Assembly: GCA_963664405.1 (NCBI GenBank)
Contig: OY761158.1
Location: 6,208,001 to 6,272,000 of the forward strand
Direction: 5' to 3'
Source: Thermoanaerobaculia bacterium
GTDB taxonomy: Bacteria; Acidobacteriota; Thermoanaerobaculia; Multivoradales; Multivoraceae
Length of the DNA: 64,000 nucleotides
In this document: one piece after another, positions 1 to 64,000 of the stretch
Layout of the letters: each line of letters opens with the position of its first letter
How positions within the stretch are numbered: position 1 is the stretch's first letter
The notes under the pieces: model-generated
What the model was told of the DNA's origin: nothing
Seen by the model: the letters and a program-made list of their open reading frames with translations, nothing else
Databases searched by the model: none
Made by a program: the position numbers and the translations under genes

Positions 1-430
1 GCTCTACTTTTACGATGTCGGTTTGGCCGCCTACCTCCTGGGCATCGAGAGTGAGAAGCAGATCTTCACCCATCCCCTGAAGGGGGCGTTGTTCGAGAAC
101 CTCGTGGTGATGGAGGCTCTGAAGCATCGCTACAATCGCGGACTACGCAGCAATCTGAGCTTCTACCGAGACTCTGCGGGCAACGAAGTGGATCTCGTGT
201 GCTCGTACGCCGAGCGACTCGTCGGCATCGAGACCAAGGCCGGTGCGACGGTCAGTGGGGACTACTTCAAGGGGCTCGAGAGGCTCTCGGCCGCACTACC
301 GGGGCCCCTCGCCGCGGAGATGGTTGTCCATGGCGGAGATCGCGAGATGGTGAGAGAGGGGGTGCTCGTCACGGATCCCAGAGGATTCGTCGGTCGGCTC
401 GCCGGGATCGAACAGGACCTCGAATCCTAG
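1..430 (+). CDS. AAA+ ATPase / DUF4143-domain protein, C-terminal part (5' end outside window)
   Basis: GALFENLV...FYRDSAGNEVDLV...IETK motif typical of the DUF4143 C-terminal domain. Confidence 0.8.
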   Translation, partial: LYFYDVGLAAYLLGIESEKQIFTHPLKGALFENLVVMEALKHRYNRGLRSNLSFYRDSAGNEVDLVCSYAERLVGIETKAGATVSGDYFKGLERLSAALPGPLAAEMVVHGGDREMVREGVLVTDPRGFVGRLAGIEQDLES

Positions 431-618
431 ACTCGGTCGACCCCGCGCCGGCTCACTTCACGAGTCGCTGTTCTGGGCGCAACGCTCTTTCCGGTTGTCA
501 GATGATCGGAATGTCCAAAATTTTGAACTATTATGCATCATTTTGAGTTTTGTCGATTGCCAACGGCACAACATATGGTATCCATCGGGCGCCCCCCCCT
601 TATACCCAATATGTGGAC

Positions 619-633
619 TGGCATGGTAGTTGC
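619..633 (+). promoter_or_regulatory. Putative sigma-54 (-24/-12) promoter for the TonB receptor
   Basis: TGGCATGGTAGTTGC matches TGGCAY-N5-TTGC, with GG and GC exactly 10 nt apart, in an AT-rich intergenic region 115 nt before the ORF. Confidence 0.6.
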
Positions 634-748
634 GGCAAAAAATACAGCACTTGTTCGAAATCGGACCTAAACTCTGCATAGTCTCAGTGTCTTCTCAGAC
701 AGTAAGAGTTTCACCCGTCGCCGACCCTGAGGCTTTGCCGAAGGTCCG

Positions 749-3098
749 GTGGACACGTCAAGCCGAGACCGTGGAGGACCCCTTACGAAAGCAGCCGCAC
801 TCAAATCACTCGTCCTGATCGCTTCCCTCTGTCTCTGCGCTCTGCCGTTATCGGCGGACGGTCCGCAGACCGGAACCATCGACGGTCGCGTCCTCGACGC
901 GCAGGGAGGCGGCCTGCCGGGGGCCACGGTGACCCTGAAGGGTCCGCAGAGAACGACGACGGTGATGTCCGACGCCGGCGGGAAGTACCGCTTCGCGCTC
1001 CTTCAGGCCGGTGACTTCACGGTCACTGCAGAGCTCGAGGGGCTCGGTTCGGCCGAGCAGACGGTCGGGCTCACTCCGGGTCAGCGCCGCGGTGTCGACC
1101 TCACTCTGGCGGGAGGAGCCGCCGAGGAGATCACCGTCACCGGTGAGGCGGCCCAGATCAGCAAGTACGACACCGGCTCGGTCAGCTCGCTGCAGTCGGA
1201 GGCGAACGAGAATATCGCCTTCGCCAATCGTAACTATGCCGCCAGTGTTCGCGCCCTTCCCGGGGTGGTGAGCGCCGGCGAGTCCGACGCTCTCCCGATG
1301 ATCAACGGCGGCATCACCACCGAGACCCAGGTCTTGATCGAAGGTGTCGACACCTCGAACACGCGGCGCGGTGGTGAGACGCGGGTGATCATGCCGACGT
1401 CGTCCCTGTCGGAGACTCGGATCGAGAGCGGCGGGTTCGGCGCCGAGTACGGTCGGGTGACCGGCGGCATCATCAACTCGACGGTCAAGACCGGTACCAA
1501 CGAGTTTCACGGCGACTTTCTCTACATCGGCCAGAATCCCAAGTGGAGGGCCGAGGACAACCTGGGCCTCGAACGTCCGGACGATCCTTTCGCCAGCTTC
1601 GAGACTTCGCTGGGCGGGCCGATCTGGCGCGAGAAGGCCTGGTTCTTCGCCGCCTATGCGGACTTCACCAACAACTCCCTCGACGAGCTCCGGGACGGCA
1701 CGGTTATCGATGATAGTCGGACCTCGGAGCCGCGCATCCTCAAGGTGAATCTCCAGCCCAGCGACCGCCACCAACTGGCTATCACCGAGATCGATTCGCG
1801 GGGGAATGGCATCGCCAATCCGGGTAATTCCGGTGATCTTTTGTCGGTCATGGATCGTCCGCTGTACGCCCAGGTTCTGACCGGGACCTGGAGCTTCGCC
1901 GCGACCAGCTCGACCTTCGTCGAGGTCAAGGCGTCTGAGCGCAAGGACCTCTTTCCTCGCACTCTTCTCTTCCCCAAGGATCCGTCGACCCTCAACCCCG
2001 ACGCTTCCGACAATCCGGTTGACAACAATTTCCGCTATCGCGATCTCAACACGAATCTGCGCTGGAATGGCCCGGCGAGTGGGAGTGGCATCGGCTACAA
2101 CGACTTTCCTCGCGACACTCTGGGCGGCTCGGCGACCTTGTTCAAGGCCAACCACGAGCTCAAGTTCGGCATCGACTTCCAAGACATCGAATTCACCAAT
2201 CTGGGTCAGGTCGGCAAGGAATATCGCGGCCGCACCTACTGCTTTGAATGCCCCGGTGGCTACGTGGCACCCCAGAGAGTCAGGATCTTCGAGGATTCCG
2301 AGCCGTCTCGCAATACCGGCGAGGAGCTCTCGGTGTATGCCCAGGATCGGATCGATGTCGGTGATAAGTGGAGTTTCCACCTCGGCGTGCGTCTCGACGA
2401 AGAGCGGATGTGGAACGACGTCGGTAGGCAGGTCGACGATTCGAGCGACGTGGCGCCGCGTCTGACCGCAGTCTACGACGTCAAGGCTGACGGCAAGCTG
2501 CTGGTGCGGGCGAGCGTCGGGAGCTACTACCAGAACCTCGGCCTGGACTTCGCGTTCCGAGAGTTCAGCGAGCTGCCCACCGGGCAGCAGGCGTTCACCG
2601 AGTACAACTGGAACCCTGCTACCCAGCGCTACGACCGCTTCCGTACCACCGTCGCCCCGTCGGGCGCGGGGGGTGAGATCCAGATGGTCGATCACGCTCG
2701 CAGAGACCAGATTACGGTTGGGGTCGACGTCCAGCTGTCTCGGAACTGGGTGTTCAAGGGGGGCCTGGTGGCACATGAGACCGACGGCATTCCCTTCGGC
2801 AACACTCAGTACCTCGGTGGCACACCCGGACACAGGTTTCGAGATCGACTTCGCTACCCGAGACGAGGCACGAGACGGGAATCAGCTACAGGACTACTTC
2901 ACCCTCAACCTGTCGGCGATGTACTCTTTCCCGATCAAGGGTCCGGTGGAGGGGGAGCTCGGCTTCGAGGCTTCCAACATCACCGAGAAGGACGAAGTGC
3001 TCCTGGTCAACTCGCTCGAGGGCCTGACGGCTGCCTCCTCGGTCAACTCGTGGCAGCAGCCTCGTGAGTTTCGTCTCAAGGTCGGGATCCGCTTCTAG
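749..3098 (+). pseudogene. TonB-dependent receptor with N-terminal carboxypeptidase-regulatory-like domain, disrupted near 2815
   Basis: Signal peptide, GTIDGRVLD..GGLPGATVTL, AEYGRVTGGIINSTVKTGTNEFHG. The true C-terminus (QQPREFRLKVGIRF) is in another frame (ORF 2673..3098). Confidence 0.75.
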
Positions 3099-3111
3099 GT
3101 TTCCAAGCTCT

Positions 3112-3152
3112 GTCTCGAGGCGGGTGGCGCCGTTGCACCCCCGCCTCGAGAC
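3112..3152 (+). terminator. Stem-loop after the TonB gene (probable terminator)
   Basis: GTCTCGAGGCGGG / CCCGCCTCGAGAC 13-bp inverted repeat followed by a pyrimidine tract. Confidence 0.55.
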
Positions 3153-3256
3153 CTTCCTTCACTTCGGTAGCTCTCAGCTCTGCCTCGAGGCACCCTCAGC
3201 GTGACAGTGCCGGCCAGCCGGTGCCGACGGTCAACCCCTGATACGCTGCTCTGGCG

Positions 3257-3673
3257 ATGTTGGAGTCCGAATCACTCATTCAGACTGTCCACCAGCGATT
3301 GGCCAGCTCTGCCGAAGACGAAGTCGTCTCCGCGTTCCTTTTCGGCAGCCGCGTCGAGGGACGCGGGCATCGGGAGAGCGACGTCGACGTGGCGGTCCTT
3401 CTGCGGCCTGAGCTCGACCGACGACAGCGCTTCGAGACCCGGCTGCGGCTGACCTCGGAGCTCATCGCCGCGCTCCATTTCAACGACATCGACCTCGTCG
3501 TGCTCAACGATGCTCCGCCTCTCCTCGCTCGCCGAATCGTGCTCGACGGGGAGCGGGTGTTTTGCGCCGACGCCGAGGCCGATCACGCCTTCCGACGGGA
3601 TGTGCAGCTGCGGGCCGCAGATCTCGCACCCTTCATCGAGCGTGGCCGGAGAGCGCTGCTTGCCGCGGTCTAG
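3257..3673 (+). CDS. MNT nucleotidyltransferase antitoxin (HEPN/MNT type VII TA)
   Basis: FLFGSRVEGRGHRESDVDVAV = GSx10DxD motif; directly upstream of a HEPN gene. Confidence 0.88.
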   Translation: MLESESLIQTVHQRLASSAEDEVVSAFLFGSRVEGRGHRESDVDVAVLLRPELDRRQRFETRLRLTSELIAALHFNDIDLVVLNDAPPLLARRIVLDGERVFCADAEADHAFRRDVQLRAADLAPFIERGRRALLAAV

Positions 3674-3675
3674 CG

Positions 3676-4089
3676 ATGACCTTCTTGGTCGAACGCCTCG
3701 CCAACCTCAGCCTTCATCTTGCTCATCTGCGAGAGTTGAAGCCGCGCGTGGCCTCCGCTGACGATCTGCAGCGTGACCTGTCTCTACATAACGACGTTCT
3801 CTACTCGCTGCTCTGCGTTTGCCAGCTAGTGATCGATATCGCGGGGGAGCTCTCTGCTCGCCGGGGTCGACGATTCGAGGACTACACGGAGGCCGTGCGC
3901 AACCTCTCGGCCTACGACGACATGTCGCCGGAGCTCATCCAGGAGCTCGAACGGCTTCCGGGATTTCGCAACGTGCTGATCCACGAATACGTAGCCTTGG
4001 ATCTCGAGCGGGCGGTCGAGGCCCTGGAGCGCCTGTCCCCGATCGAGGACTTCGTCAGCGTGGTCAAGAGGCTCGAGCGCGAGGGCTGA
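3676..4089 (+). CDS. HEPN/DUF86 RNase toxin
   Basis: GFRNVLIHEY = Rx4HxY motif; ATG 2 nt after the MNT stop. Confidence 0.88.
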   Translation: MTFLVERLANLSLHLAHLRELKPRVASADDLQRDLSLHNDVLYSLLCVCQLVIDIAGELSARRGRRFEDYTEAVRNLSAYDDMSPELIQELERLPGFRNVLIHEYVALDLERAVEALERLSPIEDFVSVVKRLEREG

Positions 4090-4123
4090 CGGCTGGACCC
4101 TGAGGCGCGGCACCTACCCTCGA

Positions 4124-4138
4124 TATTCGGCTGGCACC
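4124..4138 (+). repeat. Cassette-boundary motif copy 1 (TATTCGGCTGGCACC)
   Basis: Exact 15-mer also at 4881 and 5511. Confidence 0.85.
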
Positions 4139-4187
4139 TACGGAGGCGATACGGACATATTGACATCTCCGTGATATGTTTTTCTGT

Positions 4188-4430
4188 ATGCGTACTACCT
4201 TGAACCTCGATGACGGCTTGATGACCGCTGTTAAGAAGGCTGCTGCCGACAGCGGAAAGACCATGACCGAGGTCGTCGAAGAAGCACTCACGGATGCACT
4301 GCTGCGGCGGCCGGTCGAGGATGCTCAGTCCTTCGAACTGGCATTACCCACGGTAAAGGGCAGGACCAAGCCGGGCGTCGACCTCACCGATCGGGAGTCG
4401 CTGTTCGAGATCATGGAAGGCCGGCGTTGA
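4188..4430 (+). CDS. vapB: VapB-type RHH antitoxin
   Basis: MRTTLNLDDGL N-terminus; 4-nt overlap with the PIN gene. Confidence 0.8.
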   Translation: MRTTLNLDDGLMTAVKKAAADSGKTMTEVVEEALTDALLRRPVEDAQSFELALPTVKGRTKPGVDLTDRESLFEIMEGRR

Positions 4431-4861
4431 TTGCCGTCGACACCAACGTCCTCGTCCATGCCCATCGAGAGGGATCGGAGCATCACCATGCGGCTCTCGA
4501 GCGGCTGCGAGATCTGGCCGAGGGCCCGGAGCCGTGGGGCCTGCCGATCTTCTGTGTGGGTGAGTTCGTGCGAGTGGTGACTCACCCTCGTCTCTTCGAT
4601 CCCCCTTCGACGTTGGCCCAAGCCCTGGCGGTGATCGACCGTCTCCGCCGCAGCCCTACGCTTCGGGTGCTCTCCCCACGAGAGCGCTTCTTCGAGTTGT
4701 TCTCGTCGTGTCTCACGACGGCGGATGCCCGTGGCAACCTGGCTTTCGATGCCATGATCGCCGCCGTCTGCCTCGAGCACGGCGCCCGTCAGCTGCTCAC
4801 ACTCGACCGCGACTTTCGCCGCTTTGATCGACTTGAGGTGGTTGGTTATGGGCCGGCCTGA
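4427..4861 (+). CDS. vapC: VapC PIN-domain toxin
   Basis: IAVDTNVLV...E...GNLAFDAMIAA...TLDRDFRRF. Confidence 0.88.
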   Translation: MIAVDTNVLVHAHREGSEHHHAALERLRDLAEGPEPWGLPIFCVGEFVRVVTHPRLFDPPSTLAQALAVIDRLRRSPTLRVLSPRERFFELFSSCLTTADARGNLAFDAMIAAVCLEHGARQLLTLDRDFRRFDRLEVVGYGPA

Positions 4862-4880
4862 GAGCGCTGGCAATGCTCAC

Positions 4881-4919
4881 TATTCGGCTGGCACCCTTGC
4901 CCGCACCCTTGCCCACGGG
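4881..4919 (+). repeat. Cassette-boundary motif copy 2 with duplicated GCACCCTTGCCC tail
   Basis: TATTCGGCTGGCACCCTTGCCC-GCACCCTTGCCC-ACGGG. Confidence 0.85.
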
Positions 4920-4978
4920 GACACGCGAACCATCAATCCTTTCTGCTCTCCAGCTGCCGGCGGAGGGTACGTTAGAAT

Positions 4979-5194
4979 GTGAGCGAGGAGATTTCCATGG
5001 CTACCGCCGACGTCAGCGCGAAAACTCGAATCCGTAATCTGCTAGAGCAGCAGCCCGACGACAGCTCGTACGATGAGATCTTGCGAGAGTTGGCCCTGCA
5101 CCGCATGATCGAGCGAGGCCTCGCCGATGCAGACGCAGGGCGGGTCCTCAGCCATGAAGAAATGGGCCGTCGAATCGACTCATGGGCCAAGTAG
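4979..5194 (+). CDS. Small antitoxin of a RelE/ParE pair
   Basis: 71 aa, IERGLADADAGRVLSHEE motif; overlaps the toxin gene; start could be ATG 4997. Confidence 0.75.
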   Translation: MSEEISMATADVSAKTRIRNLLEQQPDDSSYDEILRELALHRMIERGLADADAGRVLSHEEMGRRIDSWAK

Positions 5195-5478
5195 GATGGA
5201 CCGAAGAGGCGGCCCGTTGGCTCAGAGAAATCCACGACTACATCGCTGATGAGGACCCGGAGGCTGCCATCCGAGTCGTCGGCGAGATCCACTCTCGCGC
5301 TGAGTCACTGACCTCGTTTCCTGAGCGTGGCTACCGCTACCTGGATCTGCCCGAGCGAGAAGTACGCATTCTCCTGTGGGGCCACTACCGGATCGCGTAT
5401 CTCGTCCGCTCGTCGGGTGACGTCGAGATACTCGGCATCTTCCACGGGGCACTCGAGATCGAGCGGTACTTGCGCTGA
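5182..5478 (+). CDS. RelE/ParE family toxin
   Basis: WTEEAARWLREIHDYIA...FPERG...YRIAY...ILGIFHGA. Confidence 0.85.
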   Translation: MGQVGWTEEAARWLREIHDYIADEDPEAAIRVVGEIHSRAESLTSFPERGYRYLDLPEREVRILLWGHYRIAYLVRSSGDVEILGIFHGALEIERYLR

Positions 5479-5510
5479 GTAGGTCAGACTACTAGGTCCG
5501 CAGGGCCCAT

Positions 5511-5537
5511 TATTCGGCTGGCACCCTTGCCCACGGG
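5511..5537 (+). repeat. Cassette-boundary motif copy 3
   Basis: TATTCGGCTGGCACCCTTGCCCACGGG. Confidence 0.85.
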
Positions 5538-5552
5538 CGCTTCTGGCTAAAA

Positions 5553-5577
5553 TGTCCATGGACAGTGTCTATGGACA
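5553..5577. promoter_or_regulatory. Tandem palindromic operator upstream of the Phd antitoxin
   Basis: TGTCCATGGACA (perfect palindrome) and TGTCTATGGACA 1 nt apart; TA autorepression operators typically look like this. Confidence 0.55.
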
Positions 5578-5596
5578 GAGCTAGAATGGGTGGACA

Positions 5597-5854
5597 ATGG
5601 AGGACACCGACACTAGAACGATTCCGGCTGGTGACTTCAAACAGACCTGTTTGAAACTGATAGATGAGGTCAAGACCACGGGGATCCCGATCGTGATTAC
5701 GAAGCACGGCAAGGCCGTCGCCCAGCTTGCGCCACTGGAGCCGGACCAGATCGAGCTTCCCTGGCCGCTCGAGCTCGCCGCGCGCGCGACGATCGAAGGG
5801 GATCTCGTAACCCCGGCGACCGACCCGACAGAGTGGGAAGTTCTTTCAGATTGA
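5597..5854 (+). CDS. Phd/YefM family antitoxin
   Basis: IPAGDFKQTCLKLIDEV...IVITKHGKAVAQL. Confidence 0.85.
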   Translation: MEDTDTRTIPAGDFKQTCLKLIDEVKTTGIPIVITKHGKAVAQLAPLEPDQIELPWPLELAARATIEGDLVTPATDPTEWEVLSD

Positions 5855-6243
5855 AGCTCCTCCTCGATACCCACGTCTGGCTCTGGCGCTTGATCGAGCC
5901 CGCGCGGCTGTCGAAGGACGCCACTGCTCTGCTGGCCGAACGTGAGCAGGAGCTCTTTTTGTCACCGATCTCGGTCTGGGAGACCATGGTCCTGTGCCGG
6001 AAGGGTCGGCTGACCCTGCGGCCGGACCCGGCGTCTTGGGTTCGTGCGGCTCTCGCTGGCTCGCCGGTCAGAACCGCCCTCATGACGCACGAAGTCGCGA
6101 TCCGCAGCGAATCCCTGGAAGGTTTCGACAATTCGGATCCCGCCGACCGCTTCCTAGTGGCTACGGCTCTCGAGGCCGGTCTCAAGATCGTCACCTACGA
6201 CGAGCGAATCCGCTCCTATGCGGCGGTCGAAACGGTCTGGTGA
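5851..6243 (+). CDS. vapC: VapC PIN-domain toxin
   Basis: TTG start overlapping the antitoxin stop; LLLDTHVWLW...SVWE...DPADRFLVATA...TYD. Confidence 0.88.
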   Translation: MKLLLDTHVWLWRLIEPARLSKDATALLAEREQELFLSPISVWETMVLCRKGRLTLRPDPASWVRAALAGSPVRTALMTHEVAIRSESLEGFDNSDPADRFLVATALEAGLKIVTYDERIRSYAAVETVW

Positions 6244-6297
6244 TCTCGCCGGGCCGTTCCAAGTACCGTTAGTTACTAGCTAAATACTCGGCTGGCA

Positions 6298-8332
6298 GTG
6301 CGACACGAAGGAGGAATCTGATGACCTGATCGAAAGACAGAGATAGGAGACCTCTGGGTCTCGAAGGCCGGCGGGTGAAAGTCCCGCCCGGGGAGTTGTC
6401 GGTACACCCCGGTAGCCGCCGGAGCAGTCGATGCGGGTGACCGTCCGGCTGAAGCCTCCGGAACAGCTGGAGTAAGTCCAGTGGGCAAAGGTGCAGGCCG
6501 CAACGCGAGTGAACCCTGAGAAGGCCCCGAAAGTTACTTGCTGGAGCCGACCCTCCTGCCATAAGGGGAAGGCCGCCGCTCGACGGAGGAGCAACCGACC
6601 GTTGAATCCGCCGAATCCAGCCGGGGTAGTGGGGGTGGCATGTACCGAAGGTCTTTGAGGCAACGTGTGAGACCCACGTCGGTGGCGGGTTGCGACCGCC
6701 AACCGGGAAGGCGTAAAAGGTCGTTCTCGGGCCGTTGTGGGAGTCGGAGGGGCTTGTATTACTGAGGAAGCCGGGTAACTCCGGTGGAGGGAAGGAGCCC
6801 TAGTTCTGGTGCGCTTTGGAAGGAGAAGGAGACCGGGATTGACGCAAAGTCTAGGACCCGAACGAGTCGAGCGACTCCGGAAGAAGCTGTGTGACAAGGC
6901 CAAGCGAGAGCCCGACTTTCGCTTCTACACCCTGTACGACAAGGTCTGCTGGCCCGAGACCCTATCTGTGGCCTACGCCCGCGCGAAAGCCAACCGGGGA
7001 GGCCCGGGAGTGGACGGAGTCCGGTTCGAGGAGATCGAGTCGTATGGGGTCGAGCGATGGCTGGGAGAGCTCCGAGAGGAGCTGGTAGAGGAAAGCTACC
7101 GTCCGCAACCGGTGCGGCGGGTGAAGATTAGGAAGCCCGGCGGCGGAGAGCGTGCGCTCGGGATCCCGACGATTCGGGATCGAGTGGCGCAAACCGCCGC
7201 AGTGCTGATCCTCGAGCCGATCTTCGAGGCCGATTTTGAAGAGAACGTGTATGGGTATCGACCGAAGCGGAGCGCCCATGATGCGCTAGCTGCCGTACGA
7301 GACGGTTTGTACGAGGGCCAGGCCCACGTCGTCGACGCCGACATCGCCCAGTACTTTGACACGATTCCCCATGGGGATTTGCTGAAGTCGGTGGCGCGTC
7401 GGATCGCCGATGGGAAGATCCTGCGACTCTTGAAGCTGTGGCTGAAGTCTCCAGTGGACGAGCAAGATGGCTCGGGTCGCTGGCGACGGACAGGCGGCAA
7501 GAAGAGGAAGCGGGGGATTCCGCAGGGTGGGGTGGTCTCACCCCTCCTGGCCAACATCTACATCAACCGGCTCGTGCGTCACTGGCGCAACTCAGGCGCC
7601 TCGAAACGCCTAGGTCAGATCGTCTCTTACGCCGATGATTTCGTCATCCTGTGCAGGAGCGAGGCGCAGGCTCGCGAGAGCTTGGATCTCGTCTCTCACT
7701 GGCTGACAAAGCTCGGCTTAGCGATTCACCCGGACAAGACCCGCCTGTGCGGGGTGTGGGAGGAGTCGTTCGACTTTCTGGGGTACACCTTCAGATCGCA
7801 TCGACGCTTCCGCACCGGCCAGCGGATCTTGACTGCGAACCCTTCGAAGAAGGCCCAGAAGCGGCTCCAGGAGAAGGTCAACGCCCTGCTGTATCGGGGG
7901 AACCCGGAGCCCTGGCCCGAGCTGCGTCTGCAGCTGAACCGTCTTTTGATGGGATGGGCCAACTACTTCAGCTTCGGATGGACGGCAGCTGCGGATCGCG
8001 CCGTCTGGTGGCATGTCGCGAGACGTGCCCGACGATTCCTCTGTCGACGACACAAACTCCGATCGCAAGGAGTCGCCCGGTTTTCTGCCTCCGAGGTCTA
8101 CGGCTCAGCCGCAGTCCTCGACATCAAGCAGTACCGGGATCGAAAGGGTCGACTCGCGCATGCCTCGTCGTGAAGCCAGTCCGGGAGCCGTGTGCGGGAG
8201 AACCGCAAGCACGGTTCGATGAGAGGCGGCGGGAAACGGAGCCATGGTCAGGAGATTGAGGCACTCGCAAACGAAAGGGCGAGAAAACAGATGGGCCTGA
8301 CCTACAGCCACCGCGCCCGCCGTCGACTCCAC
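6298..8332 (+). mobile_element. Group II intron (IIB-like), full length, inserted in motif copy 4
   Basis: 5' GTGCG at 6298; domain V GAGCCGTGTGCGGGAGAACCGCAAGCACGGTTC at 8185-8217; domain VI ending GTCGACTCCAC at 8332; encodes an RT/maturase. Confidence 0.9.
6809..8173 (+). CDS. ltrA: Group II intron reverse transcriptase/maturase, no endonuclease domain
   Basis: RALGIPTIRDRVAQ, GIPQGGVVSPLLANIY, YADD, FDFLGYTF, X-domain GWANYF; ends without an HNH domain; real start may be TTG 6839. Confidence 0.92.
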   Translation: MRFGRRRRPGLTQSLGPERVERLRKKLCDKAKREPDFRFYTLYDKVCWPETLSVAYARAKANRGGPGVDGVRFEEIESYGVERWLGELREELVEESYRPQPVRRVKIRKPGGGERALGIPTIRDRVAQTAAVLILEPIFEADFEENVYGYRPKRSAHDALAAVRDGLYEGQAHVVDADIAQYFDTIPHGDLLKSVARRIADGKILRLLKLWLKSPVDEQDGSGRWRRTGGKKRKRGIPQGGVVSPLLANIYINRLVRHWRNSGASKRLGQIVSYADDFVILCRSEAQARESLDLVSHWLTKLGLAIHPDKTRLCGVWEESFDFLGYTFRSHRRFRTGQRILTANPSKKAQKRLQEKVNALLYRGNPEPWPELRLQLNRLLMGWANYFSFGWTAAADRAVWWHVARRARRFLCRRHKLRSQGVARFSASEVYGSAAVLDIKQYRDRKGRLAHASS

Positions 8333-8374
8333 CCTTTTTCTGGGCGCCACTGCGCGGCTATATGACCGTCGCCC

Positions 8375-8384
8375 TATTCGGCTG
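8375..8384 (+). repeat. Partial cassette-boundary motif copy 5 (TATTCGGCTG)
   Basis: First 10 nt of the motif, 42 nt after the intron end. Confidence 0.55.
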
Positions 8385-8453
8385 ATCTGAAGCATGTACA
8401 CTCCGCACAATCAGCGCCAGAGAAAACGCTCATCGAGCGCGAGCACAACCTAA

Positions 8454-10458
8454 GGGTCGGCGCGGAAATAAGTTTCCAGTATCTGGGGTGACCATACCAC
8501 TGCCCCCTTCTTCAGCCACCGCATAATCCTCCGGTACGCGCCTTGTTTGCAAGGTTTAGAGCTAGCATAGCCCTGCCCGCATTTGGTATAGTTTCCCCTG
8601 TCACCTCTTTTGGAAGGGGAACTATACCAAATGGTACGAGCCGAAGATCGTGATGCAACAGTGCGCGAGCTCTTGATGAGCGAACAGATGGCCACCATGG
8701 ATGAGCTCAAGGACGCCATGGGAACCCGAGCCACCATGACGGTCTACCGTTCGCTGTCTCGATTGGGCTATTTGGCCAGCTACTCGGATCGAGGGCGGTT
8801 CTATACCTTGAACGAGATTCCCGATTTCGACGATCTGGGTTTGTGGTCGTGCGGTTCGGCGAGGTTCAGTCGGCATGGCAGCCTCCTCGAAACTGCGGTG
8901 GCTGCCGTGGACCGGTCCGCTGCCGGCTATACGGCTTCTGAACTCGAGCTCCTGCTGCAGGTCGAGGTCAAGCACGCGATGTTGCACCTCGTTCGTCGCA
9001 AGAGAATCGTACGATCCAGAGTTGGGAAGAGGTTCGTATACTTGTGCTCGGAAACAGGGCGCCGTCGTCAGCAGAAGCTGATGCGCAACGAACGGCAGGC
9101 TCTCCAGGATGTAGCTGCCAGCCTCGTTCCAGAAGTGCTCCCCGAGGAGCTCAGGGCTGCCATCGTTTTATTCTTCAGCCTGCTAGACGAACGCCAGCGG
9201 CGGCTCTTCGCTGGCCTGGAAGCGACCAAGCTCGGGCATGGCGGCGACCGGAAGATCGCCGATCTTCTGGACCTGGACCCTCATACAGTCGCAAAAGGAC
9301 GTCGCGAGCTCTTCGGCGGCTCCGTGGAGCGCGGAAGAGTTCGAAGAGCAGGCGGTGGCAACCAACGAGTGGAAAAAAAACGCCCGAGATAGTCGATGGA
9401 ATCCATTCCATACTCGAGGCCGATATAGCTGGTGATCCCATGTCATCAAAAAGATGGACGCACGAGACCGCTGCAAAGGTGGCCCAATGCCTTGCCGAAC
9501 GCCTTGACATCATCGTATCGGCTACGGTGGTGCGTCGATTGCTCGCAGACCTGAACTATTCCCTCAAGAGCAATAGGAAATGTCTGTCTTCGGGGAACTC
9601 CCCAGATCGTGATGCACAGTTCAAGGCCATCAAGCGACTGCGCGAGGATTTCACAAGCGCTGGCGACCCGATCATCAGCGTCGATACGAAGAAGAAGGAG
9701 CTGATCGGTCGGTTCAAGAACCAGGGACAGACATGGTGCCGCGAGGCCAAGCGGGTCAAGGATCACGACTTCCGGTCCGAAGCTCTCGCCATCGCCTCCC
9801 CCTATGGGATCTACGATCTTCAGAGGAACTTCGGCGTTCTCGTCCTCGGACAGTCGTCGGACACGCCGGAGTTCGCTGTCAACAGCATCGCGACCTGGTG
9901 GCTCAAATACGGTCGATCTCACTATCCGGCGTCTCAGCGTCTCCTCATTCTTGCCGACAGCGGCGCAAGCAACGGCGCACGGCTTCGAGCCTGGAAGAAG
10001 TACCTCCAGGAGAAGCTCGTAGACAAGTGCGGCCTCATCATCACCGTCGCCCACTATCCAACTGGCACCAGTAAATGGAATCCCATCGAGCACAGGATGT
10101 TCAGCGAGATTAGCAAGAACTGGGCCGGAGTTCCTCTCGAGAGTTTCGAGATCCTCGTCAACCTCGTCCGCAACACGACGACATCCACCGGACTGCGCGT
10201 CGAGCCGTGCCGTGATCAACGCCAATACCAGAAAGGAGTCAGGGTATCGGACAAGGAAATGCTGCAGCTCGCGGTGGCCAGGAGCGACTTCCTAGGAAAG
10301 TGGAACTACACCCTCTCGCCGAGACCGCGAACCGAGCAGGAAGAGCTTGCCCCACAGCCTGGGCTCAGCTCACCACCACCTCCAATGCAGCGACCGCCCT
10401 GTGGCGCCTCGGCCTCACACGCTCCGGCGATAATGTGAAGTTATTTCCGCGCCGACCC
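8454..10458 (+). mobile_element. ISAzo13-family IS, copy 1 (2005 bp)
   Basis: 18-bp terminal IRs GGGTCGGCGCGGAAATAA / TTATTTCCGCGCCGACCC; preceded by TAA. Confidence 0.9.
8610..10438 (+). CDS. ISAzo13 transposase, OrfA (8610-9392) + OrfB (DDE, to 10438), joined by a probable -1 frameshift at A8 9373-9380
   Basis: ISVDTKKKELIG, DHDF, PYGIYD, ADSGASNG, GTSKWNPIEHRMFS motifs; OrfB is in the -1 frame and the A-run is identical in both copies. Confidence 0.88.
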
Positions 10459-10461
10459 TTA

Positions 10462-12466
10462 GGGTCGGCGCGGAAATAAGTTTCCAGTATCTGGGGTGAC
10501 CATACCACTGCCCCCTTCTTCAGCCACCGCATAATCCTCCGGTACGCGCCTTGTTTGCAAGGTTTAGAGCTAGCATAGCCCTGCCCGCATTTGGTATAGT
10601 TTTCCCTGTCACCTCTTTTGGAAGGGGAACTATACCAAATGGTACGAGCCGAAGATCGTGATGCAACAGTGCGCGAGCTCTTGATGAGCGAACAGATGGC
10701 CATCATGGATGAGCTCAAGGACGCCATGGGAACCCGAGCCACCATGACGGTCTACCGTTCGCTGTCTCGATTGGGCTATTTGGCCAGCTACTCGGATCGA
10801 GGGCGGTTCTATACCTTGAACGAGATTCCCGATTTCGACGATCTGGGTTTGTGGTCGTGCGGTTCGGCGAGGTTCAGTCGGCATGGCAGCCTCCTCGAAA
10901 CTGCGGTGGCTGCCGTGGACCGGTCCGCTGCCGGCTATACGGCTTCTGAACTCGAGCTCCTGCTGCAGGTCGAGGTCAAGCACGCGATGTTGCACCTCGT
11001 TCGTCGCAAGAGAATCGTACGATCCAGAGTTGGGAAGAGGTTCGTATACTTGTGCTCGGAAACAGGGCGCCGTCGTCAGCAGAAGCTGATGCGCAACGAA
11101 CGGCAGGCTCTCCAGGATGTAGCTGCCAGCCTCGTTCCAGAAGTGCTCCCCGAGGAGCTCAGGGCTGCCATCGTTTTATTCTTCAGCCTGCTAGACGAAC
11201 GCCAGCGGCGGCTCTTCGCTGGCCTGGAAGCGACCAAGCTCGGGCATGGCGGCGACCGGAAGATCGCCGATCTTCTGGACCTGGACCCTCATACAGTCGC
11301 AAAAGGACGTCGCGAGCTCTTCGGCGGCTCCGTGGAGCGCGGAAGAGTTCGAAGAGCAGGCGGTGGCAACCAACGAGTGGAAAAAAAACGCCCGAGATAG
11401 TCGATGGAATCCATTCCATACTCGAGGCCGATATAGCTGGTGATCCCATGTCATCAAAAAGATGGACGCACGAGACCGCTGCAAAGGTGGCCCAATGCCT
11501 TGCCGAACGCCTTGACATCATCGTATCGGCTACGGTGGTGCGTCGATTGCTCGCAGACCTGAACTATTCCCTCAAGAGCAATAGGAAATGTCTGTCTTCG
11601 GGGAACTCCCCAGATCGTGATGCACAGTTCAAGGCCATCAAGCGACTGCGCGAGGATTTCACAAGCGCTGGCGACCCGATCATCAGCGTCGATACGAAGA
11701 AGAAGGAGCTGATCGGTCGGTTCAAGAACCAGGGACAGACATGGTGCCGCGAGGCCAAGCGGGTCAAGGATCACGACTTCCGGTCCGAAGCTCTCGCCAT
11801 CGCCTCCCCCTATGGGATCTACGATCTTCAGAGGAACTTCGGCGTTCTCGTCCTCGGACAGTCGTCGGACACGCCGGAGTTCGCTGTCAACAGCATCGCG
11901 ACCTGGTGGCTCAAATACGGTCGATCTCACTATCCGGCGTCTCAGCGTCTCCTCATTCTTGCCGACAGCGGCGCAAGCAACGGCGCACGGCTTCGAGCCT
12001 GGAAGAAGTACCTCCAGGAGAAGCTCGTAGACAAGTGCGGCCTCATCATCACCGTCGCCCACTATCCAACTGGCACCAGTAAATGGAATCCCATCGAGCA
12101 CAGGATGTTCAGCGAGATCAGCAAGAACTGGGCCGGAGTTCCTCTCGAGAGTTTCGAGATCCTCGTCAACCTCGTCCGCAACACGACGACATCCACCGGA
12201 CTGCGCGTCGAGCCGTGCCGTGATCAACGCCAATACCAGAAAGGAGTCAGGGTATCGGACAAGGAAATGCTGCAGCTCGCGGTGGCCAGGAGCGACTTCC
12301 TAGGAAAGTGGAACTACACCCTCTCGCCGAGACCGCGAACCGAGCAGGAAGAGCTTGCCCCACAGCCTGGGCTCAGCTCACCACCACCTCCAATGCAGCG
12401 ACCGCCCTGTGGCGCCTCGGCCTCACACGCTCCGGCGATAATGTGAAGTTATTTCCGCGCCGACCC
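10462..12466 (+). mobile_element. ISAzo13-family IS, copy 2 (2005 bp)
   Basis: Same IRs; followed by TAA; three substitutions seen relative to copy 1. Confidence 0.9.
10618..12446 (+). CDS. ISAzo13 transposase OrfA/OrfB, copy 2
   Basis: Near-identical to 8610-10438; A8 run at 11381-11388. Confidence 0.88.
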
Positions 12467-12634
12467 TAAGTGGACCGTAACACCCAAACGTTTAGCGCCT
12501 GAGCGGCCCTCGCGGCCGATCTCTGCGTTACGCTTCCTCGACATAGTCCCCGCTATGCCTGCGTCAGCGCGCCTTGGTCTCGACCACGAATGACTCACTC
12601 AGCCACTAAACGTTCGAGTGTTACGGTCCACTAG
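12467..12634 (+). repeat. ~167-bp hairpin element, copy A
   Basis: Arms AGTGGACCGTAACAC / GTGTTACGGTCCACT; core CGTTACGC...CTCGACA...TATGCCT...CGCGCCTTG. Confidence 0.8.
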
Positions 12635-12644
12635 GAGCCAGCCG

Positions 12645-15242
12645 ATGCGAAACCTAGCCCAACGAAAAGAGACCCTTTGTGCGGCCCTTGCGGTCGTCCT
12701 GACCCTCGTCGGCGTGCTCCCGCTGGGAGCCGCGATCGAGCTTCCACGGGAGCTCGCCCAGCGTGTCGATCGGCTTGTTGCCGATGTCGAGCGCGAGCCC
12801 ACCACGGAGGAAGACCTGGTCGAGCGGGTGCGGGTGCTGTGGGACTGGGCCAACTATCTGTCGATGGAAGGTGTCTATATCGCCAAGAGGCTGCCGGTGA
12901 TAGTGGCTCGAGGCCCAGCGCCTCGGCCCGGGACGAGCGCCGCCGGCTATGCGCCTCTGATCGATACCTTTGTACGACACCTCGAACATTTGCAGCGCGA
13001 TGAGCTCGCTTTCGGCGAGGCGACCGTTGCGCCTACGACCCCGATGCCGGTGGATTCGTTTCAGACCTTGACCACGACCTTGAAGGTCGGGACTCTGGGC
13101 ATTGCGGAGGGTGGTGGAATTGTTGTCTCTCAGCACATCGGCTCGGCGACCGGCCGCTTCCAGACCAGCGACCCCAAGGGGTCCCACTATCTGACCGCCA
13201 AGGCGAGTCGGAGGGGCACACGCTTCGAGCTGACCGAGGTTCCGGTCACCGGCACTTACGGCGGGTTCCGGGGTGCGGTCGGTTTTCCCAAGTGGATCGT
13301 GCGCGGCGCCGCTCTAGAGCCGGGTGACACCGTGACCATCACCTACGGAGACCGCTCGGGTGGGGGACCGGGGGTGCAGATCGGCACTTCCTCCAACGAC
13401 GGCGTCCCACTGCCGCTATACGTCGATCCAGGGGACGGTTACGACTACGAGCTTCGCGCTCCCACTTTCTCGGTACAAGGGGGGGCGGTCAGTGGTGTGC
13501 ACGGCTTTGCGCCTTCGATCGTCGGGGTGGGCGAGAGCTTCGAGGTCTCGGTACGCAGTGAGGACACCTACTACAACCGGGCGATAGGGGAGACCCCGGC
13601 CTACGAAGTCACGGTCAATGGCGAGCCGTGGAGCGAGATTGAAAGCGATGGCAAGGCCATCCACCTACTCGCCGCGTCGTTCGATCGCCCGGGTGTCTAT
13701 CGTTTCGCCTTCAGCAGCATCGAGGGCAAGGTGCGGGGTGACGCCAACCCGGTCTGGGTGCGTCGCGAGCCGAAGCAGAAGCTCTACTGGGGCGAGACCC
13801 ACGGCCACAGCGGTTTTGCCGAAGGCGTCGGCACGCCGGAGGGCTTCTACCGCTTCGCCTGGGAAGACGCGCGCCTGGACTTCGCCACTCTCTCCGAGCA
13901 CGACATCTGGCTGTCGGACTTCGAGTGGAAGATTCTCAACGATGTTTCGGCCGACTTCCGCGTCAAGACCGACCTCATCACCTACCCCGGCTACGAGTGG
14001 ACTACCGATCGGGCTCGGGGTGGTCACCACAACGTGATCTTTCGCCGCATCGGGATGAAACGGATCCACACTCAGATGGCACCCAATCTGAGTGAGCTCT
14101 TCCATCATCTGGCGATCACTCACCCGGCCGAGGACGTGCTCACCATCCCCCATGCTCATCAGGCCGGCGATTGGCGGCTCAGTGACCTCAAGGCGGAGCG
14201 GCTGATCGAGCTCATGTCGGGGCACGGCACTTTCGAGTTCTTCGGCCAGCGCTATCTCGAGAACGGCTGGCGGGTCGGCTTCATCGGGGCCTCCGACGAT
14301 CATCTCGGTCACCCGGGCTACTCGCCCGGCGGTCAGTCTCGCGGCAGCAAGGTGTATGGCAATATCTTCCAGTTCGGTGGTCTCGCGGGAGTCTACGCCC
14401 CCGAGCGTTCCGCCGACGCCATCTTTGCGGCCATGCGGGCTCGGTCGGCTTACGCCACCTCCGGCGCGCAACGCATCATTCTCGATGCCACTCTTGGCGG
14501 GGAGCCGATGGGCACCGAAGTCGCCGAGGCCGAGGGGCAGGAGCGCCGACGGGTGATCGAAGGGCGCGTCATCGGTACCGCACCGATCCAGAGTATCGAT
14601 CTGATCAAGAATGGCGACACCATTGCGAGCGTCGCCGGCTTCGAGCCGGGCACTGTCGACGAGGAGGCCGACACGGTGCGCCTGGTGGTGAGCTTCTTCT
14701 CCGATACCGAGATCTTCTTCCGCGACAACCCCCGCGGGCACCGCACCTGGAAGGGCACGCTGACGGCGAAGGGAGCCAAGATCAAGAAGGCGAGGCTGCT
14801 CGGTACAGTGAGCCGGCTGCTTGACCGAGCGGAGGTCGAAAGTGGGGCGCTCTCGTTCTCGGTCGCGACGCGGGGGAGTGCTCGCACGATCCTGATGACT
14901 CTCAGCGACGTTTCTCCCGGCGCGAGCCTCGACTTCACACTTGAGCCGTCCGCGGAAGGCGGTCGGGCGCCGGTGGTGGTACGGCCGGCGGCCCAATTCG
15001 AAGCGGCCGCCTTCACCCTCGCCGTCCCGGTCGCCGCGGAGGAGAAGCGATACGAGCTCGCCGCCGGTCGTTACCGAGACGTCGCTTCGGTTCAGCGTGC
15101 CGACAAGCCACGAGACGACATCGAATTTCGCTTCGAAGATGTCGGCGACCCCGGCGACTGGTACTACATCAAAGCGGTCCAGGCCGACGGCCACCGCGCC
15201 TGGTCAAGCCCCTGGTGGGTCGGCGACGAGCCTCCTCTGTAG
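12645..15242 (+). CDS. Secreted DUF3604 (PHP-like metallohydrolase) domain protein, long form
   Basis: Signal peptide; YWGETHGHS, LSEHD, GYEWT, IPHAH, GFIGASDDH, RSAYATSG, AWSSPWW. Confidence 0.8.
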   Translation: MRNLAQRKETLCAALAVVLTLVGVLPLGAAIELPRELAQRVDRLVADVEREPTTEEDLVERVRVLWDWANYLSMEGVYIAKRLPVIVARGPAPRPGTSAAGYAPLIDTFVRHLEHLQRDELAFGEATVAPTTPMPVDSFQTLTTTLKVGTLGIAEGGGIVVSQHIGSATGRFQTSDPKGSHYLTAKASRRGTRFELTEVPVTGTYGGFRGAVGFPKWIVRGAALEPGDTVTITYGDRSGGGPGVQIGTSSNDGVPLPLYVDPGDGYDYELRAPTFSVQGGAVSGVHGFAPSIVGVGESFEVSVRSEDTYYNRAIGETPAYEVTVNGEPWSEIESDGKAIHLLAASFDRPGVYRFAFSSIEGKVRGDANPVWVRREPKQKLYWGETHGHSGFAEGVGTPEGFYRFAWEDARLDFATLSEHDIWLSDFEWKILNDVSADFRVKTDLITYPGYEWTTDRARGGHHNVIFRRIGMKRIHTQMAPNLSELFHHLAITHPAEDVLTIPHAHQAGDWRLSDLKAERLIELMSGHGTFEFFGQRYLENGWRVGFIGASDDHLGHPGYSPGGQSRGSKVYGNIFQFGGLAGVYAPERSADAIFAAMRARSAYATSGAQRIILDATLGGEPMGTEVAEAEGQERRRVIEGRVIGTAPIQSIDLIKNGDTIASVAGFEPGTVDEEADTVRLVVSFFSDTEIFFRDNPRGHRTWKGTLTAKGAKIKKARLLGTVSRLLDRAEVESGALSFSVATRGSARTILMTLSDVSPGASLDFTLEPSAEGGRAPVVVRPAAQFEAAAFTLAVPVAAEEKRYELAAGRYRDVASVQRADKPRDDIEFRFEDVGDPGDWYYIKAVQADGHRAWSSPWWVGDEPPL

Positions 15243-15277
15243 GCGCGTCGAGGATCCTCCGGCGGTCGCAGTCGCCG

Positions 15278-15433
15278 GGGCCGGATCGCAGGCCGCAAGA
15301 AGGGCGGACGCTGGGGGCCGGGCTGCTTCGCGGCGTGCCTAAGGTGTCTTAGGGATGCTGAGTGGAGATCGGGATAATTATGCTTCGCAGCCCGGCCCCC
15401 AGCACCCGCCCTTCGCGGCCTGCGATCCGGCCC
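15278..15433. repeat. Long stem-loop element with CTTCGCGG...AATTATGCTTCG core
   Basis: ~45-bp imperfect inverted arms; the core recurs at 45955-46385. Confidence 0.75.
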
Positions 15434-15479
15434 TGTGAAGGGTCGCTCCGGAAGGGTCTGCTTCGAGCCCTTTTCAGTC

Positions 15480-15646
15480 CTAGTGTCGTGTCCCAGAAAG
15501 GCCTACCCAATAGCTCGGCCCCTTTCGCTCGCTGCCTTCGTTACGCCTTGTCGACAGATCTCCCAATATGCCTGCCTCGACGCGCCTTGGCAGCGAACGA
15601 AATGACCTCGATCTATTAGGCAGGCATTTCCGGGACACGACACTAG
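15480..15646 (+). repeat. ~167-bp hairpin element, copy B
   Basis: CTAGTGTCGTGTCCC / GGGACACGACACTAG arms; same core as copy A. Confidence 0.8.
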
Positions 15647-15683
15647 GTGCTTAGACAATCTGAGGCGGCCCCGGAGCTATTCA

Positions 15684-17483
15684 CTATTCACTGTTTTGCG
15701 TCGGTTGATACCAGATCGGCGACGTATACGCGCGCTCCTGGATGGAGGGCGGCACCTGAGGCGGCGGCTCGATGCCGAGTGACACGGCATCGTACGTACT
15801 CCAGCGCGGAGTCGGGATCTCCAGCACACGTGCGTAGTAGAACGCGGGTAGCGCTGGATCGAAATCCGGATCCTGCCAGAGCCTCGCGAGGTGTGCATCA
15901 CCGATGTCGTTGGTGAAGGTCGCCGTTGCCACGTCGACGGTATTGCCGACTGGCGCAACGGTGCCATCGGTCGCGACCGCGCGCGCGTCGGCAAGTGCAA
16001 CATCGTAAACCTTCTCGTGTGTCTTGCCATCTGCGGTCCAGCCTTTGATGATCTGGATACGATCTAGATTGCCGCTCTCGGGGTCTTTACTTGCCCAGAC
16101 CAGCAAACGCGGTGCCTCTCCTTGCGCCCCTTCGAGCACGCCGCCCATGGGTACGCCGCCCGCGTAGGCAGCGCTGACCCAATCGTGGCGCCCAACTAGA
16201 TCGGCCGGATAGCTCCAGCCGGCGAATAGGCGGACTCGGATGCGCGTGCCCGTGGTTGCGTAACTCTCTCGACGGCGCAGCGCGTCGAACAGTTCCTGCC
16301 GCGTGTTCTCCCTCGCCCAGATCGCGCTCAAGCCTCCGGCGCTGCGGGTCGTGAGCGGGGTGTCGTTCCAGGGACGTTCTTGAAATCGGCGCAGCTGCGG
16401 CGTCGAGCCGAAGCCCGGGCCGTAGGAGCCTGTCATGTTGTTCTCCTCGATAGCGGAGGCCCCCGAGTGAAAGTCCGAGGCCCCGACGAAGCCGAACTCG
16501 AAGGGATTGAAGCCTTCCCGCGCCTGGTAACGCAAGCCTTGCAGCAGGGCTTCACGCGCGTAGCGTCCGGACGTGCCCTCTCTCAGCTCTGGTGGGGTGC
16601 GATCCGGATACAGCGCGAAGTCGGCAAACTCGTCGTTCGGCGACAGCGCCGGGTGGGTCTCGGAGGCGCCCTTGTGCTGCACGATCTCGACCAGGGGCTC
16701 GTTCCATGTGCGGCGCGCGGCGTAGTGGGCGGAAAACGGCTTGCCGTCCCACGTCGACAGCTGAAAGGCGAGGCCTCCTGAGATGTTCATGTTGTGTGGA
16801 ATCGCGAGCACGCGCAGGCCGCGGGTGCGCTGGCGCTCCAGATAGCTCCATAGATCTTCCGGGTTCTTCGAGTCGACCGCGGAAAACGGCAGGGGAAGGT
16901 CCTCGGTGTCGGCGAAGATGACGTTGCGGTGCATGGTCTGTCCGTCCGGTGAGGAGGTCCACTCGTAAGCGGCAAAAGTCGTGAATTCGCCGGGTGCATA
17001 GTGGCGATCGGCGGCGGCTACGATCTCGCGCCAGACCCTAGCCTCGAGCTCCGGGTTGTCGAAGATCTCGTCGACGGCGCCGCCTCGGAGTGTTGCGCTC
17101 CACTCGAAGAAGGCCTGGGCGCGCTCCATCGGATCGTCCGAGCGCACCATCTTGACGACTTTGTGGTCAGGCTGGGCAAAAGCAGGGTCGATGAAGGACT
17201 GCAATACGCCGATGAACGACGCGTGATCGGTCACCGCAAGAAAGTCGAGCCCCGTGGAGAGCCGGATGGACTGGCCGCCGACGTGGGCTACGGCTTCCCC
17301 CTTGGCGTAGCGATAGGCATCGTCCGGGGTGCGCTCTGTCGTGAAGGCGAAAGCATCGTTCGAGAACCGGGTATGAAGATGTAGATCGCCGAAGTAGACG
17401 TCGGTCGCGGGGTCGCGGGCAAGCGCCGTCGGTGCTTGGGAGATCAATATCAAGGTGAGTAGGCGAATCATCGATCTCATCAC
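15684..17483 (-). CDS. Secreted DUF3604 domain protein
   Basis: YFGDLHLHT, LDFLAVTDH, AYEWTS, MHRNV, IPHNMN, ASDFH, QERAYTSPIWY. Confidence 0.88.
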   Translation of the reverse strand: MMRSMIRLLTLILISQAPTALARDPATDVYFGDLHLHTRFSNDAFAFTTERTPDDAYRYAKGEAVAHVGGQSIRLSTGLDFLAVTDHASFIGVLQSFIDPAFAQPDHKVVKMVRSDDPMERAQAFFEWSATLRGGAVDEIFDNPELEARVWREIVAAADRHYAPGEFTTFAAYEWTSSPDGQTMHRNVIFADTEDLPLPFSAVDSKNPEDLWSYLERQRTRGLRVLAIPHNMNISGGLAFQLSTWDGKPFSAHYAARRTWNEPLVEIVQHKGASETHPALSPNDEFADFALYPDRTPPELREGTSGRYAREALLQGLRYQAREGFNPFEFGFVGASDFHSGASAIEENNMTGSYGPGFGSTPQLRRFQERPWNDTPLTTRSAGGLSAIWARENTRQELFDALRRRESYATTGTRIRVRLFAGWSYPADLVGRHDWVSAAYAGGVPMGGVLEGAQGEAPRLLVWASKDPESGNLDRIQIIKGWTADGKTHEKVYDVALADARAVATDGTVAPVGNTVDVATATFTNDIGDAHLARLWQDPDFDPALPAFYYARVLEIPTPRWSTYDAVSLGIEPPPQVPPSIQERAYTSPIWYQPTQNSE

Positions 17484-17672
17484 GGCGGCTGACCTCCAGC
17501 ATTTTCAATTGGCACAAGCTGCGTTGGCGCAAGGCTAGCATTGGAATTCGGCCCAGGGCCGCGTGGCTCTCGGCGACGGCCGCCCCCCAAGACTCGCAGA
17601 GTCGGCCTGCGCCGTTTTCCGGAGCGAATAGGAAGCAACGCCCAAGTGCGCCGTCCTCGGCGCCAGAGACAA

Positions 17673-17839
17673 CTAGACCAGCGTTTCCAAAGTCGCGCTA
17701 CAATAGCTCGCGGTCATTCTGTTCGCTGGCAAGGCGCGCCGACGTAGGCATATTGGGGAATATGTCGAGGAGGCGCAACGCCGCCAGCGGGGCAGAACGG
17801 GCCGAGATATGTAGCGCTACTTTGGAAACGCTGGTCTAG
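17673..17839 (-). repeat. ~167-bp hairpin element, copy C (inverted)
   Basis: CTAGACCAGCGTTTCCAAAGT / ACTTTGGAAACGCTGGTCTAG arms; the reverse complement carries the same core. Confidence 0.8.
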
Positions 17840-17958
17840 CTTTCGAAAATGATACTCATCATTTTTGAAAGCTAGGAGCGTGTCCGAGAATTCGGACAGG
17901 CGAGTAGTTCTTAGGGGGGGATGGGCCGGAGAACGGGCCGCAGGTCCGTTTTCCGGGG

Positions 17959-18378
17959 CTAGCTCACGAGTGTCCAAAGCGCCTTGGCAAGGCTCAGGAA
18001 CGGCGGGTCGGGGACCTCTCTGCCCGCCTCCTCGAGGGCTTTCACCTCGGTATTGATGCGCTCGATCTCGCCGCCGTCGAGCCAGAAGCCTCGGCAGGAG
18101 CGGCAGTAGTCGAGAATGATGCCGGTGTGGATATTGAATTCGACCTTTTCCATCTTGCCGCCGTCGCAGGCGGGGCAATCGGTGGGGGGCGAAGCATCCG
18201 GGTGGTCGAAAGTGTCGAGGTCGACGGTCGAGAACTCGAGATCGCCTTCATGAGGCTCGGCCATGGCGTCGAGCCCGCCGGGCGCAAGGTACATGCCCCG
18301 GCACTCCGGGCAAGAGAAGACCTCGTGCTCGTCGAGCTTGGCGAGCGTGGCCTCTGTGTTGCTGCGTGGACACTTCAC
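17959..18378 (-). CDS. zf-TFIIB-type zinc-ribbon protein
   Basis: CPECRGMYL, CPACD and CRSCRGFWLDGGE motifs. Confidence 0.75.
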   Translation of the reverse strand: MKCPRSNTEATLAKLDEHEVFSCPECRGMYLAPGGLDAMAEPHEGDLEFSTVDLDTFDHPDASPPTDCPACDGGKMEKVEFNIHTGIILDYCRSCRGFWLDGGEIERINTEVKALEEAGREVPDPPFLSLAKALWTLVS

Positions 18379-18534
18379 TGTCCGCCTACCTTACCAGCGT
18401 CTCGGCGCCGTGCGGTTCCTTGCAGATGCTCTGAAAACAGGGCTTCGTTCGGAAACATCTTCTTGAGTCGCGTCGATGTCAATGAGAGCATGGGCGATGC
18501 CGGGAAACGATTGGAACTGATCGGGAGGTTAGCG

Positions 18535-19584
18535 TTGAAAGTTGCTCTACAAGCCAGTCCCTACAACCGGGTTGATCTGTTTGAAGCCGCCGGTTTCGAA
18601 GTCGTCGAGGCTCTTTGTCGAAATGAAGACGCCCTGATCGAGCTGCTCCGAGATGCCGATGGAGCGCAGGTGGGAACGCTGCCGCTCACCTCGCGCACCG
18701 TGCTCGAACAGTGTCCGAAGCTCAAAGTCGTCAGCCGGATGGGAGTGGGGGTGGATTCGATCGATCTCGACGCCGCCACCGAGCTCGGCATTCTCGCCTG
18801 CAATGTGCCTGGTGCCAACACCGCGGAAGTCGCCGACCACGCGATGGCGATGATGCTGGCGTTGACCCGCCGTCTCTACGACGCCGTACGCACCACTCGC
18901 GAGGGTGCCTGGAGCCAGGATCGCAGTCTCACCCTTCGCTATTTCGAGACCGTGCGGCGCATCGCCGCCCATACGGTCGGCATCATCGGCTTCGGCAATA
19001 TCGGCCGCGCCTTCGCCACCCGCATCCGCGGCTTCGGACCGTCTCGCATCATCGCCTGTGATCCGTATGTGAATCAGTCGACGGCCGACCTATATGGTGT
19101 AGAGCTGGTACCGCTCGAAGCGCTGCTCTCCGACGCCGACTACATCACCATCCATTGCTCCTCGACCGCCGAGACCCGTCATCTGATCAACTCCGAGACT
19201 CTCGCCTTGATGAAGCCGACGGCCCTGCTGGTCAACACCTCCCGTGGTCCTGTAGTGGACGGGGCCGCCCTAGCTCGAGCCCTCGAGGGCGGCCAGATCG
19301 AGGCCGCGGGCATCGACGTCACCGAGAGGGAGCCGATCTCTCCCGACGATCCCTTGCTGAAACTGCCCAACTGTCTGGTGACGCCGCACATCGCCGGGTT
19401 CTCCCCTGTCTTTCTAGGTGAGTGCCCGATTCGTCAGGCCGAGAATGTCATTCGAGTGCTCACCGGCGAGGCGCCTCATGGTCTGGCCAATCCCGAAGTG
19501 ATCAAGACCATCGCGGTCCTGCGCGCGACCGAGCCAGGCCGCTGGCAGGGGGTGGCGGACTTCTCAACGGCATTGGCCGTTTAG
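18535..19584 (+). CDS. D-isomer-specific 2-hydroxyacid dehydrogenase (SerA/CtBP-like)
   Basis: GVGVDSID, VGIIGFGNIG, LVNTSRG, DVTEREP, VTPHIAG; TTG start with GGGAGG RBS. Confidence 0.85.
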   Translation: MKVALQASPYNRVDLFEAAGFEVVEALCRNEDALIELLRDADGAQVGTLPLTSRTVLEQCPKLKVVSRMGVGVDSIDLDAATELGILACNVPGANTAEVADHAMAMMLALTRRLYDAVRTTREGAWSQDRSLTLRYFETVRRIAAHTVGIIGFGNIGRAFATRIRGFGPSRIIACDPYVNQSTADLYGVELVPLEALLSDADYITIHCSSTAETRHLINSETLALMKPTALLVNTSRGPVVDGAALARALEGGQIEAAGIDVTEREPISPDDPLLKLPNCLVTPHIAGFSPVFLGECPIRQAENVIRVLTGEAPHGLANPEVIKTIAVLRATEPGRWQGVADFSTALAV

Positions 19585-19667
19585 GCGATCCTTTTCCTCT
19601 TCTAAGCACTGGCCTCGGGGCTGTCTCCTCAGTTATGATGCCCCGCCATGGAAGGAAGAACCATCTC

Positions 19668-20543
19668 GTGAACTACGTCGCCCCAACCTCTGTCGAGGAA
19701 GCCGTCGAGCTTCTTTCGTCTGCCGCTGATTCCCGTGTTCTTGCGGGTGCAACCGACTGGATTCCTCAGCTGCGAGCGGGCCGGCCGGAGCCCGAGCTTC
19801 TGGTAGATCTCAAGCGCATCCCACGCTTGCTCGAGATCGGCCGAGACGGCGATGGCACCTGGACGATCGGTGCGGCGGCGCCCGCCGCCGCGGTCGTCGC
19901 CAATGAAGGCCTCCGAGCCGCTTTTCCAGGGCTAACGGAGGCGAGCTCTCTGATCGGCTCGGATCAGATCCAGAATCGAGCCAGTCTCGGCGGCAACCTC
20001 TGCAACGCCTCTCCGGCGGCCGACACCGTGCCGTCGATGATCGTCAACGAGGGCCGCGCCGTCTTCACTTCGAGCGGCGGCACGAGGGTGGTACCGGTTG
20101 CGGAAGTTGTGACCGGTCCTGGGTCGACCTCACTTCAGCCGGGTGAGTTTCTTGTCGAGCTGCTCTTCGACAGCCCGCCGGCACGGACCGGCGACGCCTA
20201 TCTTCGATTCATTCCTCGCACCGAGATGGACATCGCGGTGGTCGGCGCCGCCGCGCGGATCTCTGTCGACGAGAACGGTGTCTGCACCGCCGCAACGATC
20301 GCGCTCGGCGCTGTCGCCCCGACGGTGGTGCGAGTCCCCGCGGCGGAAGAAGCGCTGGTCGGGAGCCCGATCAATGACGATACCCTTGCCTCCGTCGAGA
20401 GCGCCGCGAGCGAGGCCTGCAATCCGATCGACGATAAACGAGGCACCATAGCGTTCCGGCGCCAGGTTGCCGGTGTTCTCGCCAAGCGAGCCGTGCTACT
20501 GGCGGCGCAGCGTGCGCAGCAAAGGGATGGAGGACAGGCGTGA
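19668..20543 (+). CDS. Xanthine dehydrogenase family FAD-binding subunit (CoxM-like)
   Basis: LAGATDWIP, QIQNRASLGGNLCNASPAAD. Confidence 0.88.
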   Translation: MNYVAPTSVEEAVELLSSAADSRVLAGATDWIPQLRAGRPEPELLVDLKRIPRLLEIGRDGDGTWTIGAAAPAAAVVANEGLRAAFPGLTEASSLIGSDQIQNRASLGGNLCNASPAADTVPSMIVNEGRAVFTSSGGTRVVPVAEVVTGPGSTSLQPGEFLVELLFDSPPARTGDAYLRFIPRTEMDIAVVGAAARISVDENGVCTAATIALGAVAPTVVRVPAAEEALVGSPINDDTLASVESAASEACNPIDDKRGTIAFRRQVAGVLAKRAVLLAAQRAQQRDGGQA

Positions 20544-21019
20544 GTCGCATACAAGTAACCTGCACGATCAACGGCGACGAGACCGAGTTTCTTTGCGACC
20601 CGGACCAGTCTCTGCTCGACGCCTTGCGCGACGAGCTCCTGCTCACTGGAGCCAAAGAAGGCTGTGGTACCGGCGACTGTGGCGCGTGCTCGATCATCTT
20701 CGACGGCAAGCTCAACTGCTCGTGTCTTATCTTCGCGCCGGAGGCCGAAGGCCGGACCATCACCACTGTTGAAGGCCTTGCCATCGGCAGCGAGCTTCAC
20801 CCGCTGCAGCAGTGCTTCCTCGAGGGCGCGGCATTGCAATGTGGCGTTTGCACCCCGGGTTTCTTGATTGCGGCCAAAGCGTTGCTTGACGAGAACCCCG
20901 ATCCCACCGAAACCGAGGTCCGCTATGGCCTCGCCGGAAACCTCTGCCGCTGCACCGGCTACGACAAGATCGTCAGCTCGGTGCTCGAAGCGGCTTCACA
21001 GCTGAGGGAGAGCGCATGA
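20540..21019 (+). CDS. Xanthine dehydrogenase family 2Fe-2S subunit (CoxS-like)
   Basis: GCGTGDCGAC, QCGVCTPG, GNLCRCTGY. Confidence 0.92.
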   Translation: MSRIQVTCTINGDETEFLCDPDQSLLDALRDELLLTGAKEGCGTGDCGACSIIFDGKLNCSCLIFAPEAEGRTITTVEGLAIGSELHPLQQCFLEGAALQCGVCTPGFLIAAKALLDENPDPTETEVRYGLAGNLCRCTGYDKIVSSVLEAASQLRESA

Positions 21020-23295
21020 CGATTACCGAAGACGCGGCCAAGGCCGAGAAGGCTCTGAAGTACATCGGGACCCGGCCCGTCCGCCCCGACGGTGTCGACA
21101 AGGTAACAGGTAAGGCGCGCTTCGCTGCCGATCTCAGGCTCCCGGGCATGCTCGCCGGCTTTGTGCTGCGCTCCCCCCACGCTCACGCCAGGATCGTGTC
21201 GGTCGATACCTCTGCCGCCACCGGAATGCCCGGAGTGAAGGCGGTCATAACCGCCGCTGACTTTCCAGAGCTCGATCCCGGTGACCCGAATCACCGAAAC
21301 TCGAACAACCTGATGGCCCGCGACAAGGTGCTCTACGAAGGGCATGTGGTGGCGGCGGTGGCTGCTTCCACCGGCCGCGAAGCCAAGGCCGCGGCCGAAG
21401 CGATCGCGATCGAGTACGAAGTACTGCCCCATGTGCTCACAGTCGACGAGGCGATGGCCGAGGGTGCGCCTGTTCTACATGCCGATCTCATCACCCAGAA
21501 CGTCGAGCCTGAGGCGACCGAAGCCTCGAACGTGAGCAAGCGCACCTTGCTCGAGCGCGGCGACCTCGAGGCCGGCTTCGCCGAAGCCGACGTGGTGATC
21601 GAGCGTGATTTCTACACCAAGCCGGTCCATCAGGGCTACATCGAGCCCCACGCGGTGGTCGCCGATTCCAGCCCCGATGAAAAGTCGGTGGTCTGGTGCT
21701 CTTCGCAGGGTCATTTTCGCGTCCGCTCGCAGACAGCCGGCATGCTGGGCTGGGAGCCGTCGCAGATCAAAGTCCTACCCGCCGAGATCGGTGGGGGATT
21801 CGGGGGAAAGACCACGATCTATCTCGAGCCGCTGGCGGTGAAGCTGTCGCACATGGCGAATCGGCCGGTCAAGCTGGTGATGGGCCGCGACGAGGTCTTT
21901 CGTGCTACCGGTCCGACCCCTGGCACCCACATCCGCGTCAAGCTCGGAGCCCGCAAAGACGGCACGCTGGTAGCCGGCAAGGCATGGCTTGCCTATGAGA
22001 ACGGTGCCTTCCCTGGGCCCTGGGGCATGCTCGGTTCCTGGACCATCTTCGCTCCCTACAAGATCCCCAACTTCCTCATCGAGGGATACGACGTTTGTGT
22101 CAACAAGCCGGTGAATATTGCCTATAGAGCGCCCTCGGCGCCGATGGCGGCCTTCGCCACCGAGACGATTCTCGACGAGATCGCGGTCGAGCTCGGTATC
22201 GATCCGCTCGATCTGAGGCTGCAGAACGCGGCCGAAGAAGGGGATCTCACCGTCCAGGGACCGCCGTACCCACGCATCGGGTGTAAGGAGACCCTCGAAG
22301 CGATCCGCAATCATCCTCACTACTCGGCGCCTCTTGGCCCCAACCAGGGGCGTGGTGTGGCAACGGGTTATTGGTTCAACATCGGTGAGGCTTCGAGTGC
22401 CACGGTACACATCACCGAGAACGGCGACGCCATCGTCAACACAGGTAGTCCCGATATCGGAGGCTCTCGCGCGTCGATGGCGCTCTTTGCCGCCGAGGAG
22501 CTCGGCATCCACCCAGATCGCATTCAGTCGGGGGTCGCAGACACCGAATCTGTCGGCTTTACCGACACCAGTGAGGGCAGCCGCACCACCTACGCGACCG
22601 GCTGGGCGGTGGTCGAGGCCTGTCGTGGGCTGGTCACCGAGCTGCGAGGCAGAGCGGCGAAGATGTGGGGAGTCGAGGCCGATGAGGTCGAATGGGCCGA
22701 TGGCGAGGCGCGACATACCAAGGGCGATCATGAGCCACTTCCGCTCGCCCAGATCGCGGCCGAAGCGAAGCAGACGGGCGGTCCGCTGAGCTCCAGCGCA
22801 TCGCTCAACGCTCAGGGAGCTGGTCCGGCTTTTTGCACTCAAGTCTGCGATCTGGAGGTCGATCCCGAGACCGGGCTGGTCACCATTCTTCGCTTCACCA
22901 CTGCCCAGGACGCGGGTCGTGCCATTCACCCCAGCTATGTCGAGGGGCAGATGCAGGGCGGTGTGGCCCAGGGGATCGGTTGGGCGCTCAACGAGGAGTA
23001 CATTCACGACTCGAAGGGTGTGATGGAGAATGCGAGCTTTCTCGACTATCGGATGCCGGTGGCGTCCGACCTGCCGATGATCGACACCGTCATCGTCGAG
23101 GTGCCGAACCCGATTCACCCCTACGGTGTTCGTGGTGTCGGCGAGGTCGGCATCGTGCCTCCCATCCCCGCAATCGCCAATGCCATCCACCAGGCCGTCG
23201 GTTGCCGTCTCAACGAGCTGCCGATGTCACCTCCCCGCGTACTCGCCGCGATCACCAACGGAAACGGTAACGGCAGCGGCAACGGCAGCGGCTAG
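21016..23295 (+). CDS. Xanthine dehydrogenase family molybdopterin-binding subunit
   Basis: KVTGKARF, GGGFGGK, EGQMQGG, GVGE; active-site loop AYRAPSA. Confidence 0.9.
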   Translation: MTITEDAAKAEKALKYIGTRPVRPDGVDKVTGKARFAADLRLPGMLAGFVLRSPHAHARIVSVDTSAATGMPGVKAVITAADFPELDPGDPNHRNSNNLMARDKVLYEGHVVAAVAASTGREAKAAAEAIAIEYEVLPHVLTVDEAMAEGAPVLHADLITQNVEPEATEASNVSKRTLLERGDLEAGFAEADVVIERDFYTKPVHQGYIEPHAVVADSSPDEKSVVWCSSQGHFRVRSQTAGMLGWEPSQIKVLPAEIGGGFGGKTTIYLEPLAVKLSHMANRPVKLVMGRDEVFRATGPTPGTHIRVKLGARKDGTLVAGKAWLAYENGAFPGPWGMLGSWTIFAPYKIPNFLIEGYDVCVNKPVNIAYRAPSAPMAAFATETILDEIAVELGIDPLDLRLQNAAEEGDLTVQGPPYPRIGCKETLEAIRNHPHYSAPLGPNQGRGVATGYWFNIGEASSATVHITENGDAIVNTGSPDIGGSRASMALFAAEELGIHPDRIQSGVADTESVGFTDTSEGSRTTYATGWAVVEACRGLVTELRGRAAKMWGVEADEVEWADGEARHTKGDHEPLPLAQIAAEAKQTGGPLSSSASLNAQGAGPAFCTQVCDLEVDPETGLVTILRFTTAQDAGRAIHPSYVEGQMQGGVAQGIGWALNEEYIHDSKGVMENASFLDYRMPVASDLPMIDTVIVEVPNPIHPYGVRGVGEVGIVPPIPAIANAIHQAVGCRLNELPMSPPRVLAAITNGNGNGSGNGSG

Positions 23296-23538
23296 ATGGC
23301 GCACGTCTTCCTCGGCACCGAACATCGCCGTTTTACCGACGGCGTGGCTGAGGTCGATGTGGAAGCCGCCACGGTGAAAGAGCTGATCGCGAAGCTCGAG
23401 GTCCGGTTCCCAGGGATTGGCAGAGAGCTCGAGGGCAACGCTGTCGCCATCAATGGCGAGGTCATCGCCTACGCTACCTACGAGCGGGTGCCGGAAGGGG
23501 CGGAGATCTACTTCGTTCCAGCCGCCAGCGGCGGCTGA
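23296..23538 (+). CDS. MoaD/ThiS family sulfur carrier
   Basis: 80 aa ubiquitin-like protein ending in GG. Confidence 0.82.
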   Translation: MAHVFLGTEHRRFTDGVAEVDVEAATVKELIAKLEVRFPGIGRELEGNAVAINGEVIAYATYERVPEGAEIYFVPAASGG

Positions 23539-23557
23539 GCAGGTTCTGCCGAGGGGC

Positions 23558-23827
23558 CTAAGCGACCTTTCTGGCCTTCGTGGCTCTGTCCAGATCCCAG
23601 GTGGCCTGCAGGTTCATCCACAGCTTCGGAGATGTGCCTAGCGCGTCGGCAAGATCCAACGCCGCGTCCGCCGTTATGCCTCGCTTCCCCTTGATCAGCT
23701 CGTTCAGCCGGGCTCTGGTCCAGCCGACCTCCCCGGCGAATGCCGTCTGAGTGACACCTTGCGGCACGAGAAACTCCTCGAGCAAGATCTCCCCTGGGTG
23801 AAACGGGTTCTTTGGTTGTCTTGCCAT
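23558..23827 (-). CDS. higA: HigA antitoxin (Xre HTH)
   Basis: PFHPGEILLEEFL...GKRGITADAAL...LWMNLQ. Confidence 0.88.
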   Translation of the reverse strand: MARQPKNPFHPGEILLEEFLVPQGVTQTAFAGEVGWTRARLNELIKGKRGITADAALDLADALGTSPKLWMNLQATWDLDRATKARKVA

Positions 23828-23841
23828 CGCTTGCACTCCAG

Positions 23842-24135
23842 TCAGTGATAGTCGACCACTTGAGCATTGAAAGCATTGCCGCCGCTCCAACGAAAGACCA
23901 CTCTCCATTGATCGTTGATGCGGATGGAGTAGAAGTCCTTCCAACGCCCCTTGAGCCGCTCGAGCCGATTACCTGGTGGTGGCATTGCTAGGTCTCTCAG
24001 CTCAGCTGCGTCATGCAGGTAGAGGAGCTTTCGACGAGCGACCCTGCGCAGCTCAGGAGGAAACGACCTCGTGGCCTTTGTTCGCCGGTCATCAAAGAGG
24101 TCTTCGGCCAGAGCGTTCCCGAAGGTCTCGATCAC
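23842..24135 (-). CDS. higB: HigB (RelE-like) toxin
   Basis: PPGNRLERLKG...YSIRINDQWRVVF...VDYH; toxin-first gene order. Confidence 0.88.
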   Translation of the reverse strand: MIETFGNALAEDLFDDRRTKATRSFPPELRRVARRKLLYLHDAAELRDLAMPPPGNRLERLKGRWKDFYSIRINDQWRVVFRWSGGNAFNAQVVDYH

Positions 24136-24296
24136 TTTTTCTAGGTTATCGAAACTCGATAACAATTTCAAATAAGCAGGCTTGGCGAGTCAGTGAAGAG
24201 ATTCTTGGGGCCAGCGGCCGTACGCCAACTAAGACCGAGGGCGCGGCCCGGGTCCAAAACTCCGCGGCGACCGGCACTACGAGCGGCAAAGCGAAG

Positions 24297-24569
24297 GTGG
24301 ACCAGCCCGGTGAGAAGAAGGCGCCTCGCTGCAGACGCTGTGGGTCTTCAGATCACGAGGGCAACGACTGTTCGGTGTGGCCGCCGGGTATCGGAGAGGC
24401 GCTCTCGGTCAACGCCGGCCAGGGCGGAGGGCTTCACAACCTCACCGCCAAGCGGCTCGAGCCTTCTCCCGAGGTCGCCGACTTGCCGAAGACCGATTGG
24501 GGAGTGCCGATCCTCTCCAAGATGACGCCCAGCCGGAAGGCCGAGTTTCTGAAACTCTTGGGCTTCTAG
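24297..24569 (+). CDS. Small hypothetical protein with a CCHC zinc knuckle
   Basis: CRRCGSSDHEGNDC = CX2CX4HX4C; start codon uncertain. Confidence 0.45.
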   Translation: MDQPGEKKAPRCRRCGSSDHEGNDCSVWPPGIGEALSVNAGQGGGLHNLTAKRLEPSPEVADLPKTDWGVPILSKMTPSRKAEFLKLLGF

Positions 24570-24676
24570 AATCCGTCCAAGGAGAGATCGACCGATCTCG
24601 CCATTTCGGAGCGCCTTGGCGCTACGATGGCGACGACCGACTGGGACCCTACCCGAGCGAGGAGATGGAGAGGACT

Positions 24677-25456
24677 ATGTCTGAGCCAGTACTGCTAGTC
24701 GACAAGACGGATGGGATTGCCACCCTGACCTTGAATCGCCCGGACAAGCTGAACGCGCTTTCGGTGGAGTTGCGCGAAGCCTTGGCCGAGGAGATCGTGA
24801 GCGTGCGGGATGACCGCGATATCGGCGTCGTGATCCTCACCGGCGCGGGCCGCGCCTTCTGTGCCGGCTTGGATCTCAAGGAGATGGGTGACCCTGATGG
24901 CCCCAGAACGCGCGTGCCGGATCCCCCATTACTCTTGCGCTCGCTTCGCCAGCCGGTGATCGGCGCTATCAACGGCCTGGCTGTCACCGGGGGGCTCGAG
25001 ATCTCGCTCTCGTGCGACCTTTTGATTGTCACGCCGGAGACCCGTTTCGCGGATACCCACGCCCGCGTTGGCATTCTCGCCGGCTGGGGATTGTCGCAGC
25101 GTCTCGCCCGCGCCGTCGGACTGAATCGAGCCAAAGAGCTTTCCCTCACCGGAAACTACCTCAGCGCCGAACGAGCCTACGATTGGGGCTTGGTCAATCG
25201 CATCGTGCTCAGGGACGAGCTCTTGCCGACCTGCCGCTCACTGGCAAAGGACATGCTCTCCTGTGTGCCTGAAGCGATGTTTCAGTACAAGCGGATGATC
25301 GATCGCGGCTTCGACCTCGCTCTGGGCGACGCCATGACCTATGAGCTCGAGATGTCCCATATGTATCGGGGACCGCGTCCCGAGACTGTCGCGGAGCGAC
25401 TCTCGGGAGTGCAGGCGCGAGGGCGCGAACAGGCCTACGGATCGGATCAAGACTGA
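24677..25456 (+). CDS. Enoyl-CoA hydratase/isomerase
   Basis: LNRPDKLNAL, AFCAGLDL, GGLE, FADTHARVG. Confidence 0.9.
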   Translation: MSEPVLLVDKTDGIATLTLNRPDKLNALSVELREALAEEIVSVRDDRDIGVVILTGAGRAFCAGLDLKEMGDPDGPRTRVPDPPLLLRSLRQPVIGAINGLAVTGGLEISLSCDLLIVTPETRFADTHARVGILAGWGLSQRLARAVGLNRAKELSLTGNYLSAERAYDWGLVNRIVLRDELLPTCRSLAKDMLSCVPEAMFQYKRMIDRGFDLALGDAMTYELEMSHMYRGPRPETVAERLSGVQARGREQAYGSDQD

Positions 25457-25482
25457 GCCTTGCTCGGAGCGAGGCAGTAAGC

Positions 25483-26610
25483 ATGATTGGCGGCGTCGTT
25501 GGTAGTCCCGAACAATCGGGTGTGGATCCCGAGGGGTTGGAGGCGGCAATCGGGCTACTCGAGAATCAAAGAGAGGCGGGTCTGCACGATGGAGCGCAAC
25601 TCTTTGTAGCTCGCAACGGCAAGGCCGTACTCGATGTGGCTGTCGGTGAGGCCCAGCCGGGTGTGCCGCTCACAACCGACTCTGTGATGCTGTGGTTCTC
25701 GGCCTCCAAGCCCTTGACCGCTGTCGCTATCGCCAAGCTCGTGGAGCGAGGGAAACTGGCTCTGGAGGACCGCGTACAGAGCATCATTCCGGAGTTCGCC
25801 AACGGTAAAGAATCGGTGACCGTCCAGCACATCTTGACCCATACCGGCGGCTTCCCGATGCAGCGGTACCCCTTTTTGCGCTACGGCTGGGACCGCGTCA
25901 TTCACGACATTTGCGAGGAGCCGGCCGAGTACGAGCCGGGAAGTGCCGCCGGCTATCACCCGCTTTCGGGCTGGTGCGTCCTGGGTGAGATCGTTCGCCG
26001 CGTCGACGGTCGCCCGATCGAGGTCTATCTCGACGAAGAGATCTTCACCCCGTTGGGAATGGCGGACACCAGCCTTGGCGTCAGCCCGGCGCGTGCCGCG
26101 GAGCTGGGTCCTCGCTTGTCCCGTATCGCCGAGAAAATCGAGCCGGTCACCGGTGCGGAGGCCTGGAACGATCCGCGAGCCCTTCCTCGTACTCTGCCTG
26201 GAGGGAGCGGCTACGGCTCCGCCCACGACCTGGGCAAGTTCTATATGACTCTGGGGAACGGAGGCGAGCTCGAAGGCTCTCGCATTTTGAAAGAACAAAC
26301 GGTGGAGCTCTTCACCTCCGTTCATCGCTGCGGCATGGTGGACCACACCCTCAGCAGAGGAGGTTGGGAAGTCTCACCCACCTGGGGCTTGGGGTTCTCG
26401 AAAGGTGTCGACGCCAAGGTCGCCACCAGTTTCGGCCGCCTCAGCACCGCCGCGGCCTATGGGCACGGTGGAATGCGGAGCTCTGTCGGCTTTTTCGAGC
26501 CCAGTCGAGATCTGGCGGTGGTCATCGTCACCAATGGGCTCCCCTCCGAGATCGAGAACGCACGTCGTTTGTGCGAGATCTCGGACGCCGTTCACAGTGC
26601 CTGTACCTGA
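25483..26610 (+). CDS. Serine hydrolase, beta-lactamase/esterase fold
   Basis: FSASK (SxxK), ILTHTGG, YH, GHGG. Confidence 0.85.
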   Translation: MIGGVVGSPEQSGVDPEGLEAAIGLLENQREAGLHDGAQLFVARNGKAVLDVAVGEAQPGVPLTTDSVMLWFSASKPLTAVAIAKLVERGKLALEDRVQSIIPEFANGKESVTVQHILTHTGGFPMQRYPFLRYGWDRVIHDICEEPAEYEPGSAAGYHPLSGWCVLGEIVRRVDGRPIEVYLDEEIFTPLGMADTSLGVSPARAAELGPRLSRIAEKIEPVTGAEAWNDPRALPRTLPGGSGYGSAHDLGKFYMTLGNGGELEGSRILKEQTVELFTSVHRCGMVDHTLSRGGWEVSPTWGLGFSKGVDAKVATSFGRLSTAAAYGHGGMRSSVGFFEPSRDLAVVIVTNGLPSEIENARRLCEISDAVHSACT

Positions 26611-26649
26611 ACTCAGCGCACTGAGGCGTAGCGGTCCGCCTCACACTTG

Positions 26650-27063
26650 TCAGCGCGAGGCCGGCAGCACGTTGTCGACGAAGACACGCGGCTGTATAGC
26701 CGTGACTCCCTCGTAAGGAGAGACGTCAAGGAGGTCTCGGTCGCCACTCACGATGTACTCAACTGCTGCGGCCACAGCGCATGCGAGGAACTTGTCGGCG
26801 TCGGGATCGCGAGAGACCGGGCGAGGTAGAGATCGCGAAGCAAAAAGGATCGCCGAGGCGGCGACAAGATCCATTGCAGGGGCCAGGTCCACTCCTGGAA
26901 ACTGAGCCGAGAGCTCTTCGCTTACGCGGACATATTCCTCGATGATCTGGTGAGAGATGACGACTTCCACTCTCCTGTCGCGCCAGGCTTCGAGGATCTG
27001 ATCTGGCGGTCCGCCGAAGAACACGCCGGATATGAAGACATTTGTGTCGAGAACGATCTTCAC
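26650..27063 (-). CDS. PIN-domain toxin
   Basis: IVLDTNVFISG...RDPDADKFL...IVSGDRDLL. Confidence 0.85.
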   Translation of the reverse strand: MKIVLDTNVFISGVFFGGPPDQILEAWRDRRVEVVISHQIIEEYVRVSEELSAQFPGVDLAPAMDLVAASAILFASRSLPRPVSRDPDADKFLACAVAAAVEYIVSGDRDLLDVSPYEGVTAIQPRVFVDNVLPASR

Positions 27064-27320
27064 CGCGATCGCACGGACTCGATGGCCGCAGCGACGTCGG
27101 AGCGCTTCAGTCCGGCGCGGCGCGCAGCCTCTCTAGCACGGGCGATAACCTCATCGAATTGGCGCATCGAGGGGAAGGTGATCGGCTTCAGAACGACCGT
27201 ATCTCCTTCCCCGAGAACAATGAGCTCTACGCCAGGCTCGAGGCCTAGCCTCTTTCGGATCGCTTCCGGGATCACGACCTGCCCCTTCGAGGACATTCTG
27301 GTTGTAGCCACTTCGCTCAT
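27060..27320 (-). CDS. AbrB/MazE/SpoVT antitoxin
   Basis: MSSKGQVVIPEAIRKRLGL. Confidence 0.85.
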   Translation of the reverse strand: MSEVATTRMSSKGQVVIPEAIRKRLGLEPGVELIVLGEGDTVVLKPITFPSMRQFDEVIARAREAARRAGLKRSDVAAAIESVRSR

Positions 27321-27425
27321 GGTTGGATCTTACCAGTAAGACTCGGGCGGTGCGCCACCCGATCTCGATGGACGTCGCTGGCAGCGAGTGCTATTGGCAA
27401 GAGCGATCTCATGTTTCACGCTCCT

Positions 27426-28043
27426 CTATGAGTCCGATCTCTCGAGGAGTCCAGCGACCAGGTAGTCGGCGAACTGGGTGCCGATGTAGTCGGCGCTTCG
27501 ACGCCCGCCGGGCTGAAACCACCTCACTGTCCAGTTGACCGCGCCCAAGAGAGCCAACGACGCCAGTTTTGGATCAACCGACGACAGGGTGCCGTCCTTC
27601 ACTCCCTGGCGAATGATACGCCGCCAGATCTTCTCGTAGGCATCGCGTTGGCTCAGCATCTCGGCGCGGCGCTCGGGCGCTACCCCCTCGATCTCGAGAT
27701 GGGCGAGAGAGCCCGGGATGGTTTTGTTGAGCACGACGACGTGGCCTTTCACCATCCGTCGAAGCTTTTCGTCGCTTGGGATCTCGAGCGACGCAACCTC
27801 GTTGGCCAGTTTCAGGAGCTCGCGCAAGGTTTCCTCCTGGCAGTAGGCGATCAGATCTCCTTTGTTTTCGAAGTAGTAGTAGAGGTTGCTGGCGTGCATG
27901 CCGAGCTCTGCAGCGATCTGGCGCATGCCGGCCGCGTGGACGCCGTGGCGACGGAAGACAACGAAGGCGGCCTCGAGGATCCGGCGTTTCTGTGCACCGG
28001 CGCGAGGTGTGGTTGCGCGTGGGGAGGAAGGTGTTTGAACCAC
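27426..28043 (-). CDS. TetR family regulator (KstR2-like C-terminus)
   Basis: HTH with LYYYFENK; LGAVNWTVRWF. Confidence 0.85.
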   Translation of the reverse strand: MVQTPSSPRATTPRAGAQKRRILEAAFVVFRRHGVHAAGMRQIAAELGMHASNLYYYFENKGDLIAYCQEETLRELLKLANEVASLEIPSDEKLRRMVKGHVVVLNKTIPGSLAHLEIEGVAPERRAEMLSQRDAYEKIWRRIIRQGVKDGTLSSVDPKLASLALLGAVNWTVRWFQPGGRRSADYIGTQFADYLVAGLLERSDS

Positions 28044-28106
28044 TGTTCAAAGCTTGCCTGAGGGCTCAGGCAGGTGTCAACTCGTCTCGAGGTGGGATGC
28101 TGACGA

Positions 28107-28740
28107 CTATTTCTTCAGATCGCCGACCGCTGTCGAGGAGGCGCCCCAGTAAAAATACGAGATGGCGCGGCGCGAGCGATCGCTGCGATTCTCTCCCGAC
28201 CAGTGAACGGTGAGGGCGCTGTGGATCAGGGCGTCACCGGGCTGGACCGTGGCCGCAACCGCATCCTCGGAAGCCGTGTCGAAACCGGAGATCGGGAACT
28301 TGTGAGGTTGGTGCGTCTGGTGAGATCCGCGTGCGTAGTAAAGACAGCCGTTTTCGGGATCTGCCGCGTCCAGAGCCAGCCAGATAGTACAGCCGGCCTT
28401 CGGCTCGTGAGCTCTGCCGATCGCGTCCAGGTGGGGGTTCGATACCGGTCGTGGATCCGCTCGGGCGATCGAAAAAGGCCGCGGAGGCCGGTTGCAGGTC
28501 GTCTTCGAGCAGTACCTTCAATAGCTCTACGTGCTTGCCGCGCAGAAGCTGATTCTCGAACCAAGAGTCGTATTTTTCCAGACCCTTGAGGATGCCCTTG
28601 CTCTCCTTCTTTGTGAAGAGCTCGTCGGAGAGCCGCACCGCCCGGTCGCGCAGCTCGGTGAGCTCGGCGGCTGAGAGGTAGTCCGGAATGAGGGCGAAGC
28701 CGTCTCGGTCATAGGCGCGTTTGACCTCTTCGAAGTTCAC
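28107..28740 (-). pseudogene. Phytanoyl-CoA dioxygenase (PhyH) family, frameshifted at G5 28433-28437
   Basis: Removing one base restores GIEPHLD...TIWLALD...ENGCLYY..GSH...PGDALIH....VHWSGENRSDRSRRA. Confidence 0.8.
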
Positions 28741-28825
28741 GATTTTCCTCCACCAAGATGTTACACTGTTCCATGTTTTTCGGAAGCTCCCGCTCCCGCC
28801 ACGTCCTAATCCAGGGATCACCTCA

Positions 28826-31594
28826 ATGGCTTTGCACATCACTGATATCAAGACCGACGACGATGAATTGGAGGTTGTAGGGGGAAAAGGCCGGTCGCTC
28901 GCCAAGCTGGCGAGTGCGGGCTTCAACGTGCCTGGCGGATTTCAGGTCAAGACCTCCGCCTATCGTAGCTTCATCGACGAGAACGGTCTGCAGAGCCGAA
29001 TCTTGGCGTTGGCCAAGCCGGCGGTGGTCTCGGGTCGCGCTTCGTTCGAGCAGGCGTCCAGAGACATCCAACAGCTTTTCGCCGAGCACGATCTCTCGTC
29101 GGCCACCGTCGCGGAGATCACCGGCGCTTACGAGGCGCTCGACGGGTACCCACCCGTTGCGGTGCGCTCGTCCGCCAACGCAGAAGACCTGCCTGGATTG
29201 TCTTTTGCCGGTCAGCAGGAAACCTATCTGAACGTGACCAGCGCGACAGCCGTGGTCGCGGCGGTGAAGAAGTGTTTGGCCTCGCTATGGACCGGGCAGG
29301 CCATCAGCTATCGACACCAGAACGGCATCGATCAAGGTTGTGTCGCTATGGCTGTGGTGGTTCAGATCATGATTCCCTCCTCGGTCTCCGGCATCTTGTT
29401 CACCGCGAACCCGGCAACCGGTGAGCGCTCGGAAGTGATTATCAATGCGAGCTTCGGACTGGGTGAAGCCGTCGTCAGTGGGCAGGTGACACCCGACACC
29501 TACATTGTCGATCGAAATACGCTTGCGGCAAAGGAAACGATCATTGGTCCCAAGGCGCAGAAGATCGTCTCTGACGGCAGTCAGGGAACGAGAATGGAGG
29601 ACATCTCCGAGGCGCAACGCAGCCAGTCGAGCTTGTCCGACGAGATGCTCGTGGAACTGGTTGAAACGGCTCTCGAGATCGAAAAGCTCTACGACGGACT
29701 GCCGCAGGACATCGAATGGGCGTTTTCCGAGGGAAGCGGAGGCAATGCCCTTTCGCTACTGCAGTCTCGTCCCATCACAAATCTGCCCGTACAGCCGATC
29801 GAGTTGACCTGGGAGCTCGAGCCACCGATCAAGATCCTCTTTCGCAGGCAGATTGTCGAGAACATGCCTGACCCGATCTGTCCGTTGTTCGAGGAGCTGT
29901 ATCTGACCGATGGTCTGCTGTCATCGCGACCCAATGCGAGCCGCGCCGACGCCGGCTTTGTCACCTTGAACGGCTACGCCTACAACCGTGCCCAGCCTCC
30001 GGCGGAGCATGCGACAGAAGAGGAGGCGGCTGAAGCGAGGCAGAAGTTTCTGAACAGGGTCAAAGAGGCCATGGAAGACACACCCGAGGCCGCCAAGCAC
30101 GATCTGGATCTGTTCCTTGCAGATCTTTCGAGTGAAGACAGATCTGCACTCGAGGCCGTGGTCGCGGACTATCAAGGGGACGATCTCGCCGGTGATCTCA
30201 CCATGCCGGAGAGCGACAACCCGACCTATATCGCCAACATCAGAGTGCGCAACTGCGACAGGAGATGGCGGGTATGGCAGGAAGAGGCAATGCCACGGTT
30301 GGTGAATACGGCTGAGAAATGGCTCGAGGTCGATCCGGCGACTGCCACTGACGAAACGCTTCTTGCCGGCATCGTCGAGATGGCACGTGAGGAAGGCTGC
30401 TATTGGACTGGCAATACCAGCTCGACCTTTGGCATCGCGAAGTCGACCGATGATCAATTGCAGTGCTTTCTAGCCGAGAATCTACCTGATGAGCATTACA
30501 TCAGCGGTCAGTTTCTCACCGGCTTTGCTTCGAAGAGTATGGAGGCGAATACAAGGCTCTTCGAGATAGCGAAGCTCATTCGTGCCAATGAAGAGCTGAC
30601 CTATCTGCTGATCGTCACACCGCTTCAATTCGTGATGGAGAGATTGCGCCAGCATAATCGAGACAGCGGCGCGGTCCTCGAAGCGATCGACGCGTATCTG
30701 GAGGTCTACGGTCACCAGGGCTATAGCCTGGATTTCATCGAGCCTACCCAACGCGAAGATCCCTCTGCGATGGTTGCGGCATTGAAGACGATGGTGACGG
30801 ATCTCGACTACGATCCTGAAAGCCAGAACATTCGGGCTGCTGCGGTTCGTGACCAGAAATACCACGAGGTTTCTGAGCGACTGTCGGACTTCGCCTTTTG
30901 GCAGTTTCGCTACCGCCTGTGGTTCGCACGACGGTACAACCAGATCAGAGAAGAGACATCTTTCTACTTTGGCTATACCTGGCCCGTATTGCGACCGATG
31001 GCTTTCGAGCTCGGTCAGCGCTTGGTCGACGCGGGAACTTTCTGCACGCGAGAAGACATCTTCTTCATGGTGACCGAGGAGCTGGAGAAGGCTATCGAGG
31101 CGCGGGAGAACGGCCGGTCGCTTGAAGAGCTCGGCAACCTCGCGGCGGAGCGTCGGGAGCTCCGGGAGGCCCGTAAACGACACCATCCGCCGGGGACGGT
31201 ACCCGAGGAAGCCAGCGATATTCCTTCAATCAAGTTCAAGGAGACTCAGATCAAGAACGATGACTCGAGTGACACGATGAACGGATTCGCGGTCAGCTCG
31301 GGAACAGTCACGGGGCGAGCCAGCGTCATTTTGTCTCAGGCAGATTTCGACAAGATGGAGCCCGGCTCTATTCTGGTCGCGCCCAATACAACGCCCGCCT
31401 GGACGCAGCTCTTTTCTCACGCCACCGGACTGGTCACCGATATGGGCAGTATCCTCGCCCATGGTTCGATCGTTGCTCGTGAATACGGCATCCCGGCGGT
31501 ACTGGGGGTCGGTAACGGTACGATCCGAATCAAGCACGGTCAGACCATCTCGATCGACGGCGACGCTGGCACCGTTGTGCTCATGGAGAAGTAG
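28826..31594 (+). CDS. PEP-utilising phosphotransferase (PPDK N-terminal ATP-grasp + central domain + C-terminal phospho-His domain)
   Basis: VGGKG, AVRSSANAED..SFAGQ, GLGEAVVSG, PQDIEWA, LQSRPIT, AHGSIVAREYGIPAV. Confidence 0.85.
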   Translation: MALHITDIKTDDDELEVVGGKGRSLAKLASAGFNVPGGFQVKTSAYRSFIDENGLQSRILALAKPAVVSGRASFEQASRDIQQLFAEHDLSSATVAEITGAYEALDGYPPVAVRSSANAEDLPGLSFAGQQETYLNVTSATAVVAAVKKCLASLWTGQAISYRHQNGIDQGCVAMAVVVQIMIPSSVSGILFTANPATGERSEVIINASFGLGEAVVSGQVTPDTYIVDRNTLAAKETIIGPKAQKIVSDGSQGTRMEDISEAQRSQSSLSDEMLVELVETALEIEKLYDGLPQDIEWAFSEGSGGNALSLLQSRPITNLPVQPIELTWELEPPIKILFRRQIVENMPDPICPLFEELYLTDGLLSSRPNASRADAGFVTLNGYAYNRAQPPAEHATEEEAAEARQKFLNRVKEAMEDTPEAAKHDLDLFLADLSSEDRSALEAVVADYQGDDLAGDLTMPESDNPTYIANIRVRNCDRRWRVWQEEAMPRLVNTAEKWLEVDPATATDETLLAGIVEMAREEGCYWTGNTSSTFGIAKSTDDQLQCFLAENLPDEHYISGQFLTGFASKSMEANTRLFEIAKLIRANEELTYLLIVTPLQFVMERLRQHNRDSGAVLEAIDAYLEVYGHQGYSLDFIEPTQREDPSAMVAALKTMVTDLDYDPESQNIRAAAVRDQKYHEVSERLSDFAFWQFRYRLWFARRYNQIREETSFYFGYTWPVLRPMAFELGQRLVDAGTFCTREDIFFMVTEELEKAIEARENGRSLEELGNLAAERRELREARKRHHPPGTVPEEASDIPSIKFKETQIKNDDSSDTMNGFAVSSGTVTGRASVILSQADFDKMEPGSILVAPNTTPAWTQLFSHATGLVTDMGSILAHGSIVAREYGIPAVLGVGNGTIRIKHGQTISIDGDAGTVVLMEK

Positions 31595-31696
31595 ATTGGC
31601 CGGGCTTTTCCTCTGAACTTGGCACGGTGTTTTAGTATGATCTGGCCGCCGGGGAGTTGGGTCTTCTTCCCCCGAGGGTTGTAGTCGCATAAGAGA

Positions 31697-32428
31697 GTGG
31701 GAGATCGCATCATGAAGCAGGGCAAGGACGAGCCGAAGGTGAGTCTCCGTGAAGTCAATCTGGCGGCGCGGCGGCAGCGGATCCTCGATGCGGCCAGGAC
31801 TTTGCTTGCCGAAGGTGGAGCCGAGGCCCTCTCGATGCGCAAGCTCGCTCGCGAGGCGCAGTTGAGTGTCACCACCCTTTACAACCTCGTAGGCTCCCGC
31901 GACGAAATCCTCGAGGCGCTGATCGAGGATTCGGCCGAACGTGTCGGCTCGACAGCCGAGGTGGCCAAACACCCAAAAGACCCGGTGTCCCGGCTCCGGG
32001 CTCACGTGGAGGATACCGTGAGCTTCACCCTCGGGAACGTGGAGCTCAGCCGGTCGATGATCCTCGCCCAGTACGACAGGGGTGGGCGAGTGACCACCGC
32101 ACTGAGAGCCTCAGAGGCTAATCGTAGGGATTTAGGAGCGTTCGGGCTCTTCTTCACCCAGGCGAAGGAAGCCACGCGCGAGCTCCTCGACGAGGCCATC
32201 GAGTCGGGGCTGCTCCGCGATGATATCGATCCCTCGTTGCTGTGGGGAGCAATATGGTCTGCGACGCAGCTTCCACTACTCGCCTGGGCCCAGGGTCAAT
32301 CGGATGCGGAGGAATTTCGCGCCCAGACTCTTTACCGGGTCAACCTCGTCCTGCTTGCGATTGCGTCGGATGAGGTCCGCCCGGCTCTGGTAAAGGAGAT
32401 GCGAAAGCTCGAGCGCGGATTGAAGTAG
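31697..32428 (+). CDS. TetR family regulator
   Basis: RQRILDAA...LSMRKLAREAQLSVTTLYN. Confidence 0.82.
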   Translation: MGDRIMKQGKDEPKVSLREVNLAARRQRILDAARTLLAEGGAEALSMRKLAREAQLSVTTLYNLVGSRDEILEALIEDSAERVGSTAEVAKHPKDPVSRLRAHVEDTVSFTLGNVELSRSMILAQYDRGGRVTTALRASEANRRDLGAFGLFFTQAKEATRELLDEAIESGLLRDDIDPSLLWGAIWSATQLPLLAWAQGQSDAEEFRAQTLYRVNLVLLAIASDEVRPALVKEMRKLERGLK

Positions 32429-32496
32429 GTCGGAAAAGCAGTCGCGGCCTTGGCCCACTGCGGTAGACTCGCCCCTCTTCAAGGAGGCATCGAACT

Positions 32497-33732
32497 ATGA
32501 CCGCAGAAGCGTGGATCATCGACACTGTTCGCACACCCCGAGGCATCGGAAAACAGGGCAAGGGCGCCCTCTCTCACATTCACCCGCAGCGGCTGGCCGC
32601 CACAGTTCTCGAAGCTCTGCAGAAGCGCAACGACCTCAACACCGAAGAGGTCGACGACGTGATCTGGGGCTGCAATATGCAGGTCGGCAAGCAGGGCGCC
32701 TGTATCGGCCGCATGGCCGTGCTCGACGCCGGCTGGAGCACCAAGGCCTCCGCGGTCACTCTCGACCGATTCTGCGGTTCCGGAATCACTTCGGTAAACC
32801 TGGCTGCTTCGATGATCATGTCCGGCATGGAGGATTGCGTGGTCGCCGGTGGCGTCGAAATGATGTCTTACACTTCCACGGTTCCCACTCCTGGCGCGTT
32901 GATGGACGTCGGAAACCTCCATCTGCGCGACCAGCATCCACAGTGGCATCAGGGCATCTGTGCGGATGTCATTGCCACTCTGGAAGGCATCAGTCGAGAG
33001 AATGTTGACGGTCTCGCCCACGAGAGCCAGAAGCGGGCCGACAACGCGATCAAGAACGGTTACTTCGCGAAAAGCCTGGTGCCGGTCTACAACGACGACG
33101 GCACGGTCGCCCTGGATCACGAAGAGTTCCCGCGTCCGCAGACCACGATGGAAGGGCTTGCGGGCCTCCCGGCTGTTTTCGAGAGGTTCATGCCGAACGC
33201 CTTCGATGAGTCCGGCGAGACCTTTCTCCAACTGGTGCAGCGGAACTATCCGGATATCGAGATCGATCACGTCCATCACGCCGGCAACTCTTCGGGCGTG
33301 GTCGATGGCGCGGCGTCAGTGCTGCTCTGTTCGCCCGAATATGCTCGTTCGCAAGGCTGGGAGCCACGCGCCCGCATCGTCGCGATGGCGAACGTGGGTG
33401 GCAGCCCGACCCTGATGCTCAACGAGCCTGTGCCGGCGGCACGCAAGGTGCTCGAGAAGGCAGGAAAGACCCTCGAGGATATCGATCTGATCGAGATCAA
33501 CGAGGCCTTCGCGGTGGTGGCTTACAAGTTCATCCGCGATCTCGAGGTCGATCCGGAGAAGTGCAATGTCAATGGTGGGGCGATCGCTCTCGGTCACCCG
33601 ATCGCCGCAACCGGGTCCATCCTGATTGGAACCGTACTCGACGAGCTCGAGCGGCGAGATCTGTCGACCGGCTTGGTGACCATGTGCGCAGGCGGCGGAA
33701 TGGCGCCCGCGATCATCCTCGAGCGCATGTAG
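32497..33732 (+). CDS. Acetyl-CoA C-acetyltransferase (thiolase)
   Basis: DRFCGSG, EINEAF, GGAIALGHP, MCAGGG. Confidence 0.92.
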   Translation: MTAEAWIIDTVRTPRGIGKQGKGALSHIHPQRLAATVLEALQKRNDLNTEEVDDVIWGCNMQVGKQGACIGRMAVLDAGWSTKASAVTLDRFCGSGITSVNLAASMIMSGMEDCVVAGGVEMMSYTSTVPTPGALMDVGNLHLRDQHPQWHQGICADVIATLEGISRENVDGLAHESQKRADNAIKNGYFAKSLVPVYNDDGTVALDHEEFPRPQTTMEGLAGLPAVFERFMPNAFDESGETFLQLVQRNYPDIEIDHVHHAGNSSGVVDGAASVLLCSPEYARSQGWEPRARIVAMANVGGSPTLMLNEPVPAARKVLEKAGKTLEDIDLIEINEAFAVVAYKFIRDLEVDPEKCNVNGGAIALGHPIAATGSILIGTVLDELERRDLSTGLVTMCAGGGMAPAIILERM

Positions 33733-33734
33733 AC

Positions 33735-34091
33735 CTAGTCGCCGTGGAGGCCGAGCTGGATGCACAGCGCTCTATCGAGCGCTTCCTCTTCGCTTCTTGT
33801 CAGGCGACCGAGAGCCTTTCCGAGACGCTGCTTGGAGACGGTGCGGATTTGATTTGCCACCAACCGTGAGGGCCGGAGGAGTCCGCTCGCTTCGGAGTCG
33901 ACGAGACTTTCGTAAGGCCGAAGTGGGCGGTCGTGTAGGTGGGTGATCGGAACGACCTGCACGACGGCATCGAAGCGGCATGCCGCTTCGTTCGAAACGA
34001 CGACCGCCGGGCGCGTCTTGCGAATTTCGCTTCCTTCGGAAGGATCGAAGCGGACGCTGACGACAGCTCCCCGCTCGAGAGCGGTTGTCAA
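33735..34091 (-). CDS. PemK/MazF family toxin
   Basis: RGAVVSVRFDPSEGSEIRKTRPAVVVSN...QIRTVSK.RL. Confidence 0.85.
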   Translation of the reverse strand: MTTALERGAVVSVRFDPSEGSEIRKTRPAVVVSNEAACRFDAVVQVVPITHLHDRPLRPYESLVDSEASGLLRPSRLVANQIRTVSKQRLGKALGRLTRSEEEALDRALCIQLGLHGD

Positions 34092-34303
34092 TCTGCAATC
34101 TCGCTGTCGATCGCCGTCCATTCGCGATCGAGCTCGGCGGCCTCGTCCGCATCCTCAGCGTAGGCAGCTTCGAGCTCCCGCTCGAGCTCACGGGTCCGAT
34201 ACTCGACGACCGCCTCCGCGACAGTCGAGCTCACGTTGGGCGTCGAGCGAAGATAGGTGGCCAGGTCCTCCGACAGCGATACGGTCATCTTTATTTTTCC
34301 CAT
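34088..34303 (-). CDS. RHH antitoxin of the MazF pair
   Basis: KMTVSLSEDL N-terminus, acidic tail, overlaps the toxin start. Confidence 0.7.
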   Translation of the reverse strand: MGKIKMTVSLSEDLATYLRSTPNVSSTVAEAVVEYRTRELERELEAAYAEDADEAAELDREWTAIDSEIAD

Positions 34304-34353
34304 GATGGATGACCATATTACCATAAAAATAGTACATACTAATTGGATGGCAT

Positions 34354-35178
34354 TCAGGGAGGAACTGTGACTTCCAACAACCGAAAGCTCAGTGGCAGCT
34401 CTGCGGGTACTGAAGTCGCCTCCTCGCCGCTGACCACAACCTCCCCGACGGCCTCCGGACTACCGGCCCCGAAGTAGGGGCCATCCTTCTGCCAGACCCG
34501 CAGCCAGATGCGCCCTCGATCTTGATCGAGGATGAAGGGCTGGGCGAGAAAGATGGCGCTCGAGCCTGCTAATCGGAAGCCGAGAGTCGAGCCTTCTGTT
34601 CCTTGCACTCGCAAGGGTTTCTGGTTCGGACTCGATACCTCGAGGGTTACCTGACGCTCGCCGAGGCGGAGCGAGGATGCTTCGTTGTCGGCAACGGCTG
34701 CCACTTTCAACAGGACCTCGCCCAGGAACCAGTGCACATAGGTCAGGAAATCGTCAGAGGAGCTGAAGGGGCGGGCCCCGAACCCGAAGCATCCTCTTTG
34801 TGCTCCTCCGTCGAAAGATCGGTCGAGCTGCCCCCACGCCGGCCCGCTGGGCATATCGGGCGCGGCCAGCTCATGTCTGCCGAGACCCGGTAGAGAGAAG
34901 AGCAGGCGCCCTCGCTCGAAGGAGCCGACTTCTTGGCCGCCGGGAAAGCGCTCAGATGCGAGTATCGCAACGCCGTGGTTGGGGACAAGGAAGGCGATCC
35001 TTGCACCGCGGACTTCGGAACAGCCGAGCACCGACGCTCCCGAGAGCCTCATCTCGCCGGTCGATTGGGAGCGCGCGGCCGCCGTCGATGCGGCCAAGAT
35101 CACGGCTGCGAGGGCGAGGATCGAGCTGAGCGATCGGGAGTCGGTCGGTCGGGGGAGCAGATGTTCGATTCGAGGCAT
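34354..35178 (-). CDS. Hypothetical exported protein
   Basis: Signal-like segment ILALAAVILAASTAAA; fills the gap between genes. Confidence 0.55.
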   Translation of the reverse strand: MPRIEHLLPRPTDSRSLSSILALAAVILAASTAAARSQSTGEMRLSGASVLGCSEVRGARIAFLVPNHGVAILASERFPGGQEVGSFERGRLLFSLPGLGRHELAAPDMPSGPAWGQLDRSFDGGAQRGCFGFGARPFSSSDDFLTYVHWFLGEVLLKVAAVADNEASSLRLGERQVTLEVSSPNQKPLRVQGTEGSTLGFRLAGSSAIFLAQPFILDQDRGRIWLRVWQKDGPYFGAGSPEAVGEVVVSGEEATSVPAELPLSFRLLEVTVPP

Positions 35179-35213
35179 CGTAGATATGAGGCCGGTGACC
35201 AAGATAGCAAAGT

Positions 35214-35730
35214 ATGATCGTCGCCCATGTCCGAACTCGATCCCGAGAAGGCCGTCGCACGCAGGAGCGCTCTGCGATGCGGGTAGCGACAGATGTCTAC
35301 CATCGTCTCGTTACTCGGCCCTGGAAGGTGCTGATGGCGCTGGTTCTCGCTGCCTACGATGGAAGGTCAGTCGATGCGTCGCATGGTCGATCTCGATCTC
35401 ACCCGCAGCAACAGCCCCTTCTTCTACCTGTCCTGGCTTGCCGTGCACCCGATCGACGAGAAGAGCCCTCTCTACGGTCGGGATCTCGACAGTCTGAGAG
35501 AGGCCGAGGTAAAGATCGCCGCCTCTTTCGTGGGGCTCGACGAGTCGCTCGGCCAGACCATCCACGCCCGCCGCCTCTACTCGGTCGCCGATTTTCGCTG
35601 GGGAGCCCGTTTCGTCGACGTCATCGAGAAGCGTGGCAATACGAGCGTGTTGGATAACAGCCGTCTCGATGAGACGACGCCGGCGGAGCCCCCTGGTTTT
35701 ACGCCCGAAGAAGTCAACAGTAAACAGTAA
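35214..35730 (+). pseudogene. KirBac-type inward-rectifier K+ channel remnant lacking the pore
   Basis: DVYHRLVTRPW..LAAY (slide helix/M1 start) fused out of frame near 35358 to EGQSMRR..DL.L.R..SP.F.LSW..VHPIDEKSPL (cytoplasmic domain); no TxGYG filter. Confidence 0.72.
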
Positions 35731-35815
35731 ACAGTAAAAGCAGGAGAGACTGCGCTGCCCGGGGCCGCCTTCCTCCCCGTTCCTGCCTTGACTGCTTACT
35801 GCTTCTCCGCTCCCC

Positions 35816-36318
35816 TCAGACCGAATTCAAAAAGCGACCAACCTCAGCTGGGCTCCGAAGCACGACAACACGTCGTCCCTCTCGGTACTTCTCGATTCGA
35901 GCCAGGATCGCCGGGCGGGTCTTCTTCGGGAAGTGCCAGGCCAGCGGCTGAACTCGCCGTCGAATCGCTCGGCGCAACCCTCTGCTAGATCCGGGCGCTG
36001 GCGGTTACGATATTGCAGTACCCGCTTTTGTGCGCGCCACAGGTAGCGATATCGCGGGAAGTCGAGAAAGACGATGGTGTCGGCGCGCTCGAGTCGGATC
36101 TCCATCGTGCCTCCGAAATTGCCGTCGATGATCCAGCGCTCGCCGTCGGCCAGGGCCCTGACCTTGGGCTCCCACTCTTCCCTGGGCGTTTCCTGCCACC
36201 CCGCTCGCCAGAAGTGGACGTCGAGGTGGATTACCGGTAGGCCTGTCCGCTCTCCCAATTGGCGTGCCAGGGTCGACTTGCCCGCGCCTCCCGCCCCGAT
36301 GATGGCGACTCGCCGCAC
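35816..36318 (-). pseudogene. P-loop kinase (FlaR/topology-modulation-like), frameshifted near 35940
   Basis: IIGAGGAGKSTLA, HLD..FW..GW, WIIDGNF; the expected C-terminus WHFPKKTRP...VLRSPAEV is in the next frame. Confidence 0.72.
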
Positions 36319-36396
36319 GGGCGGACTATATTGCCGAAGCAAGGTAGGTAGGGGATAGGATGGGAAGACACTCACTCGGAACAGAGGAGAATGGCA

Positions 36397-36747
36397 ATGA
36401 GAACCAAGATAGCCTTGGCGTTGATCGTAGCTCTCTTGATCGCGACGGCGGCCCTCGCTGCGCATCATCTCAATGGCACCTGGATGCTGACGATCACGCT
36501 CGGTGATCAGGGTGGCGATCTCACCCTCGAGCTCATAGAAGGCGAAGGGGGCAAGCTCACGGGCAAAAAGTCGGGCCAGCTCGGTGACGAAGAGATCACA
36601 GGAACCCTGAAAGGGAAAGACATCGAGTTCCACTTCGATTCCTCTCTGGGCAAGGCCGTCTACAAGGGCACCGTGGGTTCCGGCACGATGGAAGGCACTT
36701 GTCAGTATGGGGAGCAAGAGGGCACTTTCAAGGGCACTAAGAAGTAG
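36397..36747 (+). CDS. Small secreted beta-rich protein, paralog 1
   Basis: Signal peptide; AAHHLNGTW...YKGTV..GTMEGTCQYG. Confidence 0.75.
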   Translation: MRTKIALALIVALLIATAALAAHHLNGTWMLTITLGDQGGDLTLELIEGEGGKLTGKKSGQLGDEEITGTLKGKDIEFHFDSSLGKAVYKGTVGSGTMEGTCQYGEQEGTFKGTKK

Positions 36748-36813
36748 CAAGCAAAGCAGGAAACAGTAGACGGTAAAGCTGGAGAGCATTAGGAGCGAGG
36801 AGGAAGGGAGTTC

Positions 36814-37497
36814 ATGGGAGTCGTGCGAATAGAGGTTTTACGTTCGGGCCTCGTAGCGGCCGTGGCCGTATCGTTGTGCCTTGCTTTCGTCTCGGTGGCG
36901 TCGGCGGAGGATCGTTGGGAGTCGGCGATTGCCGACTTCGAGGCACTCGATCGGGAGAGTCCGCCGAAGGCCGGTGGGGTGCTCTTCGTGGGTAGCTCGA
37001 GTATCCGGCGCTGGGATCTCGAGCGCTGGTTCCCTGAGAGTGGAGCTACTAATCGCGGTTTCGGCGGCTCACAGATCGCCGACTCGATTCGCCACTTCGA
37101 TCGATTCGTCGTTCCCCACCGGCCGCGGAGCATTTTCTTTTATGCGGGAGACAACGACATCTCGGCAGGTAAGGGAGCAGAGGCGGTGGCGGCGGACTTC
37201 GCTTCACTCGCGGATCGCGTCCGCACCCGTCTGCCGAAGACGCGCCTGTGGTTCATCGCCATCAAGCCGAGCCTCTCCCGCTGGCAGCTATGGCCGACTA
37301 TGGAGGAGGCTAACCGTCGTATCGCTGCGCTATGCGGTAAGGACCCGATGCTCGAGTTCGTCGATGTGGCTACGCCGATGCTCGGCGCCGACGGCAATCC
37401 CATGCCGGAGTTGTTCGTCGCCGACGGGCTCCATATGACCGATGAGGGGTATCGGATCTGGGCGGGTGTTGTGGGGCCTCTGTTGAAGAAGAAGTAA
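36814..37497 (+). CDS. SGNH/GDSL hydrolase
   Basis: FVGSSS, NRGFGGS, YAGDND, DGLH. Confidence 0.88.
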   Translation: MGVVRIEVLRSGLVAAVAVSLCLAFVSVASAEDRWESAIADFEALDRESPPKAGGVLFVGSSSIRRWDLERWFPESGATNRGFGGSQIADSIRHFDRFVVPHRPRSIFFYAGDNDISAGKGAEAVAADFASLADRVRTRLPKTRLWFIAIKPSLSRWQLWPTMEEANRRIAALCGKDPMLEFVDVATPMLGADGNPMPELFVADGLHMTDEGYRIWAGVVGPLLKKK

Positions 37498-37581
37498 TCA
37501 GTAAGCAGTAAAACAGTACGGGCGAAGCCGGCGTCGGAGCGACACCGGGCTTCGGCGAACCACTGAAAGGGAGGAACGGGA

Positions 37582-37938
37582 GTGAAAATCAAGGGTGTGT
37601 CGTTGGTAGTCGGCCTTCTTCTGATCGCGACGGCGGCTTTTGCCGCCCACCATGTAAATGGCACGTGGCAACTGACTGTCACGCTTGGCGACGGACAAGG
37701 TGGCGAGGCCACCTTCAAGCTCGAGGAAAGCGCCGGGGGCGAGCTCTCCGGATCCTACTCGGGCGCGCTGGGCGATGCCGACGTCAGCGGGACCGTCAGT
37801 GGCAAGAACGTCGAGTTCGGCTTCGACTCTCAGGCCGGCAAAGTTACCTACAAAGGCACTGTGTCCGGCGACATGATGGAAGGCAGCTGTAGCTACGGTG
37901 AGCTTGGAGAGGGAACCTTTAAGGGAAGTAAGCAGTAA
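37582..37938 (+). CDS. Small secreted beta-rich protein, paralog 2
   Basis: AAHHVNGTW...YKGTVSGDMMEGSCSYG; aligns end to end with 36397-36747. Confidence 0.75.
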   Translation: MKIKGVSLVVGLLLIATAAFAAHHVNGTWQLTVTLGDGQGGEATFKLEESAGGELSGSYSGALGDADVSGTVSGKNVEFGFDSQAGKVTYKGTVSGDMMEGSCSYGELGEGTFKGSKQ

Positions 37939-37954
37939 GCAGTAAGCAGTAAGC
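37927..37954 (+). repeat. Heptamer tandem repeat (AGTAAGC)x4
   Basis: Direct reading; related heptamer runs at 15677, 35718, 35788, 37499 and 38039. Confidence 0.75.
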
Positions 37955-38042
37955 AGACCAGAAAGTCCTTGAAGCTCAGGGGGCGAGGACGACCTTCCCC
38001 GGAGATCGGTCCGACTAGGCCCGACCGATCCCTCTTATCTGT

Positions 38043-39080
38043 TCACTGTTCACTGTTTACTTCCTCCCCTCCGCTCGCGCGGAACGCAGGCAACATCAAG
38101 ACATCGACCACGCGGTTTGCATACCCCCACTCATTGTCGTACCACGACAGCACCTTCACCCAGCCGTCACCCTGGGCCTGGGTCGATAGGGAGTCGAAGA
38201 TCGAGGAGTGTGGGTTGCCGATGATGTCGCTCGAGACCAACGGGGCTTCGCTGTATTCGAGGATGGCTCTCATGTCGCCCTCGGCGGCGGCTCTCACGGC
38301 CGCGTTGACGGTGTCTCGATCGGGTCGCTCCCGAACGCGGCATACCAGGTCGACGACAGAGCCGTCGGGCACGGGGACTCGGATGGCGATGCCGTCGAGC
38401 TTGCCGGCGAGCTGAGGAAGAACTTTGCCCACCGCCTTGGCTGCCCCGGTGGTGGTCGGGATGATGTTCTCGGCGGCAGCTCGGCTGCGACGGAGATTCT
38501 TGTGTGGCACGTCCGCCAGCCGCTGGTCGTTGGTGTAGGCATGGACGGTGGTCACGACGCCTTCCTCGAGGCCGAAGGCGTCGTCGAGAATCTTGGCGAT
38601 GGGGGCCAGGCAGTTGGTGGTACAGGAGGCGTTGGAGACGATCCGATCTTCCGCGCGCAGGATCTTGTCGTTGACGCCCATGACCACCATGGCGTCGATC
38701 TCGTCTCGGGCGGGTACTGTGAGGACAACCTTCCGGGCCCCGGCCGCGAGGTGTTTGGCCACCTCCGCCCGGTGGCGAAAAACGCCGGTCGACTCGATCA
38801 CGAAGTCGACCCCCAACTCCCTCCAGGGGATACGAGCGGGATCCCGCTCCGCGGTCATCGCGACCGCGGCGCCGTCGACGAAAAGGCTGTCGGCGCTGCT
38901 TTTGACCTCCGCCGGCAGCACGCCCATGACCGTGTCGTACTGGAGCAGATAGGCGAGTTGGTCGTTGTCGTAGAGGTCGTTGACCGCGACGACATCGACG
39001 TCGTCGCGCTCGAGGGCGATGCGGAAGACCGAGCGGCCGATTCTGCCGAAGCCGTTGATGCCGATGCGTACCTGGCTCAT
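38043..39080 (-). CDS. gap: Type I glyceraldehyde-3-phosphate dehydrogenase
   Basis: GINGFGRIGR, SNASCTTNCLAP, TTGAAKAV, WYDNEWGY. Confidence 0.93.
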   Translation of the reverse strand: MSQVRIGINGFGRIGRSVFRIALERDDVDVVAVNDLYDNDQLAYLLQYDTVMGVLPAEVKSSADSLFVDGAAVAMTAERDPARIPWRELGVDFVIESTGVFRHRAEVAKHLAAGARKVVLTVPARDEIDAMVVMGVNDKILRAEDRIVSNASCTTNCLAPIAKILDDAFGLEEGVVTTVHAYTNDQRLADVPHKNLRRSRAAAENIIPTTTGAAKAVGKVLPQLAGKLDGIAIRVPVPDGSVVDLVCRVRERPDRDTVNAAVRAAAEGDMRAILEYSEAPLVSSDIIGNPHSSIFDSLSTQAQGDGWVKVLSWYDNEWGYANRVVDVLMLPAFRASGGEEVNSEQ

Positions 39081-40099
39081 GCTTCGCCTCGCTGATCGAG
39101 CTCGCCGAGTCGGCGAACCAGGTCGACGGCACGGTGGGCGTAACCCCACCCGTTGTCGTACCAGGTCAGAGTCTTTGAGATTTTGTCGCCCAGAACCAGA
39201 GTGGCATCGCCGTCGAAGGTGCCCGAGTGGGGGCTGTGGAGTATGTCGCTCGACACCAGAGGAGCGTCCTCGTAGGCGAGATTGCCGGACCACCGACTCG
39301 CCGCCGCGGTGCGCACGACTTCATTGATGGCAGTTTTGGTTACGGTTCTGTCGTGCCAACAGACGAGATCGACCACCGATCCGTTCGCTACCGGCACGTT
39401 CATCGCCATGCCGCGGATCTTTCCTTCCAGGCTCGGGATCAGCTCCATCAGGATCTCGGGTGCATTGGTGTCCTGAGGAATGATGTTCTCGGCGGCGGCG
39501 CGACCCCGTCTCTTATCAGCGCTCGGAACGTCGGCGAGCCGCTGCTGATTGGTATAGGCATGAACCGTGGTGAGGAAAGCACGCTCGATGCCGAAGGCCT
39601 CGTCGAGAATTCGAAGGACCGGCGCGGTCGAATGCGCGGTGCATGAGGAGTTTGAGACGATCCGGTGTGAAGGGTCGAGCTCGTCATCGTTGACTCCGAC
39701 CACAACCGTGATGTCGGGGGCCTCGGCCGGGGGGCTGCAGAGCACGACACGTTTGGCGCCTTGCTCGAGATGAGCCTCGAGCTCGGCGCGGGTGCGGCGT
39801 TGCCCGGTCGCTTCGATGACTGTGTCGACGCCGAGCTCTCCCCATGGCACCACGCCGGGCTTGGCGCCGGTGAGCATCTTCACCTGTCGGCCATAGGCGT
39901 AGAGATTGCCCTCTCGAACCGAGACCTCGTCGGGGAAGCGTCCGAGGAGGGTGTCGAAGCGAAGCAGGTATTCGAGAGCCTCGGGTGCGGCGACGTCGCG
40001 GATAGCGACGATACGCACATCGTCACTCTTGTAGAGAATGCGGAAGAGATTGCGGCCGATACGGCCGAACCCCATGAGACCGATGTGGATGGGCGGCAA
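39077..40099 (-). CDS. Divergent GAPDH paralog
   Basis: GLMGFGRIGR, SNSSCTAHSTAP, WYDNGWGY; 4-nt overlap with gap. Confidence 0.85.
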   Translation of the reverse strand: MPPIHIGLMGFGRIGRNLFRILYKSDDVRIVAIRDVAAPEALEYLLRFDTLLGRFPDEVSVREGNLYAYGRQVKMLTGAKPGVVPWGELGVDTVIEATGQRRTRAELEAHLEQGAKRVVLCSPPAEAPDITVVVGVNDDELDPSHRIVSNSSCTAHSTAPVLRILDEAFGIERAFLTTVHAYTNQQRLADVPSADKRRGRAAAENIIPQDTNAPEILMELIPSLEGKIRGMAMNVPVANGSVVDLVCWHDRTVTKTAINEVVRTAAASRWSGNLAYEDAPLVSSDILHSPHSGTFDGDATLVLGDKISKTLTWYDNGWGYAHRAVDLVRRLGELDQRGEA

Positions 40100-40109
40100 G
40101 TCGGTTACC

Positions 40110-41033
40110 TCAGTTGACGAGAGCTGCCTCGGTGAGTCGAAAACGGACTCGGCCTGCGTACGGCACGCGACCGCTCACCTGGACCGGAACGCGGTTGCCG
40201 GGATCCAGATAGATGTCGACGTCGCCGCGCAACCCCAGAAGCTGGAAGCCCGCTTCGCTGCCCTCCAGCGGGCGCGCTCGCAACGCCAGTCGCAGAACGT
40301 CTCGCCTCCCTTTGATGTGGTTTCTACGGTTTCCCCTACGAAGGGTGTGGTTGACCTTGATCTGAGTCTTTTCGGCGACGACGATCTCGACCAGGCTCAC
40401 GCTTCGTTTGCTGAAACACGGGATCTCGAGACGATCCCCGGGGGCACTCAGCGCGGCGGCGGACACAATGTAGAGGAGACCCGACGGCTCGCAGATCGGT
40501 GTTTCCGGGGCGAGAGCGGAAGGGAAGGGGACCAAGGTCGTGGTGATGTCGGTCCACTGCTCCCACGACAGATCACGCTCACCTTCGGTCGGCCGCTGGG
40601 TGTGCTCGTGCACGCCTTGTCGACCGAAACGGCTGAGCTTGTAACGCTTCTTCTTTGCATCTTCGAGCTGGATCCGCTGTAGCGCGGTGCCGCTCTCATG
40701 GTCGAGAAAGAAGTCGACTCGTGAGCGCTGACCGAGACCGCGGGAGGTGAGAGTCAGATGTGTCGCTCCGGCATTGCCGGGCTGGGTGTAGGGCCCTCCG
40801 TCGGGGGTCGCAAGCCTTTGCTGGGCTTCGTGCTGCCCGATTGTCTCCAAACGCAGCTCCGAGTGCGCCGAGAAGAGCAGCTTCGACACCTCGTAGTTGA
40901 GCTCGTTCCAAGCGACGCGGGATGGGTCGAGGCTCAGCCTGCGAGCTTCTTCCGCGTGGAGGCTGGAGGCGAGGGCGTTGGCGATGGTGATCGTGAAGAA
41001 GAGAGAAGAAAACGCCTTTCGGCCGTTCCCCAT
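40110..41033 (-). CDS. Hypothetical exported protein
   Basis: Signal peptide; tightly packed in the operon. Confidence 0.65.
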   Translation of the reverse strand: MGNGRKAFSSLFFTITIANALASSLHAEEARRLSLDPSRVAWNELNYEVSKLLFSAHSELRLETIGQHEAQQRLATPDGGPYTQPGNAGATHLTLTSRGLGQRSRVDFFLDHESGTALQRIQLEDAKKKRYKLSRFGRQGVHEHTQRPTEGERDLSWEQWTDITTTLVPFPSALAPETPICEPSGLLYIVSAAALSAPGDRLEIPCFSKRSVSLVEIVVAEKTQIKVNHTLRRGNRRNHIKGRRDVLRLALRARPLEGSEAGFQLLGLRGDVDIYLDPGNRVPVQVSGRVPYAGRVRFRLTEAALVN

Positions 41034-41558
41034 CTACTCTCGCCCTGGCGGGTATTGCTTGAAAGCCTTGGACAGCGCCCCCCCCACCCTGACTCCCTTT
41101 TGGGGCTTCTTCGGCAGAACCTCCCGGATGATCGAGCGCCAGACCAGATCACCACTTTCGCCGTCGAGGAGGTCGACCAGCATCGCTCCTACAGGAACAT
41201 CGCTGATGTTGATCATGGTCGGACCCCAGGCTTGCCATCCCTTCCAACGCACCCCCGCGTAGCCGAGACTGTTGACATAGACCGGATTCTCTGGGTCGAT
41301 GCGAGAGTGCGTGACGACGACCAGATCGGTATCCCCCTCGCCGTGGCTGAGCCCCTTCTCGACCAGAATCTTTTCCATGGCTTGATCGATCTGGGCTTGC
41401 GCCTTGGCGAAGGGTATCGGTGTGCCCGCGCGGAAGCTGAAAGTGCTATAGGCCTGAAAGTCGGTCTGGCGGGACCAATCCGAAGCGACATTGGCCGCGA
41501 ATGCCGGGAGTGCCGCGAGGGCTACTAAGAGTGTAGAGATGTAGGCGTGCTTCATCAT
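41034..41558 (-). CDS. DUF4136 domain protein
   Basis: DFQAYSTFSF, VGAMLVDLLD....LVWR, FKQYPP. Confidence 0.75.
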   Translation of the reverse strand: MMKHAYISTLLVALAALPAFAANVASDWSRQTDFQAYSTFSFRAGTPIPFAKAQAQIDQAMEKILVEKGLSHGEGDTDLVVVTHSRIDPENPVYVNSLGYAGVRWKGWQAWGPTMINISDVPVGAMLVDLLDGESGDLVWRSIIREVLPKKPQKGVRVGGALSKAFKQYPPGRE

Positions 41559-41572
41559 TGTGAACAATTCTA

Positions 41573-43909
41573 CTAGTCCGCCACCTCTCTCTCGATCTGG
41601 CGGAGCAGATTCTGCAGATTTGGATCTCGCGGCTCCAGCTCCACGAGCTTGCGCGCCCAGGCCAGTGCCTGCTCACTGCGCCCGTCTTTTCGAGCGTAGG
41701 TCACCAGGGCAATGAGAATGTCGCCATCCGTCGGCGAATGATAATGAGCTTGCTCCAAGGTCTCGAGCGCATCGGAGACCCGCCCCACGCTTTCGAGAGC
41801 TACGCCGTAGACATAGCTGTAGCGCGCGTCAGCAGTGCCGAGTACCACCGCTCGCTCGAGCTCCACAATAGCCTCGTCCAGACGCTGTTGCCGCGCGAGA
41901 AGGAGGCCCAACGAGTGGTGGGTCTCGGCGTTCTCCGGAGCGATCTCGAGCGCTTGGCGCAGCAGCAGCTCGCCCTTATCGTCGGCCCCTTGAAGACGGT
42001 GTAGGTCGGCGAGGTTGACGAAGGCAGGAAGAAACCTCGGGTCGAGCTCGAGCGCTCGCTCGTATGAGCTCCTGGCCTCCGCCAGGTCGCCTCGTTCACC
42101 CGCGACCAGCGCCAGGTTGAGCCAAGCTTCGGGGCGGTCGGCGTTGACCCATTGCGCCGCCTCGTACTCGCTGAGGGCGCCTTCGAGCGCCGAGCTCTGT
42201 GCCCGATCGAGTAGCTCCGCCGGCGCCGAGACGAGTGAGCGGGCAGCCTCGACTCGCACCGCGCGGACCGAGTCCGAAAGTAGAGGAGATATCAAAGTGA
42301 CCCGCTGCGCAGGCTCGATCGAAGCGCCGGCGCCAGCCGCGGCGGCTCGAAGCAGAGGCTCCGGGTCATGGAGGGCGAGCTCGACCGCCGGCAGCAGTTC
42401 ACGGCTTCTGAAATCCGCCAGAAGATCCATGGCCGTAGCCCTTACGATGCCAGAGGATCCGGCGTCTGCGACGAGTCCGGCCAGACTGCGATCCGCTCCA
42501 GCTCTCCCGGCTCTGGCGGCACGGAAGACTTCACCGTAGTGCGGTTCTAGGCTCCGGGCTTCACCCCACCACCGCCGTGCGGCCGCAGCAGCCCACTCGG
42601 CTCCGTTCTCCTGATGACAGCCGGTGCAGGCATCGGGGGCAGCGAGAGTGGCAGCGAGGTCCGGGCGCGGCACGCGCAAGCTGTGGTCGCGGCGAGGATC
42701 CACCTGCATGTAAGTGCGCTCCGGCATGTGGCACTCGACGCAGGCGGCACCGGGAGTACCGGGCTGGTGCTGGTGGTGCTCGGGGGTATCGAAGATCGTG
42801 GGCAGGTGACAGCCGGCACAGACTGAGTTGCCCTCACCGCGGACGCGCAGACTGTGCGGGTCGTGGCAGTCGCTGCAGGTGACTCCAGCGTTATACATCT
42901 TGCTTTGCAGGAACGAGCCCCATACGTAGACTTCATCGCGGATCTGGCCGTCATCGAAGTAGAGGTGCTCCTCGAGGAGGGCCGGGCGAAAGCCATCGAG
43001 GAAGGCCGCTTGGTGTCGGTAGGCGCCGCTGAGCGAGGAACGGCGCGAGTGGCAGCGGGCACAGACGTCGAGCTGAGGGCGCGTCAGACGCTCGCGCGAC
43101 CGGTGTGCGACTCCGGTCGCCGGGTCCATCACCCATTCGGCTTCGTTCTCTTCTCGCAGGCGTACCGTGAGACCCGACATCGGGGCCTCGTAGGCGTCAG
43201 CGGTGCCGGCGGCGCGGGCCCACGTCACATGGTTCGATGCGGGTCCGTGGCAGGCCTCACAGGCAACGTCGATCTCCGACCAGCTGGTGTCATAACTGTT
43301 GCTTGCCGCGTCGTAGTTCTTCTCGAGGTTGGTCGAGTGGCATTCGGCGCACATGAAATTCCAGTTCATGTCGAGGCCGGTCCAGTGGAGTCGATCTTCT
43401 GGTGGAAGGTTCTCTTCCGGGTAGAGATGAAACCACCGCTGCCCGCCGTCCTCGCGCGCTCGCGCATCCCAGGCGATCGACAGCGCTTGCAGGCGGCCGC
43501 GGTCCATCGGGATCAGATACTGCTGAAGTGGAGTGACGCCAAAAGTGTAGGCGACCTCGAAGTCTCTCAGGCTTCCGTCCTCACCCTCGGTGCGGACAAC
43601 GTACGCGCCATCCCGCCGAGTGAAGGTGGAAGTGATTCCTCCTTGTTCGAAGGTCGCGTCATCGAAGTCGCCGAGTACGGTGTCTTCGCCGGCTTCGGCC
43701 ATCGCCAGATCGTGATGTGAGCCCTGCCACAGATCGCTCTGCTGACGGTGGCAGGCAACGCAAGATTGTGATCCGAGGTAGGTCGCGCCGGCTGTCGGGG
43801 CGCGACCCGGCGCGGGCGCTGTCGAGTCGGTGCCGGGCTGCTCGCTGCTACAGGCGCTGAGGCCGAGAACGAAAAGCAGGCTCCTAGCGATTATCACTCC
43901 ACTTGGCAT
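41573..43909 (-). CDS. Multiheme c-type cytochrome lipoprotein with HEAT/TPR C-terminus
   Basis: Lipobox LSAC; 8 CxxCH motifs; TPR repeats. Confidence 0.88.
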   Translation of the reverse strand: MPSGVIIARSLLFVLGLSACSSEQPGTDSTAPAPGRAPTAGATYLGSQSCVACHRQQSDLWQGSHHDLAMAEAGEDTVLGDFDDATFEQGGITSTFTRRDGAYVVRTEGEDGSLRDFEVAYTFGVTPLQQYLIPMDRGRLQALSIAWDARAREDGGQRWFHLYPEENLPPEDRLHWTGLDMNWNFMCAECHSTNLEKNYDAASNSYDTSWSEIDVACEACHGPASNHVTWARAAGTADAYEAPMSGLTVRLREENEAEWVMDPATGVAHRSRERLTRPQLDVCARCHSRRSSLSGAYRHQAAFLDGFRPALLEEHLYFDDGQIRDEVYVWGSFLQSKMYNAGVTCSDCHDPHSLRVRGEGNSVCAGCHLPTIFDTPEHHQHQPGTPGAACVECHMPERTYMQVDPRRDHSLRVPRPDLAATLAAPDACTGCHQENGAEWAAAAARRWWGEARSLEPHYGEVFRAARAGRAGADRSLAGLVADAGSSGIVRATAMDLLADFRSRELLPAVELALHDPEPLLRAAAAGAGASIEPAQRVTLISPLLSDSVRAVRVEAARSLVSAPAELLDRAQSSALEGALSEYEAAQWVNADRPEAWLNLALVAGERGDLAEARSSYERALELDPRFLPAFVNLADLHRLQGADDKGELLLRQALEIAPENAETHHSLGLLLARQQRLDEAIVELERAVVLGTADARYSYVYGVALESVGRVSDALETLEQAHYHSPTDGDILIALVTYARKDGRSEQALAWARKLVELEPRDPNLQNLLRQIEREVAD

Positions 43910-44030
43910 CGGCGATAGTCTAGACTAGGCGCCCGCGCGGCAGACCCTGGCGAGGTGGGATGGGACAAAACCTGGCAACCGTTAGGTAGCCAGGTTTTTC
44001 CGCGCCAGTGCTTACTCAAGAGGATTTTAG

Positions 44031-44915
44031 ATGCGAAAGCTTCTCAAGGAGCCACTCTTCCATTTTCTCGCTCTCGGCGTCGCGCTCTTCGTGGTGTTTG
44101 GGATGTTCGGAAAGCGCGACTTCAGTGATACCTCGGTAGTGCGAATTACTGAAGAAGACATCAATCGGATCGCTGCGACCTGGGAGGTCCAATGGCGGCG
44201 GCCTCCGACTCCGCAGGAGCTGTCCGGTCTGGTCAAACAGCACATTCGTGAGGAGCTTCTGTTCCGTGAGGCGATGGCGCTGGGATTGCAGAAAGACGAC
44301 ATTATCGTTCGCCGCCGGCTGGTCCAGAAGATGGAGTTTCTCTCTGAAGACCTGGCCGTTCAGCAGCCCCCGAGTGAAGAGGAGCTGCAGGCGTTTTTCG
44401 CCGACAATCAGGATCTTTTCCAGCTTCCAGCAAGAGTGAGCTTGACTCATGTCTATTTCAGTCGCGACCGCCGCGGCGAGAAGGCGCAACAAGACGCCAA
44501 AGCGGCCCTTGCGGAGCTCGGGAAGGACGGCGACGCCGATACCGCGAGCCTCGGTGATCGCTTCATGCTGCAACGTCACTACGCGCAGAGGACCGAGCAG
44601 GATCTCTCCCAACTCTTCGGGCGAGACTTTGCCGCCTCGGTCTTTACTCTCGAGCCTCAGCTTTGGCAGGGACCGGTCGAGTCCGGCTACGGCCTCCACC
44701 TCGTCCGCGTCGAGGAGCGAATCGAAGCGCGCTTTCCGGAGCTATCCGAGGTGCGTAAGGATGTAGAGATGGAGCTGGTGGCGAAGCTGAGGAAGGACGC
44801 CAACGAGTCGTTCTACGTCTCCCTTCGGGAGCGTTACGATATCGAGGTTGAGGGCTTTGGCATGGAGCAGGCGGATGCCGGCGACCTCTCCGCCGAGCCC
44901 GAGGCTGCGCGATGA
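44031..44915 (+). CDS. PpiC-type peptidyl-prolyl isomerase-like protein
   Basis: EPLFHFL, REELLFREAMALGL, WQGPVESGYGLHLV. Confidence 0.85.
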   Translation: MRKLLKEPLFHFLALGVALFVVFGMFGKRDFSDTSVVRITEEDINRIAATWEVQWRRPPTPQELSGLVKQHIREELLFREAMALGLQKDDIIVRRRLVQKMEFLSEDLAVQQPPSEEELQAFFADNQDLFQLPARVSLTHVYFSRDRRGEKAQQDAKAALAELGKDGDADTASLGDRFMLQRHYAQRTEQDLSQLFGRDFAASVFTLEPQLWQGPVESGYGLHLVRVEERIEARFPELSEVRKDVEMELVAKLRKDANESFYVSLRERYDIEVEGFGMEQADAGDLSAEPEAAR

Positions 44916-45904
44916 AGCGAGCGATCTTCGTTCTCTGCGGGCTGTTTTTGAGCGGCCAAGCGGCCTTTGGTCACGAGGTCAGGCCCGGCTATCTCGAGAT
45001 CCGAGAGACCGCTGCCGAGAATTTCGCCATTTTGTGGAAGATGCCTACTCGCAACGGCATGCGTTTGCCTCTAGAACCACGCCTGCCCGAGAACTGTACC
45101 GAGATCGGAACGCGCTTCGGCTACGAAGCCCCGGGGGCTGTCATCGAACGGTGGACGGTTGGTTGCGAGGGTGGCATCGTTGGCCACGAGGTCGCGATCG
45201 ACGGGCTAGTGGTGACTCTCACGGACGTCTTGCTTCGTTTCGAGCCTCTCGAGGGTGGGGTTCAGACGGCTCGACTGCGACCGAACAAGGCCAGCTACCT
45301 GGTTCCGGCTGAACCGAGCTTGACCGAGGTAGCCCGTACCTACTTGACGCTGGGGGTCGAGCACATCTTGGGCGGTATCGACCACCTGCTCTTCGTGCTC
45401 GCTCTGCTCATGCTGGTGAGTGGAAAGCGAAGGGTGATCGCGACCGTAACCGCGTTTACGGTGGCACACAGCATCACTTTGGCCCTCGCGACATTGGGCT
45501 TCGTGCACGTTCCTCCAGCGCCGGTCGAGGCGGTGATCGCGTTGTCGATCCTCTTCCTGGCTACCGAGATCGTTCACGGCCGCCGGGGACGCCCGGGCTT
45601 GACGGAGCGCGCTCCGTGGGTCGTAGCCTTCACCTTCGGACTTCTCCACGGCTTTGGCTTTGCCGGCGCTCTCTCTGAGGTCGGTTTGCCGGACTCGGCG
45701 ATCCCCGTGGCCCTGCTTCTCTTCAATGTGGGCGTAGAAGTCGGTCAGCTACTCTTCGTCTTCGCCGTTCTGATCTTGGCGCTGGTGTGGAAGAAGCTAC
45801 CGCTCGCGACGCCGCGATGGGCCTGGGCGGTGCCGACCTACGCCATCGGCACCCTGGCGGCCTTCTGGACCGTCGAGCGCATCCTCTCCTTCTGGGCCCC
45901 CTGA
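44912..45904 (+). CDS. HupE/UreJ family membrane protein
   Basis: LGVEHILGGIDHLLFV, TAFTVAHSITL, FGLLHGFGFA, FNVGVEVGQ. Confidence 0.88.
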   Translation: MKRAIFVLCGLFLSGQAAFGHEVRPGYLEIRETAAENFAILWKMPTRNGMRLPLEPRLPENCTEIGTRFGYEAPGAVIERWTVGCEGGIVGHEVAIDGLVVTLTDVLLRFEPLEGGVQTARLRPNKASYLVPAEPSLTEVARTYLTLGVEHILGGIDHLLFVLALLMLVSGKRRVIATVTAFTVAHSITLALATLGFVHVPPAPVEAVIALSILFLATEIVHGRRGRPGLTERAPWVVAFTFGLLHGFGFAGALSEVGLPDSAIPVALLLFNVGVEVGQLLFVFAVLILALVWKKLPLATPRWAWAVPTYAIGTLAAFWTVERILSFWAP

Positions 45905-45938
45905 ACGGGGCGCGGGGCGGGGCGGGGCCGGCCGCGGA

Positions 45939-46385
45939 GGGGCGTCGGCGGCCGGGCTGCTTCGCGGGTGGCAAAAGGCTGGGTAGGGATGCGGACTGGA
46001 GACTGTAGAATTATGCTTCGCAGCCCGGCCCCCGACGCCCCTTGGGAGCGGCCTTCCACGCTGCCCTGACAGCGGGGACTCTCCCAGGCTCAAGGAGAGA
46101 GGAGTCGAGTGGAGGCGCAGCGCTGCTGGCTGCTTCGCGGGTGGCGAAAGGCTGGGCAGGGATGCGCACTGGAGACTGTAGAATTATGCTTCGCAGCCCG
46201 GCCCCCGACGCCCCTTGGGAGCGGCCTTCCACGCTGCCCTGACAGCGGGGACTCTCCTAGGTTCAAGGAGAGGAGTCGAGTGGAGGCGCAGCGCTGCTGG
46301 CTGCTTCGCGGGTGGCGAAAGGCTGGGTAGGGATGCGGAGTGGAGACTGTAGAATTATGCTTCGCACCCCGGCCCCCGACGCCCC
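45939..46385. repeat. ~172-bp tandem repeat (about 2.5 units) of the CTTCGCGG...AATTATGCTTCG element
   Basis: Units start at 45955, 46128 and 46299, with a few differences. Confidence 0.85.
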
Positions 46386-46518
46386 TGTTTGCGGCCTCCC
46401 TCCCTGCCCTGACGAGGAAGGGGAGCCCAGAAGGGAGCTCGCGGGAGCTACCAGGGTTCTTCGTGGGCCGTAGAGGGACTGCTGTCGAGCAGAGGAGTGC
46501 GCCCGTCCTCGGGCGCAC

Positions 46519-46761
46519 TCCACGCGCCGTCCTCGGCGCCATGTAATCAGAAGAAAGGGAGTGGTATTCACCACTCCCATCCACGCGCCGTCCTCGGCGC
46601 CATGTAATCAGAAGAAAGGGAGTGGTATTCACCACTCCCATCCACGCGCCGTCCTCGGCGCCATGTAATCAGAAGAAAGGGAGTGGTATTCACCACTCCC
46701 ATCCACGCGCCGTCCTCGGCGCCATGTAATCAGAAGAAAGGGAGTGGTATTCACCACTCCC
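46519..46761. repeat. 61-bp tandem repeat x4 containing a REP-like hairpin and a terminator stem
   Basis: TCCACGCGCCGTCCTCGGCGCCATGTAATCAGAAGAAAGGGAGTGGTATTCACCACTCCCA; no spacers. Confidence 0.9.
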
Positions 46762-46769
46762 TTTCTTCT
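46732..46769. terminator. 17-bp hairpin at the end of the outer-membrane protein gene
   Basis: AGAAGAAAGGGAGTGGT-ATTC-ACCACTCCCTTTCTTCT, overlapping the stop codon. Confidence 0.65.
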
Positions 46770-48081
46770 AGAAGCGGTAGGAGGCTCCGAACATCAGGAT
46801 CAGTGGGTCCATGCCTACCTCGAGCTCGAGCTCCTCGTTCTCGGGGACTGTGATGAGGCGGCCGAAGTCGGGGTCGACCTCTAGGGCCATGTAGCGTAGG
46901 CCGGCGTGGAACATCCAGCATCCTGCCGGGCAGGCCGGGACGTCGATGCCGATTTGTGCGCCGTAGACGAACTCGTTGTCCATCTGGCCCGTTAAGCGCT
47001 CGCCGAAGATGTTGAAGTCGGCTTCTCCCAAATCCGCCCAGCCGACCAAGGGACCGATGTAGAGATCGGCCTTGCTGTCGCTGTCGGTGAGGTGGAAGTT
47101 CGCACCGATGGTCAGCGCGAACCATCCGTAGTCGTCCTCGTCCATACCCCACTCTTCGTCGAGATCGAGCATGTACTCCATCTCGCTCTGGAGATAGGTG
47201 AGACTGGCCTCGATTCCGAGTCTGGGTCTGACTTGGTACTCGGCTCCGACACCGAGCCCGTAACCACCATCCACCTTCATGTGCTCGCGCTGCTGCTGGA
47301 AGGATCCAGACACACCCGAAAAGCCTGTTGAAGTACCGTCGAGGTCGACGGTTCGGCGTGCATCGCCGGAAGCGTTCAACGCGGCTCCGAATAGACGGAG
47401 CGTCCAACGGCTGTCAGCGACGGGCTCCGGTTCCGGCTCGGGTTCCGGGGCTGGTGGTGGCGGCGGCGGCGGTGGTGGCGGCGGCGGGGGTGGTGGAGCT
47501 GCCGCTTTCTCGCGCTCAGCTCGGCGTTGGCGCTCCTGCTCTTCTCGCTCCATTCGCTCGGCTTTCAGGCGTGCCGGTGAAGGCTCGAAAGCGATGAGAG
47601 ACAAGTTGCCGCAGGCCTTGGGTAGCGCGAAAGTGTAGAGAGTACCCTCGGAGTCGACTTTGAGCTCGAAGCTCTCGAACGGAGCTCTGCCGCCCCAGCA
47701 CTCGTCGATCTTGAGCGCGGGGACGCCCTTTTCGCGCAGTGCCATCCACATGAGGCGCTGGCCGATTGGGTAGGTGCGCTCAGTTACTCCCTCCCAGGAT
47801 GCGACCGCGGAAAAGAGGTCATCGGGGTCGCCCTCCCAATTGGCTTGACTGAGGATCGACTCCAAGTCGGCGCGCTGGTCCTGAAACAGGGCCTGCAGCT
47901 CGCGCTGATTGTCGACGGACTCGGGAGTGAAACGATTGGGCGTGCCGAGGCTGCGAATACGGCAGTCTTGCTCTTGCGCCTGAACTACGCCAGGAGCTAG
48001 GCCCGGCAATACAAGCAGAAGCGCGAGAAGGAGACTGCGCACACTGAGGCTCGACCACAGCGAACGGGACTCGGGTTTCAT
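46768..48081 (-). CDS. Outer-membrane protein: N-terminal domain + poly-Pro linker + OmpW-like beta-barrel
   Basis: Signal peptide, long poly-Pro tract and PEPEPE, C-terminal DPLILMFGASYRF. Confidence 0.75.
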   Translation of the reverse strand: MKPESRSLWSSLSVRSLLLALLLVLPGLAPGVVQAQEQDCRIRSLGTPNRFTPESVDNQRELQALFQDQRADLESILSQANWEGDPDDLFSAVASWEGVTERTYPIGQRLMWMALREKGVPALKIDECWGGRAPFESFELKVDSEGTLYTFALPKACGNLSLIAFEPSPARLKAERMEREEQERQRRAEREKAAAPPPPPPPPPPPPPPPAPEPEPEPEPVADSRWTLRLFGAALNASGDARRTVDLDGTSTGFSGVSGSFQQQREHMKVDGGYGLGVGAEYQVRPRLGIEASLTYLQSEMEYMLDLDEEWGMDEDDYGWFALTIGANFHLTDSDSKADLYIGPLVGWADLGEADFNIFGERLTGQMDNEFVYGAQIGIDVPACPAGCWMFHAGLRYMALEVDPDFGRLITVPENEELELEVGMDPLILMFGASYRF

Positions 48082-48688
48082 GTTGTTCTCCTGAGGAAAG
48101 GGGTCTTGACGTACGAGCTCGGCGATGTTCTCTACAGACCGTACCCAGGCATGGCGCCGCGCGCAGCTTGCCCGGCTCGTAAATATTAACCCCAGTTGCC
48201 CGCGTTTGTTATGTTTTTTTTTCGATTTGACTAGGAATTTGTGGTTCCCGGCCGCCCTGGTCGGAACGCTGTCTCGCCTGCGATCCGCCGGGATTCTCTA
48301 CCAGGCGGCGGCCATCGTTCGTTCTCTACCGGTGAGGGCGATGCCGGGCGGAGGAGGCTTGTCGGTGGGGACTCAGTGCTTGCCCCTCCTTCTCGGGCTA
48401 CCGAACGCAGGCTCGGCAGGGCTGTGGACGCGCCGTCCTTGGCGCCATGTTCTCTAGCCGAAGGAAATGAGTGCGATCGCCCGAGGGGCTAGCCGTGCAT
48501 TTCGCTGCATTGCACTTCTTGCCAACTGGCGCCCGAAGTCTTGATCTGTGCAGGGACGAAGGTCTTGTTCGGTCCCCAGTAGCCCTTCACCTCGACTTCT
48601 TTTCCGGCGAAGCCGGCACTGGTTTGCCGACCGGTCACGATCCGGAAGATCCTTCGCCCCTGAGCCTCTCCCCGCCCTGGCCCTGGGC

Positions 48689-49495
48689 TCACGCGGCAGG
48701 CGGGGGAGGGCAGCGATCGGGGCGGCGATTCGCCGACGCGGGAACGCTGCCGAATCGTCGCTCGCGGCTACTGAAGTCGTCGATAGCTAGGGTGAGATCC
48801 CGCGACTTGAAGTCCGGCCAGAGACAGTCAGTGAAGTAGAGCTCGGCGTAGGCGCTCTCCCAAAGAAGAAAGTCGGACAGACGCTTCTCACCACCGGTGC
48901 GGATGATGAGGTCGACCTCCGGAATCTCCAACGGAGAATGGCTGGCCTCGTGGATCGAGCGTTGAAAGGCTTCGGGGTCCAAAGGTTCGCCGCTAGGGCA
49001 CCTCGAGACCGCGGCCAGGATTGCGTCTCGACCCGAATAGTCCACCGCGAGACGCAGATGAAGGCGTCGTCCCATCGAAGTGCGCTGCTCCGCCACTTCG
49101 ATCGCGCGCAGCAGAGATGGGTGAAGTCGATCCCGTCTGCCGAAGACGCTAAGGCGAATGCCTTCCTGAACGCAACTCGAGCTCTCTTGGTCTAGATAGT
49201 CCTGGAGAAGCTCCATCAGTGCGTTCACTTCGCCTTGCGGCCTCGCCCAGTTGTCGCACGAAAATGCGTAGAGAGTGAGAGCCTCCATGCCCGCCTCAGC
49301 TGCGGCCCTGACGGTGCGCCGTACCGCGTGTGAACCGGCCCGATGGCCGAAGCTACGGGGGAGCCGGCGCGCTTGGGCCCAGCGCCCGTTTCCATCCATG
49401 ATCACCGCGATGTGGCGCAGAGTGCCGGCGGGTGAGATTTCGTCACCCGGTCTCCCCTGCGTGGCTGTCGCTTCAAGAGGTTCGACGGGTGGCAT
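48689..49495 (-). CDS. uppS: Undecaprenyl diphosphate synthase
   Basis: HIAVIMDGNGRWA, LYAFS.DNW.RP, IRTGGEKRLSDFLLWESAYAEL. Confidence 0.92.
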   Translation of the reverse strand: MPPVEPLEATATQGRPGDEISPAGTLRHIAVIMDGNGRWAQARRLPRSFGHRAGSHAVRRTVRAAAEAGMEALTLYAFSCDNWARPQGEVNALMELLQDYLDQESSSCVQEGIRLSVFGRRDRLHPSLLRAIEVAEQRTSMGRRLHLRLAVDYSGRDAILAAVSRCPSGEPLDPEAFQRSIHEASHSPLEIPEVDLIIRTGGEKRLSDFLLWESAYAELYFTDCLWPDFKSRDLTLAIDDFSSRERRFGSVPASANRRPDRCPPPPAA

Positions 49496-49865
49496 GAATG
49501 AGTGCCTCCATGTGGTTGAGATACCTCTCGAGCGCGTGGCGCCCGGCCTCGGAGAGTCTGTACTCGGTTCTCGGTACGCGCCCCTGGAAACTCTTGGTGC
49601 ACTCGATTAGAGCGGCGTTTTCGAGCTTGCGTGCGTGGACGGCCAGATTCCCGTCGGTAACTTGAAGCAACCCTTTCAGCTCCGAAAAAGTGAGGGTGGT
49701 ATTCACCGACAGTGCGCCGAGGATCGACAGTCGCACTCGCTGGGAGACCAGCCCTTCTGTGGGGTCGTTGTCCGCGGCCGGAAGGAAGCCCGGCAGCCCC
49801 TCGAGCCGTCGCGGCGAGGATGCTTCGGGCTTGACACCGCTGCGAGCTCCGCGGTGCTCAGCCAC
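49473..49865 (-). CDS. Winged-helix transcriptional regulator
   Basis: RVRLSILGAL...TDGNLAVHARKLE...PRTEYRLS..GR. Confidence 0.8.
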   Translation of the reverse strand: MAEHRGARSGVKPEASSPRRLEGLPGFLPAADNDPTEGLVSQRVRLSILGALSVNTTLTFSELKGLLQVTDGNLAVHARKLENAALIECTKSFQGRVPRTEYRLSEAGRHALERYLNHMEALIHATRRTS

Positions 49866-50472
49866 CGTATCTCCTGGCGATGATGGCGCCGAAGACGATA
49901 TGCAGGCCGCCGAATCCGGCTGCCAGTAGCGCGGCTGAGGCGGAGACCGGCAAGACAAAGGCGGCTGTGCCAAAGGCCATGAAAAGTGCCCCCATCATCG
50001 GCACGGCCGGCACCGAGAAGGCGCCTCCGGTGACCACTCCGGTGCCGTAGAGCAGGAGCCAGGTACCGGGTACCGCGTCGATCGCGCCGACCCGGATCAG
50101 GACGGGGGTGAGAACCGCTGCCGCAACCAGTGCGGGTGAGAGGTTGAGAAGGAAGCGCTGGCCGACCCCGCGAGACAGGCGCACACCGTCGCGGTGCGCC
50201 TTGCGCCAAGTGAACGAGCCGCCGATGAGGGCGGCGACGCCGGCGTCGACCAGCCATACCAGGAGCCAGTGCTCGCGCAAGGAGGGGAGAGAGGCCAGCC
50301 ATGCCGCGACCAGAGCGCTTGCGCCCATCGCGATGCCGCCATAGCCGGAGACCGAAGTGAAGGAGGCCGAGGACTCCATCGCTCGGCGGATGAATCGAAG
50401 ATTGTCGAGTGCGCGGTCGCGCATGACGACCGGCTGATCGTTTCTCTGCGCGGCCGACGGGATCGCGGGCAT
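49858..50472 (-). CDS. Hypothetical multi-pass membrane protein
   Basis: RALDNLRFIR..ME, several TM helices, GFGGLHIVFG. Confidence 0.75.
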   Translation of the reverse strand: MPAIPSAAQRNDQPVVMRDRALDNLRFIRRAMESSASFTSVSGYGGIAMGASALVAAWLASLPSLREHWLLVWLVDAGVAALIGGSFTWRKAHRDGVRLSRGVGQRFLLNLSPALVAAAVLTPVLIRVGAIDAVPGTWLLLYGTGVVTGGAFSVPAVPMMGALFMAFGTAAFVLPVSASAALLAAGFGGLHIVFGAIIARRYGG

Positions 50473-50548
50473 GCAGTGGAGTATAGGAAGCCCGCTGTTC
50501 GACGTCAAGTACTTTGTGTTTGAAAGTGACCCTGCTGAGGCCCGGCCC

Positions 50549-51946
50549 TCAATTGTCGAGTCTGACGATCAGCAGGGGCTCCCCAGGGGCCCTGGCATAG
50601 CTGACAAGGAAGTCTCCCCGCACCGTAAGTCTTCTGAGCTGTGGGTCGCTCTCGGAGATTTGCAGCAAGGTGCGTGGACTGGCTTCCAAAACGGCCCGCC
50701 TTTTTGGTTCTTGGAGCCCGGCATAGAGCTCGACTCGAGACCCGGAGAGCACCAGGAGATCCGCGACATCATCGCCGTTCCAGTCGGTTCCGTAGTGCCA
50801 TGGATGATTCTCACCCACTTCGGGGAGCACACTTCGGTATCTCTTGGTGTCGAAGCGCGCCCCTTCTAGCCCGCGGTAGAAGTCGACGATGAGCTTGTTG
50901 CCGCCGAGACCCTCGGGCTGAAGAAGGACCATGTCGACAAGGCCGTCGCCGTCGACGTCGGTGGTGTGGAGATCGAGCTCTTGCCACATACGCGAGGATG
51001 TGAGGATCTCGAAGAAAGGTGGCCGGCCCGAGCGGGTGCGGTCGGCGCCCAGCTCGAAGACTCTGAGCTTCTTTTTTTCGAGGATCCCTACCTTGTCGGC
51101 TCTCAGTGTCACGGTGATGAGAATCGGCTTCCCATCGAGCCACTCATAGCGCGCCTCTACGACTTTCTCGGGTGCAGGGAGTAGAGACCACATATCGACC
51201 GGGTTGAGGACTCCGGCTTCTGAGCCGGCCTCGCTCTCAGCTTCGTGCGGAGGTTTCCGACTGTCGATCAGGAGGGTTCGCAGCCGCAAGTCTCCATGGC
51301 TCTTTGGACCGGCCACGAAGAGCCCCTTGGTGCCGAGGGGGCGTACCGGCGGTGTCTCGAGGCGAAGGCCCGTAGGCCGACGCTCCACTTCTACGGGAAG
51401 TCGAAAGCGGGAGGAGGAATCGGGGTCGGAGAGAGCGATGATCTCGAGCTCACCGATCCCCAGCGCCAGGACTCGCGGTGAGGTCGGGTCCGGCAGGAGT
51501 ATCCGGATAGCCGCGTTGCTCTCTTCGTAGGTCGGGGGTCCGAGAGCTCGTAGGCCTCCTTTTGCGAGCTGGTTTGTCGCGAGCAACCACAGCCGTCGGT
51601 CGGCGACAAGCGCGAGATGGGGGCCATTGCCTTGGTCGAGCACCTCGAGAGTGGGTCGCAGCCGCGCGGCGAAGGGACCGAGAACCCGAGTGAGGGTGGA
51701 CGGGGATGCCGAATCCCACCGCTCCAGAGTCCACTCGGCGACGCCGTCATCCACGCTCTCGTCATTTGACTCCCGCTCGGCGAGTACGAACAGAGAGCAC
51801 GGGGGTGCATTGTCGCAAGCCGTTTGCACGGCCCTGACTCTGCCTTCGATCTCGACACTCCAGAGCTTCGCGGCCGGGCGCCCGGGGGACGCTACAGCGC
51901 CGAGCAGGATCAGGGCCAGGCCGATCTCTGGACGAGACGGTCTCAC
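50549..51946 (-). CDS. Exported protein with FG-GAP/VCBS-like repeats
   Basis: DVDGDGLVDMV, DWNGDDVADLLV. Confidence 0.7.
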   Translation of the reverse strand: MRPSRPEIGLALILLGAVASPGRPAAKLWSVEIEGRVRAVQTACDNAPPCSLFVLAERESNDESVDDGVAEWTLERWDSASPSTLTRVLGPFAARLRPTLEVLDQGNGPHLALVADRRLWLLATNQLAKGGLRALGPPTYEESNAAIRILLPDPTSPRVLALGIGELEIIALSDPDSSSRFRLPVEVERRPTGLRLETPPVRPLGTKGLFVAGPKSHGDLRLRTLLIDSRKPPHEAESEAGSEAGVLNPVDMWSLLPAPEKVVEARYEWLDGKPILITVTLRADKVGILEKKKLRVFELGADRTRSGRPPFFEILTSSRMWQELDLHTTDVDGDGLVDMVLLQPEGLGGNKLIVDFYRGLEGARFDTKRYRSVLPEVGENHPWHYGTDWNGDDVADLLVLSGSRVELYAGLQEPKRRAVLEASPRTLLQISESDPQLRRLTVRGDFLVSYARAPGEPLLIVRLDN

Positions 51947-53571
51947 TGGCGGGCTCGGCTCAGATACATGTCCAGTCGCACCGGGTTTGTGGTCCCGTCC
52001 TTGGTGCCGGACTGAGGCTGAACGATCATCAGGTCTGAGAGCTCATCGCCGTCGAAGTCGCGAACCTGGACCAGGGCGAGGTCTTTGGGCTCGTCGCGCA
52101 GTCGCACCTCGAGGTCTGGAGTTGGTGGGTAAAAGCAGGCCTCGCGACCCCGGTGGATGGTGACTTTCTTGCCACGCCCGATCTGCACGAAATCAGCGCG
52201 TCCATCGGCGTCGAAATCGCCGGCGAATTGGGAGAGTTGACCAATGCGGAGGTCGTCGAGGCGCAGCTTGAACTTTCCGGAGAGGTCCAGGCCTGCCACT
52301 CCGGTGAAGGATCCATCCGGCTGCTGACACCAGACATGAAAGTCGATTCCCACGCTGATGCTCTTGGTCGCGAGAATGCGGACTGCCTGGAATAGCGAGA
52401 AGTCGAGGGTCACGGTGACCAGGTCCAAACGGCCGTCGCCGTCGAGATCCTGCATGCCGAAGGGCATGGGGATCTCGTCGTCACCACCAAAGCCGTAGCC
52501 TGTCGAGTCGAAAGTCGTCCGGGCCTCCTCCTCCATCTCGAGATCTTGGGTTCCGTCGTGAAGGTGGTAGCGGAACTCGGGCTGCTTCGATTGTTTGATC
52601 TCTTTCCTCCAGCCCACGTCTTCTTCGTTCAGCTCCTCTTCCACGACGTACTGGCCTCGCCCGTCTCCACTCAGGTCGCCGAAGTGAACGAGCTCGAGGC
52701 GTCGTCCCTCCTCCTTGGCGACCAGGTCCTTCTTTTGGACCGGAGCTGCATAGTGGCCTCCGCCAAGACTGCGCGCAACGTGAAAGCGTTCCCAATCGTC
52801 TTCCCCGTTCCTAAACACTAGATCGGCCAGTCCGTCTCCGTCGACGTCGCCCACTGTTGGGTGTGGATAGAAGCGCGCGAGATCGAAAGGATCTTCCGGC
52901 GATGGGAGTAGCACCTGCGCCGTCCGCTCGGCACTGAAGCCGATCGGCGTTGCGAGGAAGATCTCGAAGCTCTGGGGAGCCGGGAAGAGCAGGTCTGGGG
53001 TCCCGTCCTCGTCGAGGTCGAAGAAGAGCTCGAGGTCGGGTAGAAGGGTGCCGGTGCCGCTCAACACCGAGCGGCGCTCGAAAGTGGGCTCGAAGAAGAG
53101 GCGGGGCCGACTCTCACGGGTATCGAGTCGAAGCTGTGACAGGCCGCTGTCGGTTAGAGCCGCGATTCCTCCCCTTGCGGGGCCCTCCAGTATGGAGAGG
53201 ATGGAGAGGTCGAGCTCTAGCGGCTCCCCGAGCTTTGTGAAGCCGCCGGTCGGGAGCCCACGAAAGGCGAGCAGTTCGCGGCGGTCGGCAAGGGCCGGCA
53301 CCACTGTCATCATCTCGACCAGGCCGGCGACCTGATCCATCTCGACCGACTCTTGGGTGACGATCTGACCCCAGGCAGTGTAAGCGACGACCACGACCAG
53401 GTCGCCGACGCCGTCGTCGTCGAGGTCGGCAGGGAGAACCGAGACCGGGGCCGCCGGTAGTTGGACCTCGAAGTGCCGAAGGGCCAGTCGCTCCGTGCGC
53501 GCCGAGACCGACGATAGAGAGAGGAGCACCGCGATGAGGGTCGGGGGAGCCGATTTTGCGATCAATCGCAT
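51943..53571 (-). CDS. FG-GAP/VCBS repeat protein
   Basis: Multiple DxDxDGxxDL motifs; signal peptide. Confidence 0.8.
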   Translation of the reverse strand: MRLIAKSAPPTLIAVLLSLSSVSARTERLALRHFEVQLPAAPVSVLPADLDDDGVGDLVVVVAYTAWGQIVTQESVEMDQVAGLVEMMTVVPALADRRELLAFRGLPTGGFTKLGEPLELDLSILSILEGPARGGIAALTDSGLSQLRLDTRESRPRLFFEPTFERRSVLSGTGTLLPDLELFFDLDEDGTPDLLFPAPQSFEIFLATPIGFSAERTAQVLLPSPEDPFDLARFYPHPTVGDVDGDGLADLVFRNGEDDWERFHVARSLGGGHYAAPVQKKDLVAKEEGRRLELVHFGDLSGDGRGQYVVEEELNEEDVGWRKEIKQSKQPEFRYHLHDGTQDLEMEEEARTTFDSTGYGFGGDDEIPMPFGMQDLDGDGRLDLVTVTLDFSLFQAVRILATKSISVGIDFHVWCQQPDGSFTGVAGLDLSGKFKLRLDDLRIGQLSQFAGDFDADGRADFVQIGRGKKVTIHRGREACFYPPTPDLEVRLRDEPKDLALVQVRDFDGDELSDLMIVQPQSGTKDGTTNPVRLDMYLSRARQ

Positions 53572-53654
53572 AGTCGAAGAGGGGGTCTCTTCTACAAGAC
53601 AGACGCCCGATATGGGGCATGATTACAGTATGACATCTTGACTGCTGACAGATT

Positions 53655-53670
53655 AGGCATCATGATGCCT
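53655..53670. promoter_or_regulatory. Perfect 16-bp palindrome, probable TA operator
   Basis: AGGCATCATGATGCCT immediately before the antitoxin start. Confidence 0.6.
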
Positions 53671-53672
53671 TG

Positions 53673-53951
53673 GTGAGGACGACTCTCACCCTCGACGAGG
53701 ATCTCGCTCTCCGGCTCAAGAAGCTCGCCCGCAGCACCGGCGCCAGCTTTAAGGAGGTCGTGAACCGGACGATTCGTCTCGGACTCAGTCTCGGCGAAGG
53801 ACCCACAGCGGATCAGGACCGATTCGTTGTCGTCGCGAAGGCCTGCGGCTTTCGCTCGGGAATCGACCCGACCAAGCTCAACCAGCTCTACGACGATCTC
53901 GAGACCGACGAGCTCACCTACGAGAGTCGATCCGGCAGTCACGAGCCGTGA
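53673..53951 (+). CDS. vapB: VapB-type RHH antitoxin
   Basis: RTTLTLDEDL...SFKEVVN. Confidence 0.8.
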   Translation: MRTTLTLDEDLALRLKKLARSTGASFKEVVNRTIRLGLSLGEGPTADQDRFVVVAKACGFRSGIDPTKLNQLYDDLETDELTYESRSGSHEP

Positions 53952-54379
53952 TCATCCCCGACATCAATCTCCTGGTTTTCGCCTATAACAGCGACGCCCC
54001 GTATCACTCGGCGGCTCGAGAGTGGTGGGAGACATGCCTGAGTGAAGGCAGAACGATCGGTCTTCCCTGGGTAGTTTGTCTCGGGTTCGTTCGCATCATG
54101 ACCAGTCGAGTGGTGTTGACCGACCCGATGACGCCACTCGAGGCGCTGGGGCACGTTGGCTCCTGGCTCGAGCGCCCCCAGGCCAGAGAGCTGGTCCCGG
54201 GGCCACGCCATCTGGAGATCCTCACCGAGGTCATGACAGCGTTGGGCGCGTCGGGCCGGTTGACCACGGATGCCCACCTTGCTTCCCTGGCGATCGAGAC
54301 GCAGGCGGAGCTGCACTCTAACGATGCGGACTTCTCGCGTTTTCCGGGGCTGCGCTGGAAGAATCCGCTGGCGTCGTAG
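53948..54379 (+). CDS. vapC: VapC PIN-domain toxin
   Basis: IIPDINLLVFA...TTDAHLASLAIE...SNDADFSRFPGL. Confidence 0.88.
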   Translation: MIIPDINLLVFAYNSDAPYHSAAREWWETCLSEGRTIGLPWVVCLGFVRIMTSRVVLTDPMTPLEALGHVGSWLERPQARELVPGPRHLEILTEVMTALGASGRLTTDAHLASLAIETQAELHSNDADFSRFPGLRWKNPLAS

Positions 54380-54637
54380 ACCAAGATACTCAGCGCGCTG
54401 CTGCAGGGACGATACGTGAGCTCTCGCTTCGAGGACGATCTCAACACTCTCGAGATCGACGACTTCGTGACCGTCGACCTCACTCTGTCGCGGCAGATTC
54501 ATCGCTCCTTCGGCGTCTTCGCCGGAGTTTCGAATCTCTTCGACGACCATCATATTGTTCGCAGAGCTACGAACGGGCTGACCTGGATCGGCGCACCCAG
54601 GCTCGTCCATTTCGGTGTGCGCTTCGACTATCGGTGA
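54380..54637 (+). pseudogene. C-terminal fragment of a TonB-dependent receptor
   Basis: RFEDDLNT..IDDFVTVDL...VSNLFD...GAPRLVHFGVRF; no N-terminal part in the window. Confidence 0.7.
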
Positions 54638-54667
54638 TCTCGACCGAGCGTCGGCCCGGCGGATGCG

Positions 54668-56122
54668 ATGACGAACGTGGACATATCCTATCGGCGCCTG
54701 GGCCGGATCGCAGGCCCGGTCCTGATCGCCAATCTGTCCTACACCGCGATGGGTGTGATCGACACCATGATGGTCGGTCGGCTCGGTGTGACGGCGTTGG
54801 CTGCGGTGGGCCTTGGCAATCTGATTGCGTTCGCGGCGCTCAGCTTTGTCTGGGGGATGCTCAGTGGCGTCAATACTCTGGTCGCCCAGGCAGTAGGCGC
54901 TCGCGACCGAGAGGCGGTGGCGCGAGTCTTCTTTCAGGGGATCTATTTGGCGGCGCTCTCCGCCGTCGTTGTTTCCCTCTTTTGGCCTTTGATCCAGGGG
55001 CTCCTGGCCTGGATCGGGCCCGGTGCCGGCGTAAAGCTGATTGCGACGGACTACATGCGGATCCGCATCCTTGGTTGCGCGGGGGTAATTCTGCTGTGGA
55101 CTGTCGACAACTTCTACCGCGGTTTGGGGCGCACCAGATTGATGATGTGGTGCGGTATGGCTCAGTTGCTGGTCAACTGTGGTCTCAACTATCTGCTGAT
55201 CTTCGGCAAGCTCGGTGCGCCGAAGATGGGTGCAGCGGGTGCCGCGCTGGGGACGGTCCTCGCTCAGTTTCTGGTGGCTCTCTTCATGCTCGCCACGGTC
55301 CTCTGGCTGGGTCCGATTCGGCGCGAGTTCGAGGTGTGGAAGAGCTGGTCATTCCGGCCCTCCCTCTTCGGTCGTCTGCTGCGCCTGAGCCTTCCGATCG
55401 GAGTGCAGTACGGGCTGGAGATGGGCGGCGTTACGGTCTTCACTGCGCTGGTTGCACGGCTCGGCGAAGTGGAGCTCGCAGCTACCAACGCAGTCATTCA
55501 GGCCTGGAACGTTGGTTACATGGGAGGGATCGCTCTCAGCGTGGGCGCCACGACGCTTGTCGGTCAGTGCATCGGCGCTGGAGAGCGAGGCGCGGCACGG
55601 ATCGTAGTCGGAAGAGTGATGAGGATCGGCTACCTTTTCACCGTTGCCATCGGCGCTCTCTACGTCTTAGCCCCCAACCAGATCATGGCGCTCTTTGTCA
55701 GCGGTGAGGAGCTCCCTCGCCTGCTGCCCTTCGCCAGACCGTTGTTCTCCGTCGTTGTGGTGTGCTTGATCTTCGACCTCAAGTTCAACATCCTTTCAGG
55801 AGCGTTGCGGGGGGCGGGCGACACGACCTATAGCATGCTGGTGAACGTGCTCAGCGCCTGGCTTCTCTTCGTGCCGGCGCTGCTGCTAGTGACGCCGAGG
55901 TACGGACTGATTGGCGCGTGGTCGTGCTTCATTCTTCATGTCTTTGTGATGGCGCTGGGAGTCGATATCAGAGTGAGGGGGAGTCGCTGGTTGCATCGGC
56001 CACGGCACCGACCGCTGGTGCCGGGCGACATAGATGTGACGGGCTCCTTCTCGAGCGTGGAGGCCGATGCCGAGCGCTCCGATCCGTCGTCGGAGCAGCT
56101 CTCGGCTCCCGTAGTAGACTAG
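54668..56122 (+). CDS. MATE family efflux transporter
   Basis: DTMMVGRLG..ALAAVG, PKMGAAGAALGT, GALRGAGDT. Confidence 0.9.
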   Translation: MTNVDISYRRLGRIAGPVLIANLSYTAMGVIDTMMVGRLGVTALAAVGLGNLIAFAALSFVWGMLSGVNTLVAQAVGARDREAVARVFFQGIYLAALSAVVVSLFWPLIQGLLAWIGPGAGVKLIATDYMRIRILGCAGVILLWTVDNFYRGLGRTRLMMWCGMAQLLVNCGLNYLLIFGKLGAPKMGAAGAALGTVLAQFLVALFMLATVLWLGPIRREFEVWKSWSFRPSLFGRLLRLSLPIGVQYGLEMGGVTVFTALVARLGEVELAATNAVIQAWNVGYMGGIALSVGATTLVGQCIGAGERGAARIVVGRVMRIGYLFTVAIGALYVLAPNQIMALFVSGEELPRLLPFARPLFSVVVVCLIFDLKFNILSGALRGAGDTTYSMLVNVLSAWLLFVPALLLVTPRYGLIGAWSCFILHVFVMALGVDIRVRGSRWLHRPRHRPLVPGDIDVTGSFSSVEADAERSDPSSEQLSAPVVD

Positions 56123-56166
56123 GGATCCCTCCGGGATTCCTTCTTCTCGAGCTTCTGTTCACGCCG

Positions 56167-57024
56167 ATGCCTGCTAACCAGAGTCAAGGGATCGAGTCCA
56201 AGAAGATCTCCGCCATCGTTACGACCTATAACGAGGAGAGGGAGATTGCGGATTGCATTCGCACTCTTCTTTGGTGCGACGAGCTGCTGGTGGTCGACTC
56301 CCATTCCACCGATGGCACGGTTCAGGAGGTCGAGGCCTTTTCCCAGGTTCGGTTACTCCAGCATACCTACTACGGCTCTGCCGCGCAGAAGAATTGGGCG
56401 ATGGATCGAACCTCCCACGGGTGGATCCTCATCATCGACGCCGACGAGCGGTGCACGCCTGAGCTTCGACGGGAGATACAGGCTCTGATCTCGGGGGACG
56501 CCGAACACAACAGTTTCAGCATTCGGCGCCGTCTCTTCTTTCTCGGCAAACACATCCGCTTCTCGGGCTTTCAGCGAGACTCGGTGGTGAGGTTGCTGCG
56601 GCGTGGAGCGGGCCGCTATCCCGATCTCCGCGTCCACGCTGACATGAAAACTCTGGGCCCGACGCCGCAGCTCAAGAACCCGATGGATCACTACATGGTG
56701 CGCGACCTCTCAGAGTACGTCCACCGAGTGTGCAAGTACGGGATCTGGGGAGCGGCCCAGGGCTGGAAGGAGCATCGACGTTCTGGCCTCGTGCAGATCC
56801 TCGTGCGTCCCCTGTGGCGTTTCCTCCGTACCTACTTCATCCAGCTGGGATTCCTCGACGGGCTACACGGGCTCGTCTTCTGTGCGCTCCAGGCCTTCGG
56901 CACCTTCCTCAAGTGGTCGATTCTCTGGGGGTGGTCGATGACGGGTGAGCCGCGCCTTCCCGAGTTTGACGAGAGGGAGGAGACCTGGTCGATCGGTGAC
57001 GAGGCTCGCCAGTCCTCCGCCTGA
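56167..57024 (+). CDS. Glycosyltransferase family 2 (WaaE/KdtX-like)
   Basis: TYNEE, VVDSHSTDGT, IDADE, GFLDG. Confidence 0.88.
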   Translation: MPANQSQGIESKKISAIVTTYNEEREIADCIRTLLWCDELLVVDSHSTDGTVQEVEAFSQVRLLQHTYYGSAAQKNWAMDRTSHGWILIIDADERCTPELRREIQALISGDAEHNSFSIRRRLFFLGKHIRFSGFQRDSVVRLLRRGAGRYPDLRVHADMKTLGPTPQLKNPMDHYMVRDLSEYVHRVCKYGIWGAAQGWKEHRRSGLVQILVRPLWRFLRTYFIQLGFLDGLHGLVFCALQAFGTFLKWSILWGWSMTGEPRLPEFDEREETWSIGDEARQSSA

Positions 57025-57033
57025 AGTCCCTCG

Positions 57034-57870
57034 ATGGTCGTCTCCGTCATCCTCAGTACGTATAACTCGCCCGATCTGCTCGAGAGAACGCTTGCTGGCT
57101 ACAGTCGGCAGACTGTAGAGAAGAGCTTCGAGGTCGTCGTAGCGGACGATGGCTCCAGCGACGAGACGAGGGAGCTGGTGGACCGGCTGCGTCGGGACTT
57201 CGAGCTAGATCTGCGTCATGTTTGGCACGAAGACCGTGGGTTCAGGAAGTGCGAGATTCTCAATCGGGCGATCGAGCAGGCGCGTGGCGAGTATCTAGTC
57301 TTCTCCGACGGAGACTGCATTCCGTGGTCGGAGTTTCTCGCCATTCATCTACGACTCGCATGCCGAGGCCGTTTTCTTTCGGGGGGCTACTTTCATCTGC
57401 CGCGCGAGCTGAGCGAAGGGCTCACGGTTGACGATGTGAGGCAGGGTCGCGCCGAGAGTCTCGAGTGGCTCCACCGTCATGGCCTGCCGCGGTCGTGGAG
57501 GAGCCGTCGCCTGGGTTCCTCCGCATCGGTGGGGCGGATCTTCGACCTGCTGACGCCGACTCGACCGAGCTGGAACGGACATAACGCTTCCGGGTGGAAG
57601 GATGATCTCGTGCAGGTCAACGGTTTCGACGAACGTATGGGGTGGGGTGGAGAGGACCGTGAGCTGGGCGAGAGGTTGGTGAACCTCGGGCTCAGAGGGG
57701 TTCAGATCCGCCATCGCGCGCTCTGCCTTCACCAGTGGCACGAGCGCAGCTACGTGAACGATGAAGTCGTCGCCGAGAATCTGCGCATGCGCGGCGAGAC
57801 CGCCCGTGAGCGTGCTACCTATACGACTCACGGCATCGTCAAGAGCGGCGGCTCTGCAGCTCGTGCATAG
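57034..57870 (+). CDS. Glycosyltransferase family 2
   Basis: STYN, VADDGS, FSDGDC, GWGGED. Confidence 0.88.
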   Translation: MVVSVILSTYNSPDLLERTLAGYSRQTVEKSFEVVVADDGSSDETRELVDRLRRDFELDLRHVWHEDRGFRKCEILNRAIEQARGEYLVFSDGDCIPWSEFLAIHLRLACRGRFLSGGYFHLPRELSEGLTVDDVRQGRAESLEWLHRHGLPRSWRSRRLGSSASVGRIFDLLTPTRPSWNGHNASGWKDDLVQVNGFDERMGWGGEDRELGERLVNLGLRGVQIRHRALCLHQWHERSYVNDEVVAENLRMRGETARERATYTTHGIVKSGGSAARA

Positions 57871-57952
57871 AATCTTGTAGATGCAGCCGCTTCTGGCGTT
57901 GGATTCGATGTGGGTATTCCCAGCCCTGGGTATCTTGGCTTAAGGTGGTTCC

Positions 57953-59563
57953 ATGAAGGGGATGATCAGCCTGATCGGCGCTTGCGGGTGCCTTGTCGCC
58001 TGTGCGACCACTGGATCTCATTCAGACGCGAGCCGGGGGCATGGAGCCGGCGACAGCGGAACCGCCGCCTTCGAAGCGCCGATCGACCTGATTCCTGGAG
58101 CGACCGGGGCCCACACCTGGAAGATCAGTACCGACAGCGAGCGGGCGCAGGCGTATTTCAACCAGGGGCTACAGCTGCGCTATGCCTATGTGATGGACGA
58201 GGCGGCGAGAAGTTTCCGCGAAGCACGCTTGGCAGATCCTGAGTGTGCGATGTGCTACTGGGGCGAGGCCTGGGCTCTCGGTTCGTTCTTGAACGGTGGC
58301 ATGAGCTCCGAAAGGGCGCCGTACGCCCGCGCGGCGAGCGAGAAGGCGGCGACCCTCGCCGAGAAAGTAACCGAGGTCGAGCGCGATCTCATCATGGCTT
58401 CGCGAGTGCGCTACCCGGAGGACTACGACCCCGAAAACCGCCTCAGAGACGACGAGGCGTTCGCGGCCGAGATGGCGAAAGTGTACGAGAGCTATCCCGG
58501 GCATCACGAGGTTGCGGTGATCAACGCGATCTCTCTCTTTCTCCTCGAAGAGCGGCGAGGTACGCGAGATCTCGAGGATCCTGACCTGATTCGCTTGCAT
58601 GGCGTGCTCACCAGGGTGTTGGAAGAGGACATCAAACACCCGGGCGCATGCCACCTCTACATTCACTCAACAGAGTCCACCGAGCAGCCGGGCCTGGCGC
58701 TGGCCTGTGCCGAGTATCTGGGGAGCGCGATTCCGGTCGCCAGTCACATCCAGCACATGCCGTCGCACACCTGGAATGAGGTCGGGTTGTGGGGGCGTTC
58801 GGTACGGGCAAATATCGCGGCCGTGCACTCGGATATGAAGGCAGCGCAGAACCAGGGGTTCTCCTATGCGCCTTCGCACAATCTGCACATGCTGCTCTTC
58901 GCCGCCTCCTACGACGGCCAGGGAGCGATCGCCACACAGGCGGGGAAGGACTATCGCAAGCTCACCAAGAATTCGATGTACCAGGTCCTGACGCTGATCC
59001 GTTTCGGCCGCTTCGACGAAGTGATCGACAACGACGATCGTCCCGCGAACGAGGTGGGTGCGGCCCTGTGGGATTTCGCCTACGGCTACGCGAGCTTGAA
59101 GGAAGGCGATGTTGCAACTGCAGAGTCGATGCGCGACAAGATTCTCGAGTTCGCGGCGACCACGGACCAGGAGTTCCGCTTCCATCCCGCCAGCCGCCTG
59201 GTCGGTGCAGTTGCCCAAATCCTGGAGGGCGAGATCTTGCGGCTGGAGGGCGATCTGACTGGCGCTATCAATGCCTTTCAGGAGGCGGCGTGGATCGAAG
59301 ACTCTCTCGAGTACGACGAGCCGGAGCCGCTTCCGTTTGCGGCTCGACACTGGCTCGGTGCCGCGCTCTTAGAGGCCGATCGATTCGAAGAGGCTGAAGA
59401 GGAGTATCGAACCGAGCTCGAGGACCACCCCCACAACGTCTGGTCTCTCCATGGCCTGACCGCGGCGCTCGAAGCGCAGGGCAAGGTGGACCCGGAGGTA
59501 CGCGAGGATTTCTCCTTGAGTACCGCTCGGACGGACGCCTGGATCACCGCGTCACGCTTTTGA
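57953..59563 (+). CDS. TPR-containing probable lipoprotein
   Basis: LVAC lipobox, AQAYFNQG, CAMCYWG.A, HPGACHLYIH, HMPSH. Confidence 0.8.
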   Translation: MKGMISLIGACGCLVACATTGSHSDASRGHGAGDSGTAAFEAPIDLIPGATGAHTWKISTDSERAQAYFNQGLQLRYAYVMDEAARSFREARLADPECAMCYWGEAWALGSFLNGGMSSERAPYARAASEKAATLAEKVTEVERDLIMASRVRYPEDYDPENRLRDDEAFAAEMAKVYESYPGHHEVAVINAISLFLLEERRGTRDLEDPDLIRLHGVLTRVLEEDIKHPGACHLYIHSTESTEQPGLALACAEYLGSAIPVASHIQHMPSHTWNEVGLWGRSVRANIAAVHSDMKAAQNQGFSYAPSHNLHMLLFAASYDGQGAIATQAGKDYRKLTKNSMYQVLTLIRFGRFDEVIDNDDRPANEVGAALWDFAYGYASLKEGDVATAESMRDKILEFAATTDQEFRFHPASRLVGAVAQILEGEILRLEGDLTGAINAFQEAAWIEDSLEYDEPEPLPFAARHWLGAALLEADRFEEAEEEYRTELEDHPHNVWSLHGLTAALEAQGKVDPEVREDFSLSTARTDAWITASRF

Positions 59564-59597
59564 GCCTGCCTCCTCGAGGTCGGCCCCCGGATACGAG

Positions 59598-60689
59598 TCA
59601 ATCGGGATAGGGAGTCGAGTCGATGCCGGGGATGATTCGCAACGCGTTCTTGTAGTAGATCTTTTTGAGGACGTCGTCGGGCAGGGCGAGGCCGTACATC
59701 TTCCAGTGGGCGTGGCGTTTTCGGTAATAGTCGAAGTACTCGTCGGCGGTCTCGAGAGTACGGAAGTAGACGTGGTACTCGCTCTCCTCGAAGCTGCCGT
59801 CTTTGCCGAGAAGGACGCGGTCCTGATAACGAATCAGGAACTCGCGCGCCTTGCGAGGTTGGCGTCCCAGCTCCGCTAGCACCGCCCCCATCCCGGTCAT
59901 CATGTTCGGCAGCTCGTCCATCAGGTCTCCGAGTCGAGTGAGGTCGTTGCCGAGCCACCCCAGATGAGCGTTGATGAAGGTGGTGCGCGGGTGCTTACGG
60001 AAGAGATTGTGCTGCTCGGTCATGGTCTGGTCGAAAGAGGCGAAGTTCTCGGCGTCTCGCTTCCTGTTCGGGTACTGAGTGAGCTCGAGCCAGCGCTCGT
60101 TGAAGCGGTCGTGCGGAAACCAGAACGGGCTCGGCTCGCCGGTGTGAATCAGCACCGGGATGCCCAGCTCCGCACACTTCTCCCAGATCGGATCGAGACG
60201 AGAATCATCGGTGGGGACTCGCTCTCCTGCGGAGTCACGCGTGAACATGCCAAGGTTCTTGAAGATCTTGAGGCCCTGTGCCCCGTGCTCTTTGACGTCG
60301 CGCTCGAGCTGCGCTGCGGCACGTGCGCCGTAGTCGGCGTCGTCGATGCCGTCGAAGCTGACGTTGGCGAAGACCACGAAGCGTTCGGGGAAGCGACCCT
60401 TTAGCGCCTCGACCTTGGATTGCAGCCCGCTGCCCGACCCGCCGCTCAGGTTCACCATCAGCTGCATGCCGAGCGCATCCATGCCCTCGACGAGCTCGTC
60501 GACACTCGAGGCAGACGCGCGGCGAACGTGGCCGTGGACGTCGATGAAGGGAAAGCGAGCCCGAGTCGTGGGGTGTTCCGGAACTACGAGATTCGAGCGC
60601 GGCTCATAGTCCGCAACGCTGAGGTCCTGCGAGCAGGCGGCTCCGGCCACCAAGGAAATGACGATCGAAACTGTCAGTGGCCGCGCCAT
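59598..60689 (-). CDS. Amidohydrolase family protein
   Basis: FIDVHGH, GLKIFK, VLIHTGE, INAH, LLGKD. Confidence 0.88.
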   Translation of the reverse strand: MARPLTVSIVISLVAGAACSQDLSVADYEPRSNLVVPEHPTTRARFPFIDVHGHVRRASASSVDELVEGMDALGMQLMVNLSGGSGSGLQSKVEALKGRFPERFVVFANVSFDGIDDADYGARAAAQLERDVKEHGAQGLKIFKNLGMFTRDSAGERVPTDDSRLDPIWEKCAELGIPVLIHTGEPSPFWFPHDRFNERWLELTQYPNRKRDAENFASFDQTMTEQHNLFRKHPRTTFINAHLGWLGNDLTRLGDLMDELPNMMTGMGAVLAELGRQPRKAREFLIRYQDRVLLGKDGSFEESEYHVYFRTLETADEYFDYYRKRHAHWKMYGLALPDDVLKKIYYKNALRIIPGIDSTPYPD

Positions 60690-60702
60690 CGGAGATTCGC
60701 CT

Positions 60703-61578
60703 TCAGGCGCACTTGCAGAGATCGATCAGGAAAGCTCGGATCGCTCGAGGAAGAGCGGGGTCGGCAATCGCGCTCATGTGATCCTTACCGTCGAGTACAA
60801 CGACCTTGGTGGCGGGTAGAACTTCGTGGAGACGGTCGACGCCTGCTCGAAGCGGATCGAGCTCGCCGACAACCGCCAGAATCGGCACCTCGATGCTGCG
60901 TACCGACTCCTCCGACGGAGCGATCCCGGTCATCCCTCGCACCGCCGCGGCGAGGGCGAGCGGGTCGTTGTTGGCGAGGATGAACTGGCTCATCGCGGTC
61001 ATCTGCTCAGCGCTGGGCTGCGGCTGGCCCTCCGGTGTCAGCGCGGCGAAGAGCGGCCCGAGACCTTCACCGCTCTCGAGCGACTCGGCGAGCCGATCAT
61101 TCGGGACCCCTTCATTCGGCTCGTTCCAGCCCGCTCCCCCCAGCACTACTGCCGAGAGCAGCTCGGGGTGGCGCGTTACCAGGTCGAGGGTGATGAATCC
61201 TCCCATCGAGTAGCCGACGACGTTGGCCTTCTCGATGCCGAGATGGTCGAGCAGCCGGACCACGTCGTCTGCCATATTCGAGCCGTAGGCGGCGGGGTCG
61301 TGAGGCTTGCCGCTCTTGCCGTGCCCGCGGGTGTCGAGGGCGATGACTTTGAACTCTTGGGAAAGAGCCTCGACGACGCCTGGGAGCTCCCAGTTTGCCT
61401 CGATTGAGGCGGTGAAACCGTGGATCAGGACGATGGGCTCACCCACACCCCAGGTTTTGTAGCGGATCTCAACGCCGCTCGAGTCGAAGAACTGGTCCTC
61501 GGACTCGGCGTCCGCGAATGCCGGCAATGCGAGGAGAATGAGAGTGGCTATCAGGCGTGTCGAGTGGTGGGTTCGCAC
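60703..61578 (-). CDS. Alpha/beta hydrolase, exported
   Basis: LIHGF, DTRGHG, GYSMGG, DH. Confidence 0.88.
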   Translation of the reverse strand: MRTHHSTRLIATLILLALPAFADAESEDQFFDSSGVEIRYKTWGVGEPIVLIHGFTASIEANWELPGVVEALSQEFKVIALDTRGHGKSGKPHDPAAYGSNMADDVVRLLDHLGIEKANVVGYSMGGFITLDLVTRHPELLSAVVLGGAGWNEPNEGVPNDRLAESLESGEGLGPLFAALTPEGQPQPSAEQMTAMSQFILANNDPLALAAAVRGMTGIAPSEESVRSIEVPILAVVGELDPLRAGVDRLHEVLPATKVVVLDGKDHMSAIADPALPRAIRAFLIDLCKCA

Positions 61579-61657
61579 AACGGGGCTCCTTTCGAGGGCG
61601 GCTGAGTTTATCTCAGCCCCCTGCCCCCCGGCATACAATGCGGGCTCGGCGACCGCG

Positions 61658-62365
61658 ATGATCGTGTTTGAGCAAGGGGACTCGCGCGTCCTCATCAACC
61701 AGACCGACCACGCTCACTTTTGTGGAGAGTTGTTGTCACTGTGGCGCCAGGACGGTCTCCCCGAAAACCCTCGGCGCGAAGAGGTGCTCTTCGCCGCTCG
61801 ACATCACGACAACGGCTGGCGTGAAGAGGATGCCGCGCCGCACTTCGACCCGACGACAGGCGCGCCTCATACCTTTCTCTCTCTACCGCCCCAGCACCGT
61901 GCCGATCTCTGGCGGCGGGGAGTTGCCCGGTATCGAGAGCAGCGGCCCTACGCCGCGCTGCTCATCTTCGAGCATGCTCTTGCCCTGCATCGTGGCGTAG
62001 CCTCGTCTCCTCCTTATGACGCGCTTGTCGCAGAGCTCAGCGGCTGTCGTAGGGAGCTGATCGAGGAGCTGGGTGTAGACGCGGAAGATCTGCGGCGGGA
62101 CTACGCCTTCATCGGTCTCGCCGATCTGGTCTCGCTGGTCGCCTGTAGCGGGCTTTCGGGGCCCAGGGAGTGTAACGGGCGCCGATTCTGGCTCGAGGAG
62201 CAGACGCTTATTCTCGAACCCTTGCCGCTGGTGGGTCGGACGCGCTTTCGCATTCCGTGTCGGCGAATTGAAGGGACGGCGGTCCGCGGGGCCGCCGAGC
62301 TTGCTGCTGTTATCGGCGGCGCCCGCTGGCAGCATCTCGAGCTCTTTGTTGATAGCGGCGCATGA
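61658..62365 (+). CDS. DUF3891 family protein
   Basis: INQTDHA...W...HHDNGW.E.D..P. Confidence 0.78.
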   Translation: MIVFEQGDSRVLINQTDHAHFCGELLSLWRQDGLPENPRREEVLFAARHHDNGWREEDAAPHFDPTTGAPHTFLSLPPQHRADLWRRGVARYREQRPYAALLIFEHALALHRGVASSPPYDALVAELSGCRRELIEELGVDAEDLRRDYAFIGLADLVSLVACSGLSGPRECNGRRFWLEEQTLILEPLPLVGRTRFRIPCRRIEGTAVRGAAELAAVIGGARWQHLELFVDSGA

Positions 62366-62474
62366 TCCGTCTGCTACACTCGAAACCAGGCCCGAGGCTC
62401 GAAGAAGGGCGCTCATATTTGCCGAGCGGCGGCAGCATCGATCGCCCCAAGGGCTCCGAAATAGGAGGAACCTG

Positions 62475-62696
62475 ATGGCTACCAACCAAGCCTCAATGGC
62501 ACGACGACAGAGAGAGCGGCAGCGCCAGCAGCGCCGGCGCGAGAAGATGGCCAAGCGGATGGAAAAACGAGCGCAGAAGGCGGCAGCGGGAACGACGGAG
62601 GCTGACGAGACCATCGATTGGGAAAGCGCTGTACGCGAAGAAAAGATCCTGTCCGATGAGGACGAAGACGAAGAGGGTGCCCAAGAAGCCCGCTAG
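62475..62696 (+). CDS. Small charged protein (basic N-terminus, acidic C-terminus)
   Basis: AGGAGG RBS; MARRQRERQRQQRRREK. Confidence 0.65.
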   Translation: MATNQASMARRQRERQRQQRRREKMAKRMEKRAQKAAAGTTEADETIDWESAVREEKILSDEDEDEEGAQEAR

Positions 62697-62705
62697 TGCT
62701 TGCCG

Positions 62706-63170
62706 ATGAGCGGGCAGCGATCGAGCGCGCCTGCCGACGCCGTTACAGACCGGGCTACCGGCTTGTTCAGGGGACGTCGAATAGCGCGTGTCTACCGCGC
62801 GCCGAACGGCGTTACAGTGCTGGTTGGCAAGAGCGCGCAGGACAATGACCTGCTCAGCCTGAAGCTCGCTCGCCCGCAGGATCAGTTCTTTCATGTGGCA
62901 GGGCAGCCTGGGAGTCATGTGATCGCTCTCAATGCTGAGAACAGCTCCAGTCTCGATCGCGAGACACTTCGTTTCGCGGCATCGTTGGCCGCCGCCTACT
63001 CGTCCGCGCGCCGCGGTGGTCGCGTTTCCGTTCACCATGCGTTGTGCGCCGATGTCTCCAAGCCGAGAGGTCTCGCCCCCGGCAAGGTTCAATTGCGCCG
63101 CGCGCGATCGGTGCAGGTAGAGCCTTCGCTACAAGAGGAGTCTCGTATTGACCGGATTGAAGAGGGCTGA
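62706..63170 (+). CDS. NFACT RNA-binding (DUF814) domain protein
   Basis: VGKSAQDNDLL...FFHVAGQPGSHV...AASLAAAYS. Confidence 0.82.
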   Translation: MSGQRSSAPADAVTDRATGLFRGRRIARVYRAPNGVTVLVGKSAQDNDLLSLKLARPQDQFFHVAGQPGSHVIALNAENSSSLDRETLRFAASLAAAYSSARRGGRVSVHHALCADVSKPRGLAPGKVQLRRARSVQVEPSLQEESRIDRIEEG

Positions 63171-64000
63171 GCGCGATCTACGCCGAGCGGCGGCCTGCGT
63201 CACACTGGTGGTGGCGGGTTGCGGTACCGAGCCGGTCTCGATCGATTCTTCGTTCGAGGACGCAGCCGCTCTCTTCGAACAGAGAACTCCCGGAGCGCTG
63301 ACCGAGAGTTTCGATCTCTTCGAGGATATTGTTGAGCGCGAGCCCGATAACGCATTAGCGCACGCCGGAGTCGCCTCTAGCGGCTGCCTGCTTGCCCTCT
63401 ACTCGGTTGTCGAGCCTGGCCAGGTCTTGCCGCGGGCACGTCAGGCCGCTGAGGAGGCTCTGCGTCTCGACCCCACTCTGTCTGAAGCTCACTCCGCGCT
63501 CGGCCTCGTCGACTACCTTTACGCCTGGGACTGGCAGAGCGCCGAGGCCCGATTCCGTACGGCACTCGATCTCGACCCGGCCAGCGCCACAGCGTGGCAT
63601 TGGTATGGCATGTTGCTGACCGCGCTCGGCCGCACCGAGGAGGCGGTGGCGGCGCTCGACCGGGCGGCGGAGCTCGCTCCGGAGTCGCGGATCATTCAGG
63701 CAAAGCGGGGTACGGTACTGACCGCCGCCGGTCGTTACGAGGAGGCGCAGGCCCAGCTCGCTCACGCCGCCGAGAAGTTCCCGACTCTGGCTCTGCCTCA
63801 TCGTGAGCTCGGATTTCTCTACCTCGAGCTCGAGCGCTACGAAGACGCCGTGGCGGCTTTCGAGCGCGCCGCGGAGCTCGCCGGGGGAGCTTCTAAGTCC
63901 ACCGGGGGGCTCGGCTATGCCTATGCCGTGGTCGGCGAGGAGGAACGGGCGCGGAAGGTGCTCGATGTGTTTCTCGAGCGCTCGCGTTCGGGCTTTGTTC
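63148..64000 (+). CDS. TPR lipoprotein (runs off the window end)
   Basis: Open frame from TTG 63148 with GAGGAG RBS; VVAGC lipobox; TPR-like EALRLDPTLSEAH...WDWQSAE. Confidence 0.7.
   Translation, partial: MTGLKRAERDLRRAAACVTLVVAGCGTEPVSIDSSFEDAAALFEQRTPGALTESFDLFEDIVEREPDNALAHAGVASSGCLLALYSVVEPGQVLPRARQAAEEALRLDPTLSEAHSALGLVDYLYAWDWQSAEARFRTALDLDPASATAWHWYGMLLTALGRTEEAVAALDRAAELAPESRIIQAKRGTVLTAAGRYEEAQAQLAHAAEKFPTLALPHRELGFLYLELERYEDAVAAFERAAELAGGASKSTGGLGYAYAVVGEEERARKVLDVFLERSRSGFV

Follow-up and report, generated by a model that had tools for sequence, protein, structure and literature searches.

Chromosomal integron arrays can be rich in toxin–antitoxin (TA) genes, with unrelated modules standing head to tail on one strand and a recurring site after each. 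We analysed a 64,000-nt stretch (the window) of a 6.78-Mb Acidobacteriota genome in which four unrelated TA modules show this same arrangement, each being followed by a copy of a 15-base site with the core GG[C/G]TGGCACC, here called the box. The locus raises the question whether the box serves a new gene-capture system as its recombination site or belongs to something else.

The TA array and its box copies

Pfam searches confirmed all four modules: Polbeta/NTP_transf_2 with HepT, RHH with PIN, an unnamed antitoxin with ParE, and PhdYeFM with PIN. They lie in an island of mobile DNA that also contains one group II intron and two IS copies, and whose non-coding DNA consists of short spacers only, with one or two box copies per spacer. 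The features are as follows (window positions, strand):

3122–3131, +, degenerate core copy GGGTGGCGCC with one mismatch, left of TA1, within a hairpin-forming stretch after a receptor gene
3257–4089, +, TA1: nucleotidyltransferase antitoxin 3257–3673 (PF18765, 1.5e-18) and HepT toxin 3676–4089 (PF01934, 1.3e-14)
4090–4117, +, putative split box copy just past the HepT stop (CGGCTG, 14 nt, GCACCTAC), as read from the sequence
4124–4138, +, box copy 1 (TATTCGGCTGGCACC), from the motif scan
4191–4861, +, TA2: RHH antitoxin 4191–4430 (PF01402) and VapC/PIN toxin 4427–4861 (PF01850, 1.1e-16)
4881–4914, +, box copy 2, in which the 12 nt GCACCCTTGCCC are duplicated in tandem (4891–4902 and 4903–4914)
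4979–5478, +, TA3: antitoxin with no Pfam match 4979–5194 and ParE toxin 5182–5478 (PF05016, 3.9e-14)
5511–5537, +, box copy 3, with 27 nt in common with copy 2 when the 12-nt duplication of the latter is set aside
5597–6243, +, TA4: Phd/YefM antitoxin 5597–5854 (PF02604) and PIN toxin 5851–6243 (PF01850, 2.5e-14)
6285–6297, +, 5' part of box copy 4 (TACTCGGCTGGCA), forming the intron's 5' exon; the final CC is at 8333–8334
6298–8332, +, group II intron, GTGCGAC...CTCCAC, with an RT-maturase ORF at 6839–8173 (RF02003, 99.4 bits; RF00029, 41.4 bits)
8375–8384, +, partial box copy TATTCGGCTG, ending after CGGCTG
8453–12467, +, two tandem ISAzo13-family insertion sequences closing the island (about 8453–10459 and 10461–12467; PF07592, 1e-102); the repeats are 2008 nt apart, and terminal inverted repeats are present

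Much of what a sequence-only reading of the locus had described holds. It had reported a 15-base site after each toxin: exact copies of TATTCGGCTGGCACC start at 4124, 4881 and 5511 and a fourth reads TACTCGGCTGGCAGT at 6285, all on the + strand, with gaps of 34, 19, 32 and 41 nt from the four toxin stops and motif-to-motif units of 757, 630 and 774 bp. The partial copy that it placed at 8375 is present as TATTCGGCTG, a 10-mer with only 15 occurrences genome-wide. The longer tail that it ascribed to copies 2 and 3 is a common stretch of 27 nt, from which an 18-nt query (GGCACCCTTGCCCACGGG) has no other match in the genome with fewer than two mismatches. The local duplications reported at copies 1 and 2 are real, GCACCTAC occurring twice around copy 1 and GCACCCTTGCCC in tandem at copy 2. 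The window's other TA loci, at which that reading had not seen the motif, gave no further match with up to two mismatches. Its description as non-random and neither attC-like nor Xer-like is likewise supported: no dyad symmetry or R-box is visible by eye, and the window contains 13 matches with up to three mismatches, a number that none of 100 shuffles reaches (shuffle mean 3.5).

The upstream receptor gene probably stops 22 nt before the core copy at 3122, and TA1 is therefore box-flanked on its left side too. All five spacers of the array hold box copies, box-only singlets on one strand, and this regularity is far above that in the rest of the genome. Independent insertion at the genome-wide rate, at which 69 of 5717 genes have a copy within 150 nt, would not yield it. 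Breakpoints recur at CGGCTG^GCACC, and the 27-nt direct repeat on the two sides of TA3 is unique; both look like the outcome of site-directed events.

The box as a genome-wide intergenic repeat

The core has 139 copies in the genome, 77 of which are intergenic, while intergenic DNA makes up 14.6% of the sequence; the reversed core, used as a control, has 45 copies, three of them intergenic. The exact 13-mer occurs 41 times, against once for its reversed control. Every orientation relative to genes is found, and motif orientation shows no clear relation to the replichores. The copies are arranged as singlets, as inverted doublets (as at genome positions 12670/12709; genome G028 has them too) and as box-plus-hairpin units, and tandem same-strand clusters with a spacing of 18–42 nt occur in genome G020. 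The consensus is aaTATTCGG[C/G]TGGCACCt, and the conserved part of the repeat is the unpaired box itself. The hairpin, where kept (about a quarter of copies), is GC-rich and follows the box closely on its 3' side: of the 77 intergenic copies, 21 have a perfect hairpin of 6 bp or more within 14 nt, compared with 83 of 2000 random intergenic sites, and the stems fall into at least four sequence types. The repeat is thus short, many-copy and mostly intergenic, as REPs are; the conserved imperfect palindrome with a GTAG or GT[AG]G foot that characterizes REPs was not found in the family. The box of the array is one copy type of this genome-wide REP/TIR-type intergenic repeat, and the site is not specific to cassettes.

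Y1 transposase genes and a group II intron linked to the box

The genome encodes a multi-copy family of RAYT/TIRYT-like Y1 HUH transposases of about 300 aa, in which the HUH and YxxxQ motifs are kept. PF01797 has 13 matches, 12 of them above the cut-off, and a protein search gave 15; two near-identical pairs among the genes suggest recent Y1 activity. For the four proteins tested, the top NCBIfam match is the RAYT model REP_Tyr_transpos (NF047646) at 40–59 bits, the best score of 59 lying below its cut-off of 80. A divergent core copy (at most one mismatch) is located upstream of 10 of the 13 Y1 genes, eight times at −107 to −144, whereas among all genes this holds for 237/5717. Five of the 13 have a same-strand core copy at +219 to +276 (all genes, 297/5717), and both placements are combined at three, against a background of 15/5717. 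Inverted flanking repeats were seen at three of the six Y1 loci examined. The same layout is found at two of the nine best homologue loci (G020 and G022), in G019 with the exact sequence ATATTCGGCTGGCACCT and in G021; genomes of four or more further families of the order share it. These placements link the box family to Y1 genes and bear out the earlier suggestion of a transposase encoded elsewhere, for which the HUH (Y1) type had been named.

Y1 HUH genes that lie between dispersed repeats of their own are described as TIRtrons, with TIRYT genes, and REPtrons, with RAYT genes (Di Nocera et al. 2013, PMC3733652; Quentin et al. 2018, PMC6006769), and an Acidobacteria-specific group of TIRYT-type genes is named in the former source. 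As in these descriptions, Y1 genes here lie between inverted short repeats that are also scattered intergenically as singlets, dimers and clusters, with a repeat variant particular to each gene lineage. The inverted repeat flanking a Y1 gene agrees with the REPtron as so described, and the RAYT-like gene with inverted flanks agrees with the TIRtron, for which a hairpin is not required and membership in a repeat family is allowed. Unlike the elements in those accounts, the repeat carries GG[C/G]TGGCACC as its conserved mark, not GTAG or GGGGWSAS, a hairpin stands at only 21/77 copies, and the genes are multi-copy (13–15), encode about 300 aa and score below the NCBIfam RAYT cut-off. A RAYT gene is typically present once per genome according to the account of Bertels et al. 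(2017, PMC5581495), in contrast to the 13 PF01797 and 15 protein matches here. Another point of comparison is the IS200/IS605 family, in which a Y1 TnpA moves single strands by 'peel and paste'. The HUH and YxxxQ motifs align with those of ISDra2 TnpA (2xm3, E = 3e-4), and the presence of several copies with near-identical pairs is a further likeness; however, our Y1 proteins are twice as long and reach at most 22 bits with NF033573 (cut-off 55), and the flanking boxes far outnumber the genes and mostly stand alone.

Box copy 4 is complete rather than degenerate and is split by the group II intron as TGGCA^CC: the 3' exon begins with CC, and the intact site was therefore TACTCGGCTGGCA^CC. The intron, whose ends at 6298 and 8332 were set from a comparison of copies, starts with GTGCGAC in agreement with the GUGYG of group II introns, and matches the group II layout of domains I–VI with an RT-maturase ORF in domain IV. 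The ORF contains RVT_1 (PF00078) and GIIM (PF08388) domains, and no endonuclease domain was found in it. Each of the six intron 5' ends found in this genome is directly preceded by TCGG[C/G]TGGCA, and the box is the target of the intron. Candidate exon-binding sites complementary to the box, EBS2 (CCCGAA, 6526–6531) and EBS1 (UGCCA, 6557–6561), are unpaired in the predicted fold; homing would proceed through pairing of EBS2 with TTCGGG and of EBS1 with TGGCA. The one fixed position at 6/6 intron ends, together with the matching candidates, therefore indicates that the box is the homing site proper. Tobes and Pareja (2006, PMC1525189) described mobile elements that target REPs, among them IS elements and, in P. 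putida KT2440, two of nine group II intron copies. As in the cases described there, a harmless dispersed repeat serves as a landing site for a mobile element; unlike in that account of KT2440, every intron 5' end here sits at a fixed box position that matches the EBS2/EBS1 candidates.

How the array may have formed

We consider it probable (roughly 70%) that the 15-mer is the box of a REP/TIR-type repeat with a Y1 cognate, that the TA array lies in a box-bearing mobile island, and that the intron homes there. The cognate protein would be the multi-copy Y1 family, whose genes are bracketed by inverted boxes, and the enzyme would bind or cut the box on single-stranded DNA and spread copies into intergenic DNA. 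The copies of the island, which are mutually closest, would have a local origin, in local spread or in box–box recombination during the insertion of modules.

Box-mediated cassette insertion keeps a small probability on account of the regularity of the array and of the unique 27-nt repeat on both sides of the ParE module. Under one account, which we regard as quite unlikely, a Y1 enzyme would cut the box on single-stranded DNA, excise a circle of TA module plus box and insert it at another box with the site regenerated, as an analogue of the integron. One-strand copies in all five spacers, the breakpoints and duplications recurring at CGGCTG^GCACC and the numerous Y1 genes with two near-identical pairs are consistent with it. 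The ParE module is also flanked by a 27-nt direct repeat that is unique in the genome and fits the earlier notion of an insertion at a regenerating site. In G028, a HigBA-like module has a 70-nt box doublet on each side, the two being 97% identical, and it is very unlikely that this module and the array are both products of circles pasted on single-stranded DNA at a regenerating Y1 box. Against capture, and against the earlier claim that the box is a cassette boundary, none of the 48 other PIN, ParE or HepT toxin genes of this genome has a core within 150 nt; a mild enrichment within 400 nt (5/48 versus 39/1251 small genes, p = 0.02) tells against the plain repeat reading instead. No box adjoins the module in relatives of TA1, TA2 and TA3 (11 genomes) or of VapC (80 metagenome contigs), a point weakened in that many of these genomes may lack the box family altogether. 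Moreover, the copies around Y1 genes are inverted and those around the cassettes direct, and in the one Y1 unit with ends readable from a duplicate pair, homology stops after the whole box and not at CGGCTG^G. Modules could instead have been inserted, duplicated and shuffled by RecA-dependent or slipped-strand recombination between boxes, with tandem boxes downstream of the receptor gene as the landing pad. The tandem clusters of G020 provide a precedent for such a pad, remnants of tandem copies are seen in the array (4090–4117 with 4124, and 6285 with 8375), and the 12-nt duplication of copy 2 and the direct repeat around TA3 also speak for it. We still judge this unlikely: 15–27 nt is short for RecA-dependent recombination, the landing of four unrelated TA families between boxes is left unexplained, and no box-bearing donor copy was found for any of the modules.

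A role in transcription, whether as a promoter element or operator or as an insulator or terminator that separates autoregulated TA operons, is highly improbable. The consensus of sigma-54 promoters is TGGCAC-N5-TTGC, and the TGGCAC of the box, located between a stop codon and the promoter region of the next operon, resembles their −24 element; a GC-rich hairpin also follows many genomic copies. However, no GC is conserved at the −12 spacing and no conserved TTGC follows TGGCACC, after which the sequence varies in length and content. The hairpins lack a T-run, a terminator scan gave three sites against 3.4 expected, none of them at a box, and four of the five spacers fold no better than shuffles. 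The mixed orientation relative to genes speaks against such a signal, and inverted doublets, tandem clusters and the bracketing of Y1 genes are unlike a promoter. We give almost no credence to a classical integron or an Xer-dependent (pdif-like) module array, although head-to-tail TA modules with a recurring site between them are what both would produce. No integron integrase was found in the genome, the best TIGR02249 match (122 bits, cut-off 265) being a multi-copy generic tyrosine recombinase, and by eye the site has neither dyad symmetry nor an R-box pair. Unlike in chromosomal integron arrays, no IntI was found and no attC structure is visible by eye, and the site is identical between units instead of cassette-specific, dispersed through the genome and part of a transposase-linked repeat.

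Given the genome-wide scatter, the flanking of Y1 genes and the targeting by the intron, the box is therefore not established as a new gene-capture recombination site. The dedicated integron-like system of the sequence-only reading is not upheld: the box acts as a REP/TIR-type repeat, and scattering and a REP identity were outcomes which that reading had itself named as refuting.

The box adds a defined repeat for the long RAYT/TIRYT-like Y1 transposases of Acidobacteriota, a little-studied group, in a pairing of box and gene preserved across several families of one order, and offers a concrete substrate for testing the function of these enzymes. The intron is a clean example of a group II intron with exon-binding sites matching a dispersed repeat. 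In annotation, such boxes should not be taken for cassette sites or promoters. If the minority reading of capture were true, the array would represent a second, mechanistically distinct route of bacterial gene-cassette assembly.

Box copies in the toxin-antitoxin island

The genome is a single contig of 6.78 Mb with a G+C content of 62.6%, in which the window occupies positions 6208001-6272000. Between a receptor gene on the left and a pair of insertion sequences (IS) followed by an 865-aa gene on the right, four toxin-antitoxin modules identified with Pfam lie head-to-tail, each followed by a 15-base site, here called the box, with the core GG[C/G]TGGCACC:

TA1, + strand: nucleotidyltransferase and HepT; box copy 1 at 4124, exact TATTCGGCTGGCACC, 34 nt after the toxin stop
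TA2, + strand: RHH and PIN; box copy 2 at 4881, exact TATTCGGCTGGCACC, 19 nt after the stop
TA3, + strand: unnamed antitoxin and ParE; box copy 3 at 5511, exact TATTCGGCTGGCACC, 32 nt after the stop
TA4, + strand: Phd/YefM and PIN; box copy 4 at 6285, TACTCGGCTGGCA followed by GT, 41 nt after the stop

The units of the array measure 757, 630 and 774 bp. Allowing up to three mismatches, the box has 13 matches in the window against a mean of 3.5 in shuffled sequence, and 13 matches were reached in none of 100 shuffles. A core copy with one mismatch at 3122, left of TA1, and a box copy split by 14 nt at 4090-4117 bring the island to the point where all five of its spacers hold + strand copies. 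The partial copy at 8375 is real (TATTCGGCTG, a 10-mer with 15 occurrences in the genome); its truncation by the IS pair is ruled out, as the IS begins at ~8453. Copies 2 and 3 have 27 nt in common, and an 18-nt query, GGCACCCTTGCCCACGGG, has no other match in the genome with fewer than two mismatches. Four irregularities of the array, as read from the sequence, have one breakpoint, CGGCTG^GCACC:

4090-4117, + strand: the split copy
Box copy 1, + strand: duplicated GCACCTAC
Box copy 2, + strand: tandem duplication of 12 nt
8384: truncation of the partial copy

The array copies consist of the box only, and in four of the five spacers folding is no better than in shuffles. The sequence-only reading had thus correctly described a box recurring after four different modules on one strand at distances of 19-41 nt, the partial copy, the longer tail of copies 2 and 3, and the local duplications at copies 1 and 2.

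The borders of the island have features of their own. The TonB-dependent receptor gene (749-3098) reads in two frames that overlap (749-3067 and 2673-3098), and the latter has the usual ...GIRF end. Contigs from public runs carry 1-nt insertions or deletions in this gene at 2650, 2654 and 2827, and a frameshift, a strain difference or an error of assembly accounts for the split. On the right, two tandem ISAzo13-family copies of ~2007 bp each occupy 8453-12467 with one base between them and are 98% alike over the first 300 nt compared. Directly after them, just before the 865-aa gene, lies a 35-nt inverted repeat (12469-12503 and 12598-12632), whose arms are 89% complementary with 94 nt between them. 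Seven copies of a tyrosine recombinase gene (308-316 aa) are present in the genome, one of them at genome 6274047-6274853, ~2 kb past the window end; two pairs of copies have identical scores, and the gene probably belongs to a different mobile element.

A dispersed repeat family linked to Y1 transposase genes

Genes were mapped with our own codon-bias caller, which gives a rough map of 5717 genes and 85.4% coding sequence. The core has 139 copies in the genome, 77 of them intergenic on this map; the same pattern read backwards has 45, of which 3 are intergenic. Intergenic copies have the upstream consensus aaTATTC in common, which makes the array copies typical members of the family. Copies point either way with respect to the adjacent genes, and some are paired as inverted doublets. 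Within 14 nt 3' of the box, 21 of the 77 copies have a perfect hairpin of 6 bp or more, compared with 83 of 2000 random intergenic sites, and the stems fall into at least four sequence types (e.g. GGCAGCC/GGCTGCC, CGTTCGC/GCGAACG and GCCGGCC/GGCCGGC). Rfam has no family at the box, either with gathering thresholds on the window or with E-value thresholds on five box loci, the sole match being the group II intron described below. GC skew places the origin at ~2.74 Mb and the terminus at ~6.76 Mb; box orientation has no clear replichore bias, which leaves lagging-strand targeting unsupported. Two other readings of the box were rejected: a sigma-54 promoter by its spacing, and a hairpin of TTCGGCTG paired with CAGCCGAA by the C/G change in the box, which is uncompensated.

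The sequence-only reading had proposed looking for an HUH (Y1) transposase that co-occurs with the motif, and such a family was found. PF01797 has 13 matches in the genome, 12 above the cut-off; the open frames that contain them are 303-443 aa long, and a protein search recovers 15 copies. An opposite-strand core copy (at most one mismatch) lies within 350 nt upstream of 10 of the 13 Y1 genes, compared with 237 of all 5717 genes, and eight of the ten are at -107 to -144. An eleventh Y1 gene has an intron-split box copy at the upstream position. Same-strand copies at +219 to +276 accompany 5 of the 13 (297 of 5717 among all genes), and inverted flanking repeats containing GGTGCCACCC / GGGTGGNACC were found at three of six Y1 loci examined. 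In four Y1 proteins tested, the top NCBIfam match is the REP-associated tyrosine transposase (40-59 bits, the cut-off being 80 bits), well above their IS200 scores of at most 22 bits, and Pfam finds Y1_Tnp alone, covering roughly the N-terminal 120 residues. In one of the four (L037), the HUH and YxxxQ motifs align to ISDra2 TnpA (2xm3, E = 3e-4); the match of this protein to E. coli TnpA-REP (4er8) has E = 0.075.

Y1 homologues are present in 24 of 30 related genomes, with 1-39 copies each. The 13-mer of the box is patchy among the 30, with 0-4 copies in the same family and higher counts in G020 (36), G019 (12), G028 (10) and G021 (7). In G020 it forms tandem same-strand clusters. The gene-box layout is repeated in G020 and G022, that is, at two of the nine best-homologue loci examined, and also occurs in G021; in G019, a 316-aa Y1 gene has two copies of ATATTCGGCTGGCACCT upstream. 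No such box is present at the remaining seven of the nine loci, which would be expected if every gene lineage is paired with a repeat of its own. The layout matches the published arrangement of a Y1 gene with its repeat, the REPtron or TIRtron, as outlined by Di Nocera et al. (2013, PMC3733652) and Quentin et al. (2018, PMC6006769). We conclude that the box belongs to a transposase-linked repeat family and is of REP/TIR type.

Two Y1 genes (genome 5855828-5856818 and 6180425-6181415) are 99.9% identical over 991 bp; the only similarity between their flanks is in diverged box copies at equal distance upstream. The pattern suggests gene conversion or a gene-sized mobile unit in a box frame.

A group II intron homing at the box

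Box copy 4 is interrupted by a group II intron that starts at 6298 (GTGCGAC) and, by comparison with its other copies, ends at 8332 (...CTCCAC); an Rfam domain V/VI alignment reaching 8382 is an overshoot and was discarded. The bases after 8332 are CC, and copy 4 is therefore a complete box split as TGGCA^CC. Six BLAST matches begin at intron base 1, and every one adjoins TCGG[C/G]TGGCA (genome 1589105, 2075364, 2592101, 2890811, 6214298 and 6396014). Within domain I, CCCGAA (6526) is complementary to TTCGGG and UGCCA (6557) to TGGCA, the targets together making up the box core; both are predicted to be single-stranded in the minimum-energy structure of this region and are candidates for EBS2 and EBS1, respectively. 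The box is the homing site of this intron.

Of the intron copies, that in the window alone retains the RT-maturase ORF, with RVT_1 and GIIM but no nuclease domain. Derivatives of this intron that lack the ORF or are interrupted lie at genome 2592101-2592955, 2890811-2892987 and 6396014-6401264. A joint of 6910 to 8052 with six extra letters, in contigs of all four public runs, corresponds to such a deleted intron copy.

The box and toxin-antitoxin cassettes

The sequence-only reading took the box for the regenerating site of an integron-like system capturing toxin-antitoxin modules. The regularity of the array indeed goes far beyond that of chance insertion, TA3 lies between the unique 27-nt direct repeats, and in G028 a HigB-like/HTH antitoxin pair is framed by a pair of 70-nt inverted box doublets (L055:2114-2183 and 3051-3120), which have 97% identity and lie at a distance of 937 nt from each other. 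However, the core is dispersed genome-wide and lies within 150 nt of none of the 48 toxin genes outside the array. These come from 43 PIN, 11 ParE and 3 HepT matches, of which 55 were used and 52 could be assigned to genes of the map; the two dropped, a PIN match below the cut-off and a ParE match, both contain an in-frame stop. Of the 48 toxins, 5 have a core copy within 400 nt; the figure for other small genes is 39 of 1251 (odds ratio 3.6, p = 0.02). At those five the copy is on the antitoxin side or further off, in either orientation. Single modules related at the DNA level to TA1, TA2 and TA3 are present elsewhere in the order (65-78% identity, with similarity confined to the genes); at none of 11 such loci fetched is the module accompanied by an adjacent core copy. 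A metagenome search with VapC gave no close relative (best 74% identity); 80 contigs with relatives (456 kb) hold two exact core copies, neither near the gene, a weak argument because many of those genomes may lack the box family. A dedicated capture system acting at the box is very improbable. That the boxes served passively, as short homologies in the building of the island, is unlikely.

Comparisons of the locus itself gave no evidence on its mobility. The genomes compared include none of the same genus; the best orthologues of the downstream 865-aa gene, in G005 and G014, have no upstream neighbours in common with the window. Contigs of four public runs from two studies carry 2786-6317, and in X12 and X14 this stretch is identical to the window. 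Joints in these contigs all lie inside the intron and none at a box; contigs drop rare variants and are uninformative on excision. In run X16, a second-strain contig covering 2300-2815, ~4% different, matches only to 2815 and is then unlike the window, so that a close relative may differ at or before the island.

The box is mostly not linked to toxin-antitoxin cassettes, and the island is a place where locally related copies have collected in all spacers. The finding is of moderate interest, which lies in a gene-box pairing kept across the order, in the matching guide sequences of the intron and in an unusually orderly array.
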